Of a DNA stretch of 64,000 nucleotides, positions 1 through 64,000 are shown piece after piece (positions within the stretch are counted from its first letter, which is position 1; each line of letters starts with the position of its first letter). Below the pieces are notes generated by a model. That model had not been told where the DNA came from. It did no database searches and saw nothing but the letters and a program-made list of their open reading frames with translations. The position numbers and the translations under genes are program-made. Where the stretch lies: sequence record OR142618.1, one strand, 5' to 3'.

Positions 1-760
1 ACACAGTTAGTATATGAAACCACTATAGATTATGCACAGTTAACTGGATTGTCTGATGTAGCTAAAGCAGGACAAGGATCGTTAGATTATTTAACAGATG
101 TTAGTATAGGAACTGCTAGCTCCGGTAATGTACTAAGATATAACGGAACTGATTGGGTAAACCAAGTATTATCATATACTGATCTTTCTAATACCCCTAC
201 TAACAATTCGTATAGTTTTATTGGGTTAAATGATACTAATGATACTGCACTTTCGGGTGGTTATTTACGATGGAATCCCACCGGAACACAGATAGTATAT
301 CAATCCACTATAGATTATGCACAGTTAACTGGGTTATCTTCTGTTGCTAAAGCAGGACAAGGGGCTCTAAGTTTTCTTAGTGATGTAACTATATCGTCAC
401 CTGGCGCTAGTAATACATTGCGATACGATACTACTTCATCTAAATGGGTAAACACTAGACTTGCTTATTCCGATTTAACAGGTCAACCAACCTCTGCTAA
501 TTATCAACTAGTTGGGTTAAGCGATACTGCAAGCACATCTGTACCATTGGGATATCTTAGATGGAACGCCGCTGGAACTCAAGTAACATATGCTACTACG
601 ATAGATATATCAGTTATATCTGGTAAATCTACTGTAGCTTCTGCTGGTTCAGCAACACTATCTAATCTAGAAGATGCTGCTGTTACAACGCCTGCTGCTG
701 GGAATACTTTAATATGGAATGCGTCTACAAATAAATGGACAAACGGCATATTGGATGTAT
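1..760 (+). repeat. Degenerate ~95-97-aa repeats in the N-proximal part of the tail fibre
   Basis: Units start at 1, 286 and 577 (TQLVY/TQIVY/TQVTY...TID...GYLRWN); spacings 285 and 291 bp. Confidence 0.8.
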
Positions 761-1872
761 CTAATATTACTAATGCTGTACCTGTTAGTAGAACAGTATC
801 TGCAGGAACTGGTCTATCTGGCGGAGGAAATTTATCTAGTAATATTACGTTGTCGGTTAATAGAACATTAACTGATACATGGTATGCTGCTGCATCACAT
901 ACACATGATGCATCTAATATTACGTCTGGTGTTATTGCGAATGCTAGACTGCCAGTTGGAAGCACAACAGCACAAGGTATTTTACAGTTAACAGATGGTG
1001 TTGCTAGCACATCTACAACTACTGCCGCTACACCTAATTCGGTAAAAACTGCATATGACTTAGCAACGACAAAAGCTAATATATCACATACTCATGATGC
1101 ATCTAATATTACTACTGGTACTATTGCTGTAGCCAGACTTCCGGTTTCGTCTACTACTGCACAAGGTATAGTTCAGCTTACTGACGGTGTTGCCAGCACA
1201 TCTACAACTACTGCTGCTACGCCTAATTCAGTGAAAACTGCATATGATTTAGCAACGACAAAAGCTAATGCTTCTCACACCCATGATGCATCTAATATTA
1301 CGTCTGGTGTTATTGCGAATGCTAGATTACCGTTTGCCTCGACTACTGTATATGGTATAGTAACTCTGTTAGATTCAGTTGCCAGTACATCTATATCTAC
1401 TGCCGCTACACCTAATTCGGTAAAAACTGCATATGACTTAGCAACGACAAAAGCTAATATATCACATACACATACTCCTGCTCAAGTAGGTTTATCGAAT
1501 ATTTCTAATAACGGAAATACTATAACGGGAAATACAACTATATCTGGTGCATTGTCGGTAACAGGAAATGCTGTTTTTAATACATCTGATATAAAATTAA
1601 AAGATAATATACAGCCTATTAAAAATCCAGTAGAACTTCTTAGCAAAATTTCAGGATATACCTATACTAGAAATGATTGTAATAACGAAAAACAAACCGG
1701 TATTATTGCGCAGGAAGTTGAAACGATACAACCTGAAAGTGTAAGAGAAGTAGACGGTATAAAAACTGTAAACCATAATGGAATAATTGCACTGTTAGTT
1801 AGTGCAGTTAATGAACTTTCTAAAGAAATAGAAGAATTAAAACAACAACTTTCTTACAAAAAAAGGGACTAA
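1..1872 (+). CDS. Long tail fibre with C-terminal intramolecular chaperone (peptidase S74-like); 5' end lies outside the window
   Basis: Frame is open from base 1 (TQLVYETTIDYAQLTG...). Fibre repeats STTAQGIxQLTDGVASTSTTTAATPNSVKTAYDLA and HTHDASNITSG; C-terminal SDIKLKDNIQPI...TGIIAQEVE followed by a coiled coil. Confidence 0.9.
   Translation, partial: TQLVYETTIDYAQLTGLSDVAKAGQGSLDYLTDVSIGTASSGNVLRYNGTDWVNQVLSYTDLSNTPTNNSYSFIGLNDTNDTALSGGYLRWNPTGTQIVYQSTIDYAQLTGLSSVAKAGQGALSFLSDVTISSPGASNTLRYDTTSSKWVNTRLAYSDLTGQPTSANYQLVGLSDTASTSVPLGYLRWNAAGTQVTYATTIDISVISGKSTVASAGSATLSNLEDAAVTTPAAGNTLIWNASTNKWTNGILDVSNITNAVPVSRTVSAGTGLSGGGNLSSNITLSVNRTLTDTWYAAASHTHDASNITSGVIANARLPVGSTTAQGILQLTDGVASTSTTTAATPNSVKTAYDLATTKANISHTHDASNITTGTIAVARLPVSSTTAQGIVQLTDGVASTSTTTAATPNSVKTAYDLATTKANASHTHDASNITSGVIANARLPFASTTVYGIVTLLDSVASTSISTAATPNSVKTAYDLATTKANISHTHTPAQVGLSNISNNGNTITGNTTISGALSVTGNAVFNTSDIKLKDNIQPIKNPVELLSKISGYTYTRNDCNNEKQTGIIAQEVETIQPESVREVDGIKTVNHNGIIALLVSAVNELSKEIEELKQQLSYKKRD
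901..1467 (+). repeat. Three tandem 189-bp (63-aa) coding repeats in the tail fibre
   Basis: Units start at 901, 1090 and 1279 (acacatgatgcatct / actcatgatgcatct / acccatgatgcatct), with high nucleotide similarity. Confidence 0.95.
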
Positions 1873-1888
1873 CCTAAGTCCCTTTTTT
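1858..1888. terminator. Bidirectional intrinsic terminator overlapping both convergent stop codons
   Basis: AAAAAAAGGGACT-AACCTA-AGTCCCTTTTTT. Confidence 0.85.
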
Positions 1889-2477
1889 CTGAAATTCCTA
1901 ATAGCATTAAGCTAAAATCATTTAAGCAGTATTCTAGTTTATCTCTTATTTTATTTAATTCTTTTATATTTTTATTAAAATATTTGTAATCTTTATTATA
2001 TTTTGATTTAAAAACACATATTTTATTTAAATCGCAGTTTATATCTGAAATTACAGATAATAAAAAATATTCTGTATAGAATGTGGATATAATCCACGAT
2101 GTTTTTAGAGTAACTAAATCAGACAACAATGCTGCCTGTAACTCTTGATGTATACTATAAACGGGATTTATATTCTTTTTATAATTAGCAAGTATGGCAG
2201 GGTATTTATATTTAGATGTTTCTGTTTCTAGCGTGTTATATAATGTACATAATTCTGAATCGAATTTTATAGTTTCGTTATAATAATTTAACGCAATTTT
2301 AGTTGCTATATCTAATTCTAATTTTTTATATAATTCTTTTGTGCAAAGATTTTTTATATTAGAATTAATACCTTTATTATTATATAATTCTTTGTTTATT
2401 ATACCGGTTTTATTATATATGTTTAAATATTTTTTATATTTAAATTCAATTAAATTAGTTACTTCATTGTGTACCAT
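1869..2477 (-). CDS. Hypothetical protein (202 aa)
   Basis: ORF contiguous with the upstream Nudix gene; no recognised motif. Confidence 0.6.
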   Translation of the reverse strand: MVHNEVTNLIEFKYKKYLNIYNKTGIINKELYNNKGINSNIKNLCTKELYKKLELDIATKIALNYYNETIKFDSELCTLYNTLETETSKYKYPAILANYKKNINPVYSIHQELQAALLSDLVTLKTSWIISTFYTEYFLLSVISDINCDLNKICVFKSKYNKDYKYFNKNIKELNKIRDKLEYCLNDFSLMLLGISEKRDLG

Positions 2478-2479
2478 TT

Positions 2480-2971
2480 TTATACTTCTTTATGGTTTGA
2501 CAATATTAATTTAAGTTTATCGATACTTTTAGCAGATTTAAAACTTTGCTTTGCACCATAGTGCATAGGATTCGGCCAAGTACCCAATGAAACCCAAGCA
2601 TATCCTGACGATTCCGAATTAAGTATAGGAATGAATTCGTCTTCTACAACACAAACAAAACTGTAATATCTAAAATTTTTATCTTTACTTTCGTAAATAT
2701 CAAACGGATAAATTTTATCTATATTGGGTACAAAACCCATTTCTTCTTGAAGTTCTCTTAGAAGTCCATCCTTCGGTAATTCGTTATTTTCTAACATACC
2801 TCCCCATAAACTCCATGTAAGACTATATGTCTTGTGCTCTGCACGCAAATTATATAGAATTCTATTAGTTTTGCATGAAATAAAAAGAGTCCCCACAGCT
2901 ATCTTTTTAGCTAATTGAGCAGATGTTATCGACGCGCCAATATCCTGCTTTATAATCCCCTGCGTATCCAT
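2480..2971 (-). CDS. Nudix hydrolase (start uncertain; ATG at 2971 used)
   Basis: Nudix box GGMLENNELPKDGLLRELQEEMG; C-terminal ESSGYAW. Confidence 0.85.
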   Translation of the reverse strand: MDTQGIIKQDIGASITSAQLAKKIAVGTLFISCKTNRILYNLRAEHKTYSLTWSLWGGMLENNELPKDGLLRELQEEMGFVPNIDKIYPFDIYESKDKNFRYYSFVCVVEDEFIPILNSESSGYAWVSLGTWPNPMHYGAKQSFKSAKSIDKLKLILSNHKEV

Positions 2972-4277
2972 ATTGCCATTCTCTATCTTTAAATTTGTAT
3001 AATTCTTTATCGTATAAATTTCTAACATACACAGGACTATTATTTGTTACTCTTGCATTAAATGTAACTATCCATTGTGTTCCTGTATATTCTATTATAT
3101 CAGAATCGTATGCAACAAAACTATTACCCCATGGGTATGAATTTTTTATTGCAGGTTCTTCTCCTTTAGTTAACGAATTTAGTACCATGTATCTTTGGCC
3201 TATTTGTGCTTCTGGTAATTTATTTCCAGGAAACATTTTAGATGGATCTATAATTCTATTTATAGGCGGAATAGTAGCAGAAGGCAAAGTTTCGTCTATT
3301 GGGGTAAATGTAGTTGTATTTGTAGACGAAGGTTCTATATATCCTATTATTTCTATATCGGGATTATCTATATTTCCCTGAATGAGTTTAACTGTAGTAA
3401 CATTTTGTTCAACTGAACCGTATATATTAAGTAATTTGTCCCACGAATCGGATGATACATCTCCGTATGTATTAAGTAATGTTAGTTTGTTATCAATTAC
3501 TCTTAGACCATAGTTTCCGGGTGTCACACATAACTGTTCTTTAACTGTACCGGGAGTTACATTAAAGAAATCGGTCGTACTTTTTATATCAGAAAAACTA
3601 TCTGTATAAATGTTACTTATGATTGTATTGATTATCTTTTGTTTTTTAACTTTAGCTGGTGGATTTATATATACAATCATTTGAAATATAAGAGACGATA
3701 TATCGTAGTCAGTAGATGTCCCTACAGGTATAGTCCTGTTAGACCATTGTGTTTCTTTTAATTCTAATTCAAATATTCTAGACCAATCTAAGGGGTTTTG
3801 ATTTTGTTCTAGCTGTATACTAGGGTTAAATAATACTAATATTTGTTCTAAAATTTGTAATTTATTATCTGTATTAGAAGTCAATATATCTAATCGTGTT
3901 GTTAGTTTATAAGGCACAGGCATATATGCTTCAACTGTGTATCTATTTCCGGGTTTGTTAATATAACTACCATTTGCATCTGTAGCTAATTCCGTAACAT
4001 TAGATACTTTTACCCCTTGTGTATCAACCCGATAATCTGGTGCCAAATCTAAACCAGTGATATAACCTGCCATAATAGGCACAGGTATTACTGTATTTTG
4101 ATTATTTCCGTTAATAATAGATGCAACTTGTCTAGACATATCTCCGTATATAACTGGGACTCTTTTTTGAATAGATACGCCGTTATCGTCAGGTGCAGTT
4201 CTTATGTTTATATCTGAAAAAACTCGTAGAAACTGTAAAAGATATCGTCTTAACTGCTCGTCGTAAAAATAGTTCAT
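2907..4277 (-). CDS. T4 gp15-like tail completion / sheath stabiliser with C-terminal extension
   Basis: N-terminus MNYFYDEQLRRYLLQFLRVFSDINIR...RVPVIY resembles T4 gp15 (YFYNSSFRRY...RVPITY). Confidence 0.75.
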   Translation of the reverse strand: MNYFYDEQLRRYLLQFLRVFSDINIRTAPDDNGVSIQKRVPVIYGDMSRQVASIINGNNQNTVIPVPIMAGYITGLDLAPDYRVDTQGVKVSNVTELATDANGSYINKPGNRYTVEAYMPVPYKLTTRLDILTSNTDNKLQILEQILVLFNPSIQLEQNQNPLDWSRIFELELKETQWSNRTIPVGTSTDYDISSLIFQMIVYINPPAKVKKQKIINTIISNIYTDSFSDIKSTTDFFNVTPGTVKEQLCVTPGNYGLRVIDNKLTLLNTYGDVSSDSWDKLLNIYGSVEQNVTTVKLIQGNIDNPDIEIIGYIEPSSTNTTTFTPIDETLPSATIPPINRIIDPSKMFPGNKLPEAQIGQRYMVLNSLTKGEEPAIKNSYPWGNSFVAYDSDIIEYTGTQWIVTFNARVTNNSPVYVRNLYDKELYKFKDREWQYGYAGDYKAGYWRVDNICSIS

Positions 4278-5368
4278 TATTTTTTACCGTATATTTCGTT
4301 GAGTTTATCTTCGTTTAGATTTACTCTGGCTTTTACTGCTTTAGATAGTGCTTGTTTTTCTGGTGCTGTAGTACAATCATTATTTGTAACAATGTTTGTG
4401 TTATCAATGAATGTATCTAATAGCATATTTACAGGAGTCCATTTTCTCCTAGCATCATCTTCTATTTTTATATAGCGATTTCCTACTTTTCTAAATAATC
4501 TGTCTGGCTTGAAGTCTGTTCTTAAAAAGAATTCTCCCTCTTGCATATCATCTGGAAATTCTGTACCAGACCCTTTTAGTTTGTATGCATTTGGCGGCAC
4601 ACCAGTTCCAGTCCATAGTAATAATTCGAACGAACCATTTTCTTTTTCTGCCATCCAGAGATGTGCAGCATCTGACCATGTAGGATCGAACATAACATTT
4701 TTTCTTGCTTCTTCTATTATACCGTCTGTTATGTCCTGATATTTGTCGTCGTTTGTTATAGGGCATTTATTATCATCATAACATCCGGCAGGACCTATTT
4801 CTTCTCCGTTGGGACCTATTGCTGTTCCGTCGGTTCCTATAATATCTTCGTATTCTTGACCGCCTTTTAGTTGTTGAGCTTTTACTCTCCATAAATGAGA
4901 CCACCAGCCCGGACCATATCCTTCTGCAGAATGAGTAGCATCTTGAATTACATAATATCTATTTAATATAGGATCGTTAATATCTAGTGTATCGGGATCT
5001 CTTAAATGCGGTAATTCTAATACATCACCGGACATTAATTTTCTACCTATTTGATTTAGCATAGAATTATAATGAAATGTTATGAAAATGGTATCGTTTG
5101 TTAAAAATATACCGAACTGTGATAAATCGAATTCAGAATTTTGCGGCTGATAACACCCCCTTAAGTCAAACAAACTACTATCATATTTTCTATTTCTATT
5201 TTCTAAAAATAAAATATCTTCTATTGTAGTTTCGTCGCCTTTACCTGTCCCTACATATTTGTGAACTATAATTCCAGTACCGCCCATTTCGACAAAATCT
5301 TTTACAGTTCTGTCTACGAAACTATAGTCTTTTCCTTTGTTAGGATTCCAAAGTGATAACCGTGCCAT
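4277..5368 (-). CDS. gp14-like neck / head-closure protein
   Basis: Next to the gp15-like gene; LSQFGIFLTNDTIFITFH and GDVLELPH motifs; GATAAATA late-promoter motif 20 nt upstream. Confidence 0.6.
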   Translation of the reverse strand: MARLSLWNPNKGKDYSFVDRTVKDFVEMGGTGIIVHKYVGTGKGDETTIEDILFLENRNRKYDSSLFDLRGCYQPQNSEFDLSQFGIFLTNDTIFITFHYNSMLNQIGRKLMSGDVLELPHLRDPDTLDINDPILNRYYVIQDATHSAEGYGPGWWSHLWRVKAQQLKGGQEYEDIIGTDGTAIGPNGEEIGPAGCYDDNKCPITNDDKYQDITDGIIEEARKNVMFDPTWSDAAHLWMAEKENGSFELLLWTGTGVPPNAYKLKGSGTEFPDDMQEGEFFLRTDFKPDRLFRKVGNRYIKIEDDARRKWTPVNMLLDTFIDNTNIVTNNDCTTAPEKQALSKAVKARVNLNEDKLNEIYGKK

Positions 5369-5387
5369 ATAAACTCCTAGTTATAGG

Positions 5388-5395
5388 TATTTATC
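5388..5395 (-). promoter_or_regulatory. Putative late promoter GATAAATA
   Basis: One-base variant of the T4 late promoter TATAAATA, upstream of a neck gene. Confidence 0.6.
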
Positions 5396-5422
5396 TGATA
5401 AAATAAACAAAAATATCTCAAT

Positions 5423-5450
5423 AAAAAAGCAACCTTAGGTTGCTTTTTTT
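5423..5450 (-). terminator. Intrinsic terminator (symmetric) with the stop codon in its loop
   Basis: AAAAAAGCAACC-TTA-GGTTGCTTTTTTT. Confidence 0.85.
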
Positions 5451-5932
5451 TCTCTTTGCTTTTTTCTTAAATCGTTGTATTTTTTTTCATAATTAACCGA
5501 TAGTTCGGGGAATTCTATTTTTAATAAATCTTGTGCTTTTTTTATTTTAGAAAAATCTATTTTTTCTGGTAAGTCTCGTAAAATATCTTTATCTTTTTCT
5601 ATAATAGATAATATATCGGGGTTAGTTATGTACTTAACTGCTTCTCTGTCGAGGGAAGCCAAAACCATATTTCTTTCAGTTCTTATATTTTTTAATGTTT
5701 TATTTGCAGCAGAATCTAAATCTATTACTACTTTAGTTGGATTTTGTATTTTATCAAATTTTAATGAATCGAAAAATTGTTGTTCTAAAGTGTCGGGAAG
5801 TTTATCGTATATAACATATTGGGTATTTTCGTTAAATATACCTAGCGTATATAATTCTTCTGTAGATTTGTCTGTTATTAATTTAGCAACCCTTGTTTCG
5901 TCGATAGGGTTTGTATAAAAGATGGTTTTCAT
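5435..5932 (-). CDS. Putative tail-fibre assembly chaperone
   Basis: Directly downstream of three fibre genes; IRTERNMVLASLD...DILRDLP resembles tail assembly chaperone motifs. Confidence 0.5.
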   Translation of the reverse strand: MKTIFYTNPIDETRVAKLITDKSTEELYTLGIFNENTQYVIYDKLPDTLEQQFFDSLKFDKIQNPTKVVIDLDSAANKTLKNIRTERNMVLASLDREAVKYITNPDILSIIEKDKDILRDLPEKIDFSKIKKAQDLLKIEFPELSVNYEKKYNDLRKKQREKKAT

Positions 5933-5945
5933 GTGTATCTATCCT

Positions 5946-7481
5946 TTAGTAGTATATTACAAGTGAGAAGAACGGTGCATCGAAATAATCTTCGCCGAAT
6001 CTGTTAGTCCAACCCGATGGATTGTAATTTATTATGTGATCTGCTTTTGTTATTTTACAGTTAACATCAAAATATGTGGTAGTTTTTGTTGTTACCCATT
6101 GTTCAGTTATATTTAGTTGATTATTCCATACCATTGCATCAGCGTTTCCTAATACAACTACATAATTTGTATCTGGCGCAGGCACAGATAGATATACTCT
6201 ATAGCGACCCGATGCTAATTTACTAACTGTTAAATTCCAGGAATCTAGTCTACTGCCAGTAGGACCGGACCAAGATATCCATCCTTTTGATTTTTTTATT
6301 AAAGTGTTATATCCGGCCCATTCATTTAATGCTTGCGCCGGAGTAAATCTCATAGTATTGTTTGAATTACTTCTTACAAAACCTATTTTGCTATTTCTAG
6401 TAAATTGATCACTAGTATTGTTGCCCGTAGATCTTAACAATCTACCAGTGATGGCACCCGAGGAATCTCGCTCTACTACAGTGCCCGGAGTAGCAAGTGT
6501 AGAGTTTATTCTACCGTCTAATGCAGCAGAATCTGATGCTTTACCGTTAACAGGAAGAGCCCCTATTTGTGCAGGCGTCGGTCTATATCCCAAATGAAAT
6601 ACTTGATTATTGCCAATGTATAGTTGATTTGGAGATAATCTATATTGTAATGCCAGAACAGGAGCTGTATTAAGTGAGCCTCTATTATACAGTTTAATAA
6701 AAACAGATGACGTACTAAGAGTAGTATTATTTAATTCTAATATAGTAGCTGATGAATTGTTAGTAGCTATTGTATTATTAATAGATAGACCGTTAGAAAT
6801 ACCCCTAGATTCTAAGTATGATTTTCCTGATCTAAACGACATTAATCCGTCAGATGGTGTTACATTAATGGCTGCATTTGCTACAGGAGCAGCAACCTTC
6901 ATAAATTTTGCAGCAGGTATTCCGTTTAAATTATTCGAGTTTGCTGCTTTATCTGTTTTCTTTAGAAATAAAGCATCTGCTTCTGCTTTAGTGTAAGTAA
7001 CATCCTTACCGAAAACACCTAAATTTGTTCTAGCAGAACTTGCGTTTAATACGTCTGCAAAATTTTTAGATTTATCGAATATAGGGTAATTTTCTAATTT
7101 ATCTAGTTTTACTGAATATTTGTCTACTAAGTGAGGGTTATTATAGTTAGTAATATGAGCCCATACTGCATCTTCTTCGAATTTAGTAATAGGAACCCAG
7201 TTATTTATATTTGTACTATCTAATCCATTTGGTCCAGGGAATATGTACATTTGCCTTGTATTTTCTTTCCACCATAACTGCCCTGTTACGGCAGATACCG
7301 GCGGAAGATGATATGAGAAATTATTTAGTATATTAATTAAATTCTCACCAACATCTTGTACATATGATTTTACATAAGTTCCTGTGAATACTAATGAAGT
7401 TTCTGTATTTTTTTTTAAATCTTTGACTAAATATCCGCCGTCGATTAATCTATATCGATAATGTTTTACTCTGTAATTCAT
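5946..7481 (-). CDS. Tail fibre / baseplate-associated fibre, paralogue 3 (511 aa)
   Basis: Shares NFS..PP....GQLW, H....NPH...K, DK..N.ADV...AR.NL and a C-terminal KL..G.YR domain with its two neighbours. Confidence 0.7.
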   Translation of the reverse strand: MNYRVKHYRYRLIDGGYLVKDLKKNTETSLVFTGTYVKSYVQDVGENLINILNNFSYHLPPVSAVTGQLWWKENTRQMYIFPGPNGLDSTNINNWVPITKFEEDAVWAHITNYNNPHLVDKYSVKLDKLENYPIFDKSKNFADVLNASSARTNLGVFGKDVTYTKAEADALFLKKTDKAANSNNLNGIPAAKFMKVAAPVANAAINVTPSDGLMSFRSGKSYLESRGISNGLSINNTIATNNSSATILELNNTTLSTSSVFIKLYNRGSLNTAPVLALQYRLSPNQLYIGNNQVFHLGYRPTPAQIGALPVNGKASDSAALDGRINSTLATPGTVVERDSSGAITGRLLRSTGNNTSDQFTRNSKIGFVRSNSNNTMRFTPAQALNEWAGYNTLIKKSKGWISWSGPTGSRLDSWNLTVSKLASGRYRVYLSVPAPDTNYVVVLGNADAMVWNNQLNITEQWVTTKTTTYFDVNCKITKADHIINYNPSGWTNRFGEDYFDAPFFSLVIYY

Positions 7482-7482
7482 A

Positions 7483-9081
7483 TTAGAAGAACCATGTAAA
7501 TGTTATGTTGTTAGCGTCTGCATATACATTAGTAAACGAATCTAAAGAATAGTTATTATAATTAATATTGTATGTTCTGAAGAATTCTAAATCTGTATAA
7601 GTAGTGCTTCTTAAATATACCAATGATGAATTGTAGCTAAGTCTCCCAGTGCCAGCAGCCATACCAGTAGATATTTGACCGTCACTAGTAACTCCTACAA
7701 ACGGAACAACAGAACCCACAGCAGGCGTAGAAAATGAATTGTAATATATTCTATATTTCCCTGTACCTAGTTTAGTTAGTGTACAGTTATGTGACTTATA
7801 AGTAGAACCTGTTATTCCGTTAAATTGTATCCAAGCTTTAACTACACCTTTCGGTTCGTTAGCCCTAAACCACGACTGGAATGAAGAGACATTTGCTCGT
7901 CTAACATAGTTATCGCTTGTATTTGAATTTCTAAATAGAATTAAATTTCCTGTTTCTATATTTTCGTCTGGATTAGAAACTTGAATGTGTCTAGCATGTA
8001 CATCTCCTGCACCATCTCTTAATACAACTGCATTGTCGTTTGGACTGCTAGATTGATAAATGCCATTTAATAATAGTGTATTGACAGCCTTTCCATTTAG
8101 TGGAAGTGAACCGACAGCAGCGTTAGACGGTATTCTTCCTGTATGATACATTTCACTAGGGTTAGTATCGTAGTCTATTATTAAATTAGTTTTTGTAAAT
8201 CTATATGATTTTACTGGTTGTGCTGTTTGATTGTTTGCAGTAGCACGATTAAATAAAACCATAGTAACTATAGGATCACTATTATCGTTAATAAACGATA
8301 ACATAGCACCAGTATCGTTTGCAGATGCAATTCTTCCGTCTGACCTTATTCCAGACAACAAATCTATATTTCCTGCACCTGTGTTAACTACTATAGAACC
8401 TTTAGAGTTATTATACGTTAACGCAGTATTAGTGATTATACTGGTTGTATCAAATGTTCTATAAACAACAGGGTTGTCTACAAGGACAAAATCAGCACTA
8501 GTTAAGCCATCTAATCTGTCAGTATTATTTACTGTACCACCTTTTGTCATAAAAAGATTGTTTACAGTAGTTTTATTGTAAGTTTCTGAAGTCCCGTATA
8601 CTTCTAAATTAGATCGGCATATAGATGCATCTAATACATCTGCAAGATTTAATGTTTTATTAAATGTGTAAACATTAGGAACATTTCCCAATCCCACTTG
8701 TTCTTTTGTTGTCTCGTGGGGATCGTTAATACCTGTTCTTGATTCGTGATCTGTTAGCTCATTTAAAATAGTAGATCCTAGATTTTTCCAATCGGAAGAA
8801 ACAGACGTAGGTTTATCATTACTTATGTAAACTTTAACACTTTTTTCATCTGGATTAAACCATAATTGACCTTCTATCGGATTTAACGGAGCAATAGTAT
8901 GACTAAAATTTTCCATCTTCCATAGCATATTTTGGAAGAACTGACTTTTGTAAGATTCATTATACGATCCTATTAGTCCAATAGAAGAGTACGTATTGTC
9001 TATTTGTATATCGTTAACGGTTTTATTTGGTTTAGAAGAGCCGCCGTTGACAGATGAATAACGTTTAATAGTGTAAGGCAT
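7483..9081 (-). CDS. Tail fibre / baseplate-associated fibre, paralogue 2 (532 aa)
   Basis: MENFSHTIAPLNPIEGQLW; NDPHETTKEQVGLGNV; C-terminal KAWIQFNG...TKLGTGKYRIYY. Confidence 0.7.
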   Translation of the reverse strand: MPYTIKRYSSVNGGSSKPNKTVNDIQIDNTYSSIGLIGSYNESYKSQFFQNMLWKMENFSHTIAPLNPIEGQLWFNPDEKSVKVYISNDKPTSVSSDWKNLGSTILNELTDHESRTGINDPHETTKEQVGLGNVPNVYTFNKTLNLADVLDASICRSNLEVYGTSETYNKTTVNNLFMTKGGTVNNTDRLDGLTSADFVLVDNPVVYRTFDTTSIITNTALTYNNSKGSIVVNTGAGNIDLLSGIRSDGRIASANDTGAMLSFINDNSDPIVTMVLFNRATANNQTAQPVKSYRFTKTNLIIDYDTNPSEMYHTGRIPSNAAVGSLPLNGKAVNTLLLNGIYQSSSPNDNAVVLRDGAGDVHARHIQVSNPDENIETGNLILFRNSNTSDNYVRRANVSSFQSWFRANEPKGVVKAWIQFNGITGSTYKSHNCTLTKLGTGKYRIYYNSFSTPAVGSVVPFVGVTSDGQISTGMAAGTGRLSYNSSLVYLRSTTYTDLEFFRTYNINYNNYSLDSFTNVYADANNITFTWFF

Positions 9082-11456
9082 TATAGATTTACCCAGGATG
9101 AAAAATATACTTGTAATGATGTTAATCCCGGATCGTCATATTCCCTCGAATAATCTTGATAACCGGTTCCGTCGTTGTTATTAAAATTACTGTTTAATGT
9201 ACTAGCAACGTCAAAGTATGATAATGTTTTGTTATAGCAATATATAGACACTGCTCTAAATGCTTTAGAATAGTTAACAACATCTCCCTCTATGGCACCT
9301 ACGTGCCCCTCTGACATACATTGTGTCATAACAACATAATTTGTATTTGTTGGACGCAAAGTAGTAAAATAGAATCTATATAATCCTGTTCCTAATTTTG
9401 TTATAGATAAGTTTAAAGTGTTTATTACAAAGAAGGAACCGCCCGTAAGGTTTGTGTCTGAGAATGATGCCAGACCTTTTGGCATATCTATTTCTACTTT
9501 CCAGTCATATCCTAAATAAGTTACTAATTGGTCCCTGCTAGCAAAACGAACATAATTGTCATTGGTATTATTGTTTCTAAATGTTACTTGGGCATTTATT
9601 GACATAGGGTCTGCATTAGTGTATGTCATACTAAATGAAGATGCAGATAGATACCCGCCGTTTGCATCAGGAAGATTAGAAGGTGTATATCTTACTGCTA
9701 TTGTGTTGGCGCCCGGACTAGTTGAATTTATTTTACCGTTAAGTAAATATGAATCTACGGCAGTACCGTTCCACGCCAATGCTCCTACTTCGGCAGCGGT
9801 CGGCGGCCGTCTGTCGTGGAATGCTAAATTACCAGAACCTATATATAGATTGTCTGCTTTAAATGATATGATACTATTTGCTACTAATGGTGTATTTATT
9901 GCACCAGTATTATAGAAGACAAACTGTATTCCGTTATCTAATGTATTGTTAGTAACCATATTCATACTAACAGCAGTAGTATTATTTTGAGAATGAATAT
10001 CTGTAACAGTACCGCCTAGTATTAGACTAGTTCCATAATTGGGTTTATATGCTAATCTGAAACTATTATCATTCATTACTATTACATCTCCTGATGTAAC
10101 AGATGAAGTTATAGACGAAGTAACAAACGGTGTTTGTTTTTTAACGTAAGCTGTGCTATCTAACCCGCCTAGTAATTCTGAATCTGGAGAAGAACTATTT
10201 GATTTATCTACGAATAGATTATTATATTCTTGGGAATTGTATGTTTCGTTTTTACCATATATAGATAAATTATTTCTAGCGGCTGCCTTATTTAAAACAT
10301 CTGCTAGGTTCAGTGTTTTATCGAATGTATTTACGTTATCTACTAATCCCAGACCTATCTGTTCTTTTGTAACTTGATGAGGGTCGTTTTTATCATTAAT
10401 GTGAGCACTAAGTAAATCTAATGTGCCCTGAGTTAATGGATGCCATTTTGCTAGATTTGTAAATTCACCGGGTTCTCCTACATATACATAAAATGATCCT
10501 TGTGTCCCGGGTCCCTCTGTTTTATACCATAGTTGTCCTTTTATAGCATTTTGGGGAGGAGAAGAACTAGCAAAGTTTTCTACCATCCATATCATGGATT
10601 CACTAAATGCTTTTTCGTAACCTGCCGAATTATATCCTGGCATAGATATAGAAAGTAAGTTAGAAGAAATATAGTTATCAGGTACATTTAATCCTGGAAT
10701 CTTGTTATAGCACTTTGCAGAAAAAGATAATACCTCGAAAGTACATAAATCCTGATTACCTGATACAAATCCAAATAATGCAGATGTTTTAAAATCAGTT
10801 AGTGTATCATCGTTTAGATCTATAGTAAACACCGAGTTATCTATTATTACGTTAGAATTCCAGTCGGAACACTTAGCTGTTATTTTATTATTTTCTCTAA
10901 TTACATTAATAATTGTATATCTATTTGACCAACCGAGATACCCTGTAGATGATGTAGAAGTAGCCCCAGCAGGACTATTAATTCCTATTGTTTTACTAGA
11001 AAGAATCGTTCTAGTTTTATTGTTATCTAAAATTAGTTCCCAATTCCTTCCGGATCCGCTGCTAGATGTGTTACCTAATGACCGGACAGCAGATATATAT
11101 TTTCCTTTTTGTCCAGCAACACACAAACCTAACCTGTTATTTCTTATAGAATTGCTAGATATTTTTATTGTAATATTAAAATCACTAACTTGATCCATGT
11201 ATAACGCATAGCTATATAACGATGCTGCATTAGTTGATATAGGATCAGGAGTTCTTGTGTAAGAAAGAATAGAAGTAGCTGACCATCCTGCAGTGACGCC
11301 GCCTATTGCTTTTCCTTCCCATGCATCATACAAGTTAACTGATGTAGCTTTTGACCAATCAGAAACAACTTCTTGGTAACTAGGAAAAGAAGTTAGTTCT
11401 CTATTTTGGTAATAATTATTTGATAAACGTAATTCGTAACCCATGACAATGCTCAA
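9081..11456 (-). CDS. Tail fibre / baseplate-associated fibre, paralogue 1 (791 aa) with extra N-terminal beta-rich domain; true start may be ATG 11444
   Basis: ENFASSSPPQNAIKGQLW; NDPHQVTKEQIGLGLV; C-terminal TKLGTGLYRFYF. Confidence 0.7.
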   Translation of the reverse strand: MSIVMGYELRLSNNYYQNRELTSFPSYQEVVSDWSKATSVNLYDAWEGKAIGGVTAGWSATSILSYTRTPDPISTNAASLYSYALYMDQVSDFNITIKISSNSIRNNRLGLCVAGQKGKYISAVRSLGNTSSSGSGRNWELILDNNKTRTILSSKTIGINSPAGATSTSSTGYLGWSNRYTIINVIRENNKITAKCSDWNSNVIIDNSVFTIDLNDDTLTDFKTSALFGFVSGNQDLCTFEVLSFSAKCYNKIPGLNVPDNYISSNLLSISMPGYNSAGYEKAFSESMIWMVENFASSSPPQNAIKGQLWYKTEGPGTQGSFYVYVGEPGEFTNLAKWHPLTQGTLDLLSAHINDKNDPHQVTKEQIGLGLVDNVNTFDKTLNLADVLNKAAARNNLSIYGKNETYNSQEYNNLFVDKSNSSSPDSELLGGLDSTAYVKKQTPFVTSSITSSVTSGDVIVMNDNSFRLAYKPNYGTSLILGGTVTDIHSQNNTTAVSMNMVTNNTLDNGIQFVFYNTGAINTPLVANSIISFKADNLYIGSGNLAFHDRRPPTAAEVGALAWNGTAVDSYLLNGKINSTSPGANTIAVRYTPSNLPDANGGYLSASSFSMTYTNADPMSINAQVTFRNNNTNDNYVRFASRDQLVTYLGYDWKVEIDMPKGLASFSDTNLTGGSFFVINTLNLSITKLGTGLYRFYFTTLRPTNTNYVVMTQCMSEGHVGAIEGDVVNYSKAFRAVSIYCYNKTLSYFDVASTLNSNFNNNDGTGYQDYSREYDDPGLTSLQVYFSSWVNL

Positions 11457-11468
11457 TATTCTTTATGA

Positions 11469-11476
11469 TATTTATC
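11469..11476 (-). promoter_or_regulatory. Putative late promoter GATAAATA for the fibre operon
   Basis: tatttatc on + strand, just upstream of the 791-aa gene. Confidence 0.6.
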
Positions 11477-11539
11477 ATAGTAATTTTAGGTAAATTTATG
11501 AAATTATATTTATTTTCTTTTATAAAACATAAAATATAG

Positions 11540-11568
11540 TTGTTTAATTTAACTGGGTGTAATATAAT
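11540..11568 (+). promoter_or_regulatory. sigma70-like promoter upstream of the structured RNA candidate
   Basis: TTGTTT-N17-TATAAT. Confidence 0.55.
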
Positions 11569-11574
11569 TTGTAG

Positions 11575-11845
11575 TGTATGCAATACATTTGCATATATAC
11601 CAAGCACTGTATGGTGAGTTGCATACAGCGATGGGCAATCGTAGTGCCGACATTGATCTAGTATGATCTGAAATAGGTCCCTTACGCCGAGGTAAGGCTA
11701 TCTGGCACGGATAGTAGTGGATGTGTATGTTCGAAATAACGATATCATATTTTAGACATACGCCGCCGTCAGCATTTTTAGTTTGCAACTGCTGATATCT
11801 TTAAGTTTTGTTGATGGCCGGGGGTGGTGCCCAGTGCATTTTTAT
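11575..11845 (+). ncRNA. Candidate structured non-coding RNA, family unassigned
   Basis: About 45% GC over 11601-11840 (counted by hand) within very AT-rich flanks; at least seven stems; G-U pairs favour the + strand; long-range pairing TGGGCA 11632-37 / TGCCCA 11828-33. Confidence 0.65.
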
Positions 11846-12039
11846 TGTAGAGTTAATGTGTAAAAGAAATAAATGTGCTTAAAGACGAGGTTCTTTTCTA
11901 AAACTGTTTCTAAAAATAATTGCGTTAAAACCTTGGGTTTAATTAATGTATTATATATGCTATATAATTAGCCCTACATAAACATGTATGTTTAACTTGT
12001 TTAGTTAACAATAAAATATGCAAATTAAGGAATTAACTG

Positions 12040-12207
12040 ATGACCAAATTTAATAAAAAATCGTTAGATACATATGAAGATAGAGAAGATTATAGAGATG
12101 AAGAAACTGGTGACAGGTTAAATAATAAGAAATCTGAACCTAAAAAAAATAATACTGATTATAAGCCGTTTGGTAAAATTACCAACCGCTATAATAATGA
12201 TAATTAA
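12040..12207 (+). CDS. Small charged hypothetical protein (55 aa), absent from the ORF track
   Basis: AAGGA RBS 8 nt upstream; MTKFNKKSLDTYEDREDYRDEETGDRLNNKK...NDN*. Confidence 0.5.
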   Translation: MTKFNKKSLDTYEDREDYRDEETGDRLNNKKSEPKKNNTDYKPFGKITNRYNNDN

Positions 12208-12235
12208 ATAGTAAATATTATTATCATTTACTACG

Positions 12236-12655
12236 GTGATAATAATGATAGAAACTATTTTAACCTCGAGAGTATTTGCTTATGTAGTTTGCATAGGTAT
12301 AATATCGTTAGCAATAACGCTCTCATATCAAAAATATCAAAAGCTTATTAGTGTAAATAAATCTCTTGAACAATCTATAGAAACGTTAACTAATGATAAT
12401 AATTCATTGCAGTTAACTATTTCTGAACAAAATAAAAAGATTGAAACATATATTCAACTTAGATTATATGAAGAATCTATAGCAAAACAAAAAGCAGAAT
12501 CACATGCTGCTTTAGAAAAACAATTACAAGATACTAAATCTCAGTTAAATGAATTAATAGAACGTAGAAAGAATGAGGCACCAAATGATCAAAGTGTGTT
12601 ATGCTCTACTGTCAGGATTGATCCTGCTTTACGCAACTGGATGCTCGCAAACTAA
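12236..12655 (+). CDS. i-spanin (Rz-like)
   Basis: N-terminal TM helix plus long coiled coil; overlaps a lipoprotein gene; adjacent to holin and endolysin. Confidence 0.75.
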   Translation: MIIMIETILTSRVFAYVVCIGIISLAITLSYQKYQKLISVNKSLEQSIETLTNDNNSLQLTISEQNKKIETYIQLRLYEESIAKQKAESHAALEKQLQDTKSQLNELIERRKNEAPNDQSVLCSTVRIDPALRNWMLAN

Positions 12656-12902
12656 ACCAGTTAAGTCTGTAGTGATAGAAAAGGAAATAGTTCCTGTTCT
12701 TCCGCCAGATTCTCTTATAGTATATTGTTACGAAAATGAAAATCCCGATACGTATGGCGAAGCGGTAGGTTCGGTTAAAAAACTAAAATCTATAATTAAA
12801 AATTCTTGTAATAAAAATATGAAAGATATAGAACTTTGGAAATCTGAAGTTAAAAAACTATATCCTACTGCGAATGACTTAGAAACAAAAAAGCAGCCTT
12901 AA
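12573..12902 (+). CDS. o-spanin (Rz1-like) lipoprotein
   Basis: Signal peptide with lipobox LLYATG-C; Pro-rich PVLPPDS; overlaps the 3' end of the i-spanin. Confidence 0.75.
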   Translation: MRHQMIKVCYALLSGLILLYATGCSQTKPVKSVVIEKEIVPVLPPDSLIVYCYENENPDTYGEAVGSVKKLKSIIKNSCNKNMKDIELWKSEVKKLYPTANDLETKKQP

Positions 12903-12913
12903 GCTGCTTTTTT
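12887..12913. terminator. Bidirectional terminator with both stop codons in the loop
   Basis: AAAAAAGCAGC-CTTAA-GCTGCTTTTTT. Confidence 0.85.
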
Positions 12914-13162
12914 ATTGTCCGAGTCGCATGGGTTTATTTTATCTTTTATATTCTGTTTTATATAACTTCCTGCAATACCTAGTATACTAAACAAACATAC
13001 TAATCCTATAAATACGTGAGTTTCTATCAAAGAACTAAATCCAATAATTGCTGGAACACCGTATTGTGCAATAGCCATTAATAAATTCACTACATGGAAA
13101 ATATAAGAATATCTTTTATATATTTTAGTCCAATTATCTGTTAATTTAAGTTTCCTAAACAT
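12899..13162 (-). CDS. Putative holin
   Basis: 87 aa, two predicted TM segments, basic termini, overlaps the endolysin stop. Confidence 0.65.
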   Translation of the reverse strand: MFRKLKLTDNWTKIYKRYSYIFHVVNLLMAIAQYGVPAIIGFSSLIETHVFIGLVCLFSILGIAGSYIKQNIKDKINPCDSDNKKAA

Positions 13163-13656
13163 ACATTCCTCTCTTCAGTTCTTCGTTTTACTAATCCTTT
13201 TAAAACAACTCCTCCTGCTTTAGTCCATTTTAGCAATTCGTTGCATGCTCCTACTTTATCGCCTGCATTTAATTTTCTAAGCATTGTGGATTGATTTCCA
13301 TTTTTTAATGTGACAAATCCGTCTTTAACCCCTTTTTTCCCTGGTCCTACGTTATATAAGAACGAAAGAAACGCAGCATGTTCGTATGGCGTTAATTCTA
13401 CCTTTACTACATTTGTTAAGATTTTATTATGTTCTAAAAGATCTTTTGCTAATTGATCCAAACATTGGCTGTCTGTAAATTGTTGTCCTTTTTTTAGCTC
13501 AGGTCCAGTGTGACCGTAGCAAGATGTTAAAATTCCTACTGGATCTACATATACCTTGTTTACTTTACCTTCAAACGGAGCCAATAGTGCTCCTCCTAGT
13601 GCAATTGCACCGGATAATCCCATTGCAATTAATTTTTTTCTAATATTATTATCCAT
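13141..13656 (-). CDS. SAR endolysin (GH24 lysozyme)
   Basis: Gly/Ala-rich N-terminal SAR (IAMGLSGAIALGGALL) followed by the E-x8-D-x5-T triad (FEGKVNKVYVDPVGILT); GLVKRRTEER. Confidence 0.92.
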   Translation of the reverse strand: MDNNIRKKLIAMGLSGAIALGGALLAPFEGKVNKVYVDPVGILTSCYGHTGPELKKGQQFTDSQCLDQLAKDLLEHNKILTNVVKVELTPYEHAAFLSFLYNVGPGKKGVKDGFVTLKNGNQSTMLRKLNAGDKVGACNELLKWTKAGGVVLKGLVKRRTEERNVCLGNLN

Positions 13657-13718
13657 ACTAATCCTTTATAAAATAAAACGTGTTAACATATATGTCAACT
13701 ATATGTATAACGGCAGCT

Positions 13719-13746
13719 TTGCAATAGTAGCATTATGCTATATACT
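13719..13746 (+). promoter_or_regulatory. Possible sigma70 promoter for the accessory operon
   Basis: TTGCAA-N16-TATACT. Confidence 0.4.
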
Positions 13747-13776
13747 GTTTTTATAACATAAACCGTTGGAGTATAT

Positions 13777-14208
13777 ATGACACTTATTTCGCAAATAAAA
13801 GCAGATCAACTTTCTGCTCGTAAATGTAAAAATAAAATAGCTACATCTCTCCTTACTACACTACTTTCAGAAGCATCTCAACCCGGCATAAATGACGGAA
13901 AGAGAGAATCTACAGATAACGAAGTAATAAGTGTAATTAATTCGTTTATCAAGAATAACAAAATAGCACAAGAAAATGCTAGCAAAGATATTCTTTGCGT
14001 ATTACAAGAAGAATTAGCTATCTTAGTTTCTTATCTACCCGAACAATATACAAAAGATAAATTAACTGAGATTATATCTAAATATATAAATAATAATCCT
14101 GATTTTACTATTTCGTCTGTTATGCAGTATTTACGACAAAATCATTCAGGAAAATATGAAGGTAGAATGGCAAAAGAAATAATTGATACGTGTATGCAGG
14201 GAGTTTAG
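13777..14208 (+). CDS. GatB/YqeY-domain protein
   Basis: IKADQLSARK...LLTTLLSE...E..IL..YLPEQ pattern typical of YqeY proteins. Confidence 0.8.
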   Translation: MTLISQIKADQLSARKCKNKIATSLLTTLLSEASQPGINDGKRESTDNEVISVINSFIKNNKIAQENASKDILCVLQEELAILVSYLPEQYTKDKLTEIISKYINNNPDFTISSVMQYLRQNHSGKYEGRMAKEIIDTCMQGV

Positions 14209-14209
14209 T

Positions 14210-14422
14210 GTGAAAATTTTAGAAATGGCAGAATCTAGTTGGATAGAATTTGTAGAAAGAAAAGACAATGATGTTATATTGCAGACAAAGTCTGGATATA
14301 CATATCTTATAAAACGAGTTCCAGATGACGTGTGGCTTGAATGGAATATAGCTCCTTCTGCAGGGGCGTATTTTGTTGCAAATATAAGAAACAAATATCA
14401 AATTAATAAAGTTGTAGGATAA
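14210..14422 (+). CDS. KTSC-domain protein (GTG start)
   Basis: YLIKRVPDDVWLEWNIAPSAGAYFVANIRNKY matches the KTSC pattern; GGAG RBS. Confidence 0.7.
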   Translation: MKILEMAESSWIEFVERKDNDVILQTKSGYTYLIKRVPDDVWLEWNIAPSAGAYFVANIRNKYQINKVVG

Positions 14423-14892
14423 TGATAGAAATAATAGCAGCAATTGGACCTAAATTAGAAATAGGACTCAATGGACGATTGCCATGGAATTACATATCGG
14501 AGGATATGGCTCATTTTAAAAAACACACAATAGGGAAATGTGTTATAATGGGTAAGACGACGTTCGAGAGTTTAAATAAAATACCTCTGTCTGGTCGTAC
14601 TAACATTGTGATGTCTACTAATGAAATTTACACAGGCGTATGCAACGTAAGATCGGTTAAAGATGCGTTAGATACAGCAATGATAAAAGACAAAGGAATT
14701 GCAGTGATCGGCGGCGCCAGCATCTATAAACAATTTGAAGGTATAGCAACTAAACTTGTAATAACACATATACCGGATAAGTATATATCGTCTGCAGATA
14801 CTTATTTTCCAATAGATCTAAATAACTGGAATGTTTTTAACGAATATAATATAACATCTGATATAATTGTTAAGGAATATGTTAAAAAATGA
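14422..14892 (+). CDS. frd: Dihydrofolate reductase
   Basis: IGLNGRLPW...DMAHFKKHT...VIMGKTTFESL..PLSGRTNIV; VIGGASIY; ADTYFP. Confidence 0.97.
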   Translation: MIEIIAAIGPKLEIGLNGRLPWNYISEDMAHFKKHTIGKCVIMGKTTFESLNKIPLSGRTNIVMSTNEIYTGVCNVRSVKDALDTAMIKDKGIAVIGGASIYKQFEGIATKLVITHIPDKYISSADTYFPIDLNNWNVFNEYNITSDIIVKEYVKK

Positions 14893-15134
14893 TATTTTTT
14901 CATATTTTAGGGGTTGTAGGTACAGTATGTGTATTATTCTGTTATTGGATGATAGCAGAAGGTAAATGGACAAATAAAACTAAAAAATATTATTTAATTA
15001 ATGGAATCGGCGCGTTATTTTTGTTAGCTAGTTTGATTGTTAATTTTAATTTAGGATCTGTAATTCTGGAGATATTCTTTTTGATTATTACTGTTCGTGG
15101 ATATTTAAAGGCAATAAAAGAAAACAATGTATAA
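14889..15134 (+). CDS. Small membrane protein (about 3 TM)
   Basis: Hydrophobic segments; ATGA overlaps with both neighbours. Confidence 0.7.
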   Translation: MIFFHILGVVGTVCVLFCYWMIAEGKWTNKTKKYYLINGIGALFLLASLIVNFNLGSVILEIFFLIITVRGYLKAIKENNV

Positions 15135-15396
15135 CGAAATAATAAACCTTATAAATTCTGAACAAGAATTCAAGAGATTATTAAAGGCGTCTGATACTAA
15201 TTTTCCTGTAAAAATATCTAAACATTTTATATTTGATAAATCTTCTAATGTTTCTCTAAATATGAAAGATATAATTTATCCTGTTGCATGTATAACTGTG
15301 TTTTCATTTGTACAAAATACAGATATAGGTGTATGTAATCATCATGTATATCCATTAGAGTGCATTAAAGCTAAATTGTTTACTGAGGAAAATTAA
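15127..15396 (+). CDS. Hypothetical protein
   Basis: Operonic ORF, 89 aa. Confidence 0.6.
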   Translation: MYNEIINLINSEQEFKRLLKASDTNFPVKISKHFIFDKSSNVSLNMKDIIYPVACITVFSFVQNTDIGVCNHHVYPLECIKAKLFTEEN

Positions 15397-15951
15397 ATGG
15401 GATCTCATTTAATAAAAACTGGTGTAAAAAATATAAAAAATAATTCTCAACAGATAGAATTTGACGATATAGTTAAGTTAGTATCTGATTCGTATAACAG
15501 ATGTGTAAATGAAATAAACAAATCAAAAATAGAATCCGATCTGTTATTAGAAACAACGTATTCTGAAGAATTAGAATACGTCGAACGGATAATTAATTTT
15601 TATAGGAAAAAAAATACAAAATTATTGTTAAATGCAATGAAAATTACTAAAACAAAACATTTACTTTTTTCTATTAAGTCTGCAACTGGTCGCCCTAGTC
15701 ACGGCGAAGTGCTATGTATTGGTAGATATAAAGGTTGGCCATCTGCTTGGGCTATACTTGAAAATGTAATAGGTATACACACATTTTGTGGTAATTCTAA
15801 TCAACAACAATTTCAACTATTAAATATAAACTTAATAGACAAAAAATTTATTAATAACGTAGTGGATGAAAATGGAAATATAGTTAATGATTCCGAAATT
15901 CGTAAGGAATTAGAAGAATACGCTGTAGTAACCAGGAAAAATTGGTATTAA
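15397..15951 (+). CDS. Hypothetical protein
   Basis: GAGG RBS; 184 aa. Confidence 0.65.
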   Translation: MGSHLIKTGVKNIKNNSQQIEFDDIVKLVSDSYNRCVNEINKSKIESDLLLETTYSEELEYVERIINFYRKKNTKLLLNAMKITKTKHLLFSIKSATGRPSHGEVLCIGRYKGWPSAWAILENVIGIHTFCGNSNQQQFQLLNINLIDKKFINNVVDENGNIVNDSEIRKELEEYAVVTRKNWY

Positions 15952-15966
15952 TAATAGGGGTAAAAC

Positions 15967-16530
15967 ATGAATATTTCCTTGCGCCGCGCTAGAAAATTAG
16001 AAATTAAATTAAAGAATTTTTTAAATGAATCTGCAAATTATAAAGCACAGATTAGGGTAAATTCTAATAGTGAACAAATCATAGAAACACTACATGTATC
16101 TAGGGTAAAATTTGAAACTGAATTAGAAAATAAAAGAAAACTAATATCTGCTAGATTTAAAATAAGAGAACTAATTGGTAAAAATAATCACAACGTAGGC
16201 ATCGATAATCTTATTACCCAGAGAGAGCACATAAAAGAACAAATAGTTCTTCTGCAAACTATGTTACTTAATGATACTGTAGAAGATTGTATTGCATGTG
16301 ATATAATAGAAGCAGAACGAAAACTCAATGAATCTATGGGTAAGAAAACTACTGTAGTTCCTGTTTCTATTATAAATTCTAATTTAAAATCAAAATACTT
16401 ATTAGAAAAAAATTCATTAAAAGCACGTTTAGACGAAATTGATGAAAAGATTTTATCGTTAAACAATTCTACTACTATAACAATTGATGACGATATAAAA
16501 GAATTATTGCTAGATAATAGGCTTATTTAA
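15967..16530 (+). CDS. Hypothetical coiled-coil protein
   Basis: AGGGG RBS; helical heptad pattern. Confidence 0.65.
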   Translation: MNISLRRARKLEIKLKNFLNESANYKAQIRVNSNSEQIIETLHVSRVKFETELENKRKLISARFKIRELIGKNNHNVGIDNLITQREHIKEQIVLLQTMLLNDTVEDCIACDIIEAERKLNESMGKKTTVVPVSIINSNLKSKYLLEKNSLKARLDEIDEKILSLNNSTTITIDDDIKELLLDNRLI

Positions 16531-16601
16531 TAATCATATATAACTATTGACGTTATATTTTAATTGTGTTTTACTATGTAAAAAATTTAAGGAATAAAAA
16601 T

Positions 16602-16853
16602 ATGAAAGTAGAAATTTACGGTAAAGAAAATTGTCCGCATTGTAAAAATGCAGTTCAGTTATGTGAAATGAGGGGATTAGAATACCATTATTACGATGTT
16701 AGTGATCAAGAAACCGGACCGGAATTAATAACAGAATTAACTAATCGCATAGGAACTAGACCGAAATCTGTTCCTCAAATTTTTATCGATAATCAACATG
16801 TGGGGGGATATACTCAGTTTCATTGTGCATTAGATGCAGCAAGGAATATGTAA
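16602..16853 (+). CDS. Glutaredoxin
   Basis: VEIYGKENCPHC, SVPQIFID..HVGGY; AAGGA RBS before ATG 16602. Confidence 0.95.
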   Translation: MKVEIYGKENCPHCKNAVQLCEMRGLEYHYYDVSDQETGPELITELTNRIGTRPKSVPQIFIDNQHVGGYTQFHCALDAARNM

Positions 16854-17003
16854 ATAAAACTATTGTATGTTTTTGTGTAAAGATGTAATACTTCGTTTTA
16901 TCGGTTAAATTTTAAAAATTTTCTAATTCAATAAACATAAAGGTCTTGTTAGAAACATTTTGTAAAAATTTCTTTAAAATTTATATAGATATTTGGTTAT
17001 TAT

Positions 17004-17534
17004 ATGTCTAGCATATATAGTAAGTTAAAAGATATAATAATTATCGATGTGGAAGCTAGTGGATCGTATCCTATAGAGATTGGATTTATAACTAGTTCGG
17101 GCAAAATAGAATCTAATTTAATAAGAAGACACCATTCTTGGTTATCTTGGGACTATAGAGCAGAAAGAAAAGTCCATAAAATTTCTAAGAATATGCTTAG
17201 CTCGCACGGAATAAGTGTCAGGAATGCTTGCACATGGTTAAATGAGTCGTTATGCGGAAAGACTGTATATTCTGATTGCGCACAAAATGATAATAAGTGG
17301 TTGCGTGCATTATTTTCTGCAGGAAACTGCGGGCAGAATTTTAGAGTATTAGATACTAACAATCTAATGCCGCAGTATCCGAAACGGTTTTATAATGAAA
17401 AATTTTTAGAATTTAAGAGAAAGAATTATAAATTAACTCAACAACACAGAGTAGATTCAGATGTTTTAGTAATTAAAGATTCTTTATTGGAACTAGCAGA
17501 ATTGGAAGAGTTTATTAATGAGCAGTTTAACTGA
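17004..17534 (+). CDS. DEDDh-like 3'-5' exonuclease
   Basis: IIIDVEASG..PIEIG; late QHRVDSDV motif. Confidence 0.75.
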   Translation: MSSIYSKLKDIIIIDVEASGSYPIEIGFITSSGKIESNLIRRHHSWLSWDYRAERKVHKISKNMLSSHGISVRNACTWLNESLCGKTVYSDCAQNDNKWLRALFSAGNCGQNFRVLDTNNLMPQYPKRFYNEKFLEFKRKNYKLTQQHRVDSDVLVIKDSLLELAELEEFINEQFN

Positions 17535-17697
17535 TATAAAAGAATTGATAGAAAAGAAGAGCATTAATATAACCATACTAGAATTTTCTGGCTGGTACTT
17601 AAAGACTAATATTGGTATTTTTACATTAATAGGAGACCAGTATTATAAAGATGGAACACCTATTTCTAAAAAAGAAATTGAGGAACTTCTAAAATGA
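17518..17697 (+). CDS. Small hypothetical protein (59 aa), absent from the ORF track
   Basis: MSSLTDIKELIEKK...IEELLK*; fills the gap exactly, with an ATGA overlap to the next gene. Confidence 0.6.
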   Translation: MSSLTDIKELIEKKSINITILEFSGWYLKTNIGIFTLIGDQYYKDGTPISKKEIEELLK

Positions 17698-17981
17698 AAC
17701 GAGTTGCATTATTGATACCATTGTGTGTTTTATATGGTTGCAGTTCTAATCCATACGAAAACAATATAGTCAATAATGCAACTCGTTATGTAACAGTAGA
17801 AACACCAGAAACAATAAGCAGAAACATTGCAAACCGATATGTATTAAATACCGATGAATTTCCTGCAAAACCCCACGACACATATAAAATGTATGGCGAA
17901 CAAATTAAATCTACCTTTAGGGGAAATGCAAGAAGATTAATAGAATCTACTATTATTTCTATATTTAGAAATAATAGATAA
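17694..17981 (+). CDS. Putative lipoprotein
   Basis: MKRVALLIPLCVLYG-C lipobox. Confidence 0.65.
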   Translation: MKRVALLIPLCVLYGCSSNPYENNIVNNATRYVTVETPETISRNIANRYVLNTDEFPAKPHDTYKMYGEQIKSTFRGNARRLIESTIISIFRNNR

Positions 17982-17983
17982 TA

Positions 17984-18412
17984 TTATTTCTTTCTTTTCT
18001 TAGATGCTACAGGTTTTATTTCGTCTGCTGTATGTTCTGTTTTGGATTCGTTATTAAATGTAGTTTCATTAGAAACAATTGCTTTATTTGTCGGTTTCTC
18101 TTCTATTTTAGAAAAATCTTTACATGCATCCCATTCAAATTCTTTAAAATGTGCAGGACCATCGTATACAACTACTCTTACTTCTTCGATTTTTAAAGTA
18201 GGATATACTACACCATCTATTTCTACTAAGCCGCAAATTTCAAACTCCTTTAAGAGCGAAGGATCGGTTTGATTAGTTAACACACATCTTCCGGTGCATT
18301 TACCTACCTCTACATTAAATTTTCTATTGCTGATTTGGGATAATATTGTTGCTTTTCCTGCAGGTTCATAAGGAACTTTGGCAAAAAATTTTACTTTATT
18401 AAGAAATATCAT
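17984..18412 (-). CDS. Hypothetical protein, probably late
   Basis: GGAG RBS; GATAAATA motif at 18436-18443 on the - strand. Confidence 0.6.
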   Translation of the reverse strand: MIFLNKVKFFAKVPYEPAGKATILSQISNRKFNVEVGKCTGRCVLTNQTDPSLLKEFEICGLVEIDGVVYPTLKIEEVRVVVYDGPAHFKEFEWDACKDFSKIEEKPTNKAIVSNETTFNNESKTEHTADEIKPVASKKRKK

Positions 18413-18523
18413 AATCTTCTCCTAAGTTTATTTAATATTTATCTGCTAATACATTTGACGAAATACATTGAATATTTTAAAATATTGCAAATAAACACGT
18501 ATAATTCAGTTTGGGAGTGTAGC

Positions 18524-20707
18524 GTGAAATTAGAATCGGATAATTCTGTAACAATAGAATCTACAAACATGGTAGGTGGAAAATCTTTCACTATTAAAAA
18601 TAGTCCGAAAGCCTTTTCTATTCTATCTAACGGGTTATATAAAGATAAAATTCGTGCAATTGTAAGAGAAATTGGGTGTAATGCACGAGATAGTCATGTT
18701 GCAGCAAATAAATGTGATGTTCCTTTTGAATATCATGTTCCTACTGATTTAGAGCCGTTTTTTAGCATAAAAGACTTCGGTGTAGGTTTAGATTACAACG
18801 AAGTAATGAATATTTATACTACTTATTTTGATTCTACAAAAACACAATCAAATGATTTTATTGGTGCTTTTGGGCTCGGATCAAAGTCACCGTTTTCCTA
18901 TGTAGATAATTTTTCTATAATTTCTACAAAAGATGGAATAACAAGAACTTTCGCTGCATTTATAAGTGAATCCGGTGTTCCGGATATGCTTATGCTAAGC
19001 GAAATGAAAACAAATGAGCCCAACGGAGTTGAAGTAAAGATTCCTGTATCAAATCGGGCTGATTACAAAATTTTTGATAAAAACTGTGTAGATGTATATT
19101 CGTGGATGAATGTGTTGCCAGTAGAAGTAAATGGCCACCATGTATTAAAAACCCCAGAAGTTTTTCTATCTGTAACAAACAGAGCTACAATATATAAAGG
19201 CACTAACGAATCACATAAACTATACGCAAGACAAGGCGGAGTATTATATCCAATTGATATAGAATCTATATCCGAAGAATATCTTGATGATAGCTATGTC
19301 CGTAAATTAGATAATAGAAACTTTTATTCATATTTTGTTGTAATAGATTTTAGTATAGGAGAATTAGATGTATCTGCATCTAGGGAAGAATTATCTTATA
19401 TTCCGTTAACTCAGAAAAATTTATCTACTGCATTAATTGATTTCGTATGTTCCTTTACTAAAGCTATCACAGATGATATAAATTCGAATATAGACGCAGT
19501 AACGAAAACAAAAGTGTTATATGAATATAAACAGAAATCATTTAATATATTTGTTCCTGATATAAAAACATTAACCAATATCATATATGCCAATATTTCG
19601 GATTCTGTAGAGATAGGTCAAGTATATATACCGATATCTGAAGTAAAAGCATTGTTTACCAATGTTAACTATTATACACTGGATTATGGTATTTTTAGGA
19701 AGGCAAGATTTTTAGTTACATACTATAAACATCTAAGTACAGGTGAAATAAAAAGATATAGAAATTATACTTCCAGTGCCTCATACGAAGGTATAACATA
19801 TATTTCTGATAATATAGCAATTGACGATAGTAATACTGTAAAATATTTTATAATAGATGATAATACATCGACAAGAGCAATAAGAGACTATATATCGAAT
19901 ATTTACAGAGCACGGTGTAAAGTTATAATTTGTAAAAATAAAAATGGAAAAATAAAAAGAAACGATATATATAATTTCGCAAGAAAATATTATATTTCTA
20001 AATCGCAAATTATATTTTCGTCTGATCTAAATATTCCTGTTATTCCTAAGCAAAATAACAGAATCAAAAAAGAAGATGAAGAATGTATTTTGTTATGCAG
20101 AAGTTTTAATATATGGAAAGAATCGATAGTAAAGCTGTCTGATATAAAGGATGATTGCTATTATGTAGAATTTTCTGGATGGAATATGACTACTGATTTG
20201 CCTGATTCGGATATTACTGCACTTACATTATATCATTCTAAACCGATATACGGGGTAAGAAAGATAACCTTAGAACAAGTCAAGAAAAATAAACATTTTA
20301 TTCCTATTACTGATCATGTAATAGATGAAATGTATAATAATGTTAAGGATGTTATAAAACAGTGTAGACCGGATTCTACTTATTCCGATGTAGACAAATT
20401 GCTTCATTATATAAATTCTGCAAACTTAAAGGACTCATTAACAAATACTGAAATAAAAGAATATGAAAAATACAAAAATACTTATAAACCGATTAGTGAG
20501 TCGTCGATTAAAAATATCATACGACATTTAGATACAGAAAAACTAGATAATCAATTAAAAATAATACATAAACGCGCCAGCCGGTACGAAAATATTCTAT
20601 CTAAGTATCCGCTTATTGAACACGTCAATTTAAGTAAAGTAGGTATACTACACGTAGTGAATTATATGAATATGATAGATAACAACGGAGAATCTAAAAA
20701 TGACTAA
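18524..20707 (+). CDS. rIIA: rIIA lysis-inhibition / membrane-protection protein (GTG start after GGGAG)
   Basis: KAFSILSNGLYKDKIRAIVREIGCNARDSH; DFGVGL; GAFGLGSKSPFSY (GHKL-like N-terminus). Confidence 0.92.
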   Translation: MKLESDNSVTIESTNMVGGKSFTIKNSPKAFSILSNGLYKDKIRAIVREIGCNARDSHVAANKCDVPFEYHVPTDLEPFFSIKDFGVGLDYNEVMNIYTTYFDSTKTQSNDFIGAFGLGSKSPFSYVDNFSIISTKDGITRTFAAFISESGVPDMLMLSEMKTNEPNGVEVKIPVSNRADYKIFDKNCVDVYSWMNVLPVEVNGHHVLKTPEVFLSVTNRATIYKGTNESHKLYARQGGVLYPIDIESISEEYLDDSYVRKLDNRNFYSYFVVIDFSIGELDVSASREELSYIPLTQKNLSTALIDFVCSFTKAITDDINSNIDAVTKTKVLYEYKQKSFNIFVPDIKTLTNIIYANISDSVEIGQVYIPISEVKALFTNVNYYTLDYGIFRKARFLVTYYKHLSTGEIKRYRNYTSSASYEGITYISDNIAIDDSNTVKYFIIDDNTSTRAIRDYISNIYRARCKVIICKNKNGKIKRNDIYNFARKYYISKSQIIFSSDLNIPVIPKQNNRIKKEDEECILLCRSFNIWKESIVKLSDIKDDCYYVEFSGWNMTTDLPDSDITALTLYHSKPIYGVRKITLEQVKKNKHFIPITDHVIDEMYNNVKDVIKQCRPDSTYSDVDKLLHYINSANLKDSLTNTEIKEYEKYKNTYKPISESSIKNIIRHLDTEKLDNQLKIIHKRASRYENILSKYPLIEHVNLSKVGILHVVNYMNMIDNNGESKND

Positions 20708-21443
20708 TGCAATTCCATATATTATTAGAAAAGATAGTGTAACGGTGGTATTAACTGATACTCCGTATATCATAAGGGAATCTGATAAAAAATATAAAAA
20801 AGCAATTAAATTTATAAAAGCCGAACAGTGGGATGAATTAAAGAAATTAATTGATGTTAAAAATCATATTTCTGAATTCCTGAATGGTAAAATTAAAGTA
20901 GTCCGTGGTCGGTTTGAGTATAATGGTCAGGTAATTCATAATTCCTTAACTAAACGGATTATGCAAATGCATTCTGACGGTTTTCCAGTAGACCCTATGA
21001 TTAATTTCCTTGTAAATTTAATGGAAAATCCTAGTTTTACTGCGGTTAATGGTTTGTATGATTTCTTAGAAACAAATAATCTTCCTATTACTACTGACGG
21101 ATTCTTTTTAGCATACAAACGAATTCGTGAAGATTATACTGATGTAAGAACTGGCACAATAGATAACAGCGTAGGTAAAGTTGTTTCTATGCCAAGAAAT
21201 GAAGTACAAGATAACAGCAATATTACTTGCGCTCCTGGATTGCATGTATGTTCGCGCGAATATCTACAACATTTTAGTGGTGAAAAGGTAATATTAGTAA
21301 AAGTAAATCCTAAAGATGTGGTGTCTGTTCCTAAGGATTATAATTTTTCTAAAATGCGTACTTGTAAATACGAAGTAATATCCGAGCTGTCGTTAGAAGA
21401 TGCGTTTGAAGATATTGCATCTAACAAGCCAGTTCACAGTTAA
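20700..21443 (+). CDS. rIIB: rIIB protein
   Basis: NFLVNLMENPS; DGFFLAYKRIREDYTD; PRNEVQDNSNITCAPGLHV; KVNPKDVVSVP. Confidence 0.92.
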   Translation: MTNAIPYIIRKDSVTVVLTDTPYIIRESDKKYKKAIKFIKAEQWDELKKLIDVKNHISEFLNGKIKVVRGRFEYNGQVIHNSLTKRIMQMHSDGFPVDPMINFLVNLMENPSFTAVNGLYDFLETNNLPITTDGFFLAYKRIREDYTDVRTGTIDNSVGKVVSMPRNEVQDNSNITCAPGLHVCSREYLQHFSGEKVILVKVNPKDVVSVPKDYNFSKMRTCKYEVISELSLEDAFEDIASNKPVHS

Positions 21444-21456
21444 TAAAACTGTACAT

Positions 21457-21483
21457 AAAAAGGGATGCATTGCATCCCTTTTT
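21457..21483 (+). terminator. Intrinsic terminator after rIIB
   Basis: AAAAAGGGATGC-ATT-GCATCCCTTTTT. Confidence 0.85.
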
Positions 21484-21526
21484 ATTTTATTATAAAATAT
21501 GTTACTATCCTTTAATGGTATAAAAT

Positions 21527-23548
21527 ATGAAAAATTATTTGTTAACTGTACCTGTCAATTCTAATGTAGATTATACTAAACTAGATATACACGATTTTGT
21601 TCCTGCAATAAAAGAATTAACAACTAGATTATTTTATAACACAGGTGTAACACTTCAAAAAGAAACTATTTTGTTTAATGATTTGGTAGTATCCGAAGAT
21701 GCTAGTCGATTAGCATTTATTAATAGCATTTTGCATAATCTATTAAATACCTGCTCTACTACTGAGTTAGAAAATATTGCAGACGAGTGTGATACTATTT
21801 GCACAGAATACTATAATAATTCTAGAATCGCATATTCTGAAAGAGAATATAATGCATATAAAAATATAAAAAATAATGAATCGTATTTTTCGAGTCTAAA
21901 ATATTATGAACAAAAATATGTGATTGATGCCATAGAATATTACGAAGAAGAATCTGATATTAATTTCTCGCATGATACAAAAATATACCTATCATCTTTA
22001 TATTCAAAACTTAATAAAGCACAGCAGAATTTTTCTAATAATATAATAAAACATACTGCAAAAAACAGGTATTACTTTGAACACGATTTCCAAGTTGAAG
22101 GTATACCAGATAACATAAAAGATATAATGCGGGAGAATGCAAGGGCAGACGGTCATGAATCTGGATATGTAGCTACAACTGAACACTACATCTACACAGC
22201 TATAATGCAATATTGTTCGTACGAGTATACTAGAAAAACAATGTTAGAAGCTTTTTATGTAGCTAGTAACGGCGAATATAGCAATACAACTAATATAACA
22301 GATATTGTATCTATTAAATCCGAAATAGCAAAATTGTTTGGGTTTAGTACGTTTGCAGAAAAATCATTAAAGCATAAAATGGCAAAAACACCCGATAATG
22401 TATTTTCTGTATTAAATAAATTGAAAGACTTAGTAGTAGATAAAGCATTAGAAGAAGAAAAAGAACTTTTAACTTTCGCTAAATCTAAAGGATACCAACG
22501 ACCTTCTGTCCGCGCCGCTGACAGAAATTATTATTCTACTATGAGATTAAAAGAAGAATATAATTTAGACAAAAAGGTTATAGAAGAGTATTATACATAT
22601 GCCGGTGTTCTTCCTTGTATATATGGTGTTATAAAAAAACTTTTTGATGTTACATTTGTAGAAGACCCTAATGCATCTGTGTGGCATGAAGATGTTAAAT
22701 GCTATAAGGTATTCGAAGATAGCAAGCATATTGCATATATTTTTATAGATCCGTTTTCTAGGAACGGAAAACAATCCGGGGCATGGATGAATGGTATTAT
22801 TAAAAGGGATTTTGCTTATAATACTACTCTACCGGTTGCAGTAATAGTGACTAATCTGTCAAAAACATCTATTACGTTAGATGATGTACGTACACTCTTG
22901 CATGAATTTGGTCATGCATTACACCATGTACTTACTAAAGTAGAATTTCCTAATTATAATGGAATTTCTGTAGAATGGGATGCAGTAGAATTGCCGAGCC
23001 AGTTATTGGAAAATTGGATTAATGATAAAGAGCTTTTAATTGAAATGTCGTCTCATTATTCTACAAAAGAAAAAATTCCAGAATATATAATTGATAACTG
23101 GTTGGCTATAGATAATTATATGGCTGCGTCTTCGTTAAGAACACAGTTATTATATTCATTAGTAGATATGAAAATTTTTAATAGCAATGCAAAGACAGAT
23201 AAAGATTGTATAGAAATTTTTAATGAAGTAGCAAAAGATTTAAAATTAAACACAGAAGATAATCCGTTTATGCATTTGTTTTTATATTCGTTTTCTCATA
23301 TATTTTCCGGAGGATATACAGCAGGTTATTATAGCTATTTGTGGGCAGAAATTATGTCAAGTGATGTTTATTTAGAATTTAAAAATAAAGGAATGTATAA
23401 TATAGAATTTGCTAATAAAATTAAAAAAGATATTCTATATGCAGGTTCTATTAATGACTTTGATGTAATGTATAGAACATTAATGGGTAGAGATCCTGAC
23501 CCAGAATCTCTGCTAATAGTTAGGGGATTGCAGAATAGCAAAAAATAA
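21527..23548 (+). CDS. M3-family oligopeptidase (OpdA/PrlC-like)
   Basis: LLHEFGHALHH, VEWDAVELPSQLLENW, FSHIFSGGYTAGYYSYLWAE, LMGRDPDPESLL. Confidence 0.93.
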   Translation: MKNYLLTVPVNSNVDYTKLDIHDFVPAIKELTTRLFYNTGVTLQKETILFNDLVVSEDASRLAFINSILHNLLNTCSTTELENIADECDTICTEYYNNSRIAYSEREYNAYKNIKNNESYFSSLKYYEQKYVIDAIEYYEEESDINFSHDTKIYLSSLYSKLNKAQQNFSNNIIKHTAKNRYYFEHDFQVEGIPDNIKDIMRENARADGHESGYVATTEHYIYTAIMQYCSYEYTRKTMLEAFYVASNGEYSNTTNITDIVSIKSEIAKLFGFSTFAEKSLKHKMAKTPDNVFSVLNKLKDLVVDKALEEEKELLTFAKSKGYQRPSVRAADRNYYSTMRLKEEYNLDKKVIEEYYTYAGVLPCIYGVIKKLFDVTFVEDPNASVWHEDVKCYKVFEDSKHIAYIFIDPFSRNGKQSGAWMNGIIKRDFAYNTTLPVAVIVTNLSKTSITLDDVRTLLHEFGHALHHVLTKVEFPNYNGISVEWDAVELPSQLLENWINDKELLIEMSSHYSTKEKIPEYIIDNWLAIDNYMAASSLRTQLLYSLVDMKIFNSNAKTDKDCIEIFNEVAKDLKLNTEDNPFMHLFLYSFSHIFSGGYTAGYYSYLWAEIMSSDVYLEFKNKGMYNIEFANKIKKDILYAGSINDFDVMYRTLMGRDPDPESLLIVRGLQNSKK

Positions 23549-23639
23549 TAAATTTTGCTACATATATAAAAAGCTATGTAACGCTATGCTATTTGGCTTT
23601 TGTTGCATTTTATAGCACAAAAACCCCATAAAAATAGCC

Positions 23640-23668
23640 TAGACAAGCAACTGTAAACACTGTATAAT
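23640..23668 (+). promoter_or_regulatory. sigma70-like promoter
   Basis: TAGACA-N17-TATAAT. Confidence 0.7.
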
Positions 23669-23695
23669 TGCTTTATTATAGTAAGGGATAAAATA

Positions 23696-23992
23696 ATGAA
23701 CATTCATTTATCTTTTAAGGAACAACTTTCTAAGCTAATTGATGAAAACATAAATAAATACCCCGATGCTATAGATTGGATAGTATCTCAAATGGCTTTA
23801 ATAGATATTGAATCTAAAAAGACAAAAGCAGAATCTATTATGGAAGCTCTTATAGGTGATACTGAATTTTTTAATAACCCTATAGAACAGGGTGGAAGTA
23901 ATAAAGATTTTATAGTGTGGTATGTAACTAAATATAATTGTACTACTAAATACGCTATAGAACGGTTACTTCATTATTGTAAACAGAATTAG
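23696..23992 (+). CDS. Hypothetical protein (98 aa)
   Basis: AAGGGA RBS downstream of the promoter. Confidence 0.65.
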   Translation: MNIHLSFKEQLSKLIDENINKYPDAIDWIVSQMALIDIESKKTKAESIMEALIGDTEFFNNPIEQGGSNKDFIVWYVTKYNCTTKYAIERLLHYCKQN

Positions 23993-24107
23993 CCCTTAGG
24001 ACCGCCAAATGTTTTGGCTTAAGGCGCACCGGTGCTGTATCGGAGCTTAGTGATTCGCTACCACAAAAGCATAAGCAGCTAGGAGACTTAAAACGTCTCC
24101 TATTTTT
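23992..24107 (+). ncRNA. Candidate structured RNA ending in an intrinsic terminator
   Basis: Stems CCTTAG/TTAAGG, GCCAAA/TTTGGC, CCGGT/ATCGG, GCTTA/TAAGC; terminator TAGGAGAC/GTCTCCTA + T5. Confidence 0.55.
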
Positions 24108-24128
24108 ATATATACAGGAGTAAAGTAT

Positions 24129-24314
24129 ATGAATAGCGATTATGCCTCTATGTTTATAGTAATATTTGCCATATTAGTTGTGTTTATTTGTAAACCGACA
24201 ACATTTAATGAGCCTAAAAACACCATCGATACAAACAAAAGCAATGTAGCGAACGACAGTATTCCACTTACAGGAAACATTTCTAGAACACCGGGTATAG
24301 GTACAGGATTATGA
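24129..24314 (+). CDS. Small membrane-anchored hypothetical protein (61 aa)
   Basis: AGGAG RBS; N-terminal hydrophobic helix. Confidence 0.65.
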   Translation: MNSDYASMFIVIFAILVVFICKPTTFNEPKNTIDTNKSNVANDSIPLTGNISRTPGIGTGL

Positions 24315-24463
24315 AAAAGAAAAACCCAATCGAACGCAATCCAGTTGCACATCATGTAAACACATTTAACAAACCTAAAGTAGAAAAAGACAAGACAAAA
24401 TACTCTAGGAAACAAAAACACAGGACTAGGAATAGTCCTGATTTTTTATGTATAATATATTGA
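24311..24463 (+). CDS. Small basic ArfA-like peptide (50 aa), absent from the ORF track
   Basis: MKKKNPIERNPVAHHVNTFNKPKVEKDKTKYSRKQKHRTRNSPDFLCIIY*; AGGA RBS; ATGA overlap with the upstream gene. Confidence 0.6.
   Translation: MKKKNPIERNPVAHHVNTFNKPKVEKDKTKYSRKQKHRTRNSPDFLCIIY
24421..24447 (+). terminator. Intrinsic terminator inside the ArfA-like ORF
   Basis: CAGGACTA-GGAA-TAGTCCTG-A-TTTTTT, ending 14 nt before the TGA. Confidence 0.85.
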
Positions 24464-24489
24464 CAGATATTGTATTTGGAATATACAAT
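24460..24489 (+). promoter_or_regulatory. sigma70-like promoter
   Basis: TTGACA-N18-TACAAT. Confidence 0.7.
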
Positions 24490-24511
24490 ATGCATAACAA
24501 GGAGTGTTATT

Positions 24512-25630
24512 GTGGCAAAAACGAAACATATTTTTAAAGTTCCAGATTATTCTCTTTTAAAATTAGATTCTAAGACATATACTAAGGATTATAGGAATGC
24601 AATTTGGTATTTGCATTATGAAGCATCTGCTGCTACTCTTAAATCTGCAACACTAAAATGGATTAAAAATAATACATCTTATGATGTAAAAGATTTATCT
24701 TCGTTGAGTGATTCTGATTTTTCTATTATCGGAAAATATTGTACTATACTAAATGCCGGCGGACAACTTCCTAGTCATGCTAATTTCGTCGAATCACACA
24801 TAGACAAGATATTTCAATCTATTAAAAAAGAAGAAATTACAGAAATTGTCGAAGAACCAGAACCTAAAATAGAGCATGATAGTTGCAAAGTTAAAAAAAT
24901 AAGTATACAGGATAGAATTAAGAGCCAGGCATATAAAGCTTGCGGAGAAATTGAAGGATTAATAGATCAATTTTATAGTAATCCTAGTGAGTTTGTAGTA
25001 TCCCAGCAAGAAATAGAATCCTTATTTAAAAAATCAGAAATAAAATCCCATCATGTAAAATATATTACTGAAATATATAGCACTAATAAAAAAGAATTAG
25101 AGGAGCTTTCGGCAGGAAAATCCGAACAGTTAAACGAAGGTTATAATTTTTTAACTAAACGGGATATAAACAAAGCCATAAAGCTATTTAATTTAATTAT
25201 AGAAACTGCGTCTAGTAGTAAAATAGTTACTGTTAAAAAACGAGCTAAAAAACAAAAGCCATTGGATATTTCTAAATTAGTTAAATCATTTAAATATTTA
25301 GAAAAAAGCACAGATCTTAACTTAGAAAGTATTAATCCTGTCCATATTGTTGGTGCAAAAGAAGTATGGGTGTTTAATACAAAAAGTAGAAAGTTAGGAA
25401 AATATATTGCTTTAGACACTACAGGTCTATCAATAAAAGGAACTACTATAACTAATTTTTCTGAAAAAAGTATAGAAAAAACTATTCGTAAACCAGAAGA
25501 ATATTTTAAAAATATTAAGAAAATTTCTAAAAAGGCAAAAGAAAAATTATTTGTAGATACTAAATCTGTCGAAACTAAACTAAAAGGAAGAACAAACGAG
25601 CATTGTATCATTCTTGAGGTTATAAAATAA
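24512..25630 (+). CDS. Hypothetical myophage protein (GTG start after AGGAG)
   Basis: SIQDRI...GEIEG.ID and SINP..IVGAKEVWVFNTKSRKLGKY blocks of a type seen in T4-like phages; function unknown. Confidence 0.7.
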   Translation: MAKTKHIFKVPDYSLLKLDSKTYTKDYRNAIWYLHYEASAATLKSATLKWIKNNTSYDVKDLSSLSDSDFSIIGKYCTILNAGGQLPSHANFVESHIDKIFQSIKKEEITEIVEEPEPKIEHDSCKVKKISIQDRIKSQAYKACGEIEGLIDQFYSNPSEFVVSQQEIESLFKKSEIKSHHVKYITEIYSTNKKELEELSAGKSEQLNEGYNFLTKRDINKAIKLFNLIIETASSSKIVTVKKRAKKQKPLDISKLVKSFKYLEKSTDLNLESINPVHIVGAKEVWVFNTKSRKLGKYIALDTTGLSIKGTTITNFSEKSIEKTIRKPEEYFKNIKKISKKAKEKLFVDTKSVETKLKGRTNEHCIILEVIK

Positions 25631-25665
25631 ATAGTGTTATCTATATATAGAGGCACTTTATAAAA

Positions 25666-26418
25666 ATGGCTACAAGTACAGCAAGAACAGAAATAAAGAA
25701 ACAAATAATGCGAAGACTGGGAAATAGTATGACTGATGTAGAACTAGACCCAGAAGATTTAGATTTAGCAATAGATTTTGCAATAGATAGATACCGCCAG
25801 CGCGCCGAAAATGCTTGCATGGAAAGTATGCTGTTTATAACTCTGCAAAGAGATGAAACTGAATACACTTTACCTACTGAAGTTCAAGAAGTAAGACGAC
25901 TATATCGTAGATCTGTTGGATCGGGAACATCTGGCGGTACTAACTTTGATCCGTTTGAATCTGCATTTTCGAATATATTCTTTTTACAAGCAGGTCGAAC
26001 CGGCGGTCTAGCAACATGGCATCTATTTTCCGAATACCAAGAAACCTTAGGAAGAATATTTGGATCTGAAATAAACTTTACATGGAACTATGCAGATAGA
26101 AAACTTACTATCATGCGAAAATTCCAAGGTGCCGAAACAGTATTGGTAGTTGTGTGGGTAGCAAAATCTGAAGATGTGCTTTTGACTGATGTATATAGTA
26201 GACCGTGGTTAAGAGATTATGCTATTGCCCAGTCTAAATATATGTTAGGTGAAGCACGTAGTAAATTTACTAATGGCTTACCAGGACCGAACGGTAGTGT
26301 TACTTTAAACGGCGATCAGTTAAAACAAGAAGCATTTGCTGAAATGGAACGTTTAGAAAACGAAATTATAAATTATACAACCGGGACATCGTTTGGTATG
26401 CCATTCATTATTGGATAA
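25666..26418 (+). CDS. gp13-like neck / head-tail adaptor
   Basis: IKKQIMRRLGNSMTDVELDPEDLDLAIDFA; C-terminal GSVTLNGDQLKQEAFAEMERLE. Confidence 0.85.
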   Translation: MATSTARTEIKKQIMRRLGNSMTDVELDPEDLDLAIDFAIDRYRQRAENACMESMLFITLQRDETEYTLPTEVQEVRRLYRRSVGSGTSGGTNFDPFESAFSNIFFLQAGRTGGLATWHLFSEYQETLGRIFGSEINFTWNYADRKLTIMRKFQGAETVLVVVWVAKSEDVLLTDVYSRPWLRDYAIAQSKYMLGEARSKFTNGLPGPNGSVTLNGDQLKQEAFAEMERLENEIINYTTGTSFGMPFIIG

Positions 26419-26422
26419 ATGG

Positions 26423-27064
26423 ATGATTATAGGGACGTTAGGATTTATTGGGTCAGGAAAAAATACTGTAGCAAAATATTTAGTTGAAAATCATAATTTT
26501 ATACAGGATAGTTTTGCGGCAGCGTTAAAGGATTTACTGTCATCTACTTTTAGTTGGGATAGAACGTTATTAGAAGGTACCACACCTGAATCTAGGCGTT
26601 GGAGAGAAACTACAGATACATGGTGGGCGACAAAGTTAGGTATACCTAATTTTACTCCTAGGTATGCAATGCAATATATAGGAACTGATGTATTACGGAT
26701 GCATTTTAATGATAATTTATGGATATTAACATTAGAAAAGCGATTAGAATCATTTATACAAAATAATAAGAATGTAGTAGTATCAGATGTAAGATTTAAA
26801 AATGAATATAATATGCTAAAGCAATATGGTACAAAGTTCATATATGTAGAAAACATTATCCCAGAATGGTATAATATTGCATTAGACTTAAATACATCAG
26901 ACTATACTGATAAAGAAAAACAAAATATTATTGAGAATTCGTCATTAAACGGTGTCCATATATCTGAATGGGACTGGGTAGGATTGGGTTATGATGAGAA
27001 AATTATTAATAATAGTACACTGGAAGAACTGTTTCTAACTGTAGATAGTATTATTAATAAATAA
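26423..27064 (+). CDS. Deoxynucleoside monophosphate kinase (T4 gp1-like)
   Basis: P-loop GFIGSGKNT; SFAAALK; TPRYAMQYIGTD; VVVSDVRFKNE. Confidence 0.9.
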   Translation: MIIGTLGFIGSGKNTVAKYLVENHNFIQDSFAAALKDLLSSTFSWDRTLLEGTTPESRRWRETTDTWWATKLGIPNFTPRYAMQYIGTDVLRMHFNDNLWILTLEKRLESFIQNNKNVVVSDVRFKNEYNMLKQYGTKFIYVENIIPEWYNIALDLNTSDYTDKEKQNIIENSSLNGVHISEWDWVGLGYDEKIINNSTLEELFLTVDSIINK

Positions 27065-27067
27065 TAT

Positions 27068-27091
27068 AAATAGGGGCAATGCCCCTATTTT
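27068..27091 (+). terminator. Symmetric terminator hairpin
   Basis: AAATAGGGGC-AAT-GCCCCTATTT. Confidence 0.75.
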
Positions 27092-27127
27092 ATTGAGTGT
27101 TATATCTGCAATGATTATTAAGTATGC

Positions 27128-27135
27128 GATAAATA
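27128..27135 (+). promoter_or_regulatory. Putative late promoter GATAAATA upstream of the sheath gene
   Basis: Motif about 50 nt before ATG 27182. Confidence 0.65.
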
Positions 27136-27181
27136 CTGATATCGTAATACTGTATAATTCATAAAGGGAGATTATAACACA

Positions 27182-29821
27182 ATGGCAACTCTCATTTCTC
27201 CGGGTGTAAGTGTAACTATAACAGACGAATCTTTTTATGCATCGTCTGGTCCGGGAACTGTACCGCTTATAATCATAGCAACTGCTCAAGATAAAACTGA
27301 TAGTGCCGGTACTGGAATTGCACCGGGAACCACTAGACAAAATGCAGGTAGACTATGGCTAATTAGTTCTCAAAGAGAACTACTACAAACGTTTGGTGTC
27401 CCGACTTTTAAAACAGTCGGCGGAACTGCATTACACGGATATGAACTAAATGAATATGGATTGTTAGCAGCACATTCGTATTTAGGAATATCTAATAGAG
27501 CATATGTTGTGCGGGCAGATGTAGACACATCTCAGTTAGAACCGTCTGATACTGAGCCCACTGCTAATCCTGCAGACAACACCTATTGGTTAAACCCTAC
27601 AAAAGTTGTGTCGGGGTTGTATGAGTCTAACGGCACTGACTGGGTAAAAGCAAATGTATTCTATGCAACTGAATTTGACGCAGCTGGTCGCCCAGCAAAT
27701 GTTCCGTCTAGTTACAAATATGCAATGTCAGTAGGACAAGCTGCTCCTAACGTAGAAAATGCAATATATAGACGCAATATATCCGGCGCCTGGGTTTTAA
27801 TTACTGCTAACGATAATACAGTTGTATATAATAAGGTATATCCTGTAGTAGGTGCTGTAGGGAATCTATGGGTAAACCTAAGGGAAACTTCATATGCATT
27901 GTCTAGATTCGATGCAAATGTAGGAAGTTTTGTATCCGTATCTACTCCTTTGTACAAAACAAGCGATGATGCTACCGACGGTTTCGGAACTACACTACGC
28001 CAGGGCTCGGTGTTTGTGCAATATAATGCAAAAGGAACATTATCTAGTGCAGTTAATCCTGCAGTAACTGAACTACAACATAAGGTAAAAATACACAACG
28101 GTAATACTTTCACTGCTGTTTCTGTAACCTTAGCAGCAACTGGTCCTTATAGCGATACATTAGTATTAGGACGCTATAACGGAACATCAGTGACAGTTAA
28201 CGCATCTGGTTCTAGCGTAGAGGCATTTGCTCAATCGTTAGGACAAGCTTTAGTTTCTAACGGTGTTACTGATATTTCAGTTAATTACAATACTGCCTCT
28301 AGAATGGTAGCGTTAGTTAACGATAGTGGAAAAGATATAATAGTTACATCATCTACTATGTTTAGTGCCGGCATATATTCTAATTGGGTTCCACTAGAAT
28401 ATAGTTCTGCTGTAAAACAACCGTCCGGTCAATTAGATAACGGTACATTGTGGTACAGCACAGATTATAAAGTTGACATTCTAGTTAATGATGGCGTAGG
28501 AGCATGGACTGATTTAGCTGGCAGTTTATTTGTACAAAGTGCTGAACCTACTGCTAACGTAGCTGACGGCGATGTATGGGTAAGCACTTCGTCTGCAGGC
28601 AATTATCCGGTTATATATCGTAGGGTAAATAATCAGTGGAGATTAGTAGATAATACTGATCAAACAACACCTAACGGTGTAATATTTGCTGATGCAAGAC
28701 CTGTAAATTCCGGAGCATTAGATGCAGACGCACCAGACGCACTTGCATATCCGCAAGGAATCTTGCTATTTAACACTCGCTATTCCACACGTAACGTTAA
28801 ACAATGGAACAATAATTATACCTTTGAAGGTAACGTTATAGGAGATAGATGGGTATCTGTTAGTGGTTTAAGATCGGATGGTTCTTTATACACTGGTGGT
28901 GAAGCAGTTAAACAAGTAGTCGTTCGTTCTATTGCTAGCACAATACAGGCTAATGAAGATATTCGTTCTGAAAACGTGTTTTATAACCTAATTGCTGCGC
29001 CTGGCTATCCTGAATTAATAGACGAGTTAGTAGCATTAAACGTTGATAGAAAACAAACTGCATTTGTTATAGGCGATTCACCATTTACTTTGAGTGCAAC
29101 TGGTACTAATTTACAAGAATGGTCTTCTAATTCTAAATTAGCAACAGAAAACGGTTCAGATGGATTAGTTACTGCTGATCCGTATTTAGGTGTATATTAT
29201 CCGTCCGGGCTAAGTACAGATCTAAATGGTAATAATGTAGTTGTTCCTCCTAGTCATATGTTACTTCGTACTATTGCGTATAATGACCAGGTTGCATATC
29301 CGTGGTTCGCTCCAGCAGGATATCAACGCGGCATAGTGTCTAACGCAACTTCAGTAGGTTATATAAACAGCGAAGGTGAATTCGTTGCAGTTTCGTTAAA
29401 TGAAGGGCAGCGGGATACTCTGTATACTAATAATGTTAACCCAATATCGCAAGTGCCTAATAGAGGTATAGTGGTATGGGGTCAAAAATCTAGAAATCCA
29501 GTTACTTCGTCATTGGATAGAGTTAATGTAGCAAGATTGGTAAACTATGTTAGATATCAATTAGATTTGTTGCTAAAACCGTTTGTATTCGAGCCAAACG
29601 ATTCACGTACTCGTCAAGCAGTGCAGGTAGCAGTAGAGGCTTTCTTAAGCGAAATAGTAACATTACGCGGTATCACTGATTTCGTTGTAGACTGTTCTGA
29701 TTCTAATAATACTCCGGATCGTATAGATAGAAACGAATTGTGGGTTGACGTTGCAATAGTGCCCACCCGTGCAGTTGAATTTATTTATGTTCCGATTCGT
29801 TTGCAAAATACTGGATCTTAA
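27182..29821 (+). CDS. Contractile tail sheath protein (gp18-like)
   Basis: MATLISPGVSVTITDES; PWFAPAGYQRG; RDTLYTNNVNPI; DRVNVARL; PTRAVEFIYV. Confidence 0.97.
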   Translation: MATLISPGVSVTITDESFYASSGPGTVPLIIIATAQDKTDSAGTGIAPGTTRQNAGRLWLISSQRELLQTFGVPTFKTVGGTALHGYELNEYGLLAAHSYLGISNRAYVVRADVDTSQLEPSDTEPTANPADNTYWLNPTKVVSGLYESNGTDWVKANVFYATEFDAAGRPANVPSSYKYAMSVGQAAPNVENAIYRRNISGAWVLITANDNTVVYNKVYPVVGAVGNLWVNLRETSYALSRFDANVGSFVSVSTPLYKTSDDATDGFGTTLRQGSVFVQYNAKGTLSSAVNPAVTELQHKVKIHNGNTFTAVSVTLAATGPYSDTLVLGRYNGTSVTVNASGSSVEAFAQSLGQALVSNGVTDISVNYNTASRMVALVNDSGKDIIVTSSTMFSAGIYSNWVPLEYSSAVKQPSGQLDNGTLWYSTDYKVDILVNDGVGAWTDLAGSLFVQSAEPTANVADGDVWVSTSSAGNYPVIYRRVNNQWRLVDNTDQTTPNGVIFADARPVNSGALDADAPDALAYPQGILLFNTRYSTRNVKQWNNNYTFEGNVIGDRWVSVSGLRSDGSLYTGGEAVKQVVVRSIASTIQANEDIRSENVFYNLIAAPGYPELIDELVALNVDRKQTAFVIGDSPFTLSATGTNLQEWSSNSKLATENGSDGLVTADPYLGVYYPSGLSTDLNGNNVVVPPSHMLLRTIAYNDQVAYPWFAPAGYQRGIVSNATSVGYINSEGEFVAVSLNEGQRDTLYTNNVNPISQVPNRGIVVWGQKSRNPVTSSLDRVNVARLVNYVRYQLDLLLKPFVFEPNDSRTRQAVQVAVEAFLSEIVTLRGITDFVVDCSDSNNTPDRIDRNELWVDVAIVPTRAVEFIYVPIRLQNTGS

Positions 29822-29838
29822 CATAAATTAGTAATGCA

Positions 29839-29869
29839 AAATAAAAAGGCACTTAGTGCCTTTTTATTT
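29839..29869 (+). terminator. Symmetric terminator after the sheath gene
   Basis: AAATAAAAAGGCAC-TTA-GTGCCTTTTTATTT. Confidence 0.85.
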
Positions 29870-29896
29870 GACTATAAATTATATCTATAGTATACT
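29868..29896 (+). promoter_or_regulatory. sigma70 promoter of the homing endonuclease
   Basis: TTGACT-N17-TATACT. Confidence 0.7.
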
Positions 29897-29922
29897 ATTG
29901 TTTAAAACTAAGGATTGCTTTT

Positions 29923-31539
29923 ATGTCTATTGTATGTAAAATTTGTAATAAATCATTTCCTAGTATGATTACAAGTACACATCTAAAAACACATAACATC
30001 ACTACTGCAGAATACAAAGATCTTTATGGAAAATATTCTCTTGTATCAGATGAATATAGATCAAAGCGGTCAGAACAGTCATCTGGCATTAATAATCCTA
30101 ATTATGGAAATAAATGGTCAGACAGCATGAAAGAATCTATGTCTAATAAAAAATCTGGAACTATTCCGTGGAATAAAGGCATAGAGTTACACGATACTAC
30201 TATGTATGTGAAATCTGCAGAACAGAGAGAACTAAAGTACAAAGAAGGGATACTAACTAGGAAATCATATGTCAGAACTGTAGAAATAAATAAAAAAATT
30301 TCTGATAGTGTGAAGAAGTATGCTGCAGAAAATAAAGAAGAAGTAAAACAGAGAAGTGCCAAAGCAAAAGGTACATATAGTACAAAGAAAACGTTAGGGT
30401 TAGTGCAAATACGAAAAGGATATAAGTTAACCAAATCACATAAAGAAATAGCTATACAAACATTAAACAATTATAGGGCTTCTAAAATAGCTGAATCTAA
30501 TAAACAAATAGAAAGTAATATATCTCTTGCAAATCTAACATTATTAAATGACATAAATGAAAACAGCTTAGTGTTAAGGTGTAATATATGTAATAATGAA
30601 TGTTCTTTTACAAAACAATATTTTAGAGCTAGTAAATTTAAAATAGAATTATGTCCTGTGTGTTATCCTAGAAATAGTAATAGATCTGAAAAAGAAAAAG
30701 AATTAGAATATTTTATAACAAGTTTAGGTATTTCATGTATAAATTCTGCACGTATAAACAATAAAGAAATAGATATATTTTGTAAAGAATTAAATATTGG
30801 ATTTGAATTTAACGGATTATACTGGCATAGTGAGGATGTGTTAGAGTATTCTGGGTACAGTAAAACAAAAGATTACGAAAAGAAAATATTTTTTAGAGAT
30901 AAAGGAATTAGATTAATTCAAATATTTGAAGATGAGTGGGACTTAAAGCAAGATATAGTAAAGAGTAGAATAAGAGCTATATTAGGAAAAACAGAACACA
31001 AAATATATGCAAGGAAATGTACTGTTAAAGAAATAAATTCTAAAGTTGCAAATGATTTTGTAGAAAAAACACATTTACAAGGTAAAGGTAGAGCAAATGT
31101 AAGATTAGGGTTGTATTATAACAATGAACTAGTTTCTGTAATGACATTTTTAAATAAAGATATTACTAATAAAACATCGAGCTGTCAGATAAATCGTTTT
31201 AGTGTAAAACATAATACATCTATCCCCGGCGCCGCGGGAAAATTATTTGCTTACTATATAAATAACTATAATCCATCTAGTGTTATTTCGTATGCAGATT
31301 CTCGCTGGTCTGACGGTAATTTATATGAACAGCTAGGATTTAAATTAGATAAACAGACACTCCCTAATTACTGGTATATAAAAGATAATGATCTTAAAAG
31401 ATATCATAGATACAATTTTAGAAAAGATAAGTTGCCCGAAACTTTACTAACAGAAAAAGAATATATGGATAGTTTGGGATGGAATAGAATATGGGATTCG
31501 GGATCTACTAAATGGGTTTGGACAAATAAAGGGGCATAA
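29923..31539 (+). mobile_element. Free-standing Hef-like homing endonuclease between sheath and tube genes
   Basis: N-terminal C2H2 finger (CKIC...HLKTH); PWNKG NUMOD-like motif; EIDIF...IGFEFNGLYWHS; LIQIFEDEW; C-terminal RIWDSG. Confidence 0.8.
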
Positions 31540-31552
31540 TGCCCCTTTATTT
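31524..31552 (+). terminator. Symmetric terminator with the stop codon as its loop
   Basis: AAATAAAGGGGCA-TAA-TGCCCCTTTATTT. Confidence 0.85.
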
Positions 31553-31582
31553 GTATCCTATAATGAAAAATTGTTAGTTACT

Positions 31583-31590
31583 GATAAATA
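31583..31590 (+). promoter_or_regulatory. Putative late promoter GATAAATA upstream of the tube gene
   Basis: Motif about 40 nt before ATG 31628. Confidence 0.65.
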
Positions 31591-31627
31591 TGTTTATCGT
31601 AATAACGAGACATTAATAGGAGAATGT

Positions 31628-32248
31628 ATGGCAACATTAGACAAATTTGGGGTACCAAGTTCGGCAGGTTCAGAACGCGGTATTTTGCAACCCAAGCTCC
31701 AGTACAAGTTTCGCGTGAGTTTTGATGGTTTTGGCGATGGATCTAATTCTCGCCAGTTAACCCAGAGCGTAGTTTCTGTCGAAAGACCGAAAATAAACCA
31801 TGCGTCGACTGCTGTTCATTCGTATAACTCTGTAGCATATGCTATGGGGAAACACGAATGGCAAACTATCGAAATTGTATTGCGTGACGATATTCAAAAC
31901 TCAGTTGTTAATGTAGTTGGTAAACAATTGCAGAAACAAATGAACCATTTTGAACAATCTAGCCCAGTAGCTGGTAGAAACTATAAATTTACTATGAGAA
32001 TAGAATCTCTAGACGGAAACAACAATACTGCACCATTAGAATACTGGGATGCAGAAGGTTGTTTTTTACTTGATGTAAACTATGGTTCTCGTGCATATGA
32101 TAGCTCTGAACTTACCTTAATAACCCTTACTGTTCGTGCAGATAACTATACTCATCATGCAGGCGGCAACGAAGTTGCACTTGGCGGCGATCCGTTTACT
32201 GACGACGATGCCGGATTACGCGGTGCACCTGGTGCTCGTGTAAACTAA
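31628..32248 (+). CDS. Tail tube protein (gp19-like)
   Basis: AGGAG RBS; LQPKLQYKFRVSF; VERPKINH; GKHEWQTIEIVLRDD; ITLTVRADNY; follows the sheath. Confidence 0.85.
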   Translation: MATLDKFGVPSSAGSERGILQPKLQYKFRVSFDGFGDGSNSRQLTQSVVSVERPKINHASTAVHSYNSVAYAMGKHEWQTIEIVLRDDIQNSVVNVVGKQLQKQMNHFEQSSPVAGRNYKFTMRIESLDGNNNTAPLEYWDAEGCFLLDVNYGSRAYDSSELTLITLTVRADNYTHHAGGNEVALGGDPFTDDDAGLRGAPGARVN

Positions 32249-32256
32249 TAAGAAAT

Positions 32257-32291
32257 CTGCAAGCTATTTTACTTAGCTTGCAGTTATTCTT
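32257..32291 (+). terminator. Intrinsic terminator after the tube gene
   Basis: CTGCAAGCTA-TTTTACT-TAGCTTGCAG followed by a T-rich tail. Confidence 0.7.
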
Positions 32292-32307
32292 TTTATTGGA
32301 TTTATAT

Positions 32308-33786
32308 ATGGCATTTGATGATATATTCGGTACAATAGCCGGCGCTGCTGGTGATATATTTGGGGCAACAGTGGGAGAAGCAGGAAATATTTTGTCTTCT
32401 GTTGCTACCCGGTCTGCTAAGAAATTTTTAGGCGGTTTAATTGGCGACGGGCATGGCGCATATCTAAGAGATAGTAGACATGCAACATATAATTTTGGTC
32501 TTAGGGGTTCGTATATACAACAGAACTATCCTAGGTCTAAGTTTCAATATCTTGTAAAAATAAACTATAATACTATAGATCCGGTAAAATCGTTTGTTGA
32601 TACTTATTTAAATAGAGATGAACAAGATATGATAGTTCCTCTAATAAAACGTATCGATATGCCATCTATGCAAATAGATACAGAAAAATTAAATCAATAT
32701 AATAAATGGCGTATTTCTCAAACAAAGATAAAATTCCAGCCTATTACAATGGTGTTACACGATGTAGTAGATGGAAAAACATTACGTTTTTGGGAAATGT
32801 ATTATGAATATTATTTTAATGATGGTGTTTACGCCAAGAAAACATCAGATTCTATAAGTAATTTTGATCCCATTAGAAATACATTAAGAAGGGGCGAATT
32901 AAACGTATCTGAGTTTTATAATGATATTATCTCTAAAGAAGGTGTTTTTAAACGAGATTTTGGATTTAGGTTAGATACTCAAGTGTTTAATACAACTTCG
33001 TTTATAGGAAAATATAGTAGATATTTGTTTGACTCTATTGATATATATCAGGTTCACGGACAATCATATTCTAGAGCAAGATTAGTAAATCCCAGAATAA
33101 CAGATTTTAGACATGATGCATTAGCATATGACAATTCTAGCGATTTAATGGAATTAACATTTACATTTGAATACGAAGATGTAGTGTATGATAACTTTGT
33201 TAGGCCATTGGCTGAAACTGAACTTGAATTTTATGATAATGCTAATAATTTAGAATTAGATTATCAACCTGCCCGTCCGCCAGTTAGTGTTAGGGTAAGA
33301 AACGACAGTACTGAGGGTGGTTTCGGCAGATCTTCGTCTGGATTAGGTAATGTATTGGGTGATATTACGGGGGATATATTCGGCGGAATTCGGTCTGGTG
33401 TATCTACAGTTTTAGATGCAACTGGTGTAAATGGTGTGTTAGATAATATAGGAGTAGGCGCAGTATTAGGAAGCGCTGCTAATAGCGTATTAGGAAATAT
33501 TGAGCGAAATGTAACAGACTATGTTACTACTTTTCCTGAAAATGCAGCCAGGGCAGTAGGTGAAAGTATATTTACAGGAGAAGTAGAATTCCCGGTAGAT
33601 CCGAAAGGTTCTATGAGAAAAATATTAGATCAAGCAAAATCAGAAACTACTGGAACTATACGAAGAACATTTGAAACTGGTGTAAATACTGCTATAACTG
33701 GTGTTTTAAATGGCGCAGGAAAAATTATAGATAATCCTAGGGGATCTAGAAATACAAACGTATCTAACAGGAGTGTTGGATTATAA
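32308..33786 (+). CDS. Tail-tube-fold virion protein (tube initiator / baseplate hub-like)
   Basis: IKRIDMPSM...QPITMVLHD...LTFTFEYE resembles the tube fold; Gly-rich C-terminus. Confidence 0.55.
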   Translation: MAFDDIFGTIAGAAGDIFGATVGEAGNILSSVATRSAKKFLGGLIGDGHGAYLRDSRHATYNFGLRGSYIQQNYPRSKFQYLVKINYNTIDPVKSFVDTYLNRDEQDMIVPLIKRIDMPSMQIDTEKLNQYNKWRISQTKIKFQPITMVLHDVVDGKTLRFWEMYYEYYFNDGVYAKKTSDSISNFDPIRNTLRRGELNVSEFYNDIISKEGVFKRDFGFRLDTQVFNTTSFIGKYSRYLFDSIDIYQVHGQSYSRARLVNPRITDFRHDALAYDNSSDLMELTFTFEYEDVVYDNFVRPLAETELEFYDNANNLELDYQPARPPVSVRVRNDSTEGGFGRSSSGLGNVLGDITGDIFGGIRSGVSTVLDATGVNGVLDNIGVGAVLGSAANSVLGNIERNVTDYVTTFPENAARAVGESIFTGEVEFPVDPKGSMRKILDQAKSETTGTIRRTFETGVNTAITGVLNGAGKIIDNPRGSRNTNVSNRSVGL

Positions 33787-34241
33787 TGGCACTTGATAGA
33801 TTTAGTATAGACATGTTGAAGCGTAGAGGAGCTTCTAAGAAAGTAATACAAACGGGTTCGTCTTTAGTTAACACATTTGAAAATGGATCTGGCTTTGATA
33901 ATGCTTTGGATGCTACTAGTCTTATTCTAGACAATTACGGAAATTCTTCAGTTGGCGCCGTTAATTCGAATATGTTTTTTGCTCTACGATCATTCTTTGT
34001 AAGTAAACATACTTCTTTACCTAACGCAGAAACCCTAGCATTGATGATGTTAGATGCAGCCAAGTTACTAAATAAACCGCCGATGACATTAGCAGAAGAA
34101 GTGGCAAGTACGGGACAATTAATGTTAGGAAATGACACATATACTGTATTAAATTTTTTAAGACCTGCCGGCGAAAAGCAAAATCTATTAATAATAAACG
34201 ATAATTCTGGGAAATTCAGAGGAAGGAATGTCAAGTTATAA
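33786..34241 (+). CDS. Hypothetical virion-region protein
   Basis: Translationally coupled to both neighbours. Confidence 0.6.
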   Translation: MALDRFSIDMLKRRGASKKVIQTGSSLVNTFENGSGFDNALDATSLILDNYGNSSVGAVNSNMFFALRSFFVSKHTSLPNAETLALMMLDAAKLLNKPPMTLAEEVASTGQLMLGNDTYTVLNFLRPAGEKQNLLIINDNSGKFRGRNVKL

Positions 34242-34669
34242 TGGGTAGTTACAAGCAAGGAACGTATATTCCGAAGAATCCTGGAAAATATATAGGAAAA
34301 AAATTACCATACTATAGATCTGCATGGGAATATAAATTTATGCAGACAGTTGACGAGAATATGGCTGTAATTGAATGGGCTAGCGAACCTATTTCTATTC
34401 CTTATTTTAATCCAGTTACAAACAAACAATCGTTATATGTGCCAGATTTTTTGATGGTATACGTTGATAGTAAGGGCAACAAACACACCGAAATAGTCGA
34501 AATAAAACCGAGAAAAGAAACATTTTTAGAACATGCTAAAACTAAACAAGATAAATATCGGTTAGCAATGAACGCAGCAAAATGGCAAGCCGCCGCCAAG
34601 TTTTGCTCTGCACGGGGTATAAGATTTAGAGTAATTAACGAAGACCATATTTATAGGAATCCTAAATAA
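34241..34669 (+). CDS. Head completion nuclease (T4 gp4-like, TnsA-like fold)
   Basis: YRSAWEYKFM...IEWASEPISIPY...YVPDF...VEIKP...KWQAA. Confidence 0.9.
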   Translation: MGSYKQGTYIPKNPGKYIGKKLPYYRSAWEYKFMQTVDENMAVIEWASEPISIPYFNPVTNKQSLYVPDFLMVYVDSKGNKHTEIVEIKPRKETFLEHAKTKQDKYRLAMNAAKWQAAAKFCSARGIRFRVINEDHIYRNPK

Positions 34670-34670
34670 C

Positions 34671-35177
34671 ATGACTAAAAGATTAGAAGAAGTATTTGAT
34701 TTTGCTTCGTTTGACGAAGAAGCGCCAGCAGAAATTATAGAAACTGCTAACGAAGAGGATGTTTCTGGCCAAATAGTAGACATAAATTCTCAATCGGATA
34801 AAATTGATGCAGCATTAGTTGGTGTAACTCAATTAGATAGTCATGACAGAGATATGGATGAAATTGCAAAAACTGCAATGGATGCATACCGCGATTTGTG
34901 GGATATAAGTCAAAACATACATGATGCCCAGGTAGGTAAAGTGTTAGAAGTGGCACATAATATGCTTAAAACTGCCCAGGACGCCAAGGAAGCAAAAAAT
35001 TATAGAAAATTAAAAATGGTAGAGTTACAAATTAAAAAAGCAAGATTGGATTGGGAAATGACTCATAAAAAAACGTCCACTGATGCCCCTGCCGGATCTA
35101 ATGGTGTATATTTTGATAGAAATGAGCTAATCGGTCTTCTTTTAAATAAGGATAACGATAACTCTGCAGATAAATAA
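34671..35177 (+). CDS. Helical hypothetical protein; possible terminase small subunit
   Basis: All-helical with a coiled coil, in the packaging cluster; the assignment is positional only. Confidence 0.4.
   Translation: MTKRLEEVFDFASFDEEAPAEIIETANEEDVSGQIVDINSQSDKIDAALVGVTQLDSHDRDMDEIAKTAMDAYRDLWDISQNIHDAQVGKVLEVAHNMLKTAQDAKEAKNYRKLKMVELQIKKARLDWEMTHKKTSTDAPAGSNGVYFDRNELIGLLLNKDNDNSADK
35169..35176 (+). promoter_or_regulatory. Putative late promoter GATAAATA
   Basis: Upstream of ATG 35202. Confidence 0.55.
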
Positions 35178-35201
35178 AATAAATTATAAAGGAAGATATA
35201 A

Positions 35202-35804
35202 ATGAAATCTTTCAGAGATTATTATGATGCGTCAAAACGCAAATATTCGTTTGTAATTAAAATAGCTACAGACGAAATAAATTCTGAACAAAAATCTGTA
35301 TTAGAATCTAGTTTAGTAAAATATGATATACTTTCGTTTTCTAATTTTAAAGAAACTCCTTATCAATTAAATCCGTTAGATTTTCCTAATATACCTTGTT
35401 CTAAAGTATTCATAGCAGAAATAGAGATGGTATATCCGGCTACACCGGATTTATTAAGAAATTATATATCTAAAGCACTCTGTATAAAAGAAAGCAATGT
35501 TCTGGTATTTACTTCTGAAGATCCTAGATTAGAAGACGCAAAAGAATTTGTGTACAGACAAAGTAAAGAATATAAAGATAATTATAAACCAGTATTAGGT
35601 TCGGAAGAAATATGGAAAACTGAAGCACCATATGGCGACGAATCAGTTAAAGAAGCACTAGCGGCAGCTCCTGCAAAAGAAGATAGTTATGTAACTAACA
35701 ATCTAATTCCGGCGCAAAAACTAGATAAAATAAACAATAAAGAAGTTGTAGTTCCTAATAACAATGCTGTTATAGGTACTAATGATTATAGAAATAAAAG
35801 ATAA
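35202..35804 (+). CDS. Hypothetical virion protein
   Basis: Late motif upstream; 200 aa. Confidence 0.6.
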   Translation: MKSFRDYYDASKRKYSFVIKIATDEINSEQKSVLESSLVKYDILSFSNFKETPYQLNPLDFPNIPCSKVFIAEIEMVYPATPDLLRNYISKALCIKESNVLVFTSEDPRLEDAKEFVYRQSKEYKDNYKPVLGSEEIWKTEAPYGDESVKEALAAAPAKEDSYVTNNLIPAQKLDKINNKEVVVPNNNAVIGTNDYRNKR

Positions 35805-35833
35805 AGGGCCCAGGGTCCTAGATAGGAGAAATC

Positions 35834-37339
35834 ATGTTTAATATTAATGACATTCTGCGTCTAGCAGGAGTTCAGGCAGTTAAAGAATCAGAAATATGCG
35901 ATGATAAAGACTGCACTGATGCCGAATGCCCTGTGCATGGCAAAGACAAAGTAGAAGAAACTGCATCCGCAGGCGCATCATCGGCAGGCGGAATAGCTTC
36001 TGTTGCAAAACCATTTACTGAAGATGACGACGATAATTATGATTGGTTGGCGGCCCAACAACGTCGTTCTCGTCAATATCGCCCAGGCGAATTTGAATTT
36101 GATGAGGTTAGTAAATTAGATGAAGAAAAGGATGAAGATGGAAATAGAATTTTCCACACATTTAAATCTTGGGTCCGCGCATGTAAAGCAATAAAACCTG
36201 GTGTTAGATTTGAGGGTGACGAAGACATATGCCAGGCGTTCGGCTGCGGCGAATGGGATGGAGAAACCGGATATATTTCTAAAGATGCTCCGTATCCTAC
36301 TAAATGGGATAATTCAGTTAATGAAGATTCTGCGTTTGATGAATTAGCAGGAACTGCAGATGATTATTCTGATGATATTTCATTTGGCATAGATGATACC
36401 GATGACGTTACACATTACAGAAATAACTTTGAAGTAACTGATGTCGATGATATGATACAAGATATACTTGCATATAGTGATATATATAGGGATCAGGCAA
36501 AACTAGAAACTTTACCATATGCAGTTATAAAGCGAATTCACGATAAAGTTATGGGTGAAACATTCGAATCTACTTTAGATGAAATATCTAAATTGGCTGG
36601 AATATCTAATGTAGAAGAAAGTGTGCATGATATGGATATTCCTAAGACCGGATATGCATTTAATGATCCTAAAAAAGACCCGACATTAGATGATGATTAC
36701 AAAGCTGTTTCTTTAGAAGAATTAGAGAATGCATATAGAATTCTTAAAAACGCAGGTCTTAATGTATCTGCAGAAGAAATAAAAGCAGTAATAGATAGAA
36801 GAAAAAATGTGTCAGAAGCATCGCCCAATTTAGATAAAGCAGCTAGTGATTATACTTTAAAAAATTTCGGTGACTTCGATAACGACGACGAAGACGACGA
36901 AGACGACGAAGACCTAAATGATTTAGAAAATTCGGAAGATTTTGAAGATATACCTGTAGATTTCGATATAGATCTTGGACCCGGAACAGTCGGAAGCGAA
37001 GTTGCTAATTCAGTAGATGATATTGCAGAAATTATAGCAGATATATTGATGACTAGTAACAAGTATAATAGCGAGCAAGAATTAGTCAATATGCCAATTC
37101 AGAGACTCCGTGCTATACATAAATCATTAATGGACGAAGGTGCAGTCACTTCAATAAATACTAATACAGTAGATGCTAACGACTATTTCCCTAACGGATA
37201 TGATGGAAATGTAGTAGGCGCCGCCGGACCGTCTAGTGCAAAATCTGGCGATAATGCTTTACAAAAAGCATTTGCATCCGAGAGTATAAATGATATAAGA
37301 GCGTCGTTGCATGAAGCCCTTAATAAATTTAAAGGTTAA
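35834..37339 (+). CDS. Very acidic internal head / scaffold-like protein
   Basis: AGGAG RBS; D/E-rich, with (GACGACGAA)x3 near 36883-36912; many hydrophobic-x-E motifs; internal ~40-aa repeat. Confidence 0.6.
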   Translation: MFNINDILRLAGVQAVKESEICDDKDCTDAECPVHGKDKVEETASAGASSAGGIASVAKPFTEDDDDNYDWLAAQQRRSRQYRPGEFEFDEVSKLDEEKDEDGNRIFHTFKSWVRACKAIKPGVRFEGDEDICQAFGCGEWDGETGYISKDAPYPTKWDNSVNEDSAFDELAGTADDYSDDISFGIDDTDDVTHYRNNFEVTDVDDMIQDILAYSDIYRDQAKLETLPYAVIKRIHDKVMGETFESTLDEISKLAGISNVEESVHDMDIPKTGYAFNDPKKDPTLDDDYKAVSLEELENAYRILKNAGLNVSAEEIKAVIDRRKNVSEASPNLDKAASDYTLKNFGDFDNDDEDDEDDEDLNDLENSEDFEDIPVDFDIDLGPGTVGSEVANSVDDIAEIIADILMTSNKYNSEQELVNMPIQRLRAIHKSLMDEGAVTSINTNTVDANDYFPNGYDGNVVGAAGPSSAKSGDNALQKAFASESINDIRASLHEALNKFKG

Positions 37340-37352
37340 TATTATGTTAAGG

Positions 37353-37383
37353 AAATAAAAGGGTGTTATGCACCCTTTTATTT
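37353..37383 (+). terminator. Symmetric terminator
   Basis: AAATAAAAGGGTG-TTATG-CACCCTTTTATTT. Confidence 0.85.
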
Positions 37384-37394
37384 TTTATTTAGAT

Positions 37395-38963
37395 ATGGCA
37401 GCAGAAGATTATTTAATTAAAAAGGCTTTTAAAAAGGTCTTATACACAGACAAACAGATAGAAGAATTAAAAAAATGCATGGATCCTATAAATGGTCCTA
37501 TGTATTTTATGACAAATTTTGTCTACATTCAGCATCCTACAAACGGTCGTCTGTTATTTAAACCGTTTCCATACCAAGTAGGTTTATTAGAAGCATTTCA
37601 CAATTATAGATATTCTATAGCTATGCTAGGAAGGCAGCTAGGTAAATCTACTGTAGCTGGATCTTATTTACTATGGTACGCAATGTTCGTACCTGATAGT
37701 TTTATTTTAGTTGCATCGAAAACAGGCGGCGACGCCAAAGAGATCATGGGTCGAATTAGGTTTGCATATGAAAGTTTGCCAGATCATATTAGGGCAGGTG
37801 CAATTACTTATAATAAACACAGTATAGAATTTGATAACGGATCTAAGATTAAATCAACTACTACTACCGAAAATACAGGTAGGGGAATGTCTATTTCGCT
37901 AGTATATTTAGATGAAATGGCATTCGTGCCGTACAATGTGGCTATAGAAATGTGGACTTCTCTATCACCTACATTATCCACTGGCGGTAAATGTATAATA
38001 ACTTCTACGCCTAATACCGACGAGGATTTGTTTGCCGATATATGGCATAATGCAAACAAATTAACTGACGAATACGGAAATGAACGAAAAATAGGTGCTA
38101 ATGGATTTAAGCCGTTTAAAGCTACTTGGAAAGATCATCCTGACAGAGATGAAAATTGGGCAACAATAGAGCGTGAAAAGATAGGGGAAGAAAGATTTCG
38201 TAGAGAACACGAAGTGGAGTTTATTTCTTTTGAAGAAACTCTTATAAATTCTATAAAATTAAATCAATTAGAATCTAAAACTCCTATAAGAAAAACAGGC
38301 CAAGTCCGTTGGTATGAAGAAATAAAGCCGACAAATACATATGTTGTTGGATTAGATCCATCTATGGGAGCCGGCGGCGACAATGCTGCAATACAAGTGT
38401 TAGAATTACCTACAATGAAACAAGTAGCTGAGTGGCAGCACAACAGAACACCAGTCGAAGGTCAAGTTAGGCTGTTAAATGAAATACTTACAGAAATACA
38501 AAACGCAGGTGTAGTAGAATTATATTGGTCGTTGGAATCTAATAATTTAGGAGAAGCTGCATTAGTAGTAATACGTGATACAGGAGAAGAATATTTTCCT
38601 GGGACATTTTTGCATGATCCTGTAAAACAAGCAGGGGCGAATAGTCGTAAAAGACAAGGTTTTCTTACTACTAATCGGACAAAAATAGAAGCATGTTCTA
38701 GATTGAAATCCTTAATAGAAAATAATAAAATAAAAATATCATCTTCTGCATTGATTAGTGAATTAAAGAACTATGTACACAGAGGAGCCACGTTTGAAGC
38801 TCGACCAGGAACTACAGACGATTTGGTGTCTGCACTTATATTAACACTAAGGATGACTCAGTTTATTGCATTATGGGATGATAATACAAATGGTGCAATC
38901 AGTGCAAGTATAGAAGTCGTCGATGAGGATGACGATAGTATGCCCATGCCTTTCTTATTTTAA
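37395..38963 (+). CDS. terL: Terminase large subunit (T4 gp17-like)
   Basis: Walker A LGRQLGKST; Walker B VYLDEMAF; TSTPN; nuclease GLDPSMGAGGD; DDLVSAL. Confidence 0.97.
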   Translation: MAAEDYLIKKAFKKVLYTDKQIEELKKCMDPINGPMYFMTNFVYIQHPTNGRLLFKPFPYQVGLLEAFHNYRYSIAMLGRQLGKSTVAGSYLLWYAMFVPDSFILVASKTGGDAKEIMGRIRFAYESLPDHIRAGAITYNKHSIEFDNGSKIKSTTTTENTGRGMSISLVYLDEMAFVPYNVAIEMWTSLSPTLSTGGKCIITSTPNTDEDLFADIWHNANKLTDEYGNERKIGANGFKPFKATWKDHPDRDENWATIEREKIGEERFRREHEVEFISFEETLINSIKLNQLESKTPIRKTGQVRWYEEIKPTNTYVVGLDPSMGAGGDNAAIQVLELPTMKQVAEWQHNRTPVEGQVRLLNEILTEIQNAGVVELYWSLESNNLGEAALVVIRDTGEEYFPGTFLHDPVKQAGANSRKRQGFLTTNRTKIEACSRLKSLIENNKIKISSSALISELKNYVHRGATFEARPGTTDDLVSALILTLRMTQFIALWDDNTNGAISASIEVVDEDDDSMPMPFLF

Positions 38964-38994
38964 ACTAAATATAGTTAAATTGGATTTAGATTTA

Positions 38995-40485
38995 ATGAAA
39001 CTATTTGAAGTGTTTACTTTATATGAAGATAAAGCAGAACTGATTGTGAAAAATCAAGGACCCAACCTCCTTGCCGCTGCTAAAAATTATGGATCGAATA
39101 TTCGTACAGCTGAAGAAATAATGAATGTTCTTAAGCGTGCAGATCCTACGTCTAATCAGAAATATTTGCAATGGATTACTAATAGATTTATTGCAGGTGA
39201 ATTTAGATTAGAAGATACTAATAGAATAAGGGCAGAACTTATATCATTCGAAAGATATAAACGTGTTTTACCGAAAAAAGATATAAATCAGTATAAAACA
39301 CTAGGAGAATTGTATGCAGTAATTGATCCATTAAATGACGCAGCAACAGGCAACGATCTGATTGGTGTATCTAATAAACAAGTTAAAAAGCATGCATATA
39401 ATGCCAAACGCCAAGAATTAATTTCGTCTGGTCAAGCAGATGTAATTTATAAAGGCCAAGAAGGAATGCTAGTTAATCCCAAAACAGAAGAAGCAGCAAT
39501 ATTCTTCGGTCAAGGAACTAGGTGGTGTACCGCAGCAACTAGTAGTGATAATATGTTTAGTCACTACCATAGTCAGGGACCGTTATATACTTGGTTAGGT
39601 TCGGATGGATTCAAAGCACAATTCCATTTAGAAACTAATCAATGGATGGATTCAAAAGACGAGCCTTTAGACAACGCTCAGATGTCTAAGCTATTGTTAA
39701 TTCCTATAATTAAAAAATTGTACGACGACGGTATAATTAAATCTGAGAAATCACTTGTCGGCGATCGTGGCGGCTTCGATGACGAATATGATAATAGACT
39801 ATCGGATGACTATTATTTCGACATGTGGGCTGATCGAAAATACCGTATCAAACGACATATTGAGAAACACGGCATGTCTGAGTATTTAATAGATACACTT
39901 TCTGTTAAAGATCCTTTATTACCGTTGTTTGTTTTACCAGAATACTCAAAATACCCTGCGTCGAAATCACTCGATGATTATTTTTTAAAATTATCCAAAT
40001 TAGAACCGCTTGACCAATATAAAGAGATAAATGGGTATTTTGAAAGTGATATGTTACTTCGATTAACTAGATACCTTGAAGATTCTACAGGGTCTCATTC
40101 TAAATCTTTAGATGATGCTGGATTTAATTTTGTTCGTCGATTACTGGACATAGGCGGAAAGGATTTTGATTTAATAATATCGAACTATCTAAAACATGTA
40201 GCTGAGAATTCTAAAACAAAACAATACCTTCTGTCTAATCTTCCGTTAGCTGTTGAGATTGCTAATTCGATTGAATGGCCGGAACTTATGACAGCAATTG
40301 AGCATGAGCTTAGCAATGCTAAAACACCAAAAGAAGAGAACGATGCAATAAAACTAGGCAGTGAGTTAATGTTTAAATCTAATAGCCTGCCTGTATCTAA
40401 ATGGTTTATTAATTTACTTAAAACTACAGATGCAGGTAAACGATACTTATCATCATTACCTGAGTATGACAACACAAAACAATAA
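38995..40485 (+). CDS. Hypothetical, probably packaged internal protein with a GTRWCT motif
   Basis: MKLFEVFTLYE N-terminus; ADPT..KYLQW and KDINQYKTL blocks; FGQGTRWCTAA. Confidence 0.6.
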   Translation: MKLFEVFTLYEDKAELIVKNQGPNLLAAAKNYGSNIRTAEEIMNVLKRADPTSNQKYLQWITNRFIAGEFRLEDTNRIRAELISFERYKRVLPKKDINQYKTLGELYAVIDPLNDAATGNDLIGVSNKQVKKHAYNAKRQELISSGQADVIYKGQEGMLVNPKTEEAAIFFGQGTRWCTAATSSDNMFSHYHSQGPLYTWLGSDGFKAQFHLETNQWMDSKDEPLDNAQMSKLLLIPIIKKLYDDGIIKSEKSLVGDRGGFDDEYDNRLSDDYYFDMWADRKYRIKRHIEKHGMSEYLIDTLSVKDPLLPLFVLPEYSKYPASKSLDDYFLKLSKLEPLDQYKEINGYFESDMLLRLTRYLEDSTGSHSKSLDDAGFNFVRRLLDIGGKDFDLIISNYLKHVAENSKTKQYLLSNLPLAVEIANSIEWPELMTAIEHELSNAKTPKEENDAIKLGSELMFKSNSLPVSKWFINLLKTTDAGKRYLSSLPEYDNTKQ

Positions 40486-40513
40486 ATACAACTAAAGTTT
40501 TGAGGTAAGAATT

Positions 40514-42004
40514 TTGATTAATTATAACAGAACTGCTAAAAAAATATTTTCTGTATTAAAAGGGCACAGCTATCGGGTAAAAATGTATGACCTAACAGGC
40601 AATGAAGTGATAGACCCGGAAAAAGCTCGTCGATTTTATGTTCAATATCCGAACATGATGATAACACTAGATGAAGACACTGGTGAAATTCGTATGAGCA
40701 AAAACAATAATATTTCTTTAACTGAATACGAAAGCACATTAGTTCAGTTAAAGAACATAGCAGTGCATTACATGCTAAATTTTACCTTGAAAGACTTCGG
40801 GAGAGAAATAACACCGAGGGATTTTGCATACCAAGCAAAAGTTAAAAAGGAAAAAGAAATGTCTAACGGATCTGTATCTGAATCTATATCTCCTCTAGCT
40901 GGTTCTAGAAAAACAAGTTATCAAACAATAGAAAATGTTAAAATACATGTAAAGCATAAGACACATGTCGACGAAGAGATTAGGGGAGCTCGTTCTAGAA
41001 ATATTTCTGCAATTTTTATAGAACACTCGGGAGAAAGGTTTCGTTTTCCTCACAATAATTTAGTTGGTGCCCGCGCCATGGCAAGACATATACAGCAAGG
41101 CGGTAATCAATACGATTCGATCGGTTCTTATATAATAGAAAGCTGTGCTAACTATACTAAGTTAAGAGAATTTATGAGATATATTCGTTCTAATAATCTT
41201 ATAACAGAAGATAGCAACGATGTTATTGCTAATATTAAGGAAAGCATAGATAGTATAGCTACAGATTTAAAACGTCTATCCGGTGTAAATACTTACGGTA
41301 TAGTAAAATCTAGGATCGAAGAAACGGAAGAAACAGAATGCGATGTATCTGATGTAGATAAGTTTAAGGATATGTTTACTATTCGTAAGTTTGACGATAA
41401 GTTTACTGATGTTCTTCCTATAGTGAGTAAACTCGTTAAGGAAAAACAATCATATTTAAAGAAAATAGAAGAAGCAGTTTCTAAACAAATTTATATAGAG
41501 TCTATGCCTATTTTAGAAACTAATGCTATAATATATGAAAATCCTAATATTAAGTTAGGACATAGCTTACAAGAACTTAGTTCTAGAATATTAGAAAATA
41601 CATTATTAGCTAATTATATTTCGTCGATGGGATCTAAGCTAATAAAAGAAAATACTTTAAATAAATTCGAATGTTCTATAATCAAATCATTTTTTGAAAA
41701 CGTTAGTGTTAAAAAAGCAAATACTAATCAAACTAATGGGTTATTTGCAGAATCGATCAACGAATTTGGAATAAATATTCCTGACTTCCCGGATAATAAC
41801 CCCTTTAATAAAAATAAAGACAACAAATACAGTAATTCAGATTTAGATAAACACGCATCTGATCAAAAAGTAGATGCAAATGACACTGTCTCTAAAATTG
41901 ATTTTATTATAAGCAATAGCCACGGAAGATATAATGACAGAGAAAAATTACTAAAATTGCCAGATGATGTTATTAACAGAATATATTCCAAAATTGCTAA
42001 ATAA
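40514..42004 (+). CDS. Hypothetical virion-region protein (start uncertain)
   Basis: RSRNISAIFIEHSGERFRFP..NLVGARAMARH block; C-terminal module shared with the 35834 protein. Confidence 0.6.
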   Translation: MINYNRTAKKIFSVLKGHSYRVKMYDLTGNEVIDPEKARRFYVQYPNMMITLDEDTGEIRMSKNNNISLTEYESTLVQLKNIAVHYMLNFTLKDFGREITPRDFAYQAKVKKEKEMSNGSVSESISPLAGSRKTSYQTIENVKIHVKHKTHVDEEIRGARSRNISAIFIEHSGERFRFPHNNLVGARAMARHIQQGGNQYDSIGSYIIESCANYTKLREFMRYIRSNNLITEDSNDVIANIKESIDSIATDLKRLSGVNTYGIVKSRIEETEETECDVSDVDKFKDMFTIRKFDDKFTDVLPIVSKLVKEKQSYLKKIEEAVSKQIYIESMPILETNAIIYENPNIKLGHSLQELSSRILENTLLANYISSMGSKLIKENTLNKFECSIIKSFFENVSVKKANTNQTNGLFAESINEFGINIPDFPDNNPFNKNKDNKYSNSDLDKHASDQKVDANDTVSKIDFIISNSHGRYNDREKLLKLPDDVINRIYSKIAK

Positions 42005-42084
42005 AATTATTATCAAGATCATTGAACTGGATTCGAAATAAAATTAATTCTGTATACTTTGCATACTACACTAAAAATAAATGG

Positions 42085-42113
42085 TTGACAAATAGATAAC
42101 TGCATTATATAAT
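42085..42113 (+). promoter_or_regulatory. Consensus sigma70 promoter of the ssDNA-binding protein gene
   Basis: TTGACA-N17-TATAAT. Confidence 0.92.
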
Positions 42114-42126
42114 TACACCATAACTT

Positions 42127-42170
42127 AGTTTTGCAGCTAACCCGAGCAAAACTGTATTAAAAGGGTTTAG
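42127..42170 (+). promoter_or_regulatory. Putative leader pseudoknot (gene-32-type translational operator)
   Basis: Stem AGTTTTGC/GCAAAACT; loop AACCC 42139-43 is complementary to GGGTT 42163-67. Confidence 0.5.
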
Positions 42171-42202
42171 GATAAAATAAAAAATATTAAGGATAATTCA
42201 TT

Positions 42203-43189
42203 ATGGCTTCTCTTGCTGAACTACGTCAAAAATTAAAAGATCAAGAAACAAAACGTGGCACAAAATCATCTGGCAGTGCAGATAAAAGTAATTTCCCATT
42301 CTGGGACATGAATGAAAACGACAGTGCTACTGTAAGATTTCTTCCTGATGCAAACACTGATAATACCTTTTTCTGGGTAGAAAAACAACAAATTAAAATT
42401 CCATTTAGTGGCATTGTAGGTATGAATAGTAAACCTACAGTTGTTACTGTACCGTGTGTAGAAATGTGGGGGGAATCTTGCCCTATTCATCAAGAAATCC
42501 GTCCATGGTTTAAAGATCCTTCGTTAGAGAAATTAGCGCGTACTTATTGGAAGAAACGTTCTTATATTTTCCAAGGACTTGTACGTAAGTCACCTCTTGT
42601 AGAACAAGAACTACCAGAGAATCCTATTCGCAAATTCACATTCGGAAGTCAGATTTTTAATCTAGTTAAATCGTCTCTATTAGACCCCGAAATGGAAAAC
42701 ATTCCCACTGATTATTTAAATGGTACTGATTTCCAGATAACTAAATTAATGAAGGGCCAATATGCCGATTACGCTACATCTAAATGGGCAAGGAAAGAAT
42801 CTTCGTTAACTGAAGAAGAATTCCAAGCAATCCAAACATATGGTCTGTATGATTTAAGTAAATTTTTACCTGCTAAACCTGATGCAGAAGCATTAGCTGC
42901 TATATTCGAGATGTTCGAAGAATCAGTAGAAGGTAAAGAATATGATCCGCAGCGTTGGGGGAAATACTATCGCCCTTACGGGGTTGAAGTTCCTACTAAT
43001 ACTTCCGTAAGTGTACCTGTATCTAAACCAGAACCTAAGACTACGGTATCTAGTTCTTCAGTTATGGAAGACGATAACGATGATCTTCCTTGGGAAGATA
43101 CTACTAAACCTGTAGAGCCTGTCAAATCTGCTTCTAATGCGCAAGATATAATTGCGCTCATCCGCGCCCGCCAAAACAGCGGCAACTAA
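42203..43189 (+). CDS. Single-stranded DNA-binding protein (T4 gp32-like)
   Basis: ATVRFLPD...FFWVE; CVEMWGESCPI; FQITKLMKGQYADYATSKW; acidic C-terminal tail. Confidence 0.92.
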   Translation: MASLAELRQKLKDQETKRGTKSSGSADKSNFPFWDMNENDSATVRFLPDANTDNTFFWVEKQQIKIPFSGIVGMNSKPTVVTVPCVEMWGESCPIHQEIRPWFKDPSLEKLARTYWKKRSYIFQGLVRKSPLVEQELPENPIRKFTFGSQIFNLVKSSLLDPEMENIPTDYLNGTDFQITKLMKGQYADYATSKWARKESSLTEEEFQAIQTYGLYDLSKFLPAKPDAEALAAIFEMFEESVEGKEYDPQRWGKYYRPYGVEVPTNTSVSVPVSKPEPKTTVSSSSVMEDDNDDLPWEDTTKPVEPVKSASNAQDIIALIRARQNSGN

Positions 43190-43194
43190 ATAGG

Positions 43195-43222
43195 GAGAGG
43201 GGATCGCTGATCCCCTCTCTTT
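43195..43222 (+). terminator. Hairpin / terminator after gp32
   Basis: GAGAGGGGATC-GCT-GATCCCCTCTC-TTT. Confidence 0.75.
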
Positions 43223-43295
43223 AATATAACCTAAAATAGCCAAAAAGTACAACTACAATGTTGGAAGGACGGCAGTATTATAAAAAGGACATTTT

Positions 43296-43541
43296 ATGAC
43301 AAAACCATTCGATATTTCTAAATTTAGAAAAGATATTACCAAAAGTATCACTGGCATTAGTACAGGATTTAATGACCCAACTATTTGGATTAGTACCGGC
43401 AACTATACTCTTAATTATCTCATTAGTAGCGACTTTAATAAAGGCGTACCTATGGGTAAAGTAACTATGTTTGCTGGCGAGTCGGGTTGTTTGCCTGAAA
43501 CTGCTAAAGTGAAAATTAGACTATCTAAGAAGCAATCTTAA
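43296..43541 (+). CDS. uvsX: UvsX/RecA N-extein (64 aa) fused to a 17-aa split-intein N-fragment
   Basis: WISTGNYTLNYLIS...GKVTMFAGESG | CLPETAKVKIRLSKKQS*; Cys1 codon at 43488. Confidence 0.88.
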   Translation: MTKPFDISKFRKDITKSITGISTGFNDPTIWISTGNYTLNYLISSDFNKGVPMGKVTMFAGESGCLPETAKVKIRLSKKQS

Positions 43542-43550
43542 CTGTCCAGT

Positions 43551-43590
43551 GTCTCCGTCGAGGATAAATACTTTTATCTAAAACGGAGAC
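43551..43590 (+). promoter_or_regulatory. RBS-sequestering hairpin containing a late promoter, upstream of the endonuclease
   Basis: GTCTCCGT/ACGGAGAC arms cover the GGAG RBS; GATAAATA at 43563-43570 lies inside. Confidence 0.7.
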
Positions 43591-43593
43591 TTT

Positions 43594-45027
43594 ATGGGAA
43601 ATTACAATGTTCTTTCTACAAAAAACTTTAAGAAGCTATGTAATGAGTTAAACATAGTAACGATATCAGAAAAGTACATTTCTGATATACGTAAGATAGA
43701 AGATTCTGCTAAGAGCAAAGTGGATTCTGCATCTCAGCGTATGATATTAACTATGATAACTGTGAAAGTTCCCGACTTATATGATGCATATAACAGATAC
43801 TATCAGCTCAGAACAGATGGTATTAGTACAAAAACTCAAGACAGTATTTCTTATATTTTTGGAAAAGACTTCCTCGAATCTGTTAATTTACTAATCAGTA
43901 ATAGATATAAAACTGCATTCCGTAAAGGAATGACAGTGGAAGAGGCATTTATAACACGTAATAAAGACTTTTCCAATAATGGTGTGTATTATAACCAGAT
44001 GACTGATAAGCAAAAGAAACGTTTATCATTATTGCTTAGTGTGTATACACCAGAAAGGTTGGAGTTTTATAAAAAGACAATTTCGTTTTTTATTAAGTTA
44101 GATTTGACTAATTATGCAGGAAGAATGAAAAGACTGATGAAACTGGGATCTAGTACGTCTTTATATGCTAGCGTATTACGGTATGGTAAATCTGTCGGAA
44201 AAAGCACACATTCATCTGTATCTGCGGTAAAGAGAAACTATTTGCCTACTTCGATACAATATTGGATGGCAAAGGGGTTTGATGAAGATACTGCATTAGT
44301 GAAGATAAACGAACATCAACAGAAAGCAAGTGCCATGTCTTCCAAAAAACTAAAAGGCACTAGCGAATACTCTGTTCGATCAGTTGCATATTGGATTAAA
44401 AACGGGTATAGCGAAGAAGAGGCAAAAGGGAAAGTATCTAATATACAGAATACTTGGAAAAATGTATCTCAAGAAGAGCGTGATCGAAGAATAGAATCGT
44501 GGATGACTACAATGAGTCTTAAAACAGACGAGGAGAAATCTTTGATAAACCTTAAAAAAACTCACAGCCCGGAAGGGATAATGGCAAGGACAAATTGCGA
44601 TTATGATATTGCATTTAAGCAAAGCGTTGATTTTTTTAAGAAACGAAATAATTCTTCTAAAGTATCTCAAGAACTATTTTGGGGAATTGCCGAGGATATC
44701 GATACCGATGGAGTTTACTTTTCTGAACTAAACTACGAATACCCTGTTATGGGGAAAATAGTAGATTTCTATGATTCTAAAAGCAAAACAGTAATCGAAT
44801 TTTATGGAAACTTTTGGCATGCAGATAGTACATATACTGATGACACACTGATATATGGAAAAACTGCTAAAGAAATAAGAGAATCGGACATTTACAGAGA
44901 AACGTTAATTAGATCATCTGATTTGGTTAGTGATTTTATAGTAGTTTGGGAAAAGGACTTTAGGAAGAATCCGAAAGAAACAATTAAAAATTTAGTTAAT
45001 ATTTTAAATAATAAAAGGAAATTTTAA
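43594..45027 (+). mobile_element. Free-standing Vsr-like homing endonuclease splitting the UvsX intein
   Basis: Repeated YW..KG..EE.A helices; C-terminal IVDFYDSKSKTVIEFYGNFWHAD and VVWEKD. Confidence 0.8.
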
Positions 45028-45030
45028 TAA

Positions 45031-46302
45031 ATGGAATACATCGAAAAGGAAGTAACAGTTAGTGAACTGAAGTCTCTCTACAGTAGTAATGAATACGAAA
45101 TTGAGTTAGACACACCAGATGGCTGGCAAAAACTGGGATCTTGGTTCGATAAAGGCCCTCTTAGTATGGTGACGGTAGAAACGCAGGATGGGTTAGTTAC
45201 TAGATGTGCAGTAAACCATATGATCGAAGTGGTAGACGGATCGGAAACTTTTTGGACACTTGCAAAAGACTTGTACGAAGGCCAACAAGTGCTTACTGTA
45301 AACGGTGTCTCAACAATTAGTTCTGTAACTGAAAGTGGCATCGAAGAATGTTTCGATTTCGAAATACTCCACGAAAATCATCGTTACTATGGTGATGGAT
45401 TCTCTTCTCACAATAGTGGCAAATCGTATATAGTATCAGGAAACATTGTAAAAGATGCACAAGAAAAGGGAATTTTTGTTGTATTACTTGATTCAGAAAA
45501 TGCACTCGACGAATCTTGGCTACATGCACTAGGTGTAGACACTGGACCGGAAAAAATGTTACGCATCTCTGTATCGATGATAGATGATGTAGCAAAAATT
45601 ATTAGTGATTTTGTTAAAGATTACAAGACTAATTATGCCGAACTACCTAACAATGATCGACCGAAGGTGCTTTTTGTTATTGACTCGCTCGGAATGTTAT
45701 TGACACCAACGGAAACTGCACAATTTCAAAATGGTGATATGAAAGGAGATATGGGCAGGAAAGCAAAACAATTAAAAGCATTGATTTCTAACTGTACAAA
45801 TATGTTCGGCAACTTAGACATAGGCCTTGTTTGTACTAACCATACATATGCATCTCAAGATTTATTTCAGCCCGACGCTGTAATTTCGGGTGGCAGCGGC
45901 GCAGTCTATGCCGCGTCAATTGTAGTGGCAATGCAAAAATTAAAGTTAAAAGAAGACGAAGCAGGTAATAAAATTTCTGAAGTAGCTGGTATTCGTGCAG
46001 TATGTAAAGTTGTGAAATCTCGATATGCAAAGCCGTTTGAGACAGTAAAAGTAAATATTCCATATGATACAGGTATGAGTCCGATATCGGGTCTATTTGA
46101 CTTGTTTGAAAAAACAGGTAAACTTGTAAAACAAGGCAATAGATACAAGTACATAACCAAAGATGGTACCGAAATGCTGTATTATAGGAAAGAATGGAAT
46201 GATTACGATAAACTAAAAGTAATTATGAATGAATTTACAGACGAAGACCTAGGCAATGTCGTAGAAGTGGAAGAGGGTCATTTAGAAGAGTTCGATGAAT
46301 AA
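45031..46302 (+). CDS. uvsX: Split-intein C-fragment (128 aa) fused to the UvsX/RecA C-extein (295 aa)
   Basis: DTPDGWQK; block B RCAVNH; blocks F/G ECFDFEILHENHRYYGDGFSSHN | SGKS; then LDSENALD, IDSLGML, DMGRKAK, ISGGSG. Confidence 0.9.
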   Translation: MEYIEKEVTVSELKSLYSSNEYEIELDTPDGWQKLGSWFDKGPLSMVTVETQDGLVTRCAVNHMIEVVDGSETFWTLAKDLYEGQQVLTVNGVSTISSVTESGIEECFDFEILHENHRYYGDGFSSHNSGKSYIVSGNIVKDAQEKGIFVVLLDSENALDESWLHALGVDTGPEKMLRISVSMIDDVAKIISDFVKDYKTNYAELPNNDRPKVLFVIDSLGMLLTPTETAQFQNGDMKGDMGRKAKQLKALISNCTNMFGNLDIGLVCTNHTYASQDLFQPDAVISGGSGAVYAASIVVAMQKLKLKEDEAGNKISEVAGIRAVCKVVKSRYAKPFETVKVNIPYDTGMSPISGLFDLFEKTGKLVKQGNRYKYITKDGTEMLYYRKEWNDYDKLKVIMNEFTDEDLGNVVEVEEGHLEEFDE

Positions 46303-48130
46303 ATTATGCGAAACAGATCGTATTAATATTATCAAATTACACTTCGATGATTTAAAATCTGTATCTGAATTAAAGAAAATATATGGAGTCTCTTATGATG
46401 TCATTAAAACCATCATAAGAGATGAAACGAATCGTCCGCCGTTGCAAGAAACTGATATAAAAATTTTGAAATTTAAAAAACTTGTTTCAAAGGAGTTGTT
46501 ATTTGAATTACATGTAATTAAAAAACAATCATTTAATGAAATAAGAAAAACTTATAAGATTAATGAACTTCATTTAAAACAAGTGTTTAATGATTACGGA
46601 ATACCAATTGAAAAGTGTTTATATACTGCTACTAACAAGAAGCGTAAAACAAAAAAGCCTGAAGATTTTACTAAAGACTTTTTCGAACACTTAGTATATA
46701 ACGAAAGACGAACAATTAGTTGGATAAAAAATAATTATAACTTTAATTTTGAAGAACTAAAACATCATTTAACACATTTAAAAATCGATTATACTAATTC
46801 GTTGCCACCTGCTGTAAAACATCAACAAGATAAAATATCTAGAGAAACTCTAGCAGAAGAATTAAAAATTAAATCTATTGTTGATATAATAAATGAATAC
46901 GGAATTTCTAGAACTTATGTAGAAAGCGTTATAAAAGAATACAATATACAGTATTTTACAAAACCGAAACATTCTATATTAAGTGGTAAAGAATCAGAAA
47001 TTTATCGGATGTATTATGATGAATGTATGACTACATACCAAATAGCAGAAAAATTGGGAGTATGTCAATACACCATATGGAAAATAATGGCAGATAACGG
47101 ATGGAAAACACGAGAACCGATTAAAAAAATTGATTTGATTTGGAATGATATAAAAGAAGAAGTTGTTAAATTAATAGACAACGGTTATACATTAGCTGCT
47201 TTATGTGAAAAATACGAAATAACATCTATTACTGAAAAGTTAATAGAAGAAGGTATAAAATATACAAAGGGAAATATTTCTTCTGGTCATGCAGAAATAT
47301 CTGAATATGTGCGTTCATTGGGATTTAATGTAATCGACAATGATCGTACTATTATATTTCCGCGAGAAATTGATATTTTTATTCCCGAACTTAACATAGG
47401 AATAGAATACAACGGATTATATTTTCATAGCACACGAACAGAAGGAAATGTAACAAAGCATAGAGAAAAATATAGCATATGTAAACAAAAAGGTATTCGT
47501 TTAATACAAATTTTTGAAGATGAATTTATTCATAAGAAAGAACTAGTAAAGAGAAAATTAGCGCACATTTTAGGAAAATCTAATAATAAATGTTATGCAA
47601 GGAATTGTATAGTTAAAGAAATATCGGTAGCAGACAAACGAAATTTCTTTAAAAAATATCACATACAAGAAGATTCTGCATCCTCGTATGCATATGGATT
47701 ATATTATGATAATGAATTAGTTTGTGCTATGTCTTTTCTTAAAAAGAAGAAATGTACAGAACTAGTTAGATATGCATCTTCTATGCACGTGATCGGCGGA
47801 TTTTCTAAGTTGTTGAAATATTGTATTAATAATAACAAAATAGATGTTATAAACACATATGCTGATCTCAGATGGTCGAATCCGACAAATAATGTATATG
47901 TAAACAATGGGTTTGATATACTGTATGAGACTGATTTTAATTACACTTATGTGAGTAAAGAGGATTTTTCAAAAAGGCTTAATAGGCAAAAATTTATGAA
48001 ACACAAGTTGAAAAACATTTTATCAGATTTCGATAAATCATTAACAGAAGAAGAGAATATGAAAAATAATGGATTTTATCGAGTATACGATGCTGGCCAT
48101 TTAAAATTGCAATATAAGGTTAATAAATGA
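46295..48130 (+). mobile_element. Hef-like homing endonuclease with repeated HTH-like N-terminal units
   Basis: EIDIFIPELNIGIEYNGLYFHS; LIQIFEDE; C-terminus paralogous to the 29923 ORF. Confidence 0.8.
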
Positions 48131-48327
48131 TTACAGATGTTGAAGCAATAAATGAAATTTGGGCTGCCGTGCGACCATATATTAAGTCATCTGAGCGCAT
48201 TCATGCAGCGGATGCGTTTATAGAAGTTTTAGATGAATACGGAATGCTTGATGTAGATATTCAAATGTTTGAAAAAGAACTTAAAATAGCAGCAAAAACA
48301 CATTTAGGTGAAGCAGATGACGACTAA
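48127..48327 (+). CDS. Hypothetical protein
   Basis: 66 aa, ATGA overlap. Confidence 0.65.
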   Translation: MITDVEAINEIWAAVRPYIKSSERIHAADAFIEVLDEYGMLDVDIQMFEKELKIAAKTHLGEADDD

Positions 48328-48643
48328 TTTAGAATTTAGTGACGAATTTCTATCAACTGTATCGTCGTTGAAAGCCAATATAACATCCAAAAATAAAGAT
48401 GCTGTCATAGAACAATTAGACAAATTGTTAGATATGGTAACAAAAGATATGAATGCAGTTATATGGGTAATACAACCTGAAAATATTAATAACCTACATA
48501 TACTATGTTCCGATTCATTTAATATTCCTATTAGTCAATTTAGACTAAAACGAAGAATACCGTCAAAATCTCAACGAGCTCATTTATTTTTAAAAGTAAT
48601 TAGGATTGCACTTGCTGGAAAAGAAAATGAACAATTGGTATAA
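48308..48643 (+). CDS. Hypothetical protein
   Basis: Operonic ORF; start uncertain. Confidence 0.55.
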   Translation: MKQMTTNLEFSDEFLSTVSSLKANITSKNKDAVIEQLDKLLDMVTKDMNAVIWVIQPENINNLHILCSDSFNIPISQFRLKRRIPSKSQRAHLFLKVIRIALAGKENEQLV

Positions 48644-49091
48644 CATTGTCTATGCAGATTTATCTAAGATACCCGATTTCATTTCTTTTTTCGAAAAGGA
48701 AATAGATATTTCTAAGTCTACAGAAATGTCTTTAAAGGGTAAAACGTTAGAGAAACATTGCGCAGAGTTGCCGGGTATAGTAGAGAATAGATTTGCACAG
48801 CTTCAAGAAATTGAAGCTGTACTAGAATTACTTAATATTCAGTATAAACAAGAAAAAAGCGACAGATTCAAATTTTATCTACAGCAGTTTCCTAAAGCAC
48901 TTTCTTCTAGGGATGCAGAGAAATATGCAGAAGGAGATCCACTTGTAGTAAACAGGGCAATATTAGTTAATGAAGTTGCATTGCTAAGAAACAAATATCT
49001 TTCGCTAATGAAGGGTTTAGATTCTAAGAATTGGATGGTAGGCCACATAGTTAAACTTCGTTGTGCAGGACTAGACGACGCACAAATTTAA
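48627..49091 (+). CDS. uvsY: UvsY-like recombination mediator
   Basis: Helical; KALSSRDAEKYAEGD...LMKGLDSKNW; lies between UvsX and UvsW. Confidence 0.75.
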   Translation: MNNWYNIVYADLSKIPDFISFFEKEIDISKSTEMSLKGKTLEKHCAELPGIVENRFAQLQEIEAVLELLNIQYKQEKSDRFKFYLQQFPKALSSRDAEKYAEGDPLVVNRAILVNEVALLRNKYLSLMKGLDSKNWMVGHIVKLRCAGLDDAQI

Positions 49092-49103
49092 ATAGGATTC
49101 GTA

Positions 49104-50555
49104 ATGGCAAAGGATTGCAAATTAGTAATAAAAGATGAAGTAAATATTGCATTTACTGGACTTGATATAAACACTCGTAGAAAACTATCTGATTCGTTAA
49201 AATTCTTTTTACCTCATGCAAGACACCAACCTGCATACAAGTTAGGTAGATGGGATGGATGTATTAGATATTGTGATATAGCCGGACGTTCGTATCTTAA
49301 TTTTTTAGATATACTTATTCCTATTGTAGAAAATAGTGGTTATTATATAACCATAGAAGATAATAGACAACCGTTTTCGTGTAATTTTGAACCAATAGAT
49401 GCTAACTCATATTCTCATATTACTTGGCCTGTAGGACATCAATATGAAGGGCAGAATATTGTTCTACGGGATTATCAAGTAGAGGCAGTGAATAATTACT
49501 TAGCTAATACACAGAGTATAGCAACATTGCCTACTGGTTTTGGAAAAACATTAGTTACTGCTGCATTAGCACATAAAGTAGAAAAGTATGGAAGAACAAT
49601 AACAATTGTTCCATCCAAAGACTTAGTTACCCAAACGGAACGGGATTTTAAAAACTTCGGATTAGATACTGGCGTTTATTTCGGAGATAGAAAAGAATTA
49701 GGCAAAACCCACACTATAGTTACCTGGCAAAGTATTGAAGCTATTTATAAACAAAGTAAAGCAGACGAAAATGCATTGACATTAGAAGAATTCATTGAAG
49801 GGGTAGTAGCAGTAGTAGTCGATGAAGCACATACCATTAAGGGTCAATCATTAAAAGAACATTTAACTTCTACATTTGCTAATGTTCCTATTCGATGGGC
49901 TATGACAGGAACCATACCGGAAGAGGAACATGCCGCCGCCGCCCTCATTGCATGCATAGGTCCTGTTACAAAAACTGTGAAAGCAAAAGAATTGCAAGAA
50001 GCAGGAATACTTAGTGAGTTGCATATAGAAGTCCTACAATTAAACGATTATCATACTTCACATCCGAACTATGCAGCCGAATTAAAATTTCTTACTACAG
50101 ACCCTACTCGTTTAAAATGGCTAGCCGAACATATAAAATCTCAAGAAGGTAATACGTTAGTGTTAGTTGATAGGCTGTCAAGCGGAGAAGAACTTCTTAA
50201 GCATATACCAGATGCTGCTTTTGTTAAAGGTGATTTAAAAAGTAAAGACAGAAGAACTGAATATAAATCAGTTACATCAGATACAGATAAAATTATTATA
50301 GCAACCTTTGGGGTTGCATCTACTGGTATTGATATACCATACATACATAATGTATATTTATTAGAACCGGGGAAGTCTTTTATTAGGGTAATTCAGTCTA
50401 TCGGTCGCGGTCTACGCAAGGCACCTGGAAAAGACTATGTATCTGTATTTGATATTACTTCTGTTGCAAAATATTCTGCAAGGCATTTAACTAAAAGGAA
50501 AAAATTCTATAAAGAAGCAGAATATCCATTTTCTGTGAAAAAAATAGATTATTGA
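49104..50555 (+). CDS. uvsW: UvsW-like SF2 DNA helicase
   Basis: LRDYQ; LPTGFGKT; VDEAH; AMTGT; STGIDIP; QSIGRGLR. Confidence 0.93.
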   Translation: MAKDCKLVIKDEVNIAFTGLDINTRRKLSDSLKFFLPHARHQPAYKLGRWDGCIRYCDIAGRSYLNFLDILIPIVENSGYYITIEDNRQPFSCNFEPIDANSYSHITWPVGHQYEGQNIVLRDYQVEAVNNYLANTQSIATLPTGFGKTLVTAALAHKVEKYGRTITIVPSKDLVTQTERDFKNFGLDTGVYFGDRKELGKTHTIVTWQSIEAIYKQSKADENALTLEEFIEGVVAVVVDEAHTIKGQSLKEHLTSTFANVPIRWAMTGTIPEEEHAAAALIACIGPVTKTVKAKELQEAGILSELHIEVLQLNDYHTSHPNYAAELKFLTTDPTRLKWLAEHIKSQEGNTLVLVDRLSSGEELLKHIPDAAFVKGDLKSKDRRTEYKSVTSDTDKIIIATFGVASTGIDIPYIHNVYLLEPGKSFIRVIQSIGRGLRKAPGKDYVSVFDITSVAKYSARHLTKRKKFYKEAEYPFSVKKIDY

Positions 50556-50556
50556 T

Positions 50557-50808
50557 ATGAATTTTTATCAAGACGGAATTTATATAAAATTAGATGCAGA
50601 TTTAAATGAACAATCGAACTTATTTAAATTAAAATCAGAATTATATGTACATTCGTATCCTACCCCTGATTTTTATAGATATATAAAAAATGGTAAAACC
50701 ATGTTAGGGGTAGTATATGTCGGTTCATTAGAAACTGTATTTCTTAATATTATTAGCGGAGACTTTGACAAAGAAAAATTTTGTGCTATAATAGAAAAAT
50801 ACAAATAA
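50557..50808 (+). CDS. Hypothetical protein
   Basis: Operonic 83-aa ORF. Confidence 0.55.
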   Translation: MNFYQDGIYIKLDADLNEQSNLFKLKSELYVHSYPTPDFYRYIKNGKTMLGVVYVGSLETVFLNIISGDFDKEKFCAIIEKYK

Positions 50809-50818
50809 AGGTGTAATT

Positions 50819-51322
50819 TTGAAAATTTTATTAACCGAAAATGAATCATACGAATTAGATAGAGTCCCGGACGACATAGAGGATATACGGTATTGTATAT
50901 TAGATTGTAATGATAAATCTAATGTAGATTTTTACTTTTTGCCTCTTATATTTTTAGAAAGTTTTTATTCTCCCGCAGTTGTACTCAAGATAGGAAAGTA
51001 CAGTATACAAATGCCCTTAGATTGGTCTATACTAGTATGCGACGAAGAATATTCTGATTTGGAAGTAGTACCACTTACTAGTCTAAATGACAGGGGGTTT
51101 CATACAATAGTATTTAATCCACTAAAACACATGGTGCCTGTTCCTTCTGAAATAACAATAACTAGTGTATTTACTGAAGTAAAGTGGTATTTCCCTAAAT
51201 TAAAAAGTGGTGCTGTCCTAGTTATTCCTTTAGAAGACGGACCTAATCCGAATTGTGCATTGTTTGTAAAAGAAGGGAATAAAATTCCTGATCCTATAGA
51301 TATCGCAGAGTTATTTAAATAA
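50819..51322 (+). CDS. Hypothetical beta-rich protein
   Basis: AAGG RBS, TTG start; coupled to the next gene. Confidence 0.6.
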   Translation: MKILLTENESYELDRVPDDIEDIRYCILDCNDKSNVDFYFLPLIFLESFYSPAVVLKIGKYSIQMPLDWSILVCDEEYSDLEVVPLTSLNDRGFHTIVFNPLKHMVPVPSEITITSVFTEVKWYFPKLKSGAVLVIPLEDGPNPNCALFVKEGNKIPDPIDIAELFK

Positions 51323-51789
51323 TGGCAGAAGAAAGCATTTTACCGCTTTGGATGGAATTGCAAGCATTAGATTATAATGATAGAGATTTTTATGACAAGT
51401 TAACCGATGAACAGAAGAAAGTATTTTCATCGTGGATTATAATGAGATATTCTAGTAATATAATCGGTGATAATGCAGATTGGGGTCTTATAATGACCAA
51501 TGATATTGTAAATGTGGATTTTTCATTAATGTACAAGCATCCTAAATTGCAATGGATGCTATTGTCGTTGTGTGGAACTGGAAGAAAAGAACAACGTAAA
51601 TGGATTGCTCCAAATAAAAAGAAAAAAAAGAATCCGAGGAAAGAATTTATTTTTAAAATTCATCCAAACGCAAAAGATGATGAAATCGATATGCTTGCAG
51701 ATTTGTACACTGATGCAGAATTAAAGGATATTATGTTATCCTACGGTTATGAAGATAAAGAAATAAAAGATATTTTAAAGAAGAAATAA
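51322..51789 (+). CDS. Putative clamp-loader small subunit (gp62-like)
   Basis: FSSWIIMRYSS...N...HPKLQW.LL...RKWI pattern; replication context. Confidence 0.55.
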   Translation: MAEESILPLWMELQALDYNDRDFYDKLTDEQKKVFSSWIIMRYSSNIIGDNADWGLIMTNDIVNVDFSLMYKHPKLQWMLLSLCGTGRKEQRKWIAPNKKKKKNPRKEFIFKIHPNAKDDEIDMLADLYTDAELKDIMLSYGYEDKEIKDILKKK

Positions 51790-51802
51790 TTCTAGTAAGT
51801 AT

Positions 51803-52510
51803 ATGCAAGCATCTAAGAAAAATAAAAAGGCAACATCGATGGCAAAGTGCGAGTTTTGTAGTAAAGAATTTAAGTCAGAACGAACAATAGCTGCTCATTT
51901 GTGTGTTAAAAAGAAGAGGTTTGCAGAAAAAGACACAGTCGGGTCTAGACTGGGATTTAGGGTATTTCAGCGATTCTACGAACTAACTACTTCTTCTAAA
52001 ACACCTAAATCTTTTAGAGAATTTATTGATAGTAAATTTTATATAGATTTTGTTAAATTTGGAAGACACCTAATAGATATTAATCCTATTAACACAGATG
52101 AATACATAGATTTCATAATAAAGAACGCTATACCGCTGTCTGATTGGAAAAAAGACTATGTATATGTAAGATATCTTAAAGAATATACTCAGAAAGAACC
52201 TGCACAAAAAGCACTAGAACGAACTATAATCGAGATGGGCACTTGGTGTACTGAAAATAATGTAGATATTGTAGATTTTTTTGAAAAAGTTAATACAGTA
52301 GAGGCAGTATATCTTATTAAATCAGGAAAGCTTAGTCCGTGGGTGTTATATCTGGCATCTTCTTCTGATAAATTGTGGGTTAGAATAAATGAAGAACAAG
52401 AAAAATTTATTCAAACTGCTGTAGATTTTGACTGGTGGCAAAAGAAATTTATTGCAAATAAGGATGATGTTGACTTTATAGTGTCTGTATTGACAGAGGC
52501 TAAGTTGTAA
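51803..52510 (+). CDS. Zinc-finger hypothetical protein
   Basis: CEFCSKEFKSERTIAAHLC at the N-terminus. Confidence 0.65.
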   Translation: MQASKKNKKATSMAKCEFCSKEFKSERTIAAHLCVKKKRFAEKDTVGSRLGFRVFQRFYELTTSSKTPKSFREFIDSKFYIDFVKFGRHLIDINPINTDEYIDFIIKNAIPLSDWKKDYVYVRYLKEYTQKEPAQKALERTIIEMGTWCTENNVDIVDFFEKVNTVEAVYLIKSGKLSPWVLYLASSSDKLWVRINEEQEKFIQTAVDFDWWQKKFIANKDDVDFIVSVLTEAKL

Positions 52511-52511
52511 T

Positions 52512-53114
52512 ATGGCAAAAGTAGTTACTGATGTTGATATTGACGTAGCAGATAGGTTAACAGTTTTGTCTGGACTACAACATATATCTGCTAAATTAGA
52601 CGGAGTAGGAAAGAAACATTTATCTGGTGTATATTTTCAACCCATTCCGTTTGATCCGGAACAAAACATGAGCAACATAGATTATAAAGTTGCAGAAGAA
52701 TTAGGCTACATGAAGATTGATCTTCTTAACGTGAGTATATACGAACAAGTTAGATCAGAGGAACATCTAAAGAAATTAATAGATAAAGAACCCAACTGGT
52801 CTTATTTTGAACATAAACAGATAGTTCAAAATTTATTTCATTTAGGAAATTATGCTGATCTAGCAGTAGGAATGAAACCGAAAAGTGTAGAACAGTTAGC
52901 AATGTTACTGGCTGTTATACGTCCGAGTAAGTATCATTTACAATATAAACCTTGGGATATTATTGCCAAAACTGTGTGGGATAAGCCCAGCGACGGGTCA
53001 TATCATTTTAAAAAAGCACATGCCATTAGTTATGCACTTGCAATTGTTGTTCAGTTGAATTTATTAGAAGAAGAAGCAGAACAAGAACCCGATCCATTTA
53101 AGTTATTTTCCTGA
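52512..53114 (+). CDS. Minimal DNA polymerase III alpha (DnaE)-like catalytic core (200 aa)
   Basis: DVDIDVADR, KHLSGV, KIDLLNV, LAVIRPS and YHFKKAHAISYA are collinear with DnaE palm motifs. Confidence 0.8.
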   Translation: MAKVVTDVDIDVADRLTVLSGLQHISAKLDGVGKKHLSGVYFQPIPFDPEQNMSNIDYKVAEELGYMKIDLLNVSIYEQVRSEEHLKKLIDKEPNWSYFEHKQIVQNLFHLGNYADLAVGMKPKSVEQLAMLLAVIRPSKYHLQYKPWDIIAKTVWDKPSDGSYHFKKAHAISYALAIVVQLNLLEEEAEQEPDPFKLFS

Positions 53115-53496
53115 TTAAAGATACTTGTCGTCTTTTTATTCTCTTTTTGAGCATATTGTTAAGAGAAGTACATGGTCCGAAAACTATTTTTATATCTTTG
53201 TTTACTAGGGTTTTTAGGCAATATCTAAATTCTGCCATTTCGTTTGGCATGAATATATTTATTGGTAATATCCTAGAAGATTCCCACCACCAACAGTCAC
53301 CGCATTGAAGAAATATATCTTTGTGTTGACTGTTTTTTAATGATTTAAAATCATAAAAACTTATATATTTGTCATCCGAATTTTGAATAATTCCTATATA
53401 GAAATTTTCTAAGTGTTGTATGCCACTCAAAAATGGAAATTTTTCAGATAATTCTGCTAACTCTTGATCTATTGTATTATTATTTGTGTTGTCCAT
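53098..53496 (-). CDS. Hypothetical protein
   Basis: GAGAG RBS; WWWESSRILPINIF motif. Confidence 0.7.
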   Translation of the reverse strand: MDNTNNNTIDQELAELSEKFPFLSGIQHLENFYIGIIQNSDDKYISFYDFKSLKNSQHKDIFLQCGDCWWWESSRILPINIFMPNEMAEFRYCLKTLVNKDIKIVFGPCTSLNNMLKKRIKRRQVSLIRKIT

Positions 53497-53558
53497 GATT
53501 TTCTTCTCTCTTTATTATTTATTCCTTTAACACTAACCGTTTTAATATAAATACGTGT

Positions 53559-54428
53559 ATGACATTCCATACATTATATAAATATGATAATTTTGTAGAA
53601 CTGTTATATGATAACGGTATACTTTCTTGCAATTGTAAATTATTGGATAATAGACCTATGCATTCACAAACAATAAAACTATACAAAGGTGTAGATAATC
53701 AAGTAAAATTTAGGGTTTATAATCCTGATAGACGATTAGTAAATATTCATGGACTTTCTGTGTTTGCTAGTTTAATTAATACAGAAAATAAAGAACGAGT
53801 GCTAGTAAAACAGTGTGATATATATGAGCAGTCTCCTGGCATTTTTGTATTGTCTATATTAGAAGGAGATCTAATAAATGTGCCTAATGGATATTACACT
53901 TTAAGTATAATAGGACAAGAAGAATTTATTCCCGGCATATCTAATATAGATGGACTCCCTGTAATTAGTACGCCGTTTTATACAAATACATCATCTGATA
54001 TACAACTGTATGCAGAAGTTAGAGATAGCTTAGAAAAGGCGCCCATAGACACTATAGTTGCTACTGAATGGCGAAAAGTAATAAACACTGATTATACTTT
54101 TAATTATTACAATGCAGGTCCATTTCCATCTAATAGAGTAAAAAATTATAGATCAGGTGTGCATACTATTGCAATATATGCAGAAAATTTCACAGGTAAA
54201 TTTGAAGTATATGGTACATTAGACCAAATTCCTTCGCTAGAAGATGAATTTAGTTCTTGGTTTCCGATTAATTTAAGATCTATGTTTGATTATATTCAAT
54301 TTAATAATTTCACCGGAATAATGCCATATACTTTTCAAGCAAATGTTCTTTGGTTAAAATTCCGTTGGTATCCGGATTCGACAATCCCAAACAATGGAGA
54401 AATTTCTAAAGTAATGTTAAGAAGTTAA
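53559..54428 (+). CDS. Putative virion structural protein
   Basis: TATAAATA at 53546-53553; beta-rich sequence. Confidence 0.55.
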   Translation: MTFHTLYKYDNFVELLYDNGILSCNCKLLDNRPMHSQTIKLYKGVDNQVKFRVYNPDRRLVNIHGLSVFASLINTENKERVLVKQCDIYEQSPGIFVLSILEGDLINVPNGYYTLSIIGQEEFIPGISNIDGLPVISTPFYTNTSSDIQLYAEVRDSLEKAPIDTIVATEWRKVINTDYTFNYYNAGPFPSNRVKNYRSGVHTIAIYAENFTGKFEVYGTLDQIPSLEDEFSSWFPINLRSMFDYIQFNNFTGIMPYTFQANVLWLKFRWYPDSTIPNNGEISKVMLRS

Positions 54429-54457
54429 TTGACAACGAAAAACGTGCATGCTATAAT
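54429..54457 (+). promoter_or_regulatory. Consensus extended sigma70 promoter directly before primase
   Basis: TTGACA-N17-TATAAT with TGn. Confidence 0.9.
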
Positions 54458-54463
54458 GTGCGC

Positions 54464-55486
54464 GTGATTAGCGAACTTTTAAAACAAGAAATAACTTCTA
54501 GACTTCCGTATTTAAAGCCAGGAAACAAAGGATGGTTAGTTTGTAATTGTCCTTTGTGTGTCGCTATGGGTACAACTGCTGATAAGCGAAAACGGTTCGG
54601 TGTTATGTTTGAATCGGATGGAACAATAGGGGTCCATTGCTTTAACTGTACATTTGTAACAAAATGGACTCCGGGGGCTCTGATAGGAGAGAAAATAGAG
54701 TTCCTTCTACGACATATAGGTACATCCGATGATGATATTCGTAAACTTAAATTCCAGGCATTTAGAGAGAAAGAAGCAGGAGACATATTTAAAACTCCCG
54801 AACTAGAATTAAGTATTAAAACTAATTGGACTACTACTAGTCTTCCTAAAAATTCTAAACCTATATTAGAATGGTTAGAAATATCTCCTAATGATCCCAA
54901 TCTTCTTAAATGTGCAATGTATGCCTTATCTAGAGGATTTCCGGATATGTCTAATATATACTGGTCACCCTCTCAGAAATTTTTATGGAATAAACGAATA
55001 ATACTTCCGTTCACATATAATGGAAAAGTTGTAGGATATTGCGGAAGATATTTTGAAGAACAACCAAATGAATTAGAAATAAGAAGATATGAAAATAGAT
55101 TCCCCGAACATTTTGTGTATGGGTTAGATTCCCAAAGATCCTACAATAGAAAATATGTTATACTAACGGAAGGAGTAATAGATGCTATAATGGTAGATGG
55201 AGTATCTACCATGGGTTCTGTAAGTAAACATCAAGCAAATATAATAAACTCGCTAGGCAAAGAAATAATAGTATTGCCTGATTTTGATAGTAACGGCAGT
55301 CATTTAGTAGATTCTGCTTTAGAATATAACTGGTATGTATCATTTCCTAATTGGGATAATAATATAAAAGATGCTAGTGAAGCATCCCAAAAATATGGAA
55401 GATTACTTACAGTTCAGAGTATTATATACGGTATCGAACGGAATTCTACTGCCATACGAATTAAAAGAAAAATAAAAGGAATATAG
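54464..55486 (+). CDS. DNA primase (gp61/DnaG-like); likely leaderless GTG start
   Basis: Zn finger CPLC...HCFNC; TOPRIM LTEGVIDA and LPDFD..G; KDASEA. Confidence 0.9.
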   Translation: MISELLKQEITSRLPYLKPGNKGWLVCNCPLCVAMGTTADKRKRFGVMFESDGTIGVHCFNCTFVTKWTPGALIGEKIEFLLRHIGTSDDDIRKLKFQAFREKEAGDIFKTPELELSIKTNWTTTSLPKNSKPILEWLEISPNDPNLLKCAMYALSRGFPDMSNIYWSPSQKFLWNKRIILPFTYNGKVVGYCGRYFEEQPNELEIRRYENRFPEHFVYGLDSQRSYNRKYVILTEGVIDAIMVDGVSTMGSVSKHQANIINSLGKEIIVLPDFDSNGSHLVDSALEYNWYVSFPNWDNNIKDASEASQKYGRLLTVQSIIYGIERNSTAIRIKRKIKGI

Positions 55487-55487
55487 T

Positions 55488-56927
55488 GTGAAACAAAACA
55501 AAGACGTAGTAAAGGATTATAATACTGGCGTAGAAGATTTGTTTATAAAATTTTTCTTAACTGACCCAGAATTGTTTATTAGATGCCGATCTATAATACA
55601 ACGAGACCACTATTCGGATAAGATTAACCAAAAAGTTATAGATTTTCTAAATGAACATGCAGATAAACATAGTACTCTTCCTACTGTAGAACAAGTATCT
55701 GCCATAACAGGAAAATCATTTGAGTTATTAGATAACATACATGATAGCCACAAAAATTGGTTTTTAGAAGAATACGAAACATTTGCTAGGCATAAACAAC
55801 TAGAGAATGTGATATTAGAGTCTCCTGATTTATTAGTTACCGGTCGGTACGGAGAAGTTGAACAAAAAGTTAAGAATGCAGTTTCTATTGCATTAGTTAA
55901 AGATTTAGGTACTGATTATTTTGGAGATCCACTGTCTAGACTTAATGCCATTAAAGACAGAAAATCGTTAGTGTCAACTGGCATGAAAGATTTAGATGCA
56001 AAACTGTACGGTGGTTTTGAGCGCGGCGCTCTAAATATTTTTGCAGGACAATCGGGCGCTGGCAAATCTATATTCCTACAAAATATAGGGTTAAATTGGG
56101 CTATAGCAGGACTTAACGTAGTTTACCTTAGTTTAGAATTGAGCGAAAACTTATGTTCTATGCGCATAGATTCTATGAACACAGGTATTGATACAAAAGA
56201 AGTTTTACGCAGGGTAGATGACGTAGCTATAAAAGTTATTGAATCTAAAAAGAAAACTAAGGGCTCCCTTCGAATTAAGCAATTACCCAATGGTTGTACA
56301 GCCAACGATATACGTTCTTATATAAAAGAATACGAAATTCAAACAGGATTAAAAGTAGATGCAATAATGTTAGACTATTTGGATTTGTGTATGCCTATAA
56401 GTAAAAAGGTAAGTCCATCAGATCTGTTTGTTAAAGACAAATACGTTTCTGAAGAATTAAGGAACTTAGCAGTTGAGCTTCAAATTCTATTAGTCACTGC
56501 ATCGCAGTTAAACAGAAATTCACACGAATCTGTAGATTTTGGACATGAACACATTTCTGGGGGTATTTCTAAGATTAATACTGCCGATAATGTAATAGCT
56601 ATTTTTACAACGCAAGCTATGAGAGAAAATGGAAGATATCAAATTCAATTTCTTAAAACACGTTCGTCGTCGGGCGTCGGGCAGAAAGTAGATCTTGCGT
56701 TTGATCAAAGAACACTAAGATTATCTGATTTAGATCCAGAACAAGCTAGCGCATTATCCGAGAATACAAGGAGTGTTATTGATAAACTCCGCGCAGATAG
56801 GTCATTAGACACACCTAATAATAAAGATACTCATGTACAAAAGACACCTGTTATTGAACAAAAACCGGCAGAATCTATGGTAGAAAAAAGTGCCCGGCTT
56901 CGTAATCTACTTAGCGGCAACAGATAA
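55488..56927 (+). CDS. Replicative DNA helicase (gp41/DnaB-like)
   Basis: AGQSGAGKS; SLELSE; MLDYLDL; TASQLNR; ISGGISKINTAD; KTRSS. Confidence 0.95.
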   Translation: MKQNKDVVKDYNTGVEDLFIKFFLTDPELFIRCRSIIQRDHYSDKINQKVIDFLNEHADKHSTLPTVEQVSAITGKSFELLDNIHDSHKNWFLEEYETFARHKQLENVILESPDLLVTGRYGEVEQKVKNAVSIALVKDLGTDYFGDPLSRLNAIKDRKSLVSTGMKDLDAKLYGGFERGALNIFAGQSGAGKSIFLQNIGLNWAIAGLNVVYLSLELSENLCSMRIDSMNTGIDTKEVLRRVDDVAIKVIESKKKTKGSLRIKQLPNGCTANDIRSYIKEYEIQTGLKVDAIMLDYLDLCMPISKKVSPSDLFVKDKYVSEELRNLAVELQILLVTASQLNRNSHESVDFGHEHISGGISKINTADNVIAIFTTQAMRENGRYQIQFLKTRSSSGVGQKVDLAFDQRTLRLSDLDPEQASALSENTRSVIDKLRADRSLDTPNNKDTHVQKTPVIEQKPAESMVEKSARLRNLLSGNR

Positions 56928-56938
56928 TAGTAATAGTA

Positions 56939-56946
56939 GATAAATA
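56939..56946 (+). promoter_or_regulatory. Putative late promoter GATAAATA
   Basis: Upstream of the 56968 operon. Confidence 0.55.
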
Positions 56947-56967
56947 TAACGAATAGGGGATACTGAT

Positions 56968-57207
56968 GTGAGTACTAGACGTAGTATTTTAGAAGAACTT
57001 AATAATTATGTTCCTTCTAAGAGCAAAGAAGAATTGATAGAATATAGAGCAGAACATATAATACAATCTGCAATTCATCTAATTGAGTATATCGAATCTA
57101 ATTACTCTGATGCAGACGCAGAGCAATTAGAAAAAAAATTACTTAGTAGTATCAAATACAAGGATGCTAAACGATTTAGTAAGTCAGTGAGAAAACTTAA
57201 GGAATAA
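56968..57207 (+). CDS. Small hypothetical virion-region protein
   Basis: AGGGG RBS, GTG start. Confidence 0.65.
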   Translation: MSTRRSILEELNNYVPSKSKEELIEYRAEHIIQSAIHLIEYIESNYSDADAEQLEKKLLSSIKYKDAKRFSKSVRKLKE

Positions 57208-57209
57208 TA

Positions 57210-57821
57210 ATGAAAAAAGTATTCGAAGCTAGTACATTTGACGATTTCATTGGGTTAAACAGTCCGGTAGCACAACAGAGCAGCTATATGCATGAAGCAC
57301 CGGATGTATCTGATGCAGAATCTTCTTCTAAAAAGAAGATAGCTTCTAAACAACCTAATAAAAAAGCGCCTACTAAACGTACTACTAAAGAAGTCGTTAA
57401 ACAATTTGTTAAAAAAGCAAGTGAAGATAATGCAAAAGTAGGTCCAGAAAAAAAAGAAACTGATCCAGAATATGTAAAGCAGTTTCTTATAGGTTTAGGA
57501 TATCCGGAAGAGCAGGTGCAAGATATAATTCAAGGTAAATTAAAAGTCCAAACAAAAATACCTGAAATTATTCCAGATACACAAAAACTAGAAACAAAAC
57601 CTGAACAACCTAAACAAACACAACGACCAGCGACCACCCGTGCTCCCGAGCCAAGACCTGACATAGCAGGCGAACTTAACTCCTACACTAAAGCTAATAC
57701 ATTTGAATTGACTCCAGAACAGCAGGAAGACATGGAGCGTATTCAAAGATTTGTAACATCAGGTGTGTTAAATAAAAGACAACTTCTTACGCTAATACGA
57801 GAATTAGAAAACGATGACTAA
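57210..57821 (+). CDS. Hypothetical, probably internal head protein
   Basis: MKKVFEAS N-terminus; K/P/E-rich linker. Confidence 0.6.
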   Translation: MKKVFEASTFDDFIGLNSPVAQQSSYMHEAPDVSDAESSSKKKIASKQPNKKAPTKRTTKEVVKQFVKKASEDNAKVGPEKKETDPEYVKQFLIGLGYPEEQVQDIIQGKLKVQTKIPEIIPDTQKLETKPEQPKQTQRPATTRAPEPRPDIAGELNSYTKANTFELTPEQQEDMERIQRFVTSGVLNKRQLLTLIRELENDD

Positions 57822-59010
57822 TAAAACTTTTAAAAGATTTTTATCTACAGAAAAATCTAAACAGGAATTAAAAGATCTAAACCGTCTCTATGAATCTGTG
57901 CGTAACGATATTTCGGAGTTTACTACCATCATAGAGGCATTTATTTCTCCGGGAGAAATAGTAAATATATTCAACATTGCTTCTAAGAAAAGAGGATCTG
58001 GTAAAGGATTTTTAGGATCCTTTACCTCTGATAACAGAAGTGCATCAAATGCTGCCAATCAAGTTAAACAGCGAATAGAGCCCGTAATAGACCAAATATA
58101 TGATCAGGCAGAACAAACTGAAATATCACATGAAGTTCAGTCAGATGATAAAGAAACTGCCGAAGAAGCTCAGCGTAAACTTAATAAACAGGCAATAAAA
58201 GATAAAGTAGATATAAAGACTGCATTATCTGGCCAAAGACGAGCAGCAGATGTTAATAAAATGGTAGATTATTTAATGAGACAGCTATCTAATTCTGCCG
58301 CCGCTGCATTTATATCATCTACTTTATCTGCCGCCGCAGAATCTGCTAAAAAAGGAACAGTAGCAAACGAAATATTTGCGATGTTATCATTTGCATTAGA
58401 TAAAGTCAATAAAGAATTAGATGATACTTCCTCTACAAATGAATCTATTATAAACGAAGGACCATTGGATTTTTTATCGAGGGCTTGGTCTAGAGTCACA
58501 GACACTATCGGCAATTCAAATGTAGGACAAAATGCATCTAATAAGCTAGATGTATTAAAGGGACAATTAGGTCTAAATGGCGGTCGCGGCGAAGTTGATG
58601 CAGATATACTAAAACGAGTATGGAAGAATAAATATCACGGTTCTACTGATAGTGCAGATATAGAGCAAATTCTCAAAGATTTTAAATTTAGTGATAGAGA
58701 AATCAAAAATATATTCAAAGAAGCAGGAATTACAAAAGAAGATTATAACGAAGAATTGGTTAGGGTAGCATCTCTTATTAAGAAAGCAGGGTTGCGAGCG
58801 CCCGTACTATCATGGCTAAAAAGAAACCAATCTAGATTGTATAAACTTCTTCCTGAAAGTATCGAATCTCCTATAATGGAAAAGTCTACTTTATCTGACA
58901 AAGATGTTTTAGATATTATTACTCAATTAACTTCTGAGACTGAACACCGAGATACCAATGAACTCGATCCAGATAATGAATCTAAACGGTTAAATAGAAA
59001 ACATCGGTAA
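57814..59010 (+). CDS. Hypothetical helical, probably internal head protein
   Basis: Repeated LYES / IIEA / IINEG / IMEK motifs. Confidence 0.6.
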   Translation: MTNKTFKRFLSTEKSKQELKDLNRLYESVRNDISEFTTIIEAFISPGEIVNIFNIASKKRGSGKGFLGSFTSDNRSASNAANQVKQRIEPVIDQIYDQAEQTEISHEVQSDDKETAEEAQRKLNKQAIKDKVDIKTALSGQRRAADVNKMVDYLMRQLSNSAAAAFISSTLSAAAESAKKGTVANEIFAMLSFALDKVNKELDDTSSTNESIINEGPLDFLSRAWSRVTDTIGNSNVGQNASNKLDVLKGQLGLNGGRGEVDADILKRVWKNKYHGSTDSADIEQILKDFKFSDREIKNIFKEAGITKEDYNEELVRVASLIKKAGLRAPVLSWLKRNQSRLYKLLPESIESPIMEKSTLSDKDVLDIITQLTSETEHRDTNELDPDNESKRLNRKHR

Positions 59011-59023
59011 TATTATTTTCTAT

Positions 59024-59062
59024 AAAAATCCCGTTACTGCTTGACGCAATAACGGGATTTTT
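59024..59062 (+). terminator. Symmetric terminator with a -35 element in its loop
   Basis: AAAAATCCCGTTA...TAACGGGATTTTT; TTGACG at 59041-46; TGc-TATTAT at 59062-59070. Confidence 0.75.
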
Positions 59063-59094
59063 GCTATTATAACTTCGAATAATAAGGTAATAGT

Positions 59095-60435
59095 ATGAAT
59101 ATTGCAGAAATACAAAAACACAAAGGGATTAAACATTTAGATAACTTAACACTCACAGAATTAGTATCATTTGTTAATTCCATGCATGAAGCTACTATAA
59201 CAGAAAAAATAGACGGTTACTATTTATGTATGGGGTTAGATAATATAGGTCTATTTACATCCAGGGAAGGTAAGGGTGGAACTAGAATTTATAATATTTC
59301 TGCATTAGAAAAGACATTTAAGAATGTATACCATATAATAGCCCACACCCTGTTAGAACAAAATAAAGACATTTTAATTAAAAGTGGATTATCAGTTGGA
59401 GATATATATGAAATTGAAGTATTATACGGGAAGATACCCAACGTAATTGAATATGACGGCATTAATCGAATTGTGTTTTTAAGAAATTTAAACGGCAATT
59501 CGTTTGATTGTGTATCTACAGCAATGAATAACATAAGAGATTGTGTTGAGTTGTCTATACCTGTGGTAAATGACAATGGTGTAGGTTTTACTGAAGAGAC
59601 GAGTATAACAGAATGGGAATTTTCTAAATTAGAAAGTATAAAACTATCTAATGTTAATCTTCAATTAGATACAATTTTAAAAGATATAGTAGACTTTGCT
59701 AGTTCTCCTTCTAAAATAGAAGGGATGACTAATTTAAAATCAATTGAACTTAAAGTGACTAGTAGGTTAAATAGCGAGAAAGTTACTGAAGATAGCAAAC
59801 AACTCATTAAAGATAATAGAGAGTATATTTTCAACAAAACAAAAGAGTTTTCTTCTAAGTTAAAAGAACGTATATTAAATGATATATCTTTAAAATCTAA
59901 TTTCGGTGCTACCTTTGTAGAAGGATATGTAATACGTACACCTAGTATGCAAGTAAAAATTGTAGATAAGACTTTATTTACTGAAGTAAATGAATTTTAT
60001 CATATGTACAGTAATGCACTTTGTAGATTGGCAACGAATGATATTATCTCCGGACAAACTTCTCTATTTAGTGAAACTTTTATAAAAGTAGGCCAAGTCC
60101 TCGGCAATAAAAATCTAGGCACAGTTAGACGCAAACAAGTAAACATTGATGACAGAATTCTAAATAATAAAGATAAAAATGTAATATTAGGAATACTATC
60201 TGAATCTATAAACGAGTTAGACACTTTTACTAAATCTTATTTAAACAGATATAAAGATATGGAAAAAGTAGTATATAAATCGTATATGAAATATACATTT
60301 AGATATAACGATTCTGTTCATACAAAAACATTAGAAGCAATTTCTAATCTTAGGAATAGATTGTATAATGCGAAAGAAATAGTTAGTAATTCTAGTTCTG
60401 TAAAAGAATTATTTAATAAGTTGGCGTCTATATAG
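59095..60435 (+). CDS. RNA-ligase-like ATP-dependent nucleotidyltransferase
   Basis: Motif I TEKIDG; III EIEVLY; IV VEGYVIR; V VKIVDK; helical C-terminus. Confidence 0.6.
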   Translation: MNIAEIQKHKGIKHLDNLTLTELVSFVNSMHEATITEKIDGYYLCMGLDNIGLFTSREGKGGTRIYNISALEKTFKNVYHIIAHTLLEQNKDILIKSGLSVGDIYEIEVLYGKIPNVIEYDGINRIVFLRNLNGNSFDCVSTAMNNIRDCVELSIPVVNDNGVGFTEETSITEWEFSKLESIKLSNVNLQLDTILKDIVDFASSPSKIEGMTNLKSIELKVTSRLNSEKVTEDSKQLIKDNREYIFNKTKEFSSKLKERILNDISLKSNFGATFVEGYVIRTPSMQVKIVDKTLFTEVNEFYHMYSNALCRLATNDIISGQTSLFSETFIKVGQVLGNKNLGTVRRKQVNIDDRILNNKDKNVILGILSESINELDTFTKSYLNRYKDMEKVVYKSYMKYTFRYNDSVHTKTLEAISNLRNRLYNAKEIVSNSSSVKELFNKLASI

Positions 60436-61455
60436 ATGGCACATTTAAGTAAAACTCAACTATTAAAGCGAAATAATTGGGATATATTTCTTAATAAAAT
60501 AGAAAATAGAGAGTATTTTACACTAGTAAATGGTAGTAAAATAAAATTAGGATATAAGTCTACTGTAGCTAATTCTAAATTTGTTAAATTTTTACGTTCT
60601 TCAGGTTTAGAGAAGTCGTTAGAATCGTTAAAAAATGGGAATAAAATTGTATTCCCGTCCGGTAGTGATACTGTAGCCCTTTCTGAAATATTAAAATCTA
60701 GTGAATTTGGCGGAAAACCCGGAAGCAAACAGTTATTAGAAAGGCAAGAGCATTCCTTTGTATCTATAATAAATAATGAAACAAGTAGTTGCCCTGTCAC
60801 TATTAATGCTAATTTAAAAATAGAAAATGTTACAAATGCATATAAATATAGTGGGAGAAACAGTTTAGGAAAAGAACCGTACACTGATGTTGTTCTTAAT
60901 ACAGTTAACGGAGCGTGCTACAATATAAGTATGAAAGGTGTTACGTCACCGTCTATAGCAGGTGGTGGCCTAGCAGGCATAAACGTAATAGCACCCGGAT
61001 TTATGAACGAACCGTTGCAATGTGCTATAGAATACTTTAAAAACAAAGGATATAAACAGGGTCACGAATTTTCTAAAAATGACCCAGCGGATGTATTTTA
61101 TAAAATTCCAGTTTCTGTTGCTACTAAGATAGTAAAAGGTACAAAAGAAATGGGAGGACCCATAGATTATCTATACATAGGTCCCATGGATGTAAAATAT
61201 TCTGTTACAGATAATGTAATTACATTTAATGGTAAATTTTTAACTGTTTCTGATTTAATAAATTCGGAAGAATTATATATTAGGATTAGGCGACGGTCAA
61301 ATGACCAGACACTAACATATATTGATGTAGATACATTTGGATATCCTAGCTTATTTACTAGTCAATCCGAGCCTAACAGACGGATAGAAGTTTATAAGAA
61401 ATCCCAAATGCCAAGGAACGCAACAATAATTAATAAGGGTTTACAATGCGATTAG
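60436..61455 (+). CDS. Possible PD-(D/E)xK nuclease-fold protein
   Basis: ERQE...PYTDVVL...YNISMKG resembles restriction-endonuclease cores. Confidence 0.45.
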   Translation: MAHLSKTQLLKRNNWDIFLNKIENREYFTLVNGSKIKLGYKSTVANSKFVKFLRSSGLEKSLESLKNGNKIVFPSGSDTVALSEILKSSEFGGKPGSKQLLERQEHSFVSIINNETSSCPVTINANLKIENVTNAYKYSGRNSLGKEPYTDVVLNTVNGACYNISMKGVTSPSIAGGGLAGINVIAPGFMNEPLQCAIEYFKNKGYKQGHEFSKNDPADVFYKIPVSVATKIVKGTKEMGGPIDYLYIGPMDVKYSVTDNVITFNGKFLTVSDLINSEELYIRIRRRSNDQTLTYIDVDTFGYPSLFTSQSEPNRRIEVYKKSQMPRNATIINKGLQCD

Positions 61456-61691
61456 ATGAAATACAAAGTAAAACTCCTGTATCCGATATTACTAAGGATA
61501 TAGCTTTCGATAAGAGTTTATATCAAAAGGTCATTAAAATAATTAATAAGAGAATTAAATTAGGCGACCTCGGCGCAGGCGCAGCGAAGCGATCTGTAAT
61601 AAAACGTTGGAAAACAGGCGATCGCATTGCGCAAGGTTATAATGCAGATTTGAGCAAAATAAATCTATCAATATCGGACGTATTAAAATAA
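61446..61691 (+). CDS. Small hypothetical protein
   Basis: MRLDEI N-terminus; coupled to both neighbours. Confidence 0.6.
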   Translation: MRLDEIQSKTPVSDITKDIAFDKSLYQKVIKIINKRIKLGDLGAGAAKRSVIKRWKTGDRIAQGYNADLSKINLSISDVLK

Positions 61692-62404
61692 TGAGCGGAA
61701 ATGCATTTGGTCAATTAGAACCAGTGAGCTTATCGGTATTACCAGATATAGTGTTGTCGTTAGAAAGTATTCTTAGTTTATCTTTATCGAATAACTATTT
61801 AGGATCTACTGGAAAATTTCCAGTAACAGGTGATATAGATTTAGCAATAGATAAAGATTATATAACGTTATCTGATTTTAAATCTTTATTATTATCTTCG
61901 TTTGGTCAAGAAAATGTAATCCAACATGGCGGACAGCCATCTTTCTCTGTTAAATATCAGCACACCGATACTAAATATTATCAGGTAGATTTTATGCACG
62001 GGGAAGTTAATTGGCTAAAATTATATTATTTTAGAGATGAAAACTCAGCATACAAAGGATCTCATAGAAATTTAGCAATTTCTGGAATTTTCCAAACACA
62101 ATTCTTGGATCCCACTACTGAATATGTTTCTAGATATATATGGTCGCCTGTTAGGGGTATGGTACGAATAAATCGATATTACGATACATCTATACCTGAC
62201 GTTACTATATCGCAAACTACTCATCCTACTTTAATAAAATATGTACTAGGGGCTAATATAAATTCTTTAGAGGATTTATATAATTTTATTCCGTATTATG
62301 AAGGAGATCCAGAAGCGACGTATTCTGCTATAGCAAATAATTTTAAAAATGCTAATATAGTGGACGGTTTTGTATTTCCTACAGAAATACAAAAATATAT
62401 TTAG
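61691..62404 (+). CDS. Pol-beta-superfamily nucleotidyltransferase
   Basis: LGSTGK...GDIDLAID and a downstream YQVDFM acidic triad. Confidence 0.75.
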   Translation: MSGNAFGQLEPVSLSVLPDIVLSLESILSLSLSNNYLGSTGKFPVTGDIDLAIDKDYITLSDFKSLLLSSFGQENVIQHGGQPSFSVKYQHTDTKYYQVDFMHGEVNWLKLYYFRDENSAYKGSHRNLAISGIFQTQFLDPTTEYVSRYIWSPVRGMVRINRYYDTSIPDVTISQTTHPTLIKYVLGANINSLEDLYNFIPYYEGDPEATYSAIANNFKNANIVDGFVFPTEIQKYI

Positions 62405-62411
62405 GATTTTT

Positions 62412-62843
62412 ATGTCTAGTTATCAATCACGTTTTGACAAAATTATGTCGTCTATAGACAATACAACTAATATAAAAGTAGACTGGGATGACATAAAAAA
62501 CAATGGAACTCAAGCAGAATTTCATAGAAAGCATAAAGGTGAAGTTATATTTGGGTACAACTTTGGCGGAAAATTTTACTATAAACACGGCAATGTAATT
62601 AAGTCACTTCCGTATCCCGGTCTAGAAGAGAGTGTATCTTTGCAAGAAAGTAGACCTACTAGATTAATAGACCTTATTTCTAGTATAGGAAAGTGTGATT
62701 TTATAAAAGATATAGTTTCTATAAAATCTACAGCCAACGGCATAGTTGCGTTAGTTAGTACAACGGATGGAAATGCATATGAAATAACTCTTATTCCGGC
62801 AGAATACTCTACAAAATTTCCGGAAAAAACTAATAAACAATAG
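62412..62843 (+). CDS. Hypothetical protein
   Basis: AGGA RBS before ATG 62412. Confidence 0.6.
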   Translation: MSSYQSRFDKIMSSIDNTTNIKVDWDDIKNNGTQAEFHRKHKGEVIFGYNFGGKFYYKHGNVIKSLPYPGLEESVSLQESRPTRLIDLISSIGKCDFIKDIVSIKSTANGIVALVSTTDGNAYEITLIPAEYSTKFPEKTNKQ

Positions 62844-62848
62844 AAAAA

Positions 62849-62856
62849 GATAAATA
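62849..62856 (+). promoter_or_regulatory. Putative late promoter GATAAATA
   Basis: Upstream of ATG 62910. Confidence 0.6.
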
Positions 62857-62909
62857 ACTATAGCTACAAAGGAAACTTTGTATAAATTAATTAATGGAGA
62901 ATATTTAAC

Positions 62910-63212
62910 ATGGTACAAAAAGTACATGGCGGCATCTTAGCAGGTACTAACTTAACTGGTCATCTGCAATATCTAAAAATCGAAGTTGCTAGCGTTGACG
63001 TAAACCCGCAATTACCTAACAGCGTAGCAGAACAAGTATATCGCACTGTTTCTTTAAAATCGACTCTAGTTATTATAGAATTCGATGCCGGTGTAATGCA
63101 TGTTGCTGTAGAAAATGCTGGCGACGGCTGGACCAAGGCAGACCTAGAAGCTGCATTAACTGCTGCTGGCTTGACTGGTACTGTTACTGTAGGTAAGTTT
63201 ACTGTAGTTTAA
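62910..63212 (+). CDS. Small virion protein candidate (paralogue A)
   Basis: GGAG RBS, own late motif and terminator; MVQKVHG...NLTG N-terminus. Confidence 0.65.
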   Translation: MVQKVHGGILAGTNLTGHLQYLKIEVASVDVNPQLPNSVAEQVYRTVSLKSTLVIIEFDAGVMHVAVENAGDGWTKADLEAALTAAGLTGTVTVGKFTVV

Positions 63213-63235
63213 TATAGTTAACTTAAATGAAACTT

Positions 63236-63260
63236 GAAAGGGCTTAATAAGCCCTTTCTT
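63236..63260 (+). terminator. Symmetric terminator
   Basis: GAAAGGGCTT-AAT-AAGCCCTTTC-TT. Confidence 0.75.
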
Positions 63261-63293
63261 GTTCTTAGTGTGTAGAAAAAACTTTACATATGC

Positions 63294-63301
63294 GATAAAT
63301 A
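63294..63301 (+). promoter_or_regulatory. Putative late promoter GATAAATA
   Basis: Upstream of ATG 63331. Confidence 0.6.
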
Positions 63302-63330
63302 CCTATATAATATGTGTATAGGTAATAGCA

Positions 63331-63795
63331 ATGACACAAAAAATTCATGGTACTAGTAGTGCCCAACAAAATCTAACTGCCGATGTACCCTATTTTATTG
63401 TATATGCGCAATCCGATAAGGCATATACTGATCCCGAAAACGCAGAAGGGATAAACATCTTAGTAACAAATAATATACATGATATAAGCCAAAAGAATTT
63501 CGAAATACTTCTTCAAAGTATAGGTCTCAGAGCTATGCCAGTTATAATGAATAATCCTGTTCCTGTTGCTAATTTAGCTGCATATGGTGCCCCTACATTA
63601 ATTGGCGAAGGATTTGTATGGAAATTCGCATGTGAAATGCCGGAAGTGTTTACTAATTATAACCCATATGGTACACCCGGAACAACTGGGTTATTAGTAG
63701 ACGAACTAGATGGTATTATATTGCCGTCAGGTACCATTATAAGAACATATGGGTCGGGTTTAAACATAGAATTTGTGAGATCTTCATTAATATGA
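63331..63795 (+). CDS. Small virion protein candidate (paralogue B)
   Basis: MTQKIHG...NLTA N-terminus resembles that of 62910. Confidence 0.65.
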   Translation: MTQKIHGTSSAQQNLTADVPYFIVYAQSDKAYTDPENAEGINILVTNNIHDISQKNFEILLQSIGLRAMPVIMNNPVPVANLAAYGAPTLIGEGFVWKFACEMPEVFTNYNPYGTPGTTGLLVDELDGIILPSGTIIRTYGSGLNIEFVRSSLI

Positions 63796-64000
63796 ATAAA
63801 ATAAAATTAGAACAAATATTAAAAGAACAATTTGGTTTAAACGAACTAGAATTACGTTCATTTATGAAATATATTTCATTTAAGGATTTTGTGGCATTAA
63901 CTGAGAGTCAAGACCACATAGATTCTGACATTATAAAACATATAGTAGAATCATTAGATAATAGTTATTCTGCTGTAAGGGATACTTCAATTGCACCAAG
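63792..64000 (+). CDS. Hypothetical protein, 3' end outside the window
   Basis: ATGA overlap; MNKIKLEQILKEQFGLNELELRSFMKYISF... remains open to the window edge. Confidence 0.6.
   Translation, partial: MNKIKLEQILKEQFGLNELELRSFMKYISFKDFVALTESQDHIDSDIIKHIVESLDNSYSAVRDTSIAP

What the first reader, a model, noticed from the sequence alone, without database searches (positions are those of the whole stretch)
11540..11845. Promoter-bearing ~270-nt highly structured intergenic RNA candidate of unknown family
Seen: about 45% GC (hand count, 11601-11840) within very AT-rich flanks, downstream of TTGTTT-N17-TATAAT. Stems: TATGCAA/TTGCATA (11577-95), CTGTATG/CATACAG (11607-28), GATCT/AGGTC (11665-79), CCTTAC/GTAAGG (11680-97), CTATC/GATAG (11698-714), GTGTATGTT/GACATACGC (11723-63), GTCAGCA/TGCTGAT (11768-96) and long-range TGGGCA/TGCCCA. 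The CTATC/GATAG loop TGGCAC can pair with GTGCCG at 11644-49, a possible pseudoknot. Repeated G-U pairs point to the + strand. I could not find tRNA, tmRNA, RNase P or group II hallmarks. Inference: a phage ncRNA (decoy, ribozyme or scaffold) between the tail-fibre and lysis modules.
Basis: partly seen in the sequence, partly recalled or inferred. Interest (0 to 1): 0.8.

Follow-up and report, generated by a model that had tools for sequence, protein, structure and literature searches.

The report
Orphan structured RNA in jumbo phage
This conserved, GC-rich, foldable stretch in the longest gene-free gap of a Pseudomonas jumbo phage is the already annotated but never explained 'ncRNA003' of phage PA5oct, and it has no relatives outside that one phage genus.

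Summary
The window is Pseudomonas phage Callisto (genus Wroclawvirus, PA5oct-like jumbo phage). The flagged stretch matches, at 99% identity, the RNA-seq-based feature 'ncRNA003, putative lncRNA' of PA5oct (Lood et al. 2020). Its existence as a + strand transcript is therefore already known.

- a 45% GC island in a 595-nt intergenic gap
- a perfect -10 hexamer with a weak -35
- every listed stem

Folding beats shuffles only moderately (z -2.7). About 1% of windows in this genome do as well.

The stronger evidence is evolutionary. In 12-16 genomes the core varies like first and second codon positions: 1% of sites, and 0 of 147 in the centre. Third codon positions vary at 7% and the spacer just downstream at 16%. 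The constraint ends at the U tract (11846). All 8 natural substitutions spare the predicted helices.

No two-sided covariation exists. There is no Rfam, tRNA or tmRNA hit and no homologue outside the genus.

A minus-strand reading frame that five GenBank records annotate is a live but weaker rival.

Best reading: a genus-specific structured + strand RNA of about 265 nt, mechanism unknown. Novelty is low and interest moderate.

The parts
11540..11568 (+). Sigma-70-like promoter P1: -35 TTGTTT, 17-nt spacer, -10 TATAAT
   Evidence: Read directly. Both hexamers are invariant in 16 genomes, and two of the three substitutions in the upstream intergenic stretch fall in the spacer between them. The PA5oct RNA-seq feature starts 19 nt after the -10, at window 11587. 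The -35 is too weak for the scanner's threshold.
11574..11598 (+). 5' hairpin H0 (10 bp, 5-nt loop) at or near the transcript start
   Evidence: Pair probability 0.90-0.97. z -2.82. The only substitution lies in the loop.
11604..11837 (+). GC-rich multi-helix core. H1 11607-11628; H2 11629-11655 (uncertain); long arm H3 11656-11722; H4 11723-11763; H5 11765-11818; small 3' hairpin 11819-11833; closing helix 11604-07/11834-37 (uncertain)
   Evidence: MFE and ensemble. Sub-domain z is -2.5 to -3.8 on + and +0.5 to -1.1 on -. 2 of 199 sites vary in 11604-11802 and 0 of 147 in 11621-11767, against 7% at third codon positions. Pair 11768-11815 is G-U in most genomes, G-C in three and A-U in one.
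11838..11846 (+). U-rich tract (AUUUUUAUU) directly after the closing helix; likely 3' end or domain boundary
   Evidence: Invariant in 16 genomes, and variability starts at 11847. It is not a canonical intrinsic terminator by the scanner. The published PA5oct ncRNA003 ends about 45 nt further on, at window 11890.
11847..12039 (+). AT-rich, poorly constrained spacer with a second promoter-like -10 (TATAAT 11963-68) and the ribosome-binding site of the next gene
   Evidence: 16% variable columns, with a 12-nt deletion and four 1-nt indels among 16 genomes. The block 11950-11970 that holds the -10 is invariant.
12040..12207 (+). 55-aa gene downstream (PA5oct gp169), overlapped by the GenBank version of the ncRNA003 feature
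   Evidence: Annotated. All 4 substitutions in the 10 GenBank genomes are at codon position 3.
11549..11839 (-). Rival: minus-strand reading frame across the whole core. It is interrupted by one in-frame stop in 13 of 16 genomes and uninterrupted in 3. Five GenBank records annotate it as a 79-aa (TTG start) or 96-aa hypothetical protein.
   Evidence: GC3 is 0.37-0.41, against 0.15-0.30 in all 36 neighbouring genes, and the codon log-odds score lies below every real gene. No Pfam or PHROG hit. No true homologue among 1.84 billion representatives. AlphaFold pLDDT 44.8.

Best explanation
The region encodes a genus-specific, structured RNA on the + strand, the orthologue of PA5oct ncRNA003.

Proposed course:
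- The host sigma-70 RNA polymerase starts at about 11575 from promoter P1.
- The RNA opens with a protective 5' hairpin.
- It then folds into a junction of four or five helices (11604-11837).
- It ends, or at least stops being functional, at the U tract 11838-11846.

It most likely works through its folded shape, by binding a phage or host protein or by acting on the polymerase or transcript that carries it. Long antisense pairing is less likely. Within this reading I put a stand-alone RNA of about 265 nt ahead of a 5' leader of the 55-aa gene operon, at roughly 0.45 against 0.25.

Shown: + strand transcription in PA5oct; sequence constraint with a sharp 3' boundary; helix-sparing substitutions; strand-asymmetric folding.
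Inferred: the transcription start; the 3' end; every helix in detail; the whole mode of action.
For: 1. 99.1-100% identity to ten other Wroclawvirus genomes. PA5oct carries 'ncRNA003, putative lncRNA, based on RNA-Seq' on the + strand at the equivalent of 11587-11890 in the paper, or 11587-12191 in GenBank.
2. The 595-nt gap is four times longer than any other intergenic gap in the first 32 kb, and it holds a 100-nt stretch of 50% GC.
3. Share of variable sites in 12 genomes: core 1.0% and centre 0 of 147, against 7.0% at third codon positions (p=0.0005 and 0.0001) and 16% in the adjacent spacer. There are no indels in the RNA and several in the spacer.
4. All 8 natural substitutions leave the MFE unchanged or lower it, with a mean of -0.94 kcal/mol. 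A null of the same base changes at random positions gives +0.68 (p=0.004). The G-U pair 11768-11815 becomes G-C in one lineage and A-U in another.
5. Folding is better than shuffles on + (z -2.69; sub-domains -2.5 to -3.8) and not on - for the same sub-domains.
6. Flat GC1/GC2/GC3 (0.41/0.46/0.41) shows no coding periodicity.
7. The next gene has its own conserved -10 element.
Against: - No pair shows changes on both sides, because only 8 substitutions exist.
- The helix-sparing test is also significant on the minus strand (p=0.012). It supports the helices, not the strand. It also assumes that the majority base is ancestral, and four of the eight changes are linked in one lineage.
- The energy excess is matched by about 1% of windows in the same genome.
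- There is no canonical terminator.
- The GenBank feature runs on into the 55-aa gene.
- Abundance is low, 0.01-0.05% of phage reads, which is below the per-feature average.
- Substitutions inside the minus-strand frame favour its third codon positions, 4 of 5.
- No homologue outside the genus means no independent test.
Confidence: 0.65

Rival explanations
1. It is a cis-acting 5' leader. Transcription from P1 reads through into the 55-aa gene and the two structural genes after it. The folded domain plus U tract acts as a regulated pause or attenuator for that small operon.
For: The GenBank ncRNA003 feature spans 604 nt and overlaps the 55-aa CDS. No canonical terminator lies between 11300 and 12400. 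Low abundance fits a leader better than a stoichiometric RNA. The 3' strand 11828-37 can pair with either 11604-09 or 11632-37, and GUCAGCA can pair with either 11790-96 or 11809-15, so a switch is conceivable.
Against: The paper gives 304 nt, not 604. A 190-nt spacer that is the least constrained sequence of the region, with indels, separates the domain from the gene. The gene has its own invariant -10 block. The 10-nt complement next to its ribosome-binding site is broken in the MIJ3 lineage.
Confidence: 0.25
2. It is a small protein-coding gene, or a decaying one, on the minus strand (11549-11839). That would make it the first gene of the minus-strand structural operon, and the RNA fold would be incidental.
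For: Five submitters annotate a 79-aa or 96-aa ORF. Three of 16 genomes have the full ATG-started frame uninterrupted. In-frame substitutions are 6 synonymous, 3 non-synonymous and 1 stop/sense, and 4 of 5 in the 79-codon part are at position 3 (p about 0.05). The rates by codon position resemble those of real genes.
Against: One in-frame stop in 13 of 16 genomes. No Shine-Dalgarno sequence before either start (sequence). GC3 and GC2 lie outside the range of all 36 neighbouring genes, and the codon log-odds is -0.02 to -0.09 against >=0.15. Another minus frame is equally poor in stops. No Pfam, PHROG or library homologue; the one 'hit' is a weak 23-bit match repeated 16 times. No confident fold. 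The RNA-seq feature is on the other strand, and the PA5oct authors judged that the region has no plausible ORF.
Confidence: 0.12
3. It is a DNA-level element. One example would be a replication origin where a G-rich transcript from P1 forms a persistent hybrid next to an AT-rich unwinding region. Another would be a protein-binding regulatory site between divergent operons.
For: It is the largest gap, sits at a switch of gene orientation, and has AT-rich flanks of 20-25% GC. The transcript is G-rich (GC skew +0.12 to +0.28) with a G5 run near its 3' end. The ATGCAA/TTGCAT motif recurs four times.
Against: No iterons or tandem repeats in the core. The cumulative skew simply follows gene orientation. 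Nothing here tests replication. Strand-asymmetric folding and G-U pairs point to RNA.
Confidence: 0.05

Closest known systems
PA5oct ncRNA003 ('putative lncRNA', EST35_0168; Lood et al. 2020, PMC7318152)
   Same: Same locus, same strand, 99.1% identical sequence, same flanking genes.
   Different: Nothing material. The paper gives only coordinates and read shares. The structure, constraint and rival ORF analyses are added here. The paper (304 nt) and GenBank (604 nt) disagree on the 3' end.
Large phage- or prophage-associated structured RNAs of unknown function (ROOL, GOLLD), which assemble into homo-oligomers (PMC12286853, seen)
   Same: Phage-borne, multi-helix, no known function. The H4 apical loop carries a 6-nt palindrome that could in principle mediate loop-loop contacts.
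   Different: No Rfam match at any threshold. About 265 nt rather than roughly 600-800 (sizes from my own knowledge). Not next to tRNA genes. Restricted to one genus. Oligomerisation is untested.
phi29 packaging RNA (pRNA)
   Same: A phage-encoded structured RNA beside structural genes, in which loop-loop pairing matters (established knowledge).
   Different: No Rfam match. A different phage lineage. Low abundance. No evidence of any link to packaging.
Promoter-proximal regulatory RNAs (HK022 put-type antitermination elements, leader attenuators, riboswitches)
   Same: A folded RNA just downstream of a promoter and upstream of an operon, followed by a U tract.
   Different: Several times larger. 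No family match. A long unconstrained spacer and a second promoter-like element lie before the gene.

Membership tests
PA5oct ncRNA003 (orthologue) | Same sequence, strand and genomic position as the RNA-seq-defined feature | tested here: met
   99.1% identity over 651 nt. The feature at record 103065-103368/103668 maps to window 11587-11890/12191, on the + strand.
Any Rfam 15 family (4227 models, including group I/II introns, RNase P, tmRNA, 6S, riboswitches, small ribozymes, ROOL, GOLLD, OLE, pRNA) | Covariance-model score at gathering threshold, or at least E<=10 | tested here: not met
   0 matches in the whole window at gathering threshold. 0 matches in 11400-12050 at E<=10.
tRNA / tmRNA | ARAGORN detection | tested here: not met
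   0 genes in the window.
Structured ncRNA (generic) | Base pairs kept through compensatory changes on both sides | tested here: inconclusive
   0 of 88 pairs have changes on both sides. One pair shows G-U to G-C and G-U to A-U. Only 8 substitutions exist in 16 genomes.
Structured ncRNA (generic) | Folding energy below dinucleotide shuffles and below the genomic background | tested here: inconclusive
   z -2.69 with 4 of 200 shuffles as good. About 1% of windows in the same genome reach a similar GC-corrected excess.
Structured ncRNA (generic) | Purifying selection on a non-coding sequence, with substitutions that spare the helices | tested here: met
   Core 1.0% variable against 7.0% at codon position 3 and 16% in the spacer. 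8 of 8 substitutions have ddMFE<=0, p=0.004. The minus strand also passes this test.
Sigma-70 promoter | Two hexamers close to consensus at 16-18 nt spacing, with a transcript start downstream | tested here: inconclusive
   -10 matches 6 of 6, -35 matches 3 of 6, spacer 17 nt. This is below the scanner's threshold, and such matches are at chance level in this genome. The hexamers are invariant while the spacer varies. The RNA-seq start lies 19 nt downstream.
Intrinsic terminator | GC-rich hairpin with a 3-8 nt loop, followed within 2 nt by a U run | tested here: not met
   No site in 11300-12400. The U tract follows a long-range closing helix instead.
Protein-coding gene (minus strand 11549-11839) | Uninterrupted frame, native codon usage, ribosome-binding site, homologues | tested here: not met
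   One stop in 13 of 16 genomes. GC3 and codon log-odds lie outside the range of all 36 neighbouring genes. No homologues and no confident fold. The substitution pattern alone is compatible with coding (p about 0.05).

The most novel reading that the evidence does not exclude
The RNA founds a new class of phage structured RNA that acts through its three-dimensional fold. It could be a self-associating or protein-scaffolding RNA that uses the palindromic H4 loop (11739-11747) and its 7-nt complement in the H5 internal loop (11793-11799). It could instead be a new ligand- or protein-responsive switch that controls the divergent structural and lysis operons of Wroclawviruses.
Probability: 0.12. 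Interest if true: 0.65.

Novelty: already known. Interest (0 to 1): 0.33.

Why it matters
Jumbo phages of the PA5oct group are candidates for phage therapy, yet most of their genome is unexplained. A non-coding stretch that evolves as slowly as protein-coding positions and sits between structural and lysis genes must do something. It would be one of very few phage RNAs of this size without a known family.

The practical gains here are smaller:
- The finding is tied to a published transcript.
- It now has a testable secondary-structure model and clear boundaries.
- Five GenBank records probably carry a spurious protein annotation on the opposite strand.
- The paper and the database record disagree on the RNA's 3' end.

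Tried and rejected
Homologue searches that found nothing useful:
- Rfam at gathering threshold and at E<=10 gave nothing. ARAGORN gave nothing.
- blastn (words of 11) against 50,697 phage records found only 11 Wroclawvirus records.
- The synteny route is closed. The 787-aa and 136-aa neighbours have no divergent relatives in phage records, IMG/VR or the 5.8-billion protein set. The family holds a single genus.
- Exact probes from the core found nothing in IMG/VR or in two metagenome scans. An 18-mer in 185,579 genomes gave 5 hits with no similarity beyond 18-21 nt.
- A covariance model of H3+H4 found no paralogue in the window or in the PA5oct ncRNA001, 002 and 004 loci. nhmmer and short-word blastn found no paralogue and no convincing antisense target in the window.

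Other dead ends:
- Rfam on the other three PA5oct ncRNA loci gave only sub-threshold miRNA-like chance hits.
- The papers that cite PA5oct add nothing on ncRNA003. No supplementary files were held. The 2018 preprint numbers its ncRNAs differently, so its remark on a very abundant 'ncRNA003' was not used.

Ideas considered and set aside:
- Group I intron: intergenic position and no Rfam hit.
- Diversity-generating retroelement template: no repeat of the region.
- Type III antitoxin: no tandem repeats.
- RsmA sponge: only two GGA motifs, both in stems.
- Replication origin: nothing beyond context.

Method note: the null for the helix-sparing test used every single-base change of the 273-nt region in silico. 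A table of energy change per position and base was saved in the scratch folder, and only summary statistics were printed.

Full report
**Identity of the window.** The region 11400-12050 is 100% identical to Pseudomonas phage Callisto (OR142618.1), at the same coordinates. It is 97.7-99.8% identical to ten other records, all Wroclawvirus jumbo phages of P. aeruginosa (PA5oct, MIJ3, Paride, Ettore, Deifobo, Cassandra, PAC2, phi30-2, phi30-3). Nothing else matches among 50,697 phage records. The family Arenbergviridae holds only this genus.

**It is already annotated.** In PA5oct (MK797984) the match carries an ncRNA feature on the + strand, 'putative lncRNA; ncRNA003; annotation based on RNA-Seq data'. 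Lood et al. 2020 (PMC7318152, Table 1) list ncRNA003 at 103065-103368 (+). It takes 0.01, 0.05 and 0.03% of phage reads at 5, 15 and 25 min. [quoted passage not shown] In window coordinates that is 11587-11890. The GenBank feature ends at 103668 (window 12191) and overlaps the 55-aa CDS, so the paper and the record disagree by 300 nt. Its read share is well below the average per annotated feature. No later paper I could search says anything more about it.

**Check of the observation.** The sequence facts hold:
- GC is 0.45 for 11604-11843, among the highest of any 240-nt window in the 64 kb, with flanks of 0.20-0.31.
- The gap 11445-12039 is 595 nt. The next largest gap in the first 32 kb is 150 nt.
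- TTGTTT-N17-TATAAT is at 11540-11568.

The thermodynamic ensemble prefers a somewhat different fold. It has these parts:
- a 5' hairpin, 11574-11598
- H1, 11607-11628
- a less certain H2, 11629-11655
- H4, 11723-11763
- a small 3' hairpin
- a weak closing helix next to the U tract

H0, H1, H3, H4 and H5 keep pair probabilities of 0.85-1.0 in four of the five transcript boundaries tried. With a start at 11587, which removes half of H0, H1 falls to 0.51.

**Is the fold more than chance?** The whole RNA has z -2.69 on the + strand and -2.01 on the - strand. Sub-domains give -2.5 to -3.8 on + and +0.5 to -1.1 on -, although their borders were chosen after folding. In my scan of the whole window, a GC-corrected excess like that of the best-phased window is reached by about 1% of windows, mostly inside genes. 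The energy signal is real but modest.

**Evolutionary evidence.** I aligned the 10 GenBank genomes and then added six assemblies from ENA and Logan, found through the identical 55-aa protein. In a 3.2-kb alignment of 12 genomes the share of variable sites is as follows:

| Region | Variable sites |
|---|---|
| Codon position 1, five flanking genes | 1.4% |
| Codon position 2 | 0.9% |
| Codon position 3 | 7.0% (54 of 775) |
| RNA 11574-11846 | 2.9% (8 of 273) |
| Core 11604-11802 | 1.0% (2 of 199; p=0.0005 against position 3) |
| Centre 11621-11767 | 0 of 147 |
| Spacer 11847-12039 | 16%, with a 12-nt deletion and four 1-nt indels across the 16 genomes |

The change from constrained to free sequence falls exactly after the U tract (11846). 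The two promoter hexamers are invariant, while the spacer between them varies at two sites.

**Where the eight substitutions fall.** One is in the H0 loop and one in the H1 loop. Two are the partners of the single G-U pair 11768-11815, which becomes A-U in PAC2 and G-C in MIJ3 and two assemblies. One is in the unpaired interior of H5. Three are in the small 3' hairpin, where two of them each add a pair in the MIJ3 lineage.

All eight leave the MFE unchanged or lower it, with a mean of -0.94 kcal/mol. The same base changes placed at random positions give +0.68 (p=0.004).

Caveats on this test:
- The same test on the minus strand gives p=0.012. It therefore supports the helices, not the strand.
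- It assumes the majority base is ancestral.
- Four of the changes are linked in one lineage.
- No pair shows a change on both sides.

The strand assignment rests on the PA5oct RNA-seq, the 15 G-U pairs and the energy asymmetry.

**No relatives elsewhere.** Rfam and ARAGORN are negative. The flanking proteins have no divergent homologues in any collection, so syntenic comparison is impossible. Exact probes from the core find nothing in IMG/VR or JGI metagenomes, and only chance 18-mers in bacterial genomes. A covariance model of H3+H4 finds no paralogue in the window or at the other three PA5oct ncRNA loci. This is an orphan confined to one genus.

On the minus strand one frame runs across the whole core (11549-11839). 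Five GenBank records annotate it as a hypothetical protein of 79 aa (TTG start) or 96 aa.

Evidence for the frame:
- It is uninterrupted in 3 of 16 genomes.
- In-frame substitutions are 6 synonymous, 3 non-synonymous and 1 stop/sense. This is a marginal excess of synonymous change (p about 0.05).

Evidence against the frame:
- It carries one in-frame stop in the other 13 genomes.
- GC1/GC2/GC3 is flat at 0.41/0.46/0.41, where all 36 neighbouring genes have GC3 of 0.15-0.30.
- The codon log-odds is below every real gene.
- A second minus frame is equally poor in stops.
- There is no Shine-Dalgarno sequence.
- There is no Pfam or PHROG family.
- Among 1.84 billion representatives the only non-self 'hit' is a weak 23-bit match repeated 16 times in a tandem-repeat protein.
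- The single-sequence AlphaFold model is unconfident, pLDDT 44.8.
- The transcript seen in PA5oct is on the other strand.

I rate this rival at about 0.12.

**How it most likely works.** The evidence supports a functional + strand RNA element (0.65). Within that reading, four things favour a stand-alone RNA of about 265 nt (about 0.45): the sharp constraint boundary at the U tract, the free-evolving spacer, the invariant -10 block in front of the 55-aa gene, and the 304-nt length in the paper. Three things keep a cis-acting leader or attenuator alive (about 0.25): the lack of a canonical terminator, the 604-nt GenBank feature, and the low abundance.

Low abundance argues against a stoichiometric decoy or sponge. 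The lack of any long complement elsewhere in the window argues against classical antisense action. I therefore favour action through the folded shape, either by protein binding or by an effect on the transcribing polymerase, but that is inference only.

Two candidate tertiary contacts exist and neither is tested. The other is a 7-nt complement between the palindrome-bearing H4 loop (11741-47) and the H5 interior (11793-99). A replication-origin or other DNA-level role has only contextual support.

**Verdict.** The feature is real and probably functional, but it is not new. It is PA5oct ncRNA003 in a sister phage. What is added here:
- a structure model
- evidence of selection with clear boundaries
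- the restriction to one genus
- the weakness of the competing ORF annotation
- the conflict between paper and GenBank coordinates

Function remains open and cannot be resolved with so little sequence diversity.

- The output and my notebook entry 3 record where the in-frame stop of the minus-strand frame lies and which codon replaces it in three genomes.

Noticed in passing
window 12040-12207: The 55-aa, highly charged ORF is very likely a real gene. In the 10 GenBank genomes all 4 substitutions are at codon position 3. The identical protein is found on 24 or more contigs.
   Followed up: partly
PA5oct MK797984 103065-103368 / 103668 (window 11587-11890 / 12191): The paper's Table 1 and the GenBank and RefSeq feature disagree by 300 nt on the 3' end of ncRNA003. 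The GenBank version overlaps the gp169 CDS.
   Followed up: partly
window 11549-11839, minus strand: Cassandra, Deifobo, Paride, PAC2 and Ettore annotate a hypothetical protein here (79 or 96 aa). Callisto, PA5oct, MIJ3, phi30-2 and phi30-3 do not. Codon usage suggests the annotation is spurious.
   Followed up: yes
window 11895-11918; locus L024 (Logan SRR24309835): A 12-nt unit (TTTCTAAAACTG) is present twice in tandem in the spacer. One assembly lacks one copy. The spacer also has four 1-nt indels among 16 genomes.
   Followed up: partly
window 11587-11596 and 12016-12025: A perfect 10-nt complement links the 3' arm of the 5' hairpin and the stretch just 5' of the ribosome-binding site of the 55-aa gene. 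MIJ3 and one assembly carry a substitution in the downstream partner, so it is not conserved.
   Followed up: partly
window 11739-11747 and 11793-11799: The 9-nt apical loop of H4 holds the palindrome GATATC. A second GATATC sits in the unpaired interior of H5, giving 7 nt of loop-loop complementarity within one molecule or between two. Both sites are invariant. By rough estimate the chance expectation is not negligible.
   Followed up: no
window 12594-12902 / 12672-12902: Gene calls differ: a 102-105-aa ORF overlapping the 136-aa gene, or the 76-aa protein that PA5oct reports as detected in virions. The long version carries a weak Pfam LysC (PF23793) mark, and the lysozyme gene lies next door at 13141-13656.
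   Followed up: no
window 23993-24128: This is the only other GC-rich gap (43% GC) in the first 32 kb. It holds an ordinary hairpin-plus-U-run terminator and folds no better than shuffles (z -0.5 on +, -1.35 on -).
   Followed up: yes
loci L011-L013 (PA5oct ncRNA001, 002, 004): The other three PA5oct ncRNAs match no Rfam family, only sub-threshold miRNA-like chance hits next to ncRNA001. They share nothing with ncRNA003 by sequence or by the H3+H4 model.
   Followed up: partly

Follow-up and report, generated by a model that had tools for sequence, protein, structure and literature searches.

Results and Discussion

Organization of the Locus

The window analysed here, that is, the whole stretch of 64,000 nucleotides from sequence record OR142618.1, carries a gene of 50 codons on the + strand at 24311-24463 (ATG at 24311, TGA at 24461-24463), which is the equivalent of gp293 of phage PA5oct and encodes a member of the DUF7230 family. 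Between positions 23600 and 25700 the DNA is 100% identical to that of the Pseudomonas phage Callisto and 98.8-99.5% identical to that of PA5oct, MIJ3 and other Wroclawvirus jumbo phages. In related records the DUF7230 open reading frame is flanked by an oligopeptidase A gene on one side and by the head-tail adaptor and tail sheath genes on the other. The preliminary description of this DNA had noted the frame as absent from its ORF track; in public records it is annotated, being recorded as "hypothetical protein" in all 11 matching related phage genomes.

The gene is the second of a two-gene unit. Ahead of this unit, a GC-richer structured intergenic stretch (23993-24107) is closed by a terminator-like hairpin with a T5 run at 24080-24107 on the + strand. 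Rfam searches yielded no RNA family, neither for the whole window at gathering thresholds nor for 23900-24520 at E ≤ 1, and ARAGORN detected no tRNA or tmRNA within the window. The first gene of the unit (24129-24314, + strand) encodes 61 amino acids with a hydrophobic N-terminus and is preceded by an AGGAG ribosome binding site 8 nt ahead of its ATG; it is annotated as "hypothetical" in the relatives and matched no Pfam or PHROG family. Its stop codon overlaps the ATG of the DUF7230 gene (ATGA), and the only AGGA in front of the latter lies just 2 nt from the start codon, making translational coupling the likelier mode of entry. Translation of the DUF7230 gene is thus likely to be coupled to that of the upstream frame. 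On the downstream side, a promoter-like site with 11 of 12 consensus positions was found at 24460-24489 on the + strand (TTGACA at 24460-24465, an 18-nt spacer and TACAAT). The TGA of the DUF7230 gene falls within the -35 hexamer TTGACA of this predicted promoter, which belongs to a separate transcription unit with the next gene (24512-25630, + strand; 372 aa, phrog_11903, no assigned function).

The DUF7230 Protein Family

The encoded protein matched Pfam DUF7230 (PF23876) over residues 8-41 with 59.7 bits at a gathering cut-off of 27 (E = 3e-16), and phrog_6310 with E = 7e-12, so that the 50-residue basic frame proposed earlier proved to be a real gene. All 89 aligned relatives matched the same Pfam family. 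Functional annotation is absent from PF23876 as well as from PHROG families 6310, 2701, 1359 and 4586, and in the literature searched DUF7230 is unmentioned; no paper or database name found there ties it to ribosome rescue. Ten related phage records encode exactly the same protein (100% identity), and an eleventh encodes one with 95.7% identity over residues 1-47.

A word-indexed protein search with the single sequence of 50 amino acids returned the self-match only. An exhaustive search of 1.84 billion representative proteins yielded 25 matches at E ≤ 1e-3, and a profile search retrieved 2173 clusters, all named ones being "hypothetical" or "DUF7230 family protein". Two long repetitive representative matches (P0013 and P0019) were dropped as low-complexity artefacts. 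By tblastn, members of the family turned up in 351 records of Vibrio phages, 138 of Pseudomonas phages, 4 of Salmonella phages and 1 of an Erwinia phage, 494 in all. Family alignments define a conserved core, N-P-V-A-K-H...F-N-K-P-x-V-x-R-D-K-T-K-Y-x-R-K-x-K-H, which corresponds to residues 8-37 of the window protein (24332-24421, + strand). Within this core no member departs from D27, Y31 and R33, and at least 90% retain K30 and K34. Beyond the KH dipeptide neither length nor sequence is conserved.

AlphaFold2 produced an extended, non-globular model of the window protein (pLDDT 72, pTM 0.21), with which Foldseek found no match in the PDB; the model is uninformative and does not constitute evidence against any function. 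A peptide that becomes ordered only when bound to its target would be expected to lack a globular fold, as would any short peptide.

A Terminator-Type Hairpin within the Reading Frame

Terminator scanning and folding revealed a hairpin within the frame at 24421-24440 (+ strand), CAGGACTA-GGAA-TAGTCCTG, whose 8-bp stem includes 4 G-C pairs and is capped by a GGAA loop. An A and a U tract encoded by T6 (24442-24447, + strand) come next. The first hairpin base, 24421, is the last base of the His-37 codon, which places the structure directly after the segment Y-S-R-K-Q-K-H. The hairpin is the centroid fold with about -11 to -12.2 kcal/mol (z = -3.5), and none of 200 shuffled sequences was as stable. 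With its G+C-rich stem, short loop and adjoining U tract, the segment 24421-24447 has the features of an intrinsic terminator, and no in-frame stop codon occurs ahead of 24461. The two central observations of the preliminary description, an intrinsic terminator that precedes the TGA and a hydrophobic tail (FLCIIY) encoded behind it, are thus borne out. A conserved coding gene with a terminator-type hairpin and U tract in frame immediately behind its basic core is demonstrated by these comparisons.

Based on the usual geometry of intrinsic terminators, the transcript is predicted to end at about 24447-24450, that is, in codon 46 and 11-14 nt upstream of the stop codon. Since no in-frame stop precedes 24461, a transcript ending there would be stop-less, and the peptide would end with F45 or L46. 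We consider it fairly probable that the transcript of the window gene is indeed stop-less. The remaining part of the frame, the read-through tail and stop (24448-24463, + strand), is not conserved in the family according to the family alignment and the comparison within the phage clade. Phage phi30-3 has a single length difference, a frameshifting one, in the region of the tail; its tail is longer and different and its ORF is annotated with 75 aa, indicating that the tail past the terminator is under no constraint at the protein level. Across six Wroclawvirus genomes neither the hairpin nor the promoter hexamers vary, and consequently no covariation can be read within the phage clade. The hairpin of the window gene is modest (8 bp), and any read-through transcript would yield the full product of 50 amino acids.

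Eight compact canonical terminators were read by hand on the + strand of the window (21456, 24080, 24421, 27071, 31527, 37356, 43195 and 59029). The one at 24421 is the only one that is read through by the upstream open reading frame; for six of the seven others the upstream gene stops before or at the hairpin, and no ORF lies in the 60 nt upstream of the one at 24080. A programmed -1 frameshift on the U tract was considered and rejected, as the hairpin lies upstream of the slippery run and not downstream, and the other frames lack conservation.

Position of the Stop Codon in Viral and Metagenomic Relatives

Relatives of the gene were gathered from phage records, IMG/VR and metagenomes, giving 161 loci, of which 122 were non-redundant. 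A hairpin was scored at the end of the core (Y-x-R-K-x-K-H) when it reached -9.5 kcal/mol or lower with at least 8 pairs and started between -12 and +15 nt from the core end. Such a stable hairpin was detected in 24 of the 122 relatives. The stop codon lies beyond the hairpin in 19 of these and inside it in five, and no case has it in front. As a control, 212 positions picked at random within long ORFs were scored likewise, 13 of which (6%) had a comparable hairpin. In 82 of the 122 loci no hairpin was present and the tail did not exceed 12 residues, the stop typically following 2-10 codons after KH; a further 13 had no hairpin and a longer tail, and 3 were unscorable owing to their position near a contig end. 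Pakpunavirus phages, which infect the same host, belong to the kind with a plain stop and no hairpin, and in PAK_P1 this stop overlaps the next gene. Gating by tmRNA can therefore not be a family-wide property, given the 82 hairpin-less loci with an early stop. The preliminary description had named the arrangement that would speak against it, homologues that stop right after KH with the hairpin located downstream. Early stops are indeed common, but in loci that carry no hairpin, whereas a stop in front of a hairpin was not encountered among the 24.

For comparison with ordinary genes, a uniform terminator pipeline was applied to the family and to other genes on the same contigs and in the window. 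For the family it returned 9 read-through cases against 6 in which the stop precedes the terminator or lies within it, and for the other genes 2 against 19 (Fisher one-sided p = 0.0019). With a strict terminator detector the difference was marginal at small numbers (p = 0.06), and a first, lenient detector gave many weak false calls. Thresholds of these home-made detectors alter the counts but not the direction, and we rely on the uniform pipeline and on the count of hairpins only. Metagenomic members with long tails (L080-L083) show a strong hairpin with U tract 0-8 nt past the KH codon, and their ORFs continue for 20-60 nt beyond the hairpin to the stop; five members possess stems of 16-22 bp without a U tract. 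The hairpin sequences are unrelated across subgroups, amounting to about ten different ones, which indicates that the arrangement was gained or kept repeatedly.

Chromosomal Copies in Methylococcales

Bacterial members of the family are stand-alone chromosomal genes, the example from Methylococcaceae adjoining mnmG-rsmG-parA-parB. When one genome per species was scanned, this subgroup was found in at least 80 species of Methylococcales, including members of Methylomonas, Methylobacter, Methylovulum, Methylomarinum, Methyloglobulus and Crenothrix. In the bacterial examples inspected by contig context, the hairpin measures about 19-20 bp or more and is located 6-12 nt after KH. Hairpins with 12 or more pairs (median 25) occur in 55 of the 62 evaluable loci; in 52 of these the stop codon comes after the hairpin, and in the other 3 it lies inside. 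A clear U tract accompanies the hairpin in 10 of the 55, many stems being near-perfect over 20-27 bp.

In this subgroup the pairing itself could be analysed. RNAalifold predicted 24 pairs from 60 distinct sequences, 23 of them with compensatory changes. Of the cells in the pair count, 92.4% were paired, compared to 74.3% after shuffling and to 40-52% when the partner was slid by 1-3 columns; cells with double changes numbered 258 compared to 65 in shuffles, and none of 500 shuffles reached any of the measures. The residues encoded by the stem vary as the RNA demands (E-P-F-S-I..., E-A-S-P-M-V..., E-V-F-P-I...). Since the amino acids encoded by the stem follow the RNA pairing, the constraint acts on the RNA. 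Together with the stop positions in the hairpin-bearing relatives and the uniform terminator comparison, this covariation upholds, for those homologues that carry a hairpin at all, the earlier expectation of an in-frame terminator in front of the stop codon.

Similarity to ArfA

ArfA and BrfA are both made from stop-less mRNAs (PMC8012679, PMC10107115) and share a KH motif (PMC8012679). Residues 31-48 of ArfA occupy the mRNA tunnel of the ribosome, and truncation at Asn47 is tolerated (PMC5378476). The E. coli arfA gene, taken from NC_000913.3 (accession given in PMC7538156), served as positive control and displayed an in-frame hairpin of about 21 bp located about 19 nt past KH with the stop codon beyond it. 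BLASTP of the window protein against E. coli ArfA as a single comparison revealed 9 identities in 22 positions over Y-x-R-K-x-K-H and its flanks (E = 0.002). Y31, R33, K34, K36 and H37 align with ArfA Y39, R41, K42, K44 and H45, and the KGKGS motif is absent, D-K-T-K-Y standing opposite ArfA K-G-K-G-S-Y with a gap of three residues. Both the resemblance of this segment to E. coli ArfA and the missing GKGS had been pointed out before and were reproduced here.

Profile comparison by hhalign, using a shallow ArfA profile of enterobacterial sequences only, aligned 24 columns with P = 0.0018 (probability 14.6%) and, in a longer alignment to the same shallow profile, 36 collinear columns covering ArfA residues 11-50 with P = 0.0047 (probability 7.5%). 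When the columns of the ArfA profile were shuffled 300 times, the scores averaged 8.4 (sd 1.9, max 17.0) and never attained the observed 17.5; with DUF7230 profiles shuffled in the same way, 3 of 300 did. Neither the window protein nor the sets of 24 and 89 relatives matched the Pfam ArfA family (PF03889) at E ≤ 10, NCBIfam gave no ArfA match for the window protein, and searches of the PDB by sequence and profiles, which covered the ribosome complexes of ArfA and BrfA (6SZS), returned nothing at E ≤ 10. The likeness to ArfA thus exceeds chance for matched composition at about the 1% level, a weak signal with which common descent is not established. What the sequences show is a weak but collinear alignment of the conserved basic half of DUF7230 with that part of ArfA which occupies a stalled ribosome's vacant mRNA tunnel. 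We provisionally file DUF7230 as a peptide of the ArfA/BrfA type, putatively tmRNA-gated, outside the ArfA family. Literature searches for phage-encoded or ArfA-like rescue factors retrieved nothing relevant, and one lead to an "ArfA homolog" (PMC10680825) was discarded as ArfA is unmentioned in its current version.

Comparison with Known Rescue Systems

Several properties link DUF7230 with ArfA (YhdL; PF03889), which is found in Gamma- and Betaproteobacteria. Both are small and basic with Y-x-R-K-x-K-H near the C-terminus, and further conserved residues of DUF7230 (N, F, V and K) match collinearly. As in arfA, the hairpin-bearing DUF7230 copies have an in-frame stem-loop a few codons after KH and a stop only farther downstream, the read-through tail is non-conserved and often hydrophobic, and the gene occurs as a stand-alone chromosomal gene in Gammaproteobacteria. 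In contrast to ArfA proteins, DUF7230 has no significant HMMER match to that family and carries D-K-T-K, which is three residues shorter, in place of KGKGS. Its N-terminal half is characterized by N-P-V-A-K-H, whereas ArfA has a hydrophobic block (A-L-L-H-D-P-L-F); the core comprises about 37 residues compared to about 47, and most viral copies lack the hairpin.

In Bacillus subtilis, the ORF of BrfA (YqkK) contains a rho-independent terminator ahead of its stop codon; expression of the peptide is repressed by tmRNA, its KH motif sits in the mRNA channel, and it is thought to be independent in origin from ArfA (PMC8012679, PMC6881298). BrfA, likened here by description only, provides a precedent for an unrelated family of the same design, though unlike DUF7230 it is confined to the Bacillus subtilis group. 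Across more than 15,000 bacterial genomes, ArfA was reported in 2024 only from Gammaproteobacteria, some Betaproteobacteria and the B. subtilis group (PMC11633108). ArfT of Francisella tularensis, a member of the KGG-repeat family with about 40 residues, brings RF1 or RF2 to stop-less ribosomes (PMC6299226, PMC6514570). Also compared by description, ArfT differs from DUF7230 with its putative gating in that non-stop gating is not described in the excerpts of these reports; no DUF7230 member matched the KGG-repeat Pfam models.

Proposed Function and Alternative Explanations

Considering these data, we propose the following model for the window phage, in which the gene encodes a short, basic and unstructured peptide that would work in the manner of ArfA or BrfA. 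Most transcripts of the gene would end at about 24447-24450 and would be stop-less. Ribosomes would then reach the mRNA's 3′ end, and tmRNA-SmpB would tag the product of about 45-46 residues for degradation, so that the peptide would accumulate only once trans-translation is saturated. Such saturation would be expected when infection or host defence nucleases generate many truncated mRNAs. The free peptide may then enter ribosomes with an empty tunnel via its KH-ending tail, recruit a release factor and free the ribosomes. The hairpin-less viral and metagenomic homologues would make the same peptide constitutively. Binding of the peptide to the ribosomal tunnel appears slightly more likely than not. 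Recruitment of a release factor, deduced from architecture and motif, is plausible but somewhat doubtful. The complete chain, namely an ArfA/BrfA-like tunnel-binding peptide made from a stop-less transcript and gated by tmRNA, has in our judgement an even chance of being correct. The original suggestion of an ArfA-like non-stop rescue peptide is accordingly retained in part: the recurrent in-frame hairpin and the common KH segment speak for it, whereas homology to ArfA is not established and gating does not extend to the whole family.

The arrangement might also be incidental. The gene could be simply the last of its unit, coding for a small basic protein of an ordinary kind (a nucleic-acid binder, for example), and a terminator could have drifted into its dispensable 3′ end; the product would be made by read-through or owing to inefficient termination and would have nothing to do with ribosome rescue. 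In compact phage genomes signals often overlap, and here the stop codon even lies inside the -35 box of the next promoter. This explanation is also consistent with the hairpin-less state of most homologues, with an ArfA similarity that is weak and falls in a lysine-rich segment, and with the marginal result of the one strict terminator comparison (p = 0.06). It is difficult to reconcile with the finding that in 0 of 24 relatives the stop is upstream of the core-end hairpin, whereas 19 of 21 other genes on the same contigs stop before or inside their terminator, as do the genes at the six other + strand terminators of the window with an ORF within 60 nt upstream. The recurrence of the arrangement with about ten different, mutually unrelated hairpins and covariation across a bacterial order likewise argue against drift; moreover, a gene that had lost its stop by drifting would leave its product open to tmRNA tagging, a change that selection should disfavour. 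We regard an incidental overlap as rather unlikely, yet deserving of consideration.

Two further explanations were considered. The hairpin might act chiefly at the RNA level, as an RNase III site, an mRNA stabiliser or the source of a 3′-derived small RNA, with the overlap of the ORF being secondary. The near-perfect bacterial stems of 20-27 bp with a clear U tract in only 10 of 55 would fit such a role, and the E. coli record annotates an arfA-derived small RNA over the same hairpin. However, in arfA a single stem serves as an RNase III site as well as a terminator (PMC10107115), making an RNA-level role compatible with the rescue model, and it leaves unexplained why the hairpin always starts a few bases from the KH codon and never with an intervening stop. 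As the principal explanation, though not one that excludes the others, this appears very improbable. Alternatively, a peptide of the same gated, tunnel-binding design might work without a release factor, blocking or parking ribosomes or competing with tmRNA-SmpB, and thus be a translation modulator or an anti-rescue factor that redirects the translation capacity of the host. Only the tunnel-binding half of DUF7230 is ArfA-like, the N-terminal half (N-P-V-A-K-H...F-N-K-P) having no significant likeness to the RF2-binding region, and the basic tails of SmpB, ArfB and ArfA share the tunnel with different outcomes (PMC5378476). Nevertheless, a single-copy chromosomal gene with gating of the arfA type in at least 80 species of Methylococcales is more easily explained by back-up rescue, and the longer hhalign alignment extends collinearly into the N-terminal half, including a near-invariant Asn. 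A tunnel binder with an outcome of this other kind is in our opinion unlikely.

Conclusions

Back-up rescue with the help of a release factor remains our preferred explanation for the window gene and its relatives. At the level of the family we suggest, as a tentative proposal that falls short of an even chance, that DUF7230 represents an unrecognised family of release-factor-dependent rescue peptides, being either an ArfA branch that has diverged very far or the product of a third, independent origin besides ArfA and BrfA. The family may serve as tmRNA-gated back-up in the methanotrophic Gammaproteobacteria (Methylococcales) and may have been acquired widely by lytic phages that infect Pseudomonas, Vibrio, Erwinia and Salmonella. 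Reviews consider it probable that further back-up rescue families exist, and ArfA, BrfA and ArfT all came from genetic screens (PMC8012679). Back-up rescue factors are tiny and fast-evolving and are not findable by sequence similarity. A stop-less in-frame hairpin following a KH-ending basic core is a purely computational signature, which here picks out a family of more than 2000 clusters. If the proposal is true, Methylococcales would possess a candidate alternative rescue system, and phages would encode ribosome-rescue factors of a kind absent from the literature searched. Many lytic phages would then bear a rescue-type peptide that keeps ribosomes available amid truncated mRNAs, which would have a bearing on the ways in which phages withstand mRNA-cleaving defences and on the reasons for the importance of tmRNA in phage growth.

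Variant arrangements of the DUF7230 gene

Besides the arrangement in the window, where the 50-codon DUF7230 ORF (24311-24463, + strand) carries an in-frame hairpin, intermediate arrangements were detected in three relatives, namely L004:701-847 from the Erwinia jumbo phage Hallingskeid and the loci L022 and L102. In all three the hairpin lies at the same place after the KH that ends the conserved core, with the stop codon located within the loop or the first bases of the U-tract. Judged from the sequence, terminated transcripts of these loci would thus end at the stop codon or within a few bases of it. Three IMG/VR contigs (L021, L058 and L075) encode long acidic or hydrophilic extensions of 38-97 residues after the core, without a hairpin, and may represent the basic DUF7230 core fused to another domain.

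Pfam searches with 89 DUF7230 members yielded weak matches for 17 of them to the C-terminal half of DUF6291 (PF19808), a second family of unknown function, with a best E value of 0.0012. By this similarity, DUF6291 may be a relative of DUF7230 with an N-terminal extension.

Transcriptional context

The region of the two small genes lies just downstream of a gene for an M3-type oligopeptidase A (21527-23548, + strand; 673 aa, HEFGH motif), which itself follows rIIA and rIIB. This protein, annotated as prlC in relatives, is an unusual phage enzyme.

A 115-nt intergenic stretch (23993-24107, + strand) has a G+C content above that of its surroundings. Folding predicted two or three stems, with a z-score of only -1.7, and no Rfam match was obtained. 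The stretch may encode a small RNA or serve as a leader. Its 3′ end is formed by a terminator-like hairpin followed by T5 (24080-24107, + strand), only 22 nt from the start of the 61-aa ORF at 24129. As this leaves no room for a promoter, transcription of the 24129 ORF and the DUF7230 ORF may depend on read-through of this terminator. At the other end, the promoter for the next gene (24512-25630, + strand; phrog_11903, function unknown) matches the consensus at 11 of 12 positions (24460-24489, + strand), and its −35 hexamer, TTGACA, includes the DUF7230 stop codon.

Other terminator-like elements were found in the window. Six compact terminators built on palindromes such as TAAAAGGG...CCCTTTTA (21456-21488, 27068-27091, 31527-31552, 37353-37386, 43188-43233 and 59024-59062) look bidirectional, since they score on both strands; on the + strand, the stop of the upstream gene is positioned before the hairpin or at its start. 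Three near-identical hairpin-forming elements of ~45 nt (…GATATATTAGCTTTTGTCGTTGCTAAGTCATATGC…), spaced by ~190 nt and each followed by a T run, are located at 1044-1470 on the − strand and together constitute a repeated terminator-like or regulatory motif.

Annotation in phage genomes

The DUF7230 ORF is unannotated in Pseudomonas phage Boevelstad (L005:647-820), where a 159-aa CDS in another frame overlaps it, and in Vibrio phage 234P1 (L006:689-856), where no CDS covers the stretch. The DUF7230 family is probably under-annotated across phage genomes.

Follow-up and report, generated by a model that had tools for sequence, protein, structure and literature searches.

A fractured uvsX gene with a predicted VidaL-family split intein and a putative Vsr-like endonuclease gene in Pseudomonas phage Callisto

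Anatomy of the uvsX locus

The 64-kb stretch of record OR142618.1 that was analysed (the window, 64,000 nt) originates from Pseudomonas phage Callisto, a PA5oct-like jumbo phage. In this window the coding sequence for a UvsX recombinase is distributed over two open reading frames with a third one between them. The locus contains the following features:

43285-43289, plus strand: AAGGA ribosome-binding site (RBS) of the N-half, 6 nt 5' of the ATG, read from the sequence
43296-43541, plus strand: N-half ORF, 81 aa, with the C-terminal end ...MFAGESG/CLPETAKVKIRLSKKQS followed by the stop
43296-43487, plus strand: UvsX N-extein, 64 codons, whose last residues ...KVTMFAGESG are the first half of the Walker A P-loop
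43488-43541, plus strand: IntN, 17 codons (CLPETAKVKIRLSKKQS) and a TAA stop, with Cys1 as the first nucleophile
43551-43590, plus strand: predicted RNA hairpin 5' of the endonuclease gene (minimum free energy, MFE, and shuffle test)
43594-45027, plus strand: HEG1, the intervening ORF for a putative free-standing endonuclease, 477 aa
44650-45024, plus strand: predicted Vsr-like nuclease domain of HEG1, residues 353-477
45015-45019, plus strand: AAGGA RBS of the C-half, within the 3' end of HEG1 and 11 nt 5' of the C-half ATG
45031-46302, plus strand: C-half ORF, 423 aa, with ...GDGFSSHN/SGKSYIV at residues 121-135
45031-45414, plus strand: IntC, 128 codons (MEYIEKEVTV...GDGFSSHN)
45415-46302, plus strand: UvsX C-extein, 295 codons and a stop, beginning with Ser+1 (SGKSYIV...), the second half of Walker A

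A preliminary description of this DNA had reported a Walker A motif broken between GESG in one ORF and SGKS, preceded by SSHN, in another, and the break was found at these coordinates. The predicted length of the joined recombinase was also reproduced: computed joining of the exteins gave a UvsX of 359 aa and 39.8 kDa in which the P-loop again reads GESGSGKS, and no host residue was gained or lost when the intein was excised in silico. HEG1 shares its frame with the C-half but not with the N-half, and its 3' end reads TAA (45025-45027), TAA (45028-45030), ATG (45031), in agreement with the earlier account, as does the presence of an AAGGA belonging to the C-half itself. A fold check around the latter motif (45015-45019) revealed no stable structure.

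Both exteins were assigned by profile searches. The N-extein matched the UvsX-like recombinase family PHROG 97 with E = 3e-13 (N-half residues 1-65 on profile positions 14-84) and the C-extein with E = 2e-46 (C-half residues 128-396 on positions 83-445). The profile runs seamlessly over the break, continuous at 83/84 with neither gap nor overlap. The N-extein could be aligned with the solved phage UvsX 9gbg (residues 26-64), and the C-extein matched Pfam RecA (E = 2e-10, profile 59-262) as well as solved UvsX and RecA structures. Because the UvsX profile continues from one half into the other and IntC matches a solved intein (E = 1e-35), the broken layout is not a product of chance. In the GenBank record of PA5oct the orthologue of the C-half, and only of the C-half, is flagged ESI-MS/MS.

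The split intein and the putative intervening endonuclease

The comparison with known UvsX split inteins that the preliminary description had suggested identified VidaL: IntC matched PDB 6vgv, the VidaL split intein, with E = 1.1e-35 (residues 5-131 against chain residues 23-145). Over 123 residues, IntC shares 53% identity with the native VidaL IntC of the metagenomic locus L008, a uvsX gene of equal layout that encodes the exact VidaL sequence. The 17-residue IntN can be aligned over its full length with the 16-residue VidaL IntN ESGALPKEAVVQIRLTKK (PDB 6vgv, C1A mutant), 10 of 16 residues being identical, and the extein residues beside the intein, ESG and SGK, are the same in both systems. 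The locus in Callisto is an orthologue of VidaL, inserted at the same site of UvsX.

Cys1, His63, Asp109, His127, Asn128, and Ser+1 are all present and are invariant in 35 relatives. Class-1 inteins begin with Cys, Ser, or Thr and end in His-Asn before a Cys, Ser, or Thr nucleophile. Here a Cys directly follows GESG, and it is kept in all split and contiguous relatives; at the other end, ...SSHN/SGKS, the residues H127, N128, and S129 are likewise invariant in the 35 relatives. The same is true of the block F motif C107-x-D109-F110 with H114/H117. His63 of block B (CAVNH) and Asp109 of block F (CFDFEILH) align with the matching VidaL residues, and the customary Thr of the block B TxxH motif is replaced by Ala in IntC and also in VidaL. 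The opposite charges noticed earlier were borne out, since IntN has a net charge of +4 (pI 10.0) and the first 30 residues of IntC one of -7, with -17 for the whole of IntC. The Pfam (Intein_splicing/Hint) and NCBIfam intein models matched neither IntC nor the contiguous relative P0025, and PHROG gave no match to IntC alone. The curated models miss the VidaL-type subfamily, and because they fail to detect IntC its identification rests on homology to VidaL.

Metagenomic members of the family occur as contiguous mini-inteins (133-152 aa), as split inteins with a related endonuclease, and as split inteins from which the endonuclease has been lost. The contiguous relatives, and likewise SCTP-2, read ...GESG/CLPKSAKIKVRLTKKEERQISVGELKTLY... 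unbroken through the Callisto break point, which in the contiguous relatives falls into the loop that joins ...VKIRL.. to ..EVTV.EL. The IntN of split members mostly measures 15-19 aa, so the 17 aa of Callisto, initially regarded as uncommon, are the norm within the VidaL-type family. Endonuclease homologues with 33-38% identity fill the equivalent gap in about 24-25 related loci of IMG/VR, HEG1 itself being on the same strand as the two intein halves that enclose it, and decay remnants of the endonuclease are present among related loci. A tree of 53 IntC regions, built for the transitions between contiguous, split, and endonuclease-less forms, left 27 of 50 branches open, and at this low resolution the only transitions with support are a few recent losses of the endonuclease, namely L013 versus L008/L018, L029 versus L005/L016, and L007 versus L009. 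IntC is also distantly similar (about 31%) to the TerL inteins of Vi01-like phages.

HEG1 had no match in Pfam, its Vsr model included, or in PHROG or NCBIfam. Because these domain libraries were silent, HEG1, like IntC, was classified by aligning its family, predicting its fold, and looking for homology to PDB entries. Its N-terminal part consists of helices and contains several copies of a YW..G....EA...V..IQ module that presumably binds DNA, and the C-terminal part corresponds to the Vsr-like nuclease domain. The AlphaFold model of full HEG1 had a mean pLDDT of 83.9 and that of the nuclease domain alone a pLDDT of 95.8 with pTM 0.89. Fold matches of the full-length model were mostly spurious helical ones and were discarded, and the search was therefore redone with the nuclease domain alone. 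Foldseek then returned E. coli Vsr (1vsr and 1cw0) with probability 0.8 and TM 0.49-0.58 at E-values of only 0.2-0.3, and also the Vsr-like PvuRts1I and AbaSI, every E-value exceeding 0.05. A search of the family profile (16 members, from IMG/VR loci) against the PDB gave Vsr as all of the top three, with E about 0.5. Measured by E-value (0.2-0.6), the resemblance to Vsr is weak.

The Vsr-like family is defined by counterparts of Vsr Asp51, Phe67-Trp68-His69, and Asp97 together with a family Glu at the position of Vsr Phe62. In HEG1 the motifs read VDF...IEFYGNFWH...D..R...VVWE; D391, E402, and H409 fall on Vsr D51, F62, and H69, and D432 lies at most two residues from D97 in the profile alignment. 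Residues E382, D391, E402, G405, H409, D432, R435, W452, and E453 are invariant in the family. The combined evidence points to HEG1 being a Vsr-like free-standing homing endonuclease. It differs from the family at the near-invariant positions D406N, N411S, P412T, and W429R, and its only two polymorphisms among ten phages are both non-synonymous; to go by these residues, the Callisto copy may be decaying. An additional N-terminal region of about 100 aa is shared only with L005 and L042.

The hairpin upstream of HEG1 has an outer stem formed by GUCUCCGU and ACGGAGAC and carries the SD-like GGAG (43585-43588) in its 3' arm. Its MFE is -22.8 kcal/mol (z = -3.7), and none of 200 shuffles folded equally well. 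An equivalent design precedes homologous endonuclease genes in related loci, the VidaL locus L008 among them, and hairpins masking the endonuclease RBS, often with TATAAATA, are a feature of fractured genes (PMC2677866). By this model the Callisto hairpin probably hides the endonuclease RBS and holds down translation of HEG1. The inner stem and loop contain GATAAATA (43563-43570), which agrees with the T4-type late-promoter box at 7 of 8 positions. Across the window TATAAATA is not enriched, with 13 occurrences found versus 23 expected; T4-type late promoters were rejected as a general feature of Callisto on this count, and because of the under-representation GATAAATA may lack a promoter role.

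Variation among PA5oct-like phages and the proposed mechanism

Diversity was compared across 10 Wroclawvirus genomes, from phages isolated in Europe and Japan. The exteins differ by 33 synonymous versus 0 non-synonymous changes (12 versus 0 in the N-extein, 21 versus 0 in the C-extein) and are under purifying selection. The cassette at 43488-45414, comprising intein and endonuclease in 1.9 kb, has 2 variable sites versus about 48 expected (Poisson P about 2e-18). IntN is invariant, IntC has no variable site, and the two longest SNP-free tracts of the 44-kb comparison both fall within the cassette. In the flanks and in nearby essential genes, 2-5% of sites are variable. The tract of low diversity begins 12 nt 5' of the intein and ends 105 nt 3' of it, with several flanking haplotypes abutting it. 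Long SNP-free tracts were also observed in HEG2, which adjoins. The cassette is carried by 11 of 11 sequenced relatives, and because no cassette-free Wroclawvirus allele was found among them, homing was directly seen in no event.

The selection on the exteins and the near invariance of the cassette across the ten genomes are the new element of this analysis and point to a functional split gene with a recently spread mobile cassette. Our preferred reading, with a probability of roughly 0.88, is that uvsX is fractured by a VidaL-family split intein and trans-spliced, and that HEG1 and the intein are a mobile cassette of recent spread. The split intein proposed in the preliminary description is supported by the homology of IntC to VidaL, the contiguous relatives that bridge the halves, the endonuclease family in the equivalent gap, and the lack of a match to known RNA introns. 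A class-1 mini-intein occupies the P-loop codons of uvsX and has been split after its second beta-strand by the endonuclease gene. The two predicted polypeptides, N-extein with basic 17-aa IntN and acidic 128-aa IntC with C-extein, would meet through association of IntN and IntC. By analogy with VidaL, Cys1 and Ser+1 would then perform protein trans-splicing and cyclisation of Asn128 would free the intein, leaving the 359-aa UvsX with the P-loop GESGSGKS and the splice-junction peptide VTMFAGESGSGK. The C-half would be initiated 3 nt past the endonuclease stop from its own AAGGA. Intein and endonuclease would have spread recently as a single cassette through the PA5oct-like population, most likely by co-infection in which the endonuclease cuts cassette-free uvsX alleles and recombinational repair follows; like the splicing, the role of the hairpin and the target and activity of HEG1 are inferred, and for cleavage and homing the evidence is indirect, from the population data.

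Two other accounts of the broken gene were considered. If splicing had been lost, UvsX could work as two fragments that the intein halves keep together non-covalently, or it could do without the N-half, much like the intein-less fractured gene Aeh1 nrdA. Such intein-less fractured genes with active enzymes are known (PMC2677866), and the mass spectrometry flag in PA5oct is on the C-half only. We nevertheless consider loss of splicing improbable: each catalytic intein residue is retained and invariant across 35 relatives, the closest characterised relative VidaL splices with a t1/2 of about 1 min (PMC13014065), and since the break lies inside the P-loop an unspliced ATP site would bear a 145-residue insert. 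Scarcely credible are a group I or II intron that bears the endonuclease ORF and takes the insert out of the RNA, and a uvsX that is a decaying pseudogene. Endonuclease-bearing group I introns do frequently interrupt phage genes, and recA group I introns harbour Vsr-like endonuclease ORFs (PMC2677866). However, an Rfam scan of 43000-46600 gave zero RNA families at E <= 1, for which reason the intron idea was abandoned; moreover, the sequence flanking the break is homologous to an intein at the protein level, and the halves differ in reading frame and have separate start signals. The synonymous-only extein differences rule out a pseudogene.

A further question is whether intein and endonuclease are an actively homing unit in PA5oct-like phages, in which a cut in cassette-free uvsX near the P-loop codons mobilises the entire split intein and not the endonuclease alone. 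This is put forward tentatively, at somewhat less than even odds; a near-identical 1.9-kb cassette in ten phages whose flanks are 2-5% apart would follow from it. Uniformity could also have arisen apart from endonuclease-driven homing, through a single recent entry, whose flanks would look older because of continued recombination with diverged cassette-free relatives, or through nucleotide-level constraint. The presence of the cassette in all 11 relatives, the off-consensus HEG1 residues, and the SNP-free tracts of HEG2 speak for this explanation, which we still regard as less likely than not. The close tract edges and several abutting haplotypes fit repeated short-tract conversion centred on the element, and nucleotide-level constraint across 1.9 kb of coding sequence is implausible given the variation of neighbouring essential genes.

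A uvsX gene fractured in this way accounts for the annotation of uvsX/recA as two genes and a "hypothetical protein" in all PA5oct-like genomes. The pair of phage and PAO1 host is tractable for following trans-splicing and the endonuclease-driven spread of split inteins in vivo, which have so far been deduced mainly from metagenomes. If the homing unit is real, these phages would be the first culturable in vivo system for a natural ultra-short-IntN split intein among the collections and literature searched, and it could be asked whether splicing, through Cys1 and in a redox- or temperature-sensitive way, gates recombinase activity during infection.

Comparison with known systems

For VidaL, a UvsX split intein already in the literature, a 16-aa IntN, a crystal structure (PDB 6vgv/6vgw), experimentally validated trans-splicing, and use in live-cell protein engineering are on record (Neugebauer et al. 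2017 and Burton et al. 2020, as cited in PMC13014065). The two systems share the UvsX host protein, the GESG/C...HN/SGK site, Cys1/Ser+1 chemistry, and the split after beta-strand 2 (site S1), and the native loci L008 and L018 share the hairpin, Vsr-like endonuclease, and IntC layout. Callisto differs in having an IntN of 17 versus 16 aa and an IntC of 128 versus 123 aa, about half of the residues being different, and in the extra N-terminal region of its endonuclease. It is a cultured mesophilic Pseudomonas jumbo phage, whereas VidaL comes from a metagenomic contig. Because VidaL has already been published as an ultra-short-IntN splicing tool at the same site, the novelty claimed for a new short-IntN tool was overstated; the Callisto intein is a further candidate and no new tool class. 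For protein engineers it adds a natural VidaL variant whose phage grows at 37 °C, and metagenomes contain dozens of others, their IntN 15-19 aa long, as material for screens of speed, orthogonality, or extein tolerance.

The fractured genes that Dassa et al. described in 2009 (PMC2677866) likewise have a Vsr-like endonuclease, with its hallmark Glu where Vsr has Phe62, and 5' of the endonuclease start a hairpin carrying a late-promoter-like box; they too are phage DNA-metabolism genes whose downstream half begins at the endonuclease stop. In contrast to Callisto, their inteins, all but the terminase intein, are canonically split with an IntN of about 100 aa, UvsX is absent from their eight fractured enzyme types, and endonuclease and downstream half overlap by 6-69 nt instead of being 3 nt apart; the late-promoter box of Callisto is only a 7/8 match. 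The AceL/GOS TerL inteins (IntN of 25-37 aa) and PolB16 OarG (15 aa) resemble the Callisto intein in their very short IntN, large IntC, phage or metagenomic origin, and usefulness for semisynthesis. The TerL inteins are, however, split after helix alpha-1 (site S2), PolB16 is cysteine-less, and both reside in host proteins other than UvsX (PMC13014065).

The main text of the PA5oct paper mentions neither UvsX nor inteins, and the paper on phage MIJ3 (PMC6892783) makes no mention of an intein in uvsX/recA. The latter does describe a PolB split intein in the same phage genus, also in a fractured gene with an intervening endonuclease. That system differs in its DNA polymerase B gene, its HNH endonuclease, and its canonical split, which leaves blocks A, N2, B, and N4 on the N-terminal side (PMC6892783). 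With uvsX, Wroclawvirus gains a second fractured gene besides PolB.

The fractured uvsX locus

The Walker A motif of UvsX is divided between two ORFs of Pseudomonas phage Callisto, with GESG/ at the end of the N-half (N-extein and IntN) and SSHN/SGKS within the C-half (IntC and C-extein; slashes mark the intein junctions). Joining of the exteins yields 359 aa, the length given in the preliminary description, with a mass of 39.8 kDa and the P-loop GESGSGKS. The PHROG UvsX profile is covered without a break (N-half residues 1-65 match positions 14-84, C-half residues 128-396 match positions 83-445), and the Pfam RecA match begins at C-half residue 125, profile position 59. Other details of that description were also borne out: the middle ORF is out of frame with the N-half and its terminal TAA TAA ATG is in frame with the C-half, an AAGGA ribosome-binding site lies 11 nt 5' of the C-half ATG, and the net charge is +4 for IntN and -7 for the first 30 residues of IntC.

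Features of the locus

43296-43541, + strand: N-half, 81 aa, ending ...KVTMFAGESG/CLPETAKVKIRLSKKQS and a stop codon
43488-43541, + strand: IntN
43551-43590: hairpin between the N-half stop and the endonuclease ATG
43594-45027, + strand: middle ORF, 477 aa
45031-46302, + strand: C-half, 423 aa; residues 121-135 read ...GDGFSSHN/SGKSYIV...
45031-45414, + strand: IntC
43488-45414: cassette (intein and middle ORF)

Region 42200-48200 has 100% identity to the Callisto record (OR142618), with matching coordinates, and is 99.2-99.8% identical to ten further PA5oct-like jumbo phage records (genus Wroclawvirus, genomes of ~287 kb), and the gene layout is unchanged across it. The three ORFs are labelled "hypothetical protein", "RecA-like protein (x2)" or "UvsX-like recombinase (x2)", and the middle ORF is "hypothetical" in every record. 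With a gp32-type ssDNA-binding protein gene on the 5' side and genes for a UvsY-like mediator and a helicase on the 3' side, the neighbourhood forms a T4-style recombination module. A promoter that matches the sigma-70 consensus perfectly (TTGACA-17-TATAAT, 42085-42113) lies 5' of gp32, and the 3' flank of gp32 carries a perfect 11-bp GC-rich palindrome (43195-43219, GAGAGGGGATC...GATCCCCTCTC) that looks like a bidirectional terminator. If this terminator is efficient, uvsX would require its own promoter within 43220-43295, where none was identified. Farther 5', 39000-41000 (ORFs 38923-40485 and 40514-42004, which the PA5oct annotation gives as genes for virion structural proteins) is hypervariable among four phages otherwise 97-99% identical, with 296 and 264 variable positions per kb versus 10-30 elsewhere, figures in which alignment artefacts are possible; allele replacement is one possible reading, a host-range determinant another.

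An intein of the VidaL family

A PDB search identified the split intein VidaL, whose chain (6vgv/6vgw) matches C-half residues 1-131 with E = 1.1e-35. In addition, 24 residues around the N-half end align to the start of the chain, a Cys1Ala mutant (ESGCLPETAKVKIRLSKK versus ESGALPKEAVVQIRLTKK). The exact VidaL sequence is encoded by IMG/VR locus L008, which keeps the native Asn (Ala in the crystal construct), inside a uvsX gene of the same three-ORF layout. The Callisto and L008 inteins share 53% identity in IntC (65/123 residues) and 10/16 positions in IntN, and the flanking extein residues are identical. Based on the PDB match and L008, the Callisto intein can be assigned as a VidaL orthologue at an unchanged insertion site, and it is not a new class. 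PMC13014065 describes VidaL as a natural split intein that depends on cysteine, has a 16-aa IntN and is divided after beta-strand 2; its splicing half-life is ~1 min at 37 C, and it has already been applied in semisynthesis and live-cell work. The Pfam and NCBIfam intein/Hint HMMs did not match the IntC subfamily, including the contiguous relative P0025, which probably explains why annotators missed the intein; automated annotation can be expected to overlook VidaL-type inteins systematically.

A query with IntC against 5.8 billion proteins returned 103 clusters, ~60 of which start with IntC like the C-half, while in ~35 a single ORF of ~495 aa runs unbroken through N-extein, an IntN-like segment, IntC and C-extein. 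The junction in such contiguous forms, for example GESG/CLPKSAKIKVRLTKKEERQISVGELKTLYDSGLYNIELDTPDGYQ, corresponds to the Callisto IntN and IntC connected via a short loop. Sorting of 80 IMG/VR loci by intein state gave 32 contiguous mini-inteins (133-152 aa), 24 split loci whose gap holds a homologue of the middle ORF, one (L007) with a 5'-truncated remnant of it, and 17 split loci without a recognisable homologue (14 with a spacer of 21-240 nt, and the distant L080-L082 with longer gaps); the remaining 6 were cut off at a contig end or matched IntC merely in part. Most split loci have an IntN of 15 aa; the length is 16-19 aa elsewhere, apart from three distant loci at 26-29 aa, and PMC13014065 gives a natural range of 15-37 aa. 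The 17-aa IntN, which the preliminary description had regarded as uncommon, is therefore ordinary for the family.

L013 and L079 have near-identical 16-aa IntN sequences (CLPKEAVVQVRLTKKG, one residue off that of VidaL) and an IntC near-identical to those of L008 and L018, with a 56-nt spacer where the latter two carry the endonuclease gene. In L007, compared with L009, approximately the last 75 endonuclease codons remain (TVIEFYGDFFHRNP...), straight after the IntN stop. Judged by sequence, these pairs may be snapshots of a homing cycle.

Close IntC relatives in cultured phages were found only in 11 PA5oct-like records and Salicola phage SCTP-2 (52% identity), in which the VidaL-type intein is contiguous and a second mini-intein lies further along uvsX. 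The SCTP-2 gene 204 product, a 656-aa "hypothetical protein", is thus a UvsX with one intein in the P-loop and another at ...ISGG/CLVADTD...VVSHN/SGQIF, a site intact in the Callisto UvsX; a second intein is likewise the point at which many metagenomic C-halves (371-387 aa) end. IntC is moreover ~31% identical to inteins of the large terminase subunit in many cultured Vi01-like phages of Salmonella, Klebsiella and Escherichia, suggesting a common origin.

The putative endonuclease and the age of the cassette

The middle ORF had been described as a free-standing homing endonuclease; it carries Vsr motifs, and the fold similarity to Vsr is weak. It has no match in Pfam, PHROGs or NCBIfam, yet full-length identity to the ORFs that fill this gap in 15 aligned loci, VidaL loci among them, is 32-37%. 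Helices make up the N-terminal two-thirds, with YW..G....EA...V..IQ modules recurring there, and E382, VDF390-392, E402, G405, H409, D432, R435 and WE452-453 are invariant in the last 125 residues. The predicted C-terminal domain (pLDDT 95.8) matched Escherichia coli Vsr in Foldseek (1vsr, 1cw0; probability 0.8, TM 0.49-0.58), and the other best interpretable matches were the Vsr-like nuclease domains of PvuRts1I and AbaSI and several mitoribosomal proteins, with E-values of 0.05-0.5 for all those listed. The top three PDB sequences for the family profile were all Vsr (E ~0.5), placing D391, E402 and H409 on Vsr D51, F62 and H69. These predictions are concordant in suggesting a Vsr-like fold, none being individually significant. 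Dassa et al. (PMC2677866) single out Glu at the Phe62 position as characteristic of their Vsr-like homing-endonuclease family, and the middle ORF was therefore filed there. Four near-invariant family positions are altered in Callisto (D406N, N411S, P412T, W429R).

The hairpin (-22.8 kcal/mol, z = -3.7) holds GATAAATA in its inner part and, in its 3' arm, GGAG 6 nt 5' of the endonuclease ATG. The same design, CCAG-stem-(G/T)ATAAATA-stem(GGAG)-ATG, is found 5' of the homologous endonuclease genes of L008 and most other related loci. Dassa et al. found it in 15/16 fractured genes and likened it to the Aeh1 mobE hairpin, which attenuates endonuclease translation (PMC2677866). The sequence around the C-half start is without structure, and TATAAATA is not enriched in the window.

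Variation in the alignment of 42200-48200 from ten Wroclawvirus genomes
Segment; variable sites or changes; effect
N-extein; 11 sites (12 base changes); all synonymous
C-extein; 20 sites (21 base changes); all synonymous
IntN, hairpin, IntC; 0 sites; none
Middle-ORF endonuclease gene; 2 sites, both singleton; non-synonymous
gp32; changes; 24 synonymous, 3 non-synonymous
Downstream Hef-like endonuclease gene; changes; 25 synonymous, 11 non-synonymous

Strong purifying selection acts on the two halves of uvsX, which shows that the fractured gene is functional. The cassette has 2 variable sites in 1927 nt versus ~48 predicted from the flanking rate of 2.5% (Poisson P ~2e-18), and the two longest SNP-free tracts of four genomes over 44 kb (43476-44497 and 44499-45519) are adjacent and bracket it; the third-longest is 653 nt. 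The quiet tract extends from 12 nt 5' of Cys1 to 105 nt 3' of Asn128, and several flanking haplotypes adjoin it. The cassette is much younger than its surroundings, the pattern expected if it had homed repeatedly into alleles lacking it, with short co-conversion tracts. This evidence for homing is indirect, and no cassette-free uvsX allele was found among the Wroclawvirus genomes compared; a cause of the low diversity other than homing appears the less probable explanation.

A second free-standing homing-endonuclease gene (46295-48130, 611 aa) begins 8 nt inside the uvsX end (ATGAATAA overlap), so that uvsX is both invaded and flanked by selfish nucleases. Its Hef-like product matches PHROG 3339 (E = 4e-95), contains several HTH modules and gives a weak match to MTES_1575 PD-(D/E)xK. 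Of the SNP-free tracts in the 44-kb comparison, those ranking third and fifth in length lie in this gene. A paralogue (29923-31539; 40% identity over 289 aa, PHROG 3339 E = 8e-98) lies between the tail sheath and tail tube genes, and comparable genes occur near uvsX in several metagenomic loci (L003, L012, L034, L039, L061, L064).

Probable trans-splicing and comparison with known systems

We consider it highly probable (about 0.88) that the two polypeptides associate via basic IntN and acidic IntC and undergo class-1 trans-splicing. A Cys1 thioester would form, followed by transfer onto Ser+1, Asn128 cyclisation and an O-to-N shift, to give the 359-aa UvsX. The hairpin would hold the endonuclease at a low level, and the enzyme was presumably active at least until recently.

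One alternative is that the intein is dead and the UvsX fragments complement each other non-covalently. In 35 aligned relatives, His63, Cys107, Asp109, His114, His117, His127, Asn128 and Ser+1, then GKS, are invariant, and we regard this alternative as improbable. Further alternatives are RNA splicing and a pseudogene; the purely synonymous extein variation argues against the latter, and trans-splicing by the VidaL orthologue is favoured over both.

Literature searches returned no description of a uvsX intein in PA5oct-like phages and nothing pairing PA5oct with UvsX or with this intein; the MIJ3 paper reports a PolB split intein only (PMC6892783), and the main text of the PA5oct omics paper mentions neither UvsX nor inteins. 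Of the proposed new short-IntN tool, what stands is a further candidate for the split-intein toolbox and a culturable example; the novelty does not, the VidaL kind being already known. At the sequence level, the locus shows every feature of an atypically split VidaL-type intein and of the fractured-gene arrangement of Dassa et al.
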